Shown here: in pieces, positions 1 to 25,346 of the stretch
Numbering within the stretch: the stretch's first letter is position 1
Layout of the letters: every line of letters begins with the position of its first letter
From: a virus
Lineage: Duplodnaviria; Caudoviricetes
Strand: one strand, 5' to 3'
IMG/VR virus record: IMGVR_UViG_3300034375_006747
Span: 1-25,346 of that record
Length of the DNA stretch: 25,346 bases
Translations under genes and position numbers: made by a program
The notes under the pieces: generated by a model
Database searches by the model: none
The model's input: only the letters and a program-made list of their open reading frames with translations
Told to the model about the DNA's origin: nothing

Positions 1-451
1 TATAGATTTTACTTCTATAAAAGGTGAAAATTATGATGTACATTATTTAACTTTTGATGGACTTTCTCATACTGTTGCAGGTGTTTCTTTATTTAGTATT
101 AGATATTCAACTGATGGTGGAAGTTCTTATGTATCAAGTGGCTATCAAAATGCTTATCAACAGGGTTTTGCAAATGGTACTTTTAGTGAGTTAAGAAGTA
201 CAAGTGAAAGTGGAATTAGAATAGGATATTCCTATTCAACTGTAAAAACAAGTGGTTATGTATATTTATATAATTTAAACAATTCATCAAAATATTCTTT
301 TAACACATTTCAAAGTATTGCTGACAATACTGCTATGCAATTTGGTGGTGGTGTCTATCCAACTGCAAATACAGTAAATGCAATAAGAGTTTATGATGTA
401 TATTCCTTAGATAGTGGAACAGTAAAACTCTATGGAGTAAAACAGATATGA
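1..451 (+). CDS. 5'-truncated tail/receptor-binding-like paralog, type A copy 1
   Basis: Frame from nt 2 is open (IDFTSIKGENYDVHYLTFDG...YLYNLNNSSKYSF...VKLYGVKQI*); TGA 449-451 overlaps the next ATG; similar to 1484-2134. Confidence 0.75.
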   Translation, partial: IDFTSIKGENYDVHYLTFDGLSHTVAGVSLFSIRYSTDGGSSYVSSGYQNAYQQGFANGTFSELRSTSESGIRIGYSYSTVKTSGYVYLYNLNNSSKYSFNTFQSIADNTAMQFGGGVYPTANTVNAIRVYDVYSLDSGTVKLYGVKQI

Positions 452-972
452 GTAACCTAAGATTAATTAATGAAACTTCTGCTACTAATTCATCACAAGT
501 AAATATAACAAATATATTTTCAGCAGATTTTGATATTTATAAATTTACAGTTTTAGTTGATGAAGGAACACAAAATGACAACATTAATGCAAGACTTATA
601 AATGCTAGTGGTAGTGTTGTTTCTACTTCTACTTATGATTGGGCAGGTTTAGATATGAACTCTTATACAACTTTTAATGAAGTTAGATTTACTAATACAT
701 CATATTTTCCTAATCTAACACAAGCAGATTTACAAACTGATGATGGTGGTAATTTTGTTATGTATTTATTTAATCCTTTTTCATCTAGTAGTTATACATT
801 TATGCTTGGGCAATCATCACAACATTTTAGTTCTGCTAATTACTACAGAGCAAGAAAATATATTGGTGTAGAAAAATCAACTAACAGTATGACAGGTTTA
901 AATTTTTGGCTTAATAACAATGGAACACCTGATTGGGAAATAAAAACTTATGGATTGAGAGTAGATAGCTAA
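448..972 (+). CDS. tail/receptor-binding-like paralog, type B copy 1
   Basis: 174 aa, S/T/N-rich; shares FSADxDxY, YDxA, NPxxSSSYTF, IGVxKS with 2134-2652; tail function inferred from position. Confidence 0.7.
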   Translation: MSNLRLINETSATNSSQVNITNIFSADFDIYKFTVLVDEGTQNDNINARLINASGSVVSTSTYDWAGLDMNSYTTFNEVRFTNTSYFPNLTQADLQTDDGGNFVMYLFNPFSSSSYTFMLGQSSQHFSSANYYRARKYIGVEKSTNSMTGLNFWLNNNGTPDWEIKTYGLRVDS

Positions 973-1481
973 TGGCAGGACAATTAATTCAAGTAAATAC
1001 TGCAACAGTTACAGTAGCAACACCAAGTGTAACCCTTACAGGCATAGATAGTGATGATGTTTATATGGTGGCAGTAAATAATTCAACATCAAGTGTAGAT
1101 GTTTGTAACTATAATATTAGATTTACCACAAGTGGCACACCTGATACTACTTCTAATTATGATTTTGCAAGATTTGGTTTAGATGCAAGTGCTACTTTTG
1201 AGAAAACAGGAATACAAAATTCAGCACAACCAACTTTAGGCAATGGTGGTACAGGCACAAGTGAACAAATGAATTGGATTATTTATTTGTTTAACTTTAA
1301 CAATGCAAGTGAATATTCATTTATGACTTTTGAAAGTACAGGCTTAAACAATGCACCAAATTTAAAAGCATATCAAGGTGGTATGGTGCATACAGTTGCA
1401 CAGGCTTGTGATGGAATACAGTTTTTCTATTCTAGTGGCAACATAAATAGTGGAACATTTACTTTATATAAGGTGGTATAA
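972..1481 (+). CDS. tail/receptor-binding-like paralog, type C copy 1
   Basis: 169 aa; shares SVTLTGIDS, SGTPDT, YLFNFNNASEYSF, FYSSGNI, GTFTLY with 2652-3167. Confidence 0.7.
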   Translation: MAGQLIQVNTATVTVATPSVTLTGIDSDDVYMVAVNNSTSSVDVCNYNIRFTTSGTPDTTSNYDFARFGLDASATFEKTGIQNSAQPTLGNGGTGTSEQMNWIIYLFNFNNASEYSFMTFESTGLNNAPNLKAYQGGMVHTVAQACDGIQFFYSSGNINSGTFTLYKVV

Positions 1482-1483
1482 CA

Positions 1484-2134
1484 ATGGCAGATGATTTGAA
1501 ATATGGATATAAAGGTGCAGAACCAACACAAAGTTTTGGTAATAATACAGGTGTGTTTGACCCTAATGATATTAATAACCTTATAGCAGATAATAAATGG
1601 ACACAGTATGGACAATTAGAATTAATTGAAACTAAAAGTATTACTTCATCTACTGCAAGTATGATTTTTAGTGACATACAAGAAAGCACTTATAATGTGC
1701 ATTTTTTAACTTATAATAATTTTCAACCTGTAACAAGTGCTGATAGATTGGGACTTAGATTTTTTGAAAATGGTGTTGAAGAAACTGCTTCTGTTTATCA
1801 ATATGCAAATCAAAGTAATAAAGCAAGTGGTGCAGTAGCAGAAGTAAGAACAACTGCTGATAATCATATAAGATTAGGAATTAATGTTGGAACAACAACA
1901 GGAAATTCTGATAGTGGTTACATATATTGTTATAATTTAGGGGATAGCAGTAAATATAGTTTTACAACTATACACACAACAGGAATTTATTATTCATCTA
2001 GTGATTTTACTATGGAATTTGGTAGTGGTGTTTTACCACAGGCAAGTACAATTAATCAAATAAAATTATTTATACCAACAGGAAATAATATAGCAAATTT
2101 ACAAGCAAGTCTATATGGAATAAGGTATTCATAA
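1484..2134 (+). CDS. tail/receptor-binding-like paralog, type A copy 2
   Basis: 216 aa; N-terminal extension plus the shared domain (YNVHFLT, YNLGDSSKYSF, LYG). Confidence 0.7.
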   Translation: MADDLKYGYKGAEPTQSFGNNTGVFDPNDINNLIADNKWTQYGQLELIETKSITSSTASMIFSDIQESTYNVHFLTYNNFQPVTSADRLGLRFFENGVEETASVYQYANQSNKASGAVAEVRTTADNHIRLGINVGTTTGNSDSGYIYCYNLGDSSKYSFTTIHTTGIYYSSSDFTMEFGSGVLPQASTINQIKLFIPTGNNIANLQASLYGIRYS

Positions 2135-2652
2135 TGGCTACTAATTTAGAATTTATAAAATCTGAAACAGGAACTTCTGTTACTTCTTTATCAGTAACAG
2201 ATTGTTTTAGTGCTGATTATGATGTGTATCAAGTATTAATTTCAAAGTTAAATGGACTTCAAGCAAGTGGTGGTAGAGTGGTGCAAACTAGATTTATTGA
2301 TAATGTAGGTAGTGTTATATCTGCAACTGAATATGATTATGCAACTCTCAGTATGAGAAGTTATGATGTATTTGAACAATTTAAAACTACAAATGCTACT
2401 GATTTTTTATACACAATTAGATATGAAGCAGCAGATACAGAAGGTGGTGTAAGTATGAATATTTATAATCCTAATGACAGTTCAAGTTATACTTTTGCAA
2501 ATTGGCAATCAGCAGGAACAGGAACATCCAATAGATTACTTGGTTATAAAAGCATTGGAGTTCATAAATCAGCAGAACAAATAACAGGTATTCATTTTTT
2601 TGCTAGTGCTGACAGTTTTGATTTAACAGTTAAAGTATATGGAGTTAAATAA
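2134..2652 (+). CDS. tail/receptor-binding-like paralog, type B copy 2
   Basis: 172 aa; paralog of 448-972; TAATG coupling on both sides. Confidence 0.7.
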   Translation: MATNLEFIKSETGTSVTSLSVTDCFSADYDVYQVLISKLNGLQASGGRVVQTRFIDNVGSVISATEYDYATLSMRSYDVFEQFKTTNATDFLYTIRYEAADTEGGVSMNIYNPNDSSSYTFANWQSAGTGTSNRLLGYKSIGVHKSAEQITGIHFFASADSFDLTVKVYGVK

Positions 2653-3167
2653 TGGCAGGTAGCTTAATAAAAATAGATGAAGAAATAGTTACATCATCAG
2701 TAGCAAGTGTTACTTTAACAGGTATTGATAGCACTTATGATGTGTATATGTTGAAATATAATAATGTTGTTGCTGATACTGATGCAGTAGGTTTAAGAAT
2801 AAGATTAACAGTTTCAGGAACACCTGATACTTCAGCAAATTATGATGGTGCAGCAAAAGTATTAAGAGCAAATACAACTTTTAACAATAGTTCTTATACA
2901 AATTTAAATCAGTTTAATATTGGAAATACAGGAACAGGAACAGGGGAACAATTCAATGGAGTTCACTATTTATTTAATTTTAACAATGCTAGTGAATACT
3001 CATTTATCACAACTGAAACAAGTTTTTTAGAACACTCACCTGCATTACAGGGTAGGCAGGGTGGAGAAGTTTTGACAGTTGCACAAGCCACAGATGGAGT
3101 ACATTTATTTTATTCTAGTGGAAATATAACTGAAGGAACTTTCACATTATATGGTTTAAAGAAGTAA
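2652..3167 (+). CDS. tail/receptor-binding-like paralog, type C copy 2
   Basis: 171 aa; paralog of 972-1481. Confidence 0.7.
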   Translation: MAGSLIKIDEEIVTSSVASVTLTGIDSTYDVYMLKYNNVVADTDAVGLRIRLTVSGTPDTSANYDGAAKVLRANTTFNNSSYTNLNQFNIGNTGTGTGEQFNGVHYLFNFNNASEYSFITTETSFLEHSPALQGRQGGEVLTVAQATDGVHLFYSSGNITEGTFTLYGLKK

Positions 3168-3199
3168 GTATAAGAAATATATAGTAAGATAGGAGAGAT

Positions 3200-3502
3200 A
3201 TGGCAACATTAGAAGAACTAACAGTTATAGCAACTCAAGAAGTTGAGGACGCTAAACCAATGTACAAGCAAGTTAATAATGAGAGATTGGAATTTTCACA
3301 AGCTGATTATGACCAAGCAATTATTGATAAAGCTAATTCTATGTGGAACGACCAACAGTTTGGTTATATTCAAGCTAGGCAAGAGGCTTATGGTTCAATA
3401 GCAGACCAACTTGATATGCAATATTGGGATTCTGTTAATGGAACAACCACTTGGGCAGACCACATAGCACAAGTTAAAGCTGATAATCCAAAACCTGAAT
3501 AA
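3200..3502 (+). CDS. putative tail fibre assembly/chaperone-like protein
   Basis: RBS AGGAG; C-terminal RQEAYGSIADQLDMQYWD...VKADNPKP motif resembles small proteins found beside tail fibre genes in aquatic phages. Confidence 0.55.
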   Translation: MATLEELTVIATQEVEDAKPMYKQVNNERLEFSQADYDQAIIDKANSMWNDQQFGYIQARQEAYGSIADQLDMQYWDSVNGTTTWADHIAQVKADNPKPE

Positions 3503-4101
3503 TGCAAATAGACCTTATTAGGACACAATTTGGCAATGACGCAACAAATGGCTTGTTATTTATTGACGGAAAATTTGAGTGTTATACATTAGAAGACCAA
3601 TACCAAGCAGTTAAAGTTATGCATGAAACTTGCATTCCAGAGGGCTCTTATGAAATTAAATTTAGAAAAGTAGGTGGTTTTCATCAAAGATATTCTGAAA
3701 GATATAAAAATGCTCATTATGGTATGTTATGGCTACAAGATGTACCTGAATTTGAATATATATTAATACACTCTGGTAATACAGATGAACATACTTCAGG
3801 TTGTATATTAGTTGGAAATACACAACAAGATTTAGATTTAAGTAAAGACGGCATGGTAGGTAAATCTAGAAAAGCATATGAACAAATGTATAGAAAAGTA
3901 TCAGCAGTTTTATTACAAGGTAGTAAGGTAACTATTAATATATCTAAAATCAATTTAGGACCAGATAATAAAGCAAAAGACCATGTTATAAATATTTCAG
4001 AAATGCAAAAATTAATTGATAATCAAGATGAAAAATTATCTCATATATCAGGACAATTAGGCATTTTATTAGCTTTAGTTAAAGGCAAAAATATAATCTA
4101 A
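3502..4101 (+). CDS. DUF5675-like / L,D-transpeptidase-fold protein, probable endolysin
   Basis: CYTLED, CIPEGSY, ILIHSGN...TSGCILVG (His...Cys motif); near a holin-like gene. Confidence 0.65.
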   Translation: MQIDLIRTQFGNDATNGLLFIDGKFECYTLEDQYQAVKVMHETCIPEGSYEIKFRKVGGFHQRYSERYKNAHYGMLWLQDVPEFEYILIHSGNTDEHTSGCILVGNTQQDLDLSKDGMVGKSRKAYEQMYRKVSAVLLQGSKVTINISKINLGPDNKAKDHVINISEMQKLIDNQDEKLSHISGQLGILLALVKGKNII

Positions 4102-4111
4102 AGGAGTTTTA

Positions 4112-4234
4112 ATGCTCTGTCATAAATGCAAAATTAAATATATTATTAAAAATGGCTATCTATTATGTGCGAACAAAAAATGTCCTTTGTATAATAAAAA
4201 GCAGACACAAATATTTAAACCTGAGGAGGAATAA
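4112..4234 (+). CDS. 40-aa Cys-rich microprotein, possible zinc ribbon
   Basis: AAGGAG RBS; MLCHKC...CANKKC; stop abuts the next ATG; not in the ORF track. Confidence 0.6.
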   Translation: MLCHKCKIKYIIKNGYLLCANKKCPLYNKKQTQIFKPEEE

Positions 4235-4456
4235 ATGAAAAAAAGTAATTGGAAAGCATATTGGAAATTTATGTTTTCAAAAGCTTTTAGAACAGGACTA
4301 CAATCTGCAATATCATTATATTTAGCAAATAGTTCAGGAATTATAGACGCAGATATGGTTCAATTGTTAGGCGTAGCTTTTTTATCTAGTTTTATTACAG
4401 TAATACAACATGCATTAGAACAATATAAGCCAAAACAAACTTTTGATAATTCATGA
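4235..4456 (+). CDS. putative holin (r1t-like)
   Basis: GAGGAGG RBS; 73 aa with two hydrophobic segments; YWK...KAFRTGLQ resembles the r1t-type holin N-terminus. Confidence 0.55.
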   Translation: MKKSNWKAYWKFMFSKAFRTGLQSAISLYLANSSGIIDADMVQLLGVAFLSSFITVIQHALEQYKPKQTFDNS

Positions 4457-4647
4457 AAATAGATTTTAAAATGCTTATGCCAATATTAATAACTGCTTTA
4501 ATAGGCGTTATTGGTTGGTTATTTAATACAATAGAGGAATTGCAAATAGCTCATAGTTCAATGATGACGCAACTACGCATATTAGAAAAAGATTTAGATA
4601 TGCAAGAAAGTTTATTTAGTGAGTTATTATTTAAAATAAGTGGTTAA
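4453..4647 (+). CDS. small membrane protein with coiled coil (lysis cassette)
   Basis: N-terminal hydrophobic segment then heptad-like pattern; ATGA overlap. Confidence 0.6.
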   Translation: MKIDFKMLMPILITALIGVIGWLFNTIEELQIAHSSMMTQLRILEKDLDMQESLFSELLFKISG

Positions 4648-4649
4648 AT

Positions 4650-4796
4650 ATGGATTATATAATTGGATTTTTACTAGGATTTTTTTTAAAAGAAATTAGT
4701 AATTTTATTAAAAGAATAACAAGTTCATCTATTCAAAAAGATTGGGATAAAGAATGGGATTGGATTACGCCTATTCAAGAGGATGATTTACCATAA
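4650..4796 (+). CDS. 48-aa small membrane-associated protein
   Basis: MDYIIGFLLGFFLKEI...WDKEWDW...; tightly packed between neighbours; not in the ORF track. Confidence 0.55.
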   Translation: MDYIIGFLLGFFLKEISNFIKRITSSSIQKDWDKEWDWITPIQEDDLP

Positions 4797-4885
4797 TGTG
4801 TTTAGTAACTAAAAATCCTGACGGTTCATTTGTTCAAATTTGTAATTGTGAACATGGTAGTGAAAATTGTGAAAATAATGAGTGA
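4796..4885 (+). CDS. 29-aa Cys-rich microprotein
   Basis: MCLVTKNPDGSFVQICNCEHGSENCENNE*; TAATG coupling upstream and overlap with the downstream ATG. Confidence 0.45.
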   Translation: MCLVTKNPDGSFVQICNCEHGSENCENNE

Positions 4886-5063
4886 AAATAACGGATATAC
4901 ACAAAAGGAAATGACAGAAAGAATTATGCTAGATATAGAAAAGATTTTTAACAAATTAGATGAATTACAAAAAGATATAAATACAAGACCAACAAGAGCT
5001 GAAATCTATGGTTGGATAATTGCAGGAATTTCTATTGCGACTTTGGTCAATGTTTTAATGTAA
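4878..5063 (+). CDS. small coiled-coil protein with C-terminal TM segment
   Basis: Start re-called to ATG 4878 (MSENNGYTQKEM); hydrophobic C-terminus. Confidence 0.6.
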   Translation: MSENNGYTQKEMTERIMLDIEKIFNKLDELQKDINTRPTRAEIYGWIIAGISIATLVNVLM

Positions 5064-5091
5064 AATAATATAAAAATAAAGGATAATAAAA

Positions 5092-5445
5092 ATGGTACAA
5101 CCAACAGAGCCATATAGTCGGCTTAAAAACTATACAGAGAATATGACAATTACAATTGCAACAGACGACCAAAATAGTAATAGCTTTGATATGCAAGGTA
5201 GTAAATTAAGAGCTTTAATTATGCCTAGTGTTTTAACAAGTAATAAGTTTCAATTACAGTTCAGTATTGACAATTCATTTTGGTATAACTTTACAAATAT
5301 TACAGGAATAACTCAAGACATACAACATACTGCTGATGGTTTAGTTTTTTTGAATGATTTTGATTTTTTATCTGACGGATATTTAAGAGTTAGGACTAAT
5401 TCTTCAGAACTTGCAGATAGAACATTTATTGGTATATTTGGTTAA
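5092..5445 (+). CDS. hypothetical protein
   Basis: 117-aa ORF with AAGGA RBS, followed by a terminator. Confidence 0.7.
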   Translation: MVQPTEPYSRLKNYTENMTITIATDDQNSNSFDMQGSKLRALIMPSVLTSNKFQLQFSIDNSFWYNFTNITGITQDIQHTADGLVFLNDFDFLSDGYLRVRTNSSELADRTFIGIFG

Positions 5446-5465
5446 TTTAATAACAATTTTAATGT

Positions 5466-5496
5466 AAAAAAAAGGGGCTTTCGCCCCTCTCTTTTT
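5466..5496. terminator. bidirectional intrinsic terminator
   Basis: A8-GGGGC-TTTC-GCCCC-TCTCTTTTT between convergent genes. Confidence 0.8.
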
Positions 5497-5815
5497 ATCC
5501 TTTCCAAGGATTTTTATAGCTCTCTGCACAACCTTCGTTACAATGGTATTGTGTCCAACCGTCTTTTCTAGTCATTGTCATTAATCTTTTATCATTGAGT
5601 TCTGCAGTTGCTTCGTTATAGCAGTAGCTTAAGTCAGAAATTTTCCAACCTGAAAATTCGTTAGCTCTTTTTCTGCAATTACATGGACCATAAAAGTCAA
5701 TGTTTACTTGACCACAATCTTCATAGTGCTTTTCGCTATTCTCCCAATGCTTTACAACTTTAACTTTTTTTAGGTTTTTTTCTTGTTTCACTTTGTTCTC
5801 CTTATTATCTAACAT
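5495..5815 (-). CDS. hypothetical Cys/His-rich early protein; leaderless ATG 5815 or GTG 5791 after AAGGAG
   Basis: Own promoter and terminator; carries the shared leader motif. Confidence 0.65.
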   Translation of the reverse strand: MLDNKENKVKQEKNLKKVKVVKHWENSEKHYEDCGQVNIDFYGPCNCRKRANEFSGWKISDLSYCYNEATAELNDKRLMTMTRKDGWTQYHCNEGCAESYKNPWKG

Positions 5816-5850
5816 ACCTATATATTATGCTTCTTGGCTAGAGATAACAA
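5802..5850 (-). promoter_or_regulatory. sigma70-type promoter plus GTATGTTAGATAATAA leader motif
   Basis: TTGTTA (5850-5845), 17 nt, TAATAT (5827-5822); same -35 hexamer as at 9209 and 12393. Confidence 0.55.
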
Positions 5851-5954
5851 CTAAAACAAGTATTTTATAAAAAAATAACTACCGCGATACTTACTTCTCT
5901 CGAATTTTTTTTAAAAATACCAAAAAAATTCGTATTTTCTACTAATATTTTACT

Positions 5955-7133
5955 GTGGCGAATAAGAACACACCTAAAGAATGGGGCAATAACTTTTATA
6001 AAAAAGGTTGGCAACCAGGCTTAGAACTTAATGATGAAACTGGTCTTGGAGAAATAACTCATGTTGGAACTGACCCTAATTTTAGAAATAAATATGATGA
6101 AATATTATTAAATTGGGGCTTTGACCCTAAAGAATATGAAATAATAGGAACAGTTAGAGCTAGTAGTTGGAACGCTCAATTAAAAGGTGGAACTGTTGAA
6201 ACTTTTTATGCTTTTAAAGGCATAGTTCAAAGAAAAAATCCTAAAAGAGATAAATATACAAAAGAATTAATTAAACATATATCTAAAAAAACACCATTAA
6301 AACAAAAAACTTTAGGTGGAGATACTGCTTTTATGTTCTTTATGGCTGATTGGCAATTAGGAAAAAAAGATTTTGGAGTAGAAAATACTATAAATAGATA
6401 CGATATTGCCTTACAAGACGCAGTAAATAGAATAAAAGATTTAAGAAAAGTAGGAGTTCAAATAGATGAAATTTATATGGTCGGTTTAGGCGATTTAACT
6501 GAAAATTGCACTACTGCTTTCTTTGATAGCCAACCTCATAATGTTTCTTTATCCCTAATTGAACAATACGCACTAGCAAGAAGTATGATTATGAAAACAG
6601 TTGATACATTTTTACCTCATGCAGATAAATTAGTTTTAGCAGGAATTCCAGGAAATCACGGCGAAATGACAAGAAGTTCTAAAGGTAATGTATTTACAAA
6701 TAGATTAGATAATTCTGATATTATGCATTTTCAAATATGTGAAGAAATAATGAATGCAAATAAAGAACGATATAAAAAGGTAAGAGTAGAAGTACCAGAT
6801 AATTTTCATCAAGTATTAGAAGTTAAAGGTAAAACTTGTGCTTGGACTCATGGACATATGACAGGTAATAGTGGCTCTAATCCAGAAATAAAGATAGAAA
6901 ATTGGTGGAAAGGACAAATGTATGGCTTTTTACCTAGCGGACAAGCAGAAATATTAGTAACAGGACATTATCATCACTTTAGAGCTAAATATCAAGGCGA
7001 TAGAGCTTGGTTTCAAGCACCTAGTTTAGATAAGAGTATTGACTTTACACAACGAACAGGACTATGGAGCCACCCTGCAGTATTAACATTTACAATAAAT
7101 GAAAAAGGTTGGGCAAATTTAGAATTATTGTAA
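5955..7133 (+). CDS. calcineurin-like metallophosphoesterase (SbcD/Mre11 superfamily)
   Basis: ADWQLG, GLGDLTE, PGNHGE, THGH, TGHYHH metal-binding motifs. Confidence 0.8.
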   Translation: MANKNTPKEWGNNFYKKGWQPGLELNDETGLGEITHVGTDPNFRNKYDEILLNWGFDPKEYEIIGTVRASSWNAQLKGGTVETFYAFKGIVQRKNPKRDKYTKELIKHISKKTPLKQKTLGGDTAFMFFMADWQLGKKDFGVENTINRYDIALQDAVNRIKDLRKVGVQIDEIYMVGLGDLTENCTTAFFDSQPHNVSLSLIEQYALARSMIMKTVDTFLPHADKLVLAGIPGNHGEMTRSSKGNVFTNRLDNSDIMHFQICEEIMNANKERYKKVRVEVPDNFHQVLEVKGKTCAWTHGHMTGNSGSNPEIKIENWWKGQMYGFLPSGQAEILVTGHYHHFRAKYQGDRAWFQAPSLDKSIDFTQRTGLWSHPAVLTFTINEKGWANLELL

Positions 7134-7164
7134 ATATAGCTAAAAATATACTATACTTATATGT

Positions 7165-7302
7165 ATGGCAGAATTAAAAAAGTTGCACGCAATTGAATAT
7201 ACAGGAGATACTCCTCAATTTATTTTTAAAAGTGGAGAAGATATTACAATGGAGCCTATGAGAAAAGGCGTACATTTAATTGAGCAACTTACAAAAAGCT
7301 AA
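7165..7302 (+). CDS. 45-aa hypothetical protein, probably leaderless
   Basis: MAELKKLHAIEY...; TATACT at 7152-7157 lies 7 nt before the ATG; TTGTAA at 7128. Confidence 0.5.
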   Translation: MAELKKLHAIEYTGDTPQFIFKSGEDITMEPMRKGVHLIEQLTKS

Positions 7303-7314
7303 AAAAATACAAAA

Positions 7315-7731
7315 ATGTTAGAGTTAATAATCGCTTGTGCTATACCTTACCCTTTTTTAACTCCTGATACTTTAAATGAATATATTGAATGCAGAGAAAT
7401 ACAATATAAAGTTAGTGCAGTAGAAGAACATATTGAATTAATAGTTGATGAATTTGGTTTAGATAAAGCTTTAATACCTTTACTAATTATTTATTGTGAA
7501 AGTTCTGGCAGAGAAAACGCTATAAATTACAATAAAAATGGTACAACTGATAGAGGATTATTTCAATTTAATGATAAAACTTGGGCTTGGTTAAAACCTA
7601 AATTAAAAATAACAACTACTCCATTTAATAAAATAGTAGCTACAAAAGTAGCTAAATGGTTAATGATTAATGACGGCTTACACCATTGGAACGCAAGTAG
7701 AAAGTGTTGGGACTATGATAATAAAAACTGA
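7315..7731 (+). CDS. lytic transglycosylase (SLT/lysozyme-like)
   Basis: CESSG (catalytic Glu), DRGLFQF, terminal W..S..CW. Confidence 0.8.
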   Translation: MLELIIACAIPYPFLTPDTLNEYIECREIQYKVSAVEEHIELIVDEFGLDKALIPLLIIYCESSGRENAINYNKNGTTDRGLFQFNDKTWAWLKPKLKITTTPFNKIVATKVAKWLMINDGLHHWNASRKCWDYDNKN

Positions 7732-8206
7732 AAAAGAAATGGAAAAATTATTAAAAGAAATAGAACATACAAAAGGTGGTAGTTTAAGTTCTAAAAGTCA
7801 TTTAAAAAATGCTTTGTATGATTGGCGAGTTGAAAAACAATGGGATAAAGAAAGTTCTAAAGTTTTTAGCTTAGAAGATAAAGGTTTTATGTTTATTTCT
7901 TATACAAAAAGAGAACCAAGACATTGTACTTTAAGACATTTTTTCGTATTAGAACAATATAGAGGTAAAAATATTGGTGCAGAAATGATGAAAATGTTAG
8001 AAGAAGATATGAAAGAAAATTATGTAATGTTATTAAGGTTTTTTGCAAATAAACCAAGTATTAAATTTTATGAAAAATTAGGCTACAGGTGGCATGGAAT
8101 ATCAAAAACTGGCTTACCTTTTACTTATTGGAATATAATCACTAAAAAATTAGCACCATTACCTAAAACTCAAGAAAGATATATTGTAAAACCTACACCA
8201 ATGTAA
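7715..8206 (+). CDS. GNAT-family acetyltransferase
   Basis: FVLEQYRGKNIG acetyl-CoA motif A and NKPSIKFYEKLGY; start re-called to ATG 7715. Confidence 0.8.
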   Translation: MIIKTEKEMEKLLKEIEHTKGGSLSSKSHLKNALYDWRVEKQWDKESSKVFSLEDKGFMFISYTKREPRHCTLRHFFVLEQYRGKNIGAEMMKMLEEDMKENYVMLLRFFANKPSIKFYEKLGYRWHGISKTGLPFTYWNIITKKLAPLPKTQERYIVKPTPM

Positions 8207-8250
8207 AAAAAGAAGACCTTAAAGACTGTTGCCAGTCCTTAAAGTCTTCT
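8205..8250 (-). terminator. intrinsic terminator for a minus-strand transcript
   Basis: 18-bp stem (8211-8228/8233-8250) with two G-U pairs, GCAA tetraloop and U-tract on the minus strand. Confidence 0.8.
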
Positions 8251-9158
8251 CGTATGTTAGATAATAATCACGGAGTTATCAGTGAATATATCATCTATTC
8301 TACCCTATTGGGAGTTATAAATCTAAATTAAGAGATTAAAGATACAGGCTAAATAATGACAATCTTGCTTACAGTTAAAGTTCAAAGTAATTTGTCAAAA
8401 CCACTTTGATTAAATTAACAACCCACCACACTCCACAACTAACCTAAAAGGATATTGTACTGCAAGTTATTCCTTCAGGCTTATATACCTTTCAGTATAT
8501 GGCTCGTGCATTACGCTACGACCACCTGAGATGAAGCTTCCCAAATGAGAAGTTACCTTCACAACCTATATCTTTAATCTCTCAAATTAACTAAGTCCTT
8601 ACGGATATGAGCGTATCTGTTTGCTTACTTAAATTACTTATCTAACATTTTTCGACATGCCGTATTTCAGGATTGGTTACTAAATGGTTTATAAGTTTTA
8701 AGTAGTTCATATTGCTTCGAATCAATATATGCTTTATAGCGTAGCCCTAAAGTATTTCAACTAAAGGCAGGTACATTCCTGAACTACTTGCCAAACAACT
8801 ACTCATATCCATAAGAACTCAGTTACAAAGAGCTTTTGTGAGAGCATACTCTAGATTTTTGGCTAGTTAAGTTTATACCAATCCTACTTTAAATTATTTT
8901 TTAATGGAAATTCTCAATCCTGTAGTCAATACGCCTACCTTACTTCTTACTTCTTGCTTTACTTCTTAACAAGTGGGCTAATTACCTCCCCAAGTTTCAT
9001 TTTCAGGTACTAGTTTATGCTCACAAAAGCTCTCTGTTTAAGTCTTCATCAAGGTTGAATTTCTAATTTCTTACCTACCAATTTTACTTGGGTTAGCTCT
9101 CGCTCTACTCGGTTGCTATTTTTTAAGGCTAACCATAACCTTATAAAAAATATAATAA
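8205..9158 (-). ncRNA. putative ~950-nt multi-domain structured non-coding RNA, family not recognised
   Basis: No long ORF; three adjacent domains closed by 20, 25 and 18 bp helices, all deviations G-U on the minus strand; upstream TATAAT and downstream terminator. Confidence 0.7.
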
Positions 9159-9164
9159 ACCTAT

Positions 9165-9192
9165 ATTATACTTTTTCTACTTTTTGTTCTAA
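9165..9192 (-). promoter_or_regulatory. candidate promoter of the ncRNA
   Basis: TATAAT at 9170-9165; weak -35 TTAGAA 16 nt upstream; A-tract further upstream. Confidence 0.45.
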
Positions 9193-9208
9193 GTTTTTTT
9201 TATTTTAG

Positions 9209-9236
9209 TTGTTATAGCGAGAACAGATTATATAAT
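9209..9236 (+). promoter_or_regulatory. promoter of the que operon
   Basis: TTGTTA-16 nt-TATAAT. Confidence 0.6.
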
Positions 9237-9267
9237 AGACAAATTTTTTATACCTGCTAACCTTATC

Positions 9268-9302
9268 TCAAGTACTAGAAAACCTTAAACAAAACTAGGA
9301 GG
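9268..9302 (+). promoter_or_regulatory. candidate preQ1 class I riboswitch-like element overlapping the queF RBS
   Basis: UCAAG-UACUAGAAAAC-CUUAA-ACAAAACUAG-GAGG; loop and A-rich tail resemble preQ1-I, but P1 is weak. Confidence 0.35.
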
Positions 9303-9307
9303 ACAAA

Positions 9308-9703
9308 ATGGCACATGAGCCAGAATATACTAAAGACCTAACTATATTAGGAAAAAAGACAAGAAATCCATTAGACCAACTTGAAACTTTTCCTGCACCA
9401 AAAAATACTCAAACAGTAAAATTTTGGACTGATGAATTGACAAGTTTATGTCCAATGACAGGACAACCTGACTTTGGAGAATTAACTATTGAATATCAGC
9501 CTGATGAATTATGTATTGAAAGTAAATCATTAAAGCTATATTTATGGACATTTAGAGAAGTAGGACATTTTTGCGAGGCATTAGCAAGTGATATTGCACA
9601 AAAATTATTTGATACTTTAGAGCCTAAATGGATAAAAGTAACTAATAAACAATCTAAAAGAGGTGGAATTGAAACTACTTCAGTAGGATATTTGGAGAAA
9701 TAA
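9308..9703 (+). CDS. queF: NADPH-dependent preQ0 reductase, unimodular QueF
   Basis: LCPMTGQPD and QueF motif ESKSLKLYL; RGGI near the C-terminus. Confidence 0.9.
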   Translation: MAHEPEYTKDLTILGKKTRNPLDQLETFPAPKNTQTVKFWTDELTSLCPMTGQPDFGELTIEYQPDELCIESKSLKLYLWTFREVGHFCEALASDIAQKLFDTLEPKWIKVTNKQSKRGGIETTSVGYLEK

Positions 9704-10485
9704 TGAAAAGAGCAGTATTAAGCCTTAGTGGAGGCATGGATAGTACAGGACTTTTAATTAATTTTTTAGCAAATGATTATAAAGTTTCTGCATTAAGTTT
9801 TGATTATGGACAAAAACATAAACTTGAATTAGAAAGATTATCTGATAATTTAGCTTATTTAAAAGAAAATGGCTATGAAGTAGAACATACAGTATTAGAT
9901 GTATCTCAAATAGGTAATTTATATAACTCTGCATTAGTTAGTAGCGATACTGATGTGCCAGAGGGCTTTTATGAGCAAGAAAATATGAAACTTACAGTAG
10001 TTCCAAATAGAAATATGATTTTCTTTTCTATGATTGCAGGTTATGCATTATCAATAGCAACAAAAGAAAATTGCCAAGTAGATATTGGACTTGGAGTTCA
10101 TAGTGGCGACCACGCAATTTATCCTGATTGCAGACCTGAATTTTATGTAGAGGCAATGAATGCTTTTAAAGTAGGCAATTGGGATAGTGATTTAGTAAGT
10201 TTAAAACTTCCTTACTTAAATGGAGATAAATTTACTATATTGCAAGATACTGACGCAAACTGCGTTAAGTTAAATTTAGACTTTAATACAGTTCTAAAAA
10301 ATACTAATACAAGTTATGCACCTGATGAAAAAGGAAGAGCTAGTGGAAAAACTGGCTCTGATGTTGAACGAATATTAGCTTTTTGGCAATTAGGAACACA
10401 AGACCCAGTTGAGTATGTAGGAGGTTGGGACGAAGTCTTAGAAAACGCTCTTAAATTACAACAAGAATTTCAAGAGAATAAGTAG
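9703..10485 (+). CDS. queC: 7-cyano-7-deazaguanine synthase
   Basis: SGGMDS PP-loop, FDYGQKH, VPNRN, YPDCRPEF. Confidence 0.93.
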   Translation: MKRAVLSLSGGMDSTGLLINFLANDYKVSALSFDYGQKHKLELERLSDNLAYLKENGYEVEHTVLDVSQIGNLYNSALVSSDTDVPEGFYEQENMKLTVVPNRNMIFFSMIAGYALSIATKENCQVDIGLGVHSGDHAIYPDCRPEFYVEAMNAFKVGNWDSDLVSLKLPYLNGDKFTILQDTDANCVKLNLDFNTVLKNTNTSYAPDEKGRASGKTGSDVERILAFWQLGTQDPVEYVGGWDEVLENALKLQQEFQENK

Positions 10486-10499
10486 GGCTACTACCCAAT

Positions 10500-10546
10500 G
10501 AATGCTTTTTCCTACCGAGAGAACAAAAGCTCACAGGTCTTTTTTG
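10500..10546 (-). repeat. dispersed intergenic repeat, copy R1 (inverted)
   Basis: Reverse complement of 10500-10529 matches 20034-20063 at 29/30 nt. Confidence 0.8.
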
Positions 10547-10573
10547 ACCATAAACATTGAAAGGTTGTAAGAA

Positions 10574-10951
10574 ATGTACTCAATAGCTAAAGAATTTACT
10601 TTTTCTGCAAGTCATCAATTACTTAATTTACCAAAAGAACACCAATGTGCTAGGTTGCATGGACATAATTATGTAGTAATTGTTGAGTTAATATCTATGA
10701 GATTAGATGAAGTTGGTTTCATAATTGACTATGGAGAATTAAATTTTATTAAAGAATATATAGATAATAAATTAGACCATAGGCATTTAAACGATGTTTT
10801 AAACTTTAATCCTACTGCTGAAAAAATGGCTAAACATTTTTATAAAGAATTTGAAGCAATGTTTATTGAAATATATGGAGAAAAAGATATTTTAAATAAA
10901 GTAAGTGTAAAAGAAACTGATAAAACTATTGCAAGTTATTATGAATACTAA
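10574..10951 (+). CDS. queD: 6-carboxytetrahydropterin synthase
   Basis: FSASH, CARLHGHNY, LDHRHLN, PTAE, VKET. Confidence 0.93.
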   Translation: MYSIAKEFTFSASHQLLNLPKEHQCARLHGHNYVVIVELISMRLDEVGFIIDYGELNFIKEYIDNKLDHRHLNDVLNFNPTAEKMAKHFYKEFEAMFIEIYGEKDILNKVSVKETDKTIASYYEY

Positions 10952-11675
10952 AACTTTACCTTTAATTAGAATAAATGAAATTTTTGGACCTACATTTCAA
11001 GGCGAGGGGCAAACTATTGGAAAGATTAGTGCATTTATTCGTGTTAGTGGTTGCAATTTAACTTGTGATTGGTGCGATACTCCATACACTTGGGACTGGA
11101 AAGGTAAAAATGGAGTTAAGTATGACCCTAAAAAAGAAACTATTGGCTTTACAGTTGAGCAAGTAGTAGGACAAATAATGAGCCTTAATTTACCTTTTGG
11201 AAGTCATATTGTTTTTACTGGTGGCGAACCAATGAGCCAACAAAGTAAATTATTTCATGTAATGAAAAATCTAAGACAAAAAGGATTTGTTATTGAAATT
11301 GAAACAAATGGAACAATATTAGCTAAAAATGATGAGTTTTTTGATGTTATAGATTACTTTAATATTAGTCCTAAATTATCAAATGCAGGTATGCCAAAAG
11401 AAAAAACTATTAAACCAAAAGTATTAGAACAATATATGCAATATTCGCAAAACTATGCTTTTAAATTTGTAGTACAAGAAATAGATGACTTATTTGAAGT
11501 AGATGAAATAGTAAAAGAAAACGATTTAAAAAATGTTTATATAATGCCTGAAGGCAAAAATAATAAAGACCATTTTATAAATATGGTGCAACTATCAGAT
11601 GAAATACTAAAAAGAGGATATAACTTATCTCCAAGATTGCATGTCTTGTTATGGTCAGATGAAAGAGGTAAATAA
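10941..11675 (+). CDS. queE: 7-carboxy-7-deazaguanine synthase (radical SAM)
   Basis: TFQGEG, CNLTCDWCDT, TGGEP, IETNG, SPK, RLH; start re-called to ATG 10941. Confidence 0.93.
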   Translation: MNTKTLPLIRINEIFGPTFQGEGQTIGKISAFIRVSGCNLTCDWCDTPYTWDWKGKNGVKYDPKKETIGFTVEQVVGQIMSLNLPFGSHIVFTGGEPMSQQSKLFHVMKNLRQKGFVIEIETNGTILAKNDEFFDVIDYFNISPKLSNAGMPKEKTIKPKVLEQYMQYSQNYAFKFVVQEIDDLFEVDEIVKENDLKNVYIMPEGKNNKDHFINMVQLSDEILKRGYNLSPRLHVLLWSDERGK

Positions 11676-12214
11676 TGCAACAAGAAAAAATAGAAAAATT
11701 AATAAAAGAATTATTAATTGAAATTGGAGAAGACCCAAATAGAGATGGATTATTAGAAACACCAAAAAGAGTTGCAAAGTTTTGGAAAGAGTTTATAGAT
11801 TATGACGCAGGAAAAATTGGAACAACTTTTGAAGCAGTAAAAGCAGACCAAATGGTTATAGTTAAAGGAATAAAAGTTTGGTCTTTATGTGAACATCATT
11901 TAATGCCGTTTAGTTCAGAAATAGCAATTGGTTATATAACTAGAGATAAAGTTTTAGGATTATCTAAATTTGCTAGAATAGCACATAAACACGCACATAA
12001 ATTACAACTACAAGAAAAACTAGTTTCTGATATTGCAAATGAAGTTAGAGATTTAGTAAATACATATGATGTAGCAGTTTATGGAATAGGAACCCATCTA
12101 TGTATGGTTGCAAGAGGAATTAAGACTGACGGACAAATGATTACTTCAGTTATGCGTGGAGTATTTAGAGAAGAAAGCGAAACTAGAAACGAATTTTTAT
12201 CATTAGTTAAATAA
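11675..12214 (+). CDS. folE: GTP cyclohydrolase I
   Basis: GLLETPKRVA, SLCEHHLMPF, GLSKFAR, LQLQE, HLCMVARG. Confidence 0.95.
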   Translation: MQQEKIEKLIKELLIEIGEDPNRDGLLETPKRVAKFWKEFIDYDAGKIGTTFEAVKADQMVIVKGIKVWSLCEHHLMPFSSEIAIGYITRDKVLGLSKFARIAHKHAHKLQLQEKLVSDIANEVRDLVNTYDVAVYGIGTHLCMVARGIKTDGQMITSVMRGVFREESETRNEFLSLVK

Positions 12215-12340
12215 ATTTATCTTCTTATTAATATATAATTAGTTAAACAATAATAAAAGAAAGGAATGCTTTACATATTTAAGACAATGTGGTTGTTGTT
12301 CTGAGTAAATTATTTATTCGTTTTCTTTCATGGACTAAAT

Positions 12341-12381
12341 AGAGCCTGTAATTAGTAATAATTATGGGCTTTATTTTTTTT
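12341..12381 (+). terminator. intrinsic terminator
   Basis: AGAGCCTGTAATTA-GTAA-TAATTATGGGCTTT followed by a T-tract. Confidence 0.75.
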
Positions 12382-12392
12382 AAAATAGTAGT

Positions 12393-12446
12393 TTGTTATA
12401 TTCTAAAATGGTTATATAATTATCTTATATTAGATAATAAGGAGAT
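12393..12446 (+). promoter_or_regulatory. early promoter plus TTAGATAATAA leader motif and RBS
   Basis: TTGTTA-16 nt-TATAAT, then TATCTTATATTAGATAATAAGGAG; closely resembles 16866-16926. Confidence 0.65.
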
Positions 12447-12448
12447 AT

Positions 12449-12706
12449 ATGAAAATATATAAGGCAATAGAAGAAAATGATAACCTAATATTTGGCAAAG
12501 AATATGTTGGTTATGATTTAGATATTGATGACTGTGTAGGTAGTAAAAGTATTCAACTTACTCATGTTGTTAGTTCAGATAGAGTTATTCAATTAACTAA
12601 TCCAATTATTACAAGTTATATTAATTTAACTGAAATTGGAGATAATGCAAATATTGGACTTAATCATAATGCAAAAGCAATTAAGAGAGTTAGAGGTAAT
12701 AAATAA
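12449..12706 (+). CDS. hypothetical protein
   Basis: 85-aa ORF with AAGGAG RBS. Confidence 0.7.
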   Translation: MKIYKAIEENDNLIFGKEYVGYDLDIDDCVGSKSIQLTHVVSSDRVIQLTNPIITSYINLTEIGDNANIGLNHNAKAIKRVRGNK

Positions 12707-12867
12707 TGAATATAGAATTTTTATATTGGTTTTTAAATATTATGTTTCTAATATCATTAATTCTTTTACCATTAGCTATTTTTGAAATATTTTATAAAGA
12801 AAAGAAAACTGAAATAGAATTATGGACTGAAGAATATCAAAAAGATGTTCCAATAGTTTGGAAGTAA
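12706..12867 (+). CDS. 53-aa small membrane protein
   Basis: GAGGT RBS, TAATG coupling, hydrophobic N-terminus; not in the ORF track. Confidence 0.6.
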   Translation: MNIEFLYWFLNIMFLISLILLPLAIFEIFYKEKKTEIELWTEEYQKDVPIVWK

Positions 12868-12869
12868 TT

Positions 12870-13073
12870 ATGTACCCAAAAATTGTAAAAACTAAACACA
12901 CTTGGAGATATATTTTTTATTACCAAAAAGCAGAAAAAGTAGGAGATTTATTTTATACCGATATAGTAACTGATAAAGGCTTTCAATATGCAGAAAGTAC
13001 TGCATGGGGCAGAGCAACTTTTGACGGCTGTAACTTTATGAAATATGTAAGTAAAAGAAAAGTAGGAGGATAA
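12870..13073 (+). CDS. hypothetical protein
   Basis: Start re-called to ATG 12870 (MYPKIVK). Confidence 0.6.
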   Translation: MYPKIVKTKHTWRYIFYYQKAEKVGDLFYTDIVTDKGFQYAESTAWGRATFDGCNFMKYVSKRKVGG

Positions 13074-13074
13074 T

Positions 13075-13266
13075 ATGTTCGGAGTAGATATTAGCACTTT
13101 ATTATTAGGAGGTATATTAATTGTACTTTTCCTTAATAATTTACAATTGCTAAGACTAAATGAAATAATAATTAGGCAGGCAAAACAAGATATGAAATAT
13201 CATATAGCTGACTTAAATTATAAAAATTCTATGGCTAAAATTAAAGAACTAGAAATAAAGGACTAA
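13075..13266 (+). CDS. small membrane protein
   Basis: AGGAGG RBS; N-terminal hydrophobic segment. Confidence 0.65.
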   Translation: MFGVDISTLLLGGILIVLFLNNLQLLRLNEIIIRQAKQDMKYHIADLNYKNSMAKIKELEIKD

Positions 13267-13268
13267 TT

Positions 13269-13460
13269 ATGACAGAAAAAGACTTTTGGAGCATTTATTG
13301 GTCTGTAAAAGAAATTGCAGATTATTATCAAGTCCAAATAAATACAGTTTGGATGTGGAAATATAATAACAAGCTACCTAAACCTTTTACCTTAGTTGGT
13401 AAAAGTCCTTTATGGATAGCAAGTGATGTAGTAAGTATGAAAGGTAATAAAAATGGATAA
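13269..13460 (+). CDS. AlpA/excisionase-like HTH protein
   Basis: SVKEIADYYQVQINTVWMW...LPKP...PLW pattern. Confidence 0.7.
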   Translation: MTEKDFWSIYWSVKEIADYYQVQINTVWMWKYNNKLPKPFTLVGKSPLWIASDVVSMKGNKNG

Positions 13461-13923
13461 AGAAACAAGAGCAATATATGCAGAATTATCAAAACCTTTT
13501 GGCAAAGGTGCAGTTAAATCTCCACCAAAAGGCAAATATGGTAATTATGTAGAACACTCTATGGTAAGGCAAAAAATGATTGCATTATTTGGTAACTTTG
13601 ATGAAAGCATTCCTTATCATTTGAAAGAAACTTTAACTAATCCTAAAACGCAAGAAACTAAACAAGTATTAGTTGGTTGCACTTATAGGCTTACAGTTGA
13701 AATAAATGGAGTAAAAGTTACAAAAGAAAGTACTGGAGTTTGCGAACATCCATTTAATTGGAATTCAGACGCAGAAAGATTAAAAGTAGCTGAAGCAGAC
13801 GGCTTTAAAAGAGTTTGTATGAAATTAGGAGTTGCATTACATTTGTATGCAAACGAAGATTTTATCTTACACGATATATTAAAATCAGATGAACAAGTAA
13901 GTTCAGACACTGAAGAAGAATAG
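13453..13923 (+). CDS. Rad52/Sak-like single-strand annealing protein
   Basis: LSKPF, YVEH, KESTG, AEADGFKR...GVALHLY. Confidence 0.7.
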   Translation: MDKETRAIYAELSKPFGKGAVKSPPKGKYGNYVEHSMVRQKMIALFGNFDESIPYHLKETLTNPKTQETKQVLVGCTYRLTVEINGVKVTKESTGVCEHPFNWNSDAERLKVAEADGFKRVCMKLGVALHLYANEDFILHDILKSDEQVSSDTEEE

Positions 13924-13948
13924 TACATATAATCCCTGTATCGTACTA

Positions 13949-13984
13949 AAAAATGGGCTAGGACTTAGGTTTTAGCCCATTTTT
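13949..13984. terminator. intrinsic terminator, potentially bidirectional
   Basis: A-tract, TGGGCTAGGAC-TTAG-GTTTTAGCCCA, T-tract. Confidence 0.8.
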
Positions 13985-13995
13985 ATTTATTTAGT

Positions 13996-14049
13996 GAAAA
14001 AACATACCTGAGGTTGCCCTCAGACAAGAGGAGATATTTCTCTGGTATA
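13996..14049 (+). repeat. dispersed intergenic repeat, copy R2 (divergent centre)
   Basis: ATACCTGA (14004-14011)-29 nt-TCTGGTAT (14041-14048). Confidence 0.65.
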
Positions 14050-14100
14050 AGTGTTAAGACTGAAAAGCTTGTAATTATTGACGATATAGGAGTTATAAAA

Positions 14101-14853
14101 ATGGATAAATTAGATATTGATAATAAATTTATCATTATTCCTGAATGGATTTTATTATCAAATATTTCAGATAAAGCAAAAGTTCTTTATGGTAATTTAT
14201 GGAAGTATGCAGATAGAGATACAAATAAATGCTTTCCAAGTAGAGCAACATTAGCAAAAAATATGAATTGTTATAAAAGTTCAATTGATAGAGTTTTAAA
14301 AGAGTTAATAGATATTAAAGCAGTTTCAGTACAAAATAGACCACCAAAAGATAATGGAGCTAATCAAAGTAATTTATATACATTAAGAACAATTAGCCCT
14401 GTATTCATAGATAAAGACACCCCTAGTAGTACTGATAAAGACACCCCTGTTGTCCTCGATAATGACCTAACAATAACCAATAGAACAAAAACCAATATAA
14501 CAAAGGTAAGAAAAAGAGATTTAATATTTGAAGAAATATGTAATCAATGTGGCATAGATTGGACTAAAGCAACAAGAGGAGAATTAGGCAGAGTTCAAAA
14601 AGCTACAAAAGAATTAAAAGAAATAAACGCAACTGTTGAAGAAATTAAAAAAGTATCTATTTGGTATAAAACAAATTGGAAAAATATTGATATTACACCT
14701 AATGGTATTGCTAATAACTTTAGTAATATTTTAGGTAAAATAGCTAAACAACCAAAAAAGAGAAAAAGTTGTGATGAAGTAGGTCATAATTGGATTGATT
14801 TAGAGCTGATATTTATTTGTCAATATTGTAGAATAGAAAAGAGTAAAAAATGA
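14101..14853 (+). CDS. phage replication initiator with N-terminal winged HTH
   Basis: CFPSRATLAKNM...SIDRVLKEL, SNLY; AGGAG RBS favours ATG 14101; internal direct repeats. Confidence 0.75.
   Translation: MDKLDIDNKFIIIPEWILLSNISDKAKVLYGNLWKYADRDTNKCFPSRATLAKNMNCYKSSIDRVLKELIDIKAVSVQNRPPKDNGANQSNLYTLRTISPVFIDKDTPSSTDKDTPVVLDNDLTITNRTKTNITKVRKRDLIFEEICNQCGIDWTKATRGELGRVQKATKELKEINATVEEIKKVSIWYKTNWKNIDITPNGIANNFSNILGKIAKQPKKRKSCDEVGHNWIDLELIFICQYCRIEKSKK
14410..14448 (+). repeat. iteron-like direct repeats, putative origin
   Basis: GATAAAGACACCCCT at 14410-14424 and 14434-14448 (24-nt period). Confidence 0.6.
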
Positions 14854-16025
14854 AAATTAAAATAAGTGAACTAAAATATTATCCTAAAAATGCTCGTCAA
14901 GGAGATGTAGGAGCTATTGCAAATAGCATAAAAGAACTAGGACAGTTTCGTTCTGTAGTAGTAAATAAAAATAATAATGAAATTTTAGCAGGTAATCATA
15001 CAGTTATGGCTATGGAGATGTTAGGTTATGACGAAGTTAATGTTGAATATGTAGATGTAGATGATAAAACTGCTAAAAAAATAGTTTTAGCTGATAATAG
15101 AATTTCTGACTTAGCAAGTTATAACGATAATGATTTAGCAGAATTATTAAAAGAAGTTGCACAAGATAGTGGGTTGAATGGAACTGGATTTGATGATGAT
15201 GATTTAGACGCATTATTAAAAGAAATTGCAGAGCCTTTAGATTTAGGAATAAATAAAAAACCAAAAGGAAAAAGAGTAGCTAGAAATTTACCGATAGATT
15301 TAATTTATTCTTATACACCTTTAGACCCAAGTTCATTTATTGCAAAAGAATTTGGTTGGTTATGTGGCTCAATTTCAACTGAAAGTATTCGATATGTAAA
15401 TAAGCCAGAAGTTGCAGAAAGATTTTTATGGCACCATGAAATACAATTTATTGATAATGATTGGAAAGACTATAATCACGAAAAACATTTAACTGCAGTA
15501 AAACATTTTAAACCTAAATATGCAACTACTAGAGATGTTATGAGTTCAGACCAATGTAGAGCAAATGATTGCGAATATTATACATTTGAACAAATTATGG
15601 AGTTTGCAGATGATATTGCACCTCATACAGAAAATATGATAATAATTCCAAAATATAATTGCATTGATAAAATACCTGAAGATTATGTTTTAGGATTTTC
15701 AGTACCAACTTCTTATGGTGGAACAGAAGTGCCTTGGGAGGCATTTAAAGGAAGAAAAGTTCATTTATTAGGTGGTAGTTGGAAACTACAATTGCAATAT
15801 TTAGAACTATTAGGAGATGATGTAATTAGTTTAGATAACAATTACATTAATAAAGTTTCTGATTGGGGACAATTTACTTTACCAGACGGAACATTAACTG
15901 ATTTAGAAAAAATTGGCTTTCCTAGAGGCTCAATTCTAAGTCATAAGACATTTGCAGTACTTTTAAGTCTTAATAATGTAGCTCAAAAAGTTAATGAAAT
16001 CTTAGGAAAAGACGAAGAAGAATAA
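14850..16025 (+). CDS. ParB/Srx-like N-terminal domain fused to a TGT/DpdA-like domain; candidate 7-deazaguanine DNA insertase
   Basis: N-term YPKNAR, ILAGNHT, LADNR; acidic linker; C-term FIDN, KVHLLGG and ISLD recall TGT-fold motifs; que operon nearby. Confidence 0.55.
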   Translation: MKIKISELKYYPKNARQGDVGAIANSIKELGQFRSVVVNKNNNEILAGNHTVMAMEMLGYDEVNVEYVDVDDKTAKKIVLADNRISDLASYNDNDLAELLKEVAQDSGLNGTGFDDDDLDALLKEIAEPLDLGINKKPKGKRVARNLPIDLIYSYTPLDPSSFIAKEFGWLCGSISTESIRYVNKPEVAERFLWHHEIQFIDNDWKDYNHEKHLTAVKHFKPKYATTRDVMSSDQCRANDCEYYTFEQIMEFADDIAPHTENMIIIPKYNCIDKIPEDYVLGFSVPTSYGGTEVPWEAFKGRKVHLLGGSWKLQLQYLELLGDDVISLDNNYINKVSDWGQFTLPDGTLTDLEKIGFPRGSILSHKTFAVLLSLNNVAQKVNEILGKDEEE

Positions 16026-16044
16026 AAACCTCAATGATTATGGA

Positions 16045-16100
16045 GAAAAAAGATACCTGACCTTTTGTTCTCTCGTTAGGAGAAATCTCTCTGGTATAAC
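16045..16100 (+). repeat. dispersed intergenic repeat, copy R3
   Basis: ATACCTGA-29 nt-TCTGGTAT; 16053-16075 identical to 20025-20047. Confidence 0.8.
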
Positions 16101-16197
16101 TGTGCCGAGATATAACTTAGTTGCAGAGCGTTAAGATTTGAGAACAAAGTTATAAAGTGTTCTGGAATAGATATAGTTTTATTATATAATCCAAATT

Positions 16198-16620
16198 ATG
16201 AAGTTAGATAATATGACAGATAATAGATATAAAGTAAATCAAAGTGATGTTAATGATATGCGTGAATTTAGGTCATTAGGTTTTACAGTTCAAGAAATAG
16301 CAGACAATTATAATATATCATCTGCAACAGTAGTTTATTGGACTAATGATAAATCTAGGGCTAAACAAAAAGCTAAAAATGCTAAAAGAAGAAGAACTAA
16401 AAAAGAAGATATTTCAAAAAAAATTAAAAACGATATGGCTAAAAGAAAATTAAATAATATAGAAACACCAAGAACAAAAATTAGACATACTTTAGAAAGC
16501 AGATTAAATGATAAAAGAAATCCTAATCCAAAAACTATTCATGGTATGAAAATAAAAGATGTTGTAGAAATGAAAGATAAAGGATTATTGCAGAGAGGTA
16601 ATTCAAAAATAGATATATAA
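16198..16620 (+). CDS. basic HTH DNA-binding protein
   Basis: GFTVQEIADNYNISSATVVYW; TATAAT 7 nt before the ATG (leaderless-like). Confidence 0.7.
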   Translation: MKLDNMTDNRYKVNQSDVNDMREFRSLGFTVQEIADNYNISSATVVYWTNDKSRAKQKAKNAKRRRTKKEDISKKIKNDMAKRKLNNIETPRTKIRHTLESRLNDKRNPNPKTIHGMKIKDVVEMKDKGLLQRGNSKIDI

Positions 16621-16631
16621 AGGAAAAGGAT

Positions 16632-16748
16632 ATGGTAAATAGAGCACAAAGAAGAAAAATGAAATCTAAAAAAGGTGGAATGTATCGTGGTTTGAAAAGA
16701 CCAACTGATGACGGAGTAGCAAATGGAGGTAAAAAAAGATATGGCTAA
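16632..16748 (+). CDS. 38-aa basic microprotein
   Basis: AAGGA RBS; MVNRAQRRKMKSKKGG... Confidence 0.55.
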   Translation: MVNRAQRRKMKSKKGGMYRGLKRPTDDGVANGGKKRYG

Positions 16749-16863
16749 TTTAAAAAATTTAGAAGAACAAGTTAAAACTCATAACTGGTGGAAAGCTAAT
16801 AGAGAAAAAATCAGAGAAAGGATAATAAAAAATTTTAATTTAAAAGAAACTTTTAAAATTTAA
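16741..16863 (+). CDS. 40-aa hypothetical microprotein
   Basis: GGAGG upstream; overlaps the previous stop; MANLKNLEEQVKTHNWWK... Confidence 0.5.
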   Translation: MANLKNLEEQVKTHNWWKANREKIRERIIKNFNLKETFKI

Positions 16864-16865
16864 AG

Positions 16866-16926
16866 TTGGTATATCTCGATAACAGGTATATAATTATCTT
16901 ATATGTTAGATAATAAAAAGGAGTTA
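16866..16926 (+). promoter_or_regulatory. early promoter plus TATGTTAGATAATAA leader motif and RBS
   Basis: TTGGTA-17 nt-TATAAT, then TATCTTATATGTTAGATAATAAAAAGGAGTTA. Confidence 0.65.
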
Positions 16927-16928
16927 AT

Positions 16929-18038
16929 ATGGTAAATCAGAAAAAAGCAGTTTATCGTTCCGAATGGGCTATGCCAAAAACTTTTGACATTATGCCTGAT
17001 GTTAGAAAATTTAATTCTAATAATCTTGAGAAAAAAGTTTTAAGAAAAAGAACTTTTATAATTGGCGCAAATGGAGTTATTGAAAAAGTAGTTTTCGATA
17101 ATGGGGAGTTTATAGAACCAAGTGACGGAATAAGTAGGGATAGTTGGGGCTTTCCTAAAATGGAATATATAATTGATGAAAAATTAGAATATAAATTTAA
17201 TCAATATGATTACCATTTTAATGATTATAAAAATCCACCACCTGCCCCTAAATTTGAAAAGGACTTAGAAATATTTGAAACCTTTTGGAAGTTAGCAGAA
17301 AAATATTCCAAACTTTATCCTAATGAGCAAGGATATGAGTGGCACATGTACATGGGATGTATGACACCAAGAAGAAGAAGATATTTCGATAAAGCAGGTA
17401 ATCAATATTATGCAAATACATATGAATTGAATTTAGAAATATCTAAACCAATATTAGAAAATAATGAAACTTGGAACGAAAAGTTACTAAAGAATAAATA
17501 TGCATATAAAAATGTTAAGAACGAAAATAAACTATCTACTGAAGAACTAGAAAAGATAGTTCGTAAAAATGTTAAGACTAAAATATTTAGCGACTTCTTT
17601 TATAAGAAATATTTCGATAAAAATATAAATATAGAATTAGTTAATAGTTATGAAGGCTCATCTTATTACACTTGGGGCGGAAGAATTATATTGAAAAAGT
17701 GGGCAACTGATTTAACTTTATTGCACGAACTTGCTCATCAAGGTGCAGGTTGTAATAACGACCACGATGAATATTTCACAAGTCAATTATTAATGCTTGT
17801 TGGAAGATTTTTAGGACATGAAATGCAAATTAAATTAATAGAAGAATATAAACTAAGAGATGTCCATTGGTTAGGAATATTTAATCATACCGAACAATGT
17901 CTAAAAGATTGTGGTGTAACTAATGAAGTTATGCTTAAAGGTGCTAAAAGTGTCAAGCAATGTGCTACTGGAACTACGAGAATGGTTGCAAGATTTAACA
18001 ATCATTTAACTAAGAAAGTAGCAAGTGCTAGATATTAA
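16929..18038 (+). CDS. zincin-like (HEXXH) putative metallopeptidase
   Basis: LLHELAH...DHDEYF, an SprT-like ligand arrangement. Confidence 0.6.
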   Translation: MVNQKKAVYRSEWAMPKTFDIMPDVRKFNSNNLEKKVLRKRTFIIGANGVIEKVVFDNGEFIEPSDGISRDSWGFPKMEYIIDEKLEYKFNQYDYHFNDYKNPPPAPKFEKDLEIFETFWKLAEKYSKLYPNEQGYEWHMYMGCMTPRRRRYFDKAGNQYYANTYELNLEISKPILENNETWNEKLLKNKYAYKNVKNENKLSTEELEKIVRKNVKTKIFSDFFYKKYFDKNINIELVNSYEGSSYYTWGGRIILKKWATDLTLLHELAHQGAGCNNDHDEYFTSQLLMLVGRFLGHEMQIKLIEEYKLRDVHWLGIFNHTEQCLKDCGVTNEVMLKGAKSVKQCATGTTRMVARFNNHLTKKVASARY

Positions 18039-18062
18039 ACTAAAAGAAAAAAGGAGATAATA

Positions 18063-18542
18063 ATGAGTGGAGAAATATTAGATACAAAACCAAGACCACA
18101 AGTTGAAAGAGTTCTTTCAAAGTTAATTGTTAATGGTGGTTGGATTTGTGGAGTAGAGTTCCAAAAGGAATTTATTCCAACTTACTCTCAAAGAATAACT
18201 GATTTGAGAAAAAGAGGTTGGAATATTGAAAGTGATGTTTGTGATAAAACAAGTCATAATCATACAGGCAGAGTTGCTATGTATAGAATAAATGACCACA
18301 ATGGTTGGAAAAATTATGAAACTTGGAATGTTGCACTTTGGATTGGTAATGAAGAATGTTTATATAAGTTAGCAAAAAGAAGTTCAAATTATTATAACTT
18401 TATTTGTAAAGTTTTTAACTCAAGTCATAGTGAAGTTATAAGATTTAAAAATGAAACGCCTGACGGTGTTAAATGGAACGATAAGTTAGTTAATAGAGAT
18501 GATATGGATGAATTTATAAATGAATTAAAGGAAGAATTATGA
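18063..18542 (+). CDS. two-domain protein: winged-HTH-like plus NGWxNYETW domain
   Basis: YSQRITDLRKRGWNI and NGWKNYETWNVALWI motifs; AAGGAG RBS. Confidence 0.55.
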   Translation: MSGEILDTKPRPQVERVLSKLIVNGGWICGVEFQKEFIPTYSQRITDLRKRGWNIESDVCDKTSHNHTGRVAMYRINDHNGWKNYETWNVALWIGNEECLYKLAKRSSNYYNFICKVFNSSHSEVIRFKNETPDGVKWNDKLVNRDDMDEFINELKEEL

Positions 18543-19042
18543 AAGAGCAATTTGTTATTTATGAAAATCCAATTCAGCATAGAACTAATACAGGAAGTCA
18601 TATTTCAATAGTTACAGATAATGAAACTTCTACAATTCCAATTAGTCCAATTGATTGGTTATGTGATTTTTGTAATAAAAATATTCAAATATTTGATGAA
18701 CAAGAGATACAAATGTCAATTTTTTGTTTAAATAATAATAATGCACTTTGTATGGAATGTTTTTTTAACATAATTAAAAAAGATAGAACAATGGCAGATG
18801 AGTTTGGACTTTGTCAATGTTGTATGGATAAAGAAGTAACAGATGAGCATAGAATTGTTTTTAGAAATTTAAAGAGCAAAGAACTAAAAGATAATTGGCA
18901 AGGCTTTATGAGATTTAAAAGCGAATATCAATTAGCAAGATTTCTATCACAATATTATGACGCAACAGGAGAAATGGTTTTACATGATAAACTCAACAAA
19001 GGTAAATTCAAAAAAGCAAAAGCAAAAAAAGAGCAAGAATAA
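18539..19042 (+). CDS. Cys-rich hypothetical protein
   Basis: CDFC, CMEC, CQCC motifs; ATGA overlap. Confidence 0.65.
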   Translation: MKEQFVIYENPIQHRTNTGSHISIVTDNETSTIPISPIDWLCDFCNKNIQIFDEQEIQMSIFCLNNNNALCMECFFNIIKKDRTMADEFGLCQCCMDKEVTDEHRIVFRNLKSKELKDNWQGFMRFKSEYQLARFLSQYYDATGEMVLHDKLNKGKFKKAKAKKEQE

Positions 19043-19259
19043 TATACCAACAATTAGTAGAACTAAACTATTAAATGAATTAACTAGCGGTAAATTTATT
19101 TGCTCATATCATAGTACAAATATAAGAGATGTTGTTTATAATGCACGAAAGACAGGACTGCCAATAGAAACTCTAACTTGTCTTGAAGAAGAGTGTACAA
19201 TGAAAGAAAGAAAACATAAGGCATATTATTATGAGTGGGCATTGGAACGAAGAAGATGA
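18957..19259 (+). CDS. hypothetical protein, start uncertain
   Basis: Fills the gap between neighbours; resembles the N-terminal domain of 18063-18542. Confidence 0.5.
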   Translation: MTQQEKWFYMINSTKVNSKKQKQKKSKNNIPTISRTKLLNELTSGKFICSYHSTNIRDVVYNARKTGLPIETLTCLEEECTMKERKHKAYYYEWALERRR

Positions 19260-19554
19260 TAACCAAGTTATATTTGAAGATGTATTTGGTAACGAAATTG
19301 CAATAGGCAAAGGATATAATGACGGACAAGTAAGCATTTATATTTGGGCTTTACCTCATCCTGCACCAATATTATTAAAAGCAGAAGATATTATTCCATT
19401 TACAAAAGCTCTACAAGAAGAAAGTAATTTAGCAATAGCACAAGTTGGTAAATTAAAAGCAAGTTTAGATTTATTAGTTTGTCAGAATTGTTCTACAATA
19501 ATTGAGCCAATTGAAGCACAACAAGATAAATGTGTTCATTGTTATGTCAATTGA
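19231..19554 (+). CDS. hypothetical protein with C-terminal zinc-finger-like motif
   Basis: CQNC...CVHC. Confidence 0.65.
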   Translation: MSGHWNEEDDNQVIFEDVFGNEIAIGKGYNDGQVSIYIWALPHPAPILLKAEDIIPFTKALQEESNLAIAQVGKLKASLDLLVCQNCSTIIEPIEAQQDKCVHCYVN

Positions 19555-19720
19555 GGGTTGGAGAGAAGACGAAACTTTTTCAGAGTTTAAAGCTAGAAAA
19601 AGAGCCGAGAGTGGAACTCAAGGCATGGGACAAAAAACAGTTAAAAAAAGAGATAATTGTCTGAAAATCAAAAAAGAGGACTTAGAAATAAACAAAAAGG
19701 TCGCAGAAAGCAAAATTTAG
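19544..19720 (+). CDS. short ORF, possibly the N-terminal part of the downstream nuclease
   Basis: MSIEGWREDETFSEFKARK...; overlaps 19657-20016, which is in the -1 frame. Confidence 0.45.
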   Translation: MSIEGWREDETFSEFKARKRAESGTQGMGQKTVKKRDNCLKIKKEDLEINKKVAESKI

Positions 19721-20016
19721 CTCGTAAAAAGCTACGCATTCCTGATACAAAATTTAGAGGACAAATGGGCAATGAGGAAAGTTGGCAAGGCGAAGTAAGA
19801 GTAGAAGTTAAAGCAGGAAAACAAATTCAAACTATTTGGACTAAATATTTAAAAGCAAAAGAACAAAGTGATTCAAATACAAGAATAGGAGATAGCAGAC
19901 CATTTATGTTTGTAGCTATGCCTGATGGAACTTCAAATGGTTTAGCAATTATTGAACTAGATAAGTTAGAAGATGTAATAATCGCGTTGTTAGAAACTTG
20001 GAACAACGAAACATAG
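19657..20016 (+). CDS. putative PD-(D/E)xK / Holliday junction resolvase-like nuclease
   Basis: KQKGRR, VRVEVKAG, PFMFVA pattern; position just before the terminase genes. Confidence 0.5.
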   Translation: MSENQKRGLRNKQKGRRKQNLARKKLRIPDTKFRGQMGNEESWQGEVRVEVKAGKQIQTIWTKYLKAKEQSDSNTRIGDSRPFMFVAMPDGTSNGLAIIELDKLEDVIIALLETWNNET

Positions 20017-20071
20017 AGAAAAACATACCTGACCTTTTGTTCTCTCGGTAGTAAAAAGCATTCTGGAACAA
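20017..20071 (+). repeat. dispersed intergenic repeat, copy R4
   Basis: ATACCTGA (20025-20032)-29 nt-TCTGGAAC (20062-20069). Confidence 0.8.
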
Positions 20072-20162
20072 CTATAAGGACTGAAAATTCAATGATTATG
20101 TAGTAAAATGTGTTTTGTGTGTATAAAAAAAAGAAATATGATACAATTTAGGAGAACGCATT

Positions 20163-20573
20163 ATGGCTAGACCAACTAAATTAACTGATACATTAATAGA
20201 AGAATTCTCCACAAGAATTAAACTTGGGCTTTCTTATTCAATGACTTGTGGGCATTTAGGTATAAGTTATGAAACATTTAGGCGTTGGAGAAAAGAGGGC
20301 GAAGATTTAATCGCTAATCCAAAAAGAAAATCTCAAAAAAATGAATTATTAATTAAATTTGTTAAAGAAGTAAATAAAGCTAATGCTGAAAATGTAATGA
20401 GGAGATTAGGCAGAATTGATAAAGCTAGTACTGAGGGCAAATGGCAAGCAGACGCTTGGTTTTTAGAAAGGCGTTTTCCTGAAGAATTTGGACGAGTTGA
20501 TAGATTAAAGCTTACAGGAGAAGAAGAAAACGAACCATTAACAATTAAATTAAAATGGTCAGACCAGAATTAA
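20163..20573 (+). CDS. terS: terminase small subunit
   Basis: MARPTKL, HTH (GISYETFRRW), WQADAWFLERRFP; directly upstream of terL. Confidence 0.7.
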   Translation: MARPTKLTDTLIEEFSTRIKLGLSYSMTCGHLGISYETFRRWRKEGEDLIANPKRKSQKNELLIKFVKEVNKANAENVMRRLGRIDKASTEGKWQADAWFLERRFPEEFGRVDRLKLTGEEENEPLTIKLKWSDQN

Positions 20574-21796
20574 CTATTGAACTTCCTGACTTGCATGAAA
20601 AACAGCAGGAGATATTAAACGATAATACAAGATTTAAAATTGTAGTTGCAGGTAGGCGTTGGGGCAAAACAAGACTTGGAATAGCAATGGCTATTAAATA
20701 TGCACTTCAAGGCGGTCGTGTTTGGTGGATAGCTCCAACTTATCCTATGGCTATGGAGGGTTGGAGAGAATTTAGACAAATAGTTGCAGACTTGCCTTGT
20801 GAAATACTTGAGGCTCAAAAATTAATAACATTTGCTAAAGGTAGCCTCCAAATAAAGTCAGGAGATAATCCTCAAAGGTTAAGAGGTGCAGGTTTAGATT
20901 TTGTAGTTTTAGATGAGTGCGCTTATATTAAAGAAGAAATATGGGCAGAAGTAATAAGACCAACATTAACAGAAAAACAAGGACATGCTTTATTTATATC
21001 AACACCAAGAGGCTTTAACTGGTTTTCAAGATTAGTAGAAAGAGCAGAAACTAATAAAGATTGGAATTTTTGGCAATATCATACAAATACTAATCCATTT
21101 ATACCAAAAGAAGAGTTACTAAGTGCTAAAGAAGAAATAGGAAGTTTTTTATTTAGCCAAGAATATGAGGCTCAATTTGTTGAAAGTGGGCAAGGATTAA
21201 TAAAACCTGATTGGTTTCATTATTATGAAAGTATTACTGAAAAAGAATATGATAAGATAGGTTATGAAATCAATAGAGATTATTTTCTTATCAATGAGAA
21301 AAAAATTGCGAAAGATGAAATTCAAATTATTACGACTGTGGATTTGGCTACAAGTACCAAAGAAAGTGCAGACTTTACTGCTATTGTTACAGTTGGTAAA
21401 ACAAAAGATAATGACTTATTGGTACTCGATGTTAAAAAAGCAAGATTAGAAGCACCTGATATATTACCTTTATTATGGAAAGTCTATAATGAATTTAAAC
21501 CTGCATATGTAGGTATAGAAAAAGCAGGATATCAACTAGCATTAATACAAATGGCTCAAAGAGAGGGCTTACCAGTTAAGCCATTAACTCCAGATAAGGA
21601 TAAATTCAGCAGAGCGTTGCCTTTAGGTGCTAAAATGGAAAGCGCACAAGTGTTTTTTAATCGTAATGCTTTATGGTATTCTGATTTGGAAAGAGAGTTG
21701 TTACAGTTTCCTGTTGGAGAGCATGATGACCAAGTGGACGCATTAGCTTATGCAATAACTGAAACAATTGGCACTACTGGATATAAAGCATATTAG
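20555..21796 (+). CDS. terL: terminase large subunit
   Basis: Walker A AGRRWGKT, Walker B FVVLDE, ISTP, nuclease motifs TVDLA and HDDQVDA. Confidence 0.93.
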   Translation: MVRPELTIELPDLHEKQQEILNDNTRFKIVVAGRRWGKTRLGIAMAIKYALQGGRVWWIAPTYPMAMEGWREFRQIVADLPCEILEAQKLITFAKGSLQIKSGDNPQRLRGAGLDFVVLDECAYIKEEIWAEVIRPTLTEKQGHALFISTPRGFNWFSRLVERAETNKDWNFWQYHTNTNPFIPKEELLSAKEEIGSFLFSQEYEAQFVESGQGLIKPDWFHYYESITEKEYDKIGYEINRDYFLINEKKIAKDEIQIITTVDLATSTKESADFTAIVTVGKTKDNDLLVLDVKKARLEAPDILPLLWKVYNEFKPAYVGIEKAGYQLALIQMAQREGLPVKPLTPDKDKFSRALPLGAKMESAQVFFNRNALWYSDLERELLQFPVGEHDDQVDALAYAITETIGTTGYKAY

Positions 21797-21852
21797 TAGT
21801 GGTGGCGATAGTAAGACCTTAGGGTTGCGTTCACTTACTATCAAAACCACTA
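21797..21852 (+). other. intergenic stem-loop abutting the portal RBS
   Basis: TAGTGGT/ACCACTA plus GATAGTAAG/CTTACTATC; AGGAG follows at 21853. Confidence 0.6.
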
Positions 21853-21862
21853 AGGAGTAAAA

Positions 21863-23359
21863 ATGGCAGAGAGAAGAAAATTAAGCGAAATAATATTTGG
21901 AAGAAATAATCAAGAAGAAAAATATTATAATTTTTTTAGAGATGATGTAGGAATATACGGACAAAACAGTTTTATATGGGGCTTTAATACGCGTGCAGGA
22001 GAATTTGATGTTAATAATATTGGTAATGGACAATCTAATTCAGCAGTTGTTGCATGTTTACAAACTTTAGGAGTTTCATTTTCTGAAGCCTCTTTATTAG
22101 TTAAAACTTATAACCAAGATAATGAAATGGAAGTTATTTATAATCATCCATTTGAAATATTGATGAAAAGACCTAATCCTTATATGTCAGGAGATGTAAT
22201 ACAACAATACATAATAAATGCTATGCATGTATTTGGAGATGCCTATTTATTAAAACAAAAGAATGAATCAGGACAAGTAGTAGCACTTTATCCTTTAATG
22301 CCTAACTTAGTAACTCCAAAAGGTACTAAAGAAGATTTGATAACTCATTATGAATATGAAACTGAAAAGAACGGCTTAACAATCATAATGAAAGAAGATA
22401 TTATACATTTACGATTAGGATTAGACCCAACTAATCATAAAAGAGGTTTTAGTCCTTTAAAGTCAGTATTAAGAGAAATATATGGCGATGAATCAGCAGG
22501 TCAATTAGCAACTGCATTATTAGCTAATAGCGGTGTTCCAAGTGTAATTATTAGTCCAAAGGACGGATATGGACCAACTAGTGAAGAAGCTGAACAAATT
22601 GTAAAAACTTATCAACAAAAAGTAGCAGGTCAAAACAAAGGAATGCCTTTAGTACTTAGTGGTGCTATGTCTGTAGAAAAAATGTCATTTAGTCCAAGTG
22701 AATTAGATATAGGAAAATTAAGACATATATCAGAAGAAAGAATATCAGCAGTATTAGGAGTACCTGCAATATTAGCAGGATTAGGTGCAGGATTAGATAG
22801 AGCAACTTATTCTAATGCAAAACAATTAAGAGAGTATTTTACTGAAAATAAATTAATACCATTATGGAGAATGATAGGACAAGAATTAACTCATCAATTA
22901 TTAAATGTAGATTTTCATACAGAACAATATCAAGAGGCTTATTATGACTTTTCAGATGTAAGAGCGTTACAGCAAGATGAAGATGATATGTATAGAAGAT
23001 TAGCAGTTGGTGTTAATGCAGGAATAATGACTATTGGCGAGGCAAGAAGAGCAATAGGATTAGATACAGATGAAAATGATGATGTTTATTTAATGCCTAA
23101 TAATAAAGTAGCAGTTCCAAAAGATGAATTAGGAACATTTACTGCAGTACAAGAAATACCAAATCAAGAAGTTATTGAATTATCTAGTTTTGAAAATGAT
23201 TTAGAAATAAAAGTAATTAGAGAAGAAAATGGCGAGTATTGTGTTTATTCAGAAGATACAAATAGACTTCTAGGTTGTTATCCTACTGAAGAATTAGCAA
23301 AAGCTAGATTAGAACAAATACATAGATTCGGAGAGAACGCTTATAGTGGAGAATTTTAA
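21863..23359 (+). CDS. HK97-type portal protein
   Basis: RPNPYM, GDAY, LYPL, IIHLR, GFSPL, LGVPAIL, ATYSN, TIGEARR. Confidence 0.9.
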   Translation: MAERRKLSEIIFGRNNQEEKYYNFFRDDVGIYGQNSFIWGFNTRAGEFDVNNIGNGQSNSAVVACLQTLGVSFSEASLLVKTYNQDNEMEVIYNHPFEILMKRPNPYMSGDVIQQYIINAMHVFGDAYLLKQKNESGQVVALYPLMPNLVTPKGTKEDLITHYEYETEKNGLTIIMKEDIIHLRLGLDPTNHKRGFSPLKSVLREIYGDESAGQLATALLANSGVPSVIISPKDGYGPTSEEAEQIVKTYQQKVAGQNKGMPLVLSGAMSVEKMSFSPSELDIGKLRHISEERISAVLGVPAILAGLGAGLDRATYSNAKQLREYFTENKLIPLWRMIGQELTHQLLNVDFHTEQYQEAYYDFSDVRALQQDEDDMYRRLAVGVNAGIMTIGEARRAIGLDTDENDDVYLMPNNKVAVPKDELGTFTAVQEIPNQEVIELSSFENDLEIKVIREENGEYCVYSEDTNRLLGCYPTEELAKARLEQIHRFGENAYSGEF

Positions 23360-24686
23360 AGGACCTTACGACGATTTAGATTTTACAATTCCTAAAGGTG
23401 CTAAAGAAGAAGCTAGGAGAGGTCTAGATTGGGTAAAAGAATATGGCAGAGGTGGTACTTCTGTTGGTAGGAATTCAGCAAGATATATTTTAAATAATAC
23501 AACTGCAGGTGCAGAAAAAGTAAGACATATTGCTAAATATTTTCCAAGACACGAAAGTGATAAAGCAGGTCAAGGTTGGTCACCAGGAGAAGATGGCTAT
23601 CCAAGTAATGGAAGAATAGCTTGGGCTTTATGGGGAGGAAACGCAGGAAGAAGTTGGAGCCAAAAGTTAGTAAGGGCAATGAATGCAAGAGATGAAAAAG
23701 TATCATCTGCTCTAGAGTTAATAAAAAGAAGAAATGCAATTTTAGACTTAAATGATGAAATATTTGCAGGAGAATTTGAAAGTGAAGAAACTAAAACTAT
23801 TTTATGGAAACAATATGACGCTTTATTATCTAAATGGGACTATCAATTAACTTTAGAATATTTTCAATTATTTAAAAATTTAGAAAGAGAAATAAATACT
23901 TATTTTAAGAATAATCCACCAACAATTATTGGTATTGGAGCAGGTGCAAGTTTAATTATTGATAAGATAACTGCAGATTGGAAAGCAGATTTATATGAAA
24001 TGTATTTATCATTAATGACTGACTTTGCTTATGCACAAATAGAAACTTTATTACCAGAACAAATTAAAAATAGAGATGAAGATATTATTGCAGGAAGACA
24101 AAGAAAACCTCGTATGGAAGTTATTACAGGTGGATTTTTTAGATTAAGAAACTCAAATACAGTTTTTCCTATTGAGCCTATGACAAGAAATAAAGAGGCA
24201 ATAGAATTTGTTACTAATAGATTAGATACAATTATGCCTGAATTAGCTAAGACAACTAAGAAAAGATTAAATGTTGCATTAAGAGTAGGATTTGATAAAG
24301 GAAGTGAATTAGGTTTAATAGGACAAGATTTAGCAGATTATGTTCAATCTGAAGTAAGCAATAGATTTGGATTACAAAGATTAGGAAGAAGTAATACTAT
24401 TGCAAGAACAGAGGCACAAGTCTTAGCACAATTTGGAAAAGAACAAGCAGTAAAAAGAAGTGGTGTTCCAGTAGAAAAACAATGGATTACTCGTAGAGAT
24501 AATTTAGTTCGAGACCCACATAGAGCAGTTGATAATGCTAGAGTAAATTATGAGCAATTGTTCACAGTAGGAGGATACAAGATGAAATATCCTGGCGATA
24601 GCTCTTTTGGTGCTCCTGCAAACCTTGTTGTCAATTGCAGATGTGATACAATATACCATAGAAAAAGGAATAGAAGACGCAGATGA
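23346..24686 (+). CDS. head morphogenesis protein (Mu gpF/SPP1 gp7-like) with an extra N-terminal domain
   Basis: IARTE, KQWIT, VRDPH, YPGD, NCRC. Confidence 0.85.
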   Translation: MENFKGPYDDLDFTIPKGAKEEARRGLDWVKEYGRGGTSVGRNSARYILNNTTAGAEKVRHIAKYFPRHESDKAGQGWSPGEDGYPSNGRIAWALWGGNAGRSWSQKLVRAMNARDEKVSSALELIKRRNAILDLNDEIFAGEFESEETKTILWKQYDALLSKWDYQLTLEYFQLFKNLEREINTYFKNNPPTIIGIGAGASLIIDKITADWKADLYEMYLSLMTDFAYAQIETLLPEQIKNRDEDIIAGRQRKPRMEVITGGFFRLRNSNTVFPIEPMTRNKEAIEFVTNRLDTIMPELAKTTKKRLNVALRVGFDKGSELGLIGQDLADYVQSEVSNRFGLQRLGRSNTIARTEAQVLAQFGKEQAVKRSGVPVEKQWITRRDNLVRDPHRAVDNARVNYEQLFTVGGYKMKYPGDSSFGAPANLVVNCRCDTIYHRKRNRRRR

Positions 24687-25346
24687 AAGAGTTTAAAACA
24701 ATTGAGTCAATTATCCCAAGCGATGTAGAGGGAAAAGTTGAAGCAGTTTTTAGCGTATTTAATACAATAGATAGCGATAATGATGTAGTCGTACCAAAGT
24801 CAATTAGAAGTGGCTATGGAGAAAAAGGCGTAACAATGGTTTGGGCTCATGATTGGGCTAAGCCAATTGGTAAAGGAAAAATCGTACAAGATGATAATAA
24901 CGCTAAGTTTGTAGGCGAATTTAATATGAATACAGACGCAGGAAAAGAAGCTTATGAAACAGTTAAAGCTATGGGAGATTTACAACAATGGTCTTTTGGT
25001 TTTGAAGTATTAGATTCAGAAGTAGGAACATTTACAAAAGATAGTGGCGAAAGTCAAGAAGTAAGATATTTAAAAGATGTAAAAGTATGGGAAGTAAGTC
25101 CAGTATTAGTAGGTGCTAATCAAGAAACTTACACAATGGCTATTAAAGCAAATAAAGAAAAAGCTAAAGAAAAAGCTGATGAAAAAGATTTAAAAGCTGA
25201 AGTAGGTACAGATGAATTTACTACTTTAGATGAGGCAAGAGATAGAGCAGAAGAATTAGAATGTTCTGGAACTCATACACACGAAGATGAAGACGGAAAT
25301 TTAATTTATATGCCATGTTCTACACATAATGAATATGAAATGGATA
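24683..25346 (+). CDS. HK97-family prohead protease, 3'-truncated by the window edge
   Basis: ATGA overlap; FSVFNTIDSDND, WAHD..PIG, WSFGF, EVSPVLVGAN; frame stays open to the end. Confidence 0.85.
   Translation, partial: MKEFKTIESIIPSDVEGKVEAVFSVFNTIDSDNDVVVPKSIRSGYGEKGVTMVWAHDWAKPIGKGKIVQDDNNAKFVGEFNMNTDAGKEAYETVKAMGDLQQWSFGFEVLDSEVGTFTKDSGESQEVRYLKDVKVWEVSPVLVGANQETYTMAIKANKEKAKEKADEKDLKAEVGTDEFTTLDEARDRAEELECSGTHTHEDEDGNLIYMPCSTHNEYEMD

Follow-up and report, generated by a model that had tools for sequence, protein, structure and literature searches.

The window, the whole stretch of viral DNA analyzed here, is a record of 25,346 nt whose biggest ORF-free interval (positions 8207-9307) lies between a GNAT acetyltransferase gene and a QueF-like gene, the first gene of a que cluster. 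As the initial annotation had noticed, this is the sole large interval without long ORFs: it holds no ORF of at least 40 aa, no short ORF with a Shine-Dalgarno site was found in it, and recoding with table 4 or with TAG as Q gave no convincing frame, so a protein-coding reading was dropped. A tRNA or tmRNA reading was likewise dropped, none being predicted by ARAGORN, and Rfam identified no rRNA in the window. Searches with cmscan against Rfam 15 returned no hits at gathering score in the window or in 11 related loci (48.9 kb), and at E-values up to 10 yielded nine chance-level hits within 8100-9350, with the ROOL and GOLLD covariance models absent from these, so that the earlier description of an unrecognized RNA, not recognizably ROOL or GOLLD, stands. 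No similar DNA was found by blastn among GenBank phages. A replication-origin reading was rejected for lack of iterons, and since several genes separate the array described below from the initiator gene in most loci; tests for enrichment of CsrA (GGA) and Hfq (ARN) motifs found none. The features of the region are as follows.

7670..8206, plus strand: GNAT acetyltransferase gene, flanking and convergent with the array.
8205..8251, minus strand: intrinsic terminator from a terminator scan, a 19-pair stem followed by U7.
8251..8323, minus strand: tail containing a small hairpin, likewise present in L006, a relative that has no array.
8324..8589, minus strand: module A, 266 nt, with closing helix 8324-8350/8563-8589.
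8331-8350/8563-8582, minus strand: helix A, 18 Watson-Crick pairs and 2 A-C (as read on plus), extending to 27 bp at 8324-8350/8563-8589.
8588..8825, minus strand: module B, 238 nt, of which fourteen examples were aligned.
8588-8612/8801-8825, minus strand: helix B, 21 Watson-Crick pairs and 4 A-C on plus.
8708..8731, minus strand: conserved hairpin of module B with the 8-nt loop A-UUCGAA-G, its self-complementary core (TTCGAA) at 8716-8721.
8825..9037, minus strand: module C, 213 nt, of which nine examples were aligned.
8825-8842/9020-9037, minus strand: helix C, 17 Watson-Crick pairs and 1 A-C on plus, with 4 bp more past a 2-nt bulge.
9038..9151, minus strand: leader, with a hairpin AAGGUUA/UUAGCCUU, then AAAAAAUAGCAAC, then ACUUAAACA running into helix C.
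9112..9134, minus strand: best-conserved leader motif in alignments, in RNA sense GGUUAGCC..AAAAAAUAGCAAC.
9152..9179, minus strand: predicted promoter-like site TAGAAA-16-TATTAT, from a scan (9/12 matches).
9170-9165, minus strand: alternative -10 element TATAAT, read in the sequence.
9209-9236, plus strand: que-side promoter-like site TTGTTA-16-TATAAT from the promoter scan, divergent from the array.
9308-9703, plus strand: QueF-like gene, divergent from the array.

Structurally, each of the three modules is closed by a long helix, and the coordinates first given for these helices proved exact when re-checked. Because no G-T opposition occurs on the plus strand in any helix, the seven non-Watson-Crick positions of the three helices are all G.U on the minus strand, as had been claimed, and so are the two of the terminator stem (8211-8228/8233-8250, 16 Watson-Crick pairs and 2 A-C on plus). 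Three uninterrupted helices of at least 18 bp were observed on the minus strand against a mean of 0.001 in 1000 dinucleotide shuffles, one of which contained any helix of that length, and these helices are the only long-range inverted repeats with at least 88% complementarity across the 25-kb window; a chance origin is thus excluded. Energetically, the whole unit folds at −277 kcal/mol (z −9.2) on the minus strand versus −215 kcal/mol (z −5.8) on the plus strand, and GC skew flips within the array region. The strong score of the whole unit derives from the closing helices and the terminator, however, as the module interiors taken alone fold no better on the minus strand than dinucleotide shuffles (z +1.28 for C, −0.94 for B and −1.43 for A), and folding energy by itself does not support the “ornate” RNA that was initially envisaged.

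At the 5' end of the unit, the minus-strand TATAAT that had been proposed as its promoter element is present, but the scan instead selects TAGAAA-16-TATTAT, and promoter-like sites in the region occur at the level expected by chance (10 found versus 10.7 expected from shuffles, with no enrichment). An equivalent promoter-like site, TTGGTA-17-TATTAT, lies upstream of the leader of a related locus, L008, and the two leaders are homologous (z 14.8). The pairings earlier assigned to a smaller 5' domain (AAGGTT 9051/AACCTT 9137 and GGTTAGC 9091/GCTAACC 9128) are complementary in the window but are not kept in the diverged L008 leader; compared by eye, the leader hairpin stem reads AAGGUUA/UUAGCCUU, GGUUA/UUAGCC and AGAGA/UCUCU in three leader types. 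At the 3' end, the minus-strand terminator was recovered at 8251-8210 with 19 pairs and a U run, the tail folds with a z of −2.70 on the minus strand versus −0.60 on the plus strand, and tail plus terminator share 86% identity over 126 nt with L006.

The family of related loci was opened with patterns derived from the conserved A arm and the 5' core of B. Scanning with the B-core pattern gave 12 loci (one contig identical to the window, 10 genuine relatives and one chance match), and nhmmer across 354 collected loci added L274, L278, L322, L326 and L333. Counted by contig name, B modules are present, apart from the identical contig, in at least 12 contigs, and the layout of leader, C, one to three copies of B, and A, with linkers of zero length, recurs in at least 12 other viral contigs. 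Two B copies were seen in L350 and three in L354, and some loci start with an additional module or end in a different one. Rather than the one-off locus initially described, the window therefore holds one member of a family of modular arrays. Other searches added little: scans with the leader motif, which pick up near-identical copies only, gave true matches at 2 of 8 viral, 5 of 105 metagenome and 0 of 68 genome loci; the leader pattern, run against 185,579 species genomes, had no true copy there; the L008 arm pattern was true at one of 13 loci, the L008 contig itself; and scans around the neighboring GNAT, QueF and lysozyme genes found few relatives. Five further candidates (L022, L025, L026, L031 and L351) were rejected as chance matches within coding sequence. 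The three window modules also show no similarity to one another (z <2) and no common motifs, so the idea that they are mutual paralogues was dropped.

Genomically, the identical contig (38,869 nt, 100% complete) carries a single array with one leader copy and no dispersed copies. In L006, whose QueF is 98% identical, the terminator, tail and que promoter are kept and positions 8331-9196 are missing, with 48 nt in their place; no match to the array was found in a complete 34-kb relative genome either, and from these two absences the array is accessory and dispensable. In L008 (QueF 89%), the unit is placed between exonuclease and lysozyme genes and comprises the promoter-like site, the homologous leader, four abutting stem-closed modules (c1 to c4) and a terminator. 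Inside module c2 of L008 lies an ORF of 88 aa that has a Shine-Dalgarno site; relatives of it were found neither in Pfam, PHROG or the atlas nor at any other viral locus, and it could not be called a gene. The short contig L141 keeps the outer arms of L008 c1 around an unrelated interior and is missing c2; the c2 junctions, read by eye between L008 (present) and L141 (absent), show CTTT microhomology only. In orientation, both the window array and that of L008 run opposite to their neighboring genes and have their own terminator, whereas in 11 of 11 canonical relatives the RNA sense of the array agrees with the direction of the flanking genes, with an exonuclease gene (phrog_284) on the upstream side and, on the downstream side, small genes plus a replication initiator.

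Across nine copies of module C, the closing helix is paired in 97.9% of 194 cells, and 6 of 22 pairs are changed on both sides, a number reached in 1 of 500 shuffles, where it should be noted that covariation counts here and below draw on 2-14 sequences and that several structures were predicted on the very alignments counted. The covariation score of this helix was matched by none of 500 shuffles, and slid controls gave at most 1. G.U occupies three fixed columns among its 12 conserved outer pairs, and its inner 10 pairs covary. The interiors enclosed by C helices fall into at least three types, and diverged versions of the window type occur in L347, L352, L354, L350 and L353.

In module A compared with the last L008 module (c4), all 21 pairs of a 21-bp core are kept, with four compensatory changes, four wobble changes and none broken; the arms of these two modules are homologous and their interiors unrelated. 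More broadly, the outer A arms are common to nearly all last modules, and arms of one type enclose unrelated interiors (z about 0). L354 and L344 share the interior type of the window A module, including a covarying hairpin and an invariant GGUCGUAGCGUAAUGCACGAGCC hairpin, and its 3' half differs; in the three-sequence fold of this type (A1), 16 of 83 predicted pairs are changed on both sides.

The closing helix of module B is nearly invariant, with 99.6% of cells paired and U.G in 14 of 14 modules at two columns, and hence yields little covariation (two pairs; 3/500 shuffles). Inside, three conserved core blocks accompany two variable sub-domains, V1 and V2, each of which exists in several versions that occur in mosaic combinations across phages, and between the window B and that of L244, 63 of 64 predicted pairs are kept, with eight of the 64 changed on both sides. 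The core of the hairpin loop is UUCGAA in seven of the 14 modules and UUAUAA in six, the remaining one having an expanded loop, and half-changed forms are absent. A self-complementary, purine-flanked loop of 6 nt is therefore present in 13 of 14 B modules and stays self-complementary when it varies, the two alleles differing at both central bases, which is what a kissing loop calls for and makes this palindromic loop a candidate kissing-dimer site. Viewed as DNA, the B hairpin is nearly palindromic, a form open to binding by a dimeric protein.

Together these comparisons bear on the strand. In RNA sense, wobble pairs in seven helices, which come from two independent loci (the window and L008), number 16 G.U against one A.C (binomial p 2.7e-4), although a strand-biased mutation spectrum could contribute to the excess. 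The fixed strand-specific wobbles, the compensatory changes and the agreement with gene direction point to selection on pairing in the minus-sense RNA. Such selection had been proposed from the window by itself, with covariation among homologues as a way to check it, and it is borne out both by the wobble counts and by the compensatory changes now seen in the C, A and B comparisons; helices, homologues and wobbles likewise uphold the view of three stem-closed domains forming a minus-strand structured ncRNA, set between its own promoter-like site and a terminator oriented for that strand, and divergent from the que operon.

Judging from sequence comparison, then, the arrays likely represent an uncatalogued, modular family of phage ncRNAs with processing at the closing helices. 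Mechanistically, we favor, with moderate confidence, a modular minus-strand phage array that RNase III would cut at its closing helices into three stable RNAs. A primary transcript of ~0.95 kb would run from a sigma-70-like promoter to the terminator on the minus strand; RNase III would then cut the closing helices, releasing three RNAs of ~210-270 nt with base-paired ends, and these RNAs may serve as decoys, sponges or regulators that work in trans during the early phase of infection, with module B perhaps self-associating through its palindromic loop. Flanking duplexes of about two helical turns, as in RNase III precursors, are found around each module (27, 25 and 18(+4) bp), and helix lengths of 18-27 bp suit RNase III substrates. 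Of the two options initially set out, one large RNA or a precursor cut by RNase III, variable copy number and module swapping favor separate modules, while the conserved order and the palindromic loop leave room for an assembled form.

The assembled form is the core of the strongest alternative, in which leader, C, B and A stay side by side in one large uncut RNA that probably oligomerizes via the B loop in the manner of ROOL, GOLLD or OLE. We consider this possible though doubtful. The C-B-A order with its zero-length linkers is conserved between the window and its relatives, the loop remains self-complementary through both alleles, the locus belongs to a phage, and GOLLD, ROOL and OLE are themselves described as forming homo-oligomers (PMC12286853). 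Against a single fixed architecture, B varies from one to three copies, modules are exchanged or replaced, entire or by sub-domain, the four modules of L008 enclose other interiors, the interiors carry no excess folding energy, and no Rfam match to ROOL or GOLLD was obtained. A more expansive picture, which we regard as rather unlikely, would make the array a new class of phage RNA, a leader-driven rack of swappable RNA modules, with the conserved helices as common frames for docking or processing, interior sub-domains shuffled from phage to phage in an arms race and B modules forming kissing assemblies, in the service of host takeover or counter-defence at an early stage of infection.

Less probable still is that the array is a cis-acting intercistronic region for the processing or stability of an early operon, its long stems having no task beyond cutting and stabilizing adjacent mRNAs, like the RNase III sites in the early region of T7, and its interiors being passenger sequence. 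The 11 canonical loci, where the array, the exonuclease gene before it and the small early genes after it share one direction and no terminator was seen to separate the last module from the following gene, would suit such a region, as would the ORF-bearing module of L008. However, the arrays of the window and L008 are separate units opposed to their neighbors, with terminators of their own; the interiors hold conserved blocks and covarying hairpins that passenger sequence would not retain; and 700-1300 nt far exceeds what a cleavage site needs. Finally, DNA-level elements (MITE-like, invertible or recombination sites whose inverted repeats a transposase or recombinase binds, RNA pairing being irrelevant) are highly improbable, for although strongly conserved arms around variable interiors, invariant B arms such as a protein-bound DNA site would also show, unit-wise gain or loss (c2), close relatives without the array and the precedent of Correia elements, which pair inverted repeats with RNase III binding (PMC2649163), all fit them, the mismatches are G.U on one strand (16 versus 1) at columns fixed across 9-14 copies, inner helix pairs covary, and both the MITE and the inverton versions are poorly supported, the many dispersed copies typical of MITEs being absent from the complete 38.9-kb genome, with its single array, from the window and from the arm and leader pattern scans (including the 185,579 species genomes), all 14 B modules having a single orientation relative to their own arms, and no transposase, invertase or recombinase domain occurring among the 30 window ORFs scanned.

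Individually, the ingredients are already known: stems cut by RNase III, intervening sequences, large ncRNAs of phages and kissing loops. No earlier description of a leader-driven array of swappable stem-closed modules was found in Rfam or in the literature at the level of titles and abstracts. Large structured ncRNAs of phages are few and their functions mostly unknown, and the array adds to them a family absent from Rfam 15. Its design is unusual, with separable helix-clamped modules, variable copy number and inner parts that phages exchange. Should the modules be released to act in trans, phages would have in the array an equivalent of clustered small-RNA precursors, and if they are assembled through the palindromic loop, it would provide one more natural RNA-only complex. 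The family is also testable at the bench, offering 14 B, nine C and several A modules with clear coordinates, and a covariance model for RNA libraries is feasible.

Among known systems, the early transcript of T7 has RNase III sites that are local hairpins between the protein genes of a polycistronic RNA. The array shares with them a location in a phage early region and double-stranded elements between units, and differs in that its long-range helices surround 130-550 nt of non-coding interior with conserved hairpins. A closer likeness is to the stems of rRNA operons and to intervening sequences, in which, as in the array, the flanks form a long duplex around an RNA of 100 to several hundred nt; as outlined in work on both, such end-joining duplexes are cut by RNase III (PMC6582327, PMC4990558), and intervening sequences are sporadic, with variable interiors in which an ORF is at times present, and their excision takes place at the stem. 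The 18-27-bp closing helices, variable interiors and one ORF-bearing module of the array follow this pattern. Unlike the intervening sequences of 23S rRNA, however, the array is phage-borne, lies between protein genes with no rRNA, and is arranged in tandem behind a dedicated leader. ROOL (RF03087) and GOLLD (RF01998) are, like the array, large phage ncRNA loci, and their reported homo-oligomers (PMC12286853) find a possible parallel in the candidate palindromic loop; neither covariance model matches the array, whose modules, unlike those RNAs, are separable, exchangeable and variable in copy number. Correia elements are described as 100-300 bp units with inverted repeats of ~20-26 bp whose RNA form binds RNase III (PMC2649163). 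In contrast to MITEs, the array occurs once per genome, its arms differ by module type, and its mismatches are wobble-only on one strand. The dimerization hairpin of HIV-1 (DIS) is a kissing loop with a 6-nt self-complementary core and flanking purines. The B loop resembles it in that both central bases change together, and palindromic kissing dimers have been reviewed (PMC7357161); it differs in belonging to the ncRNA of a DNA phage, where dimerization is a candidate role.

Module B, one of the stem-closed units that abut one another in the minus-strand array, occurs in tandem in two of the loci with related arrays, as two copies in L350 and three copies in L354. These tandem copies differ in loop allele (UUCGAA and UUAUAA, the self-complementary 6-nt cores of a conserved hairpin), and their variable sub-domains differ as well. 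Across L345-L354, the two flanks of the array, upstream of the leader and downstream of the last module, resemble each other by eye in a promoter-like element of about 12-14 nt (AAGATTG.AT, AGAGATTAA), and the GAGATTAA motif was found again, also by eye, in the leader hairpin and the A-type 5' arm. Such recurrence could represent a repeated regulatory or recombination site.

Short reading frames were seen inside two modules. In L008, a relative with a four-module array, stem-closed module c2 (1976-2320) encloses the following frame:

L008 2008-2274, minus strand: 88-aa ORF with a Shine-Dalgarno site

This ORF has no relative in Pfam, PHROG, or the atlas, and no other viral locus has one; it is therefore only a candidate gene. 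Module C of the window contains, by eye, a 13-codon frame (AUG...UAA, ~8952-8993, minus strand) that lacks a ribosome-binding site, is kept in L354 with one replacement, has been lost in L353, and is probably non-coding.

The tail of the window array (8251-8323) has a fold z of −2.7 on the minus strand and may constitute a separate small RNA of its own; it and the terminator (8205-8251) are retained, at 86% over 126 nt, in L006, a relative without the array. Elsewhere in the window, a gene cluster at 9308-12214 encodes QueF-like, QueC, QueD (PTPS), radical-SAM QueE-like, and GTP cyclohydrolase I proteins, the expected product being a 7-deazaguanine for DNA modification, and a further gene was annotated:

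Window 14850-16025: ParB-like/DUF6610 protein

An additional ORF-free domain, of ~350 nt and closed by a 24-bp helix, was observed in L003, an unrelated 81-kb phage contig that also carries a hairpin:

L003 6714-7066, on the plus strand: stem-closed ORF-free domain
L003 6149-6247: 27-bp hairpin

The L003 domain had no match in Rfam, and its fold z was −5.4 on the plus strand versus −3.0 on the minus strand.
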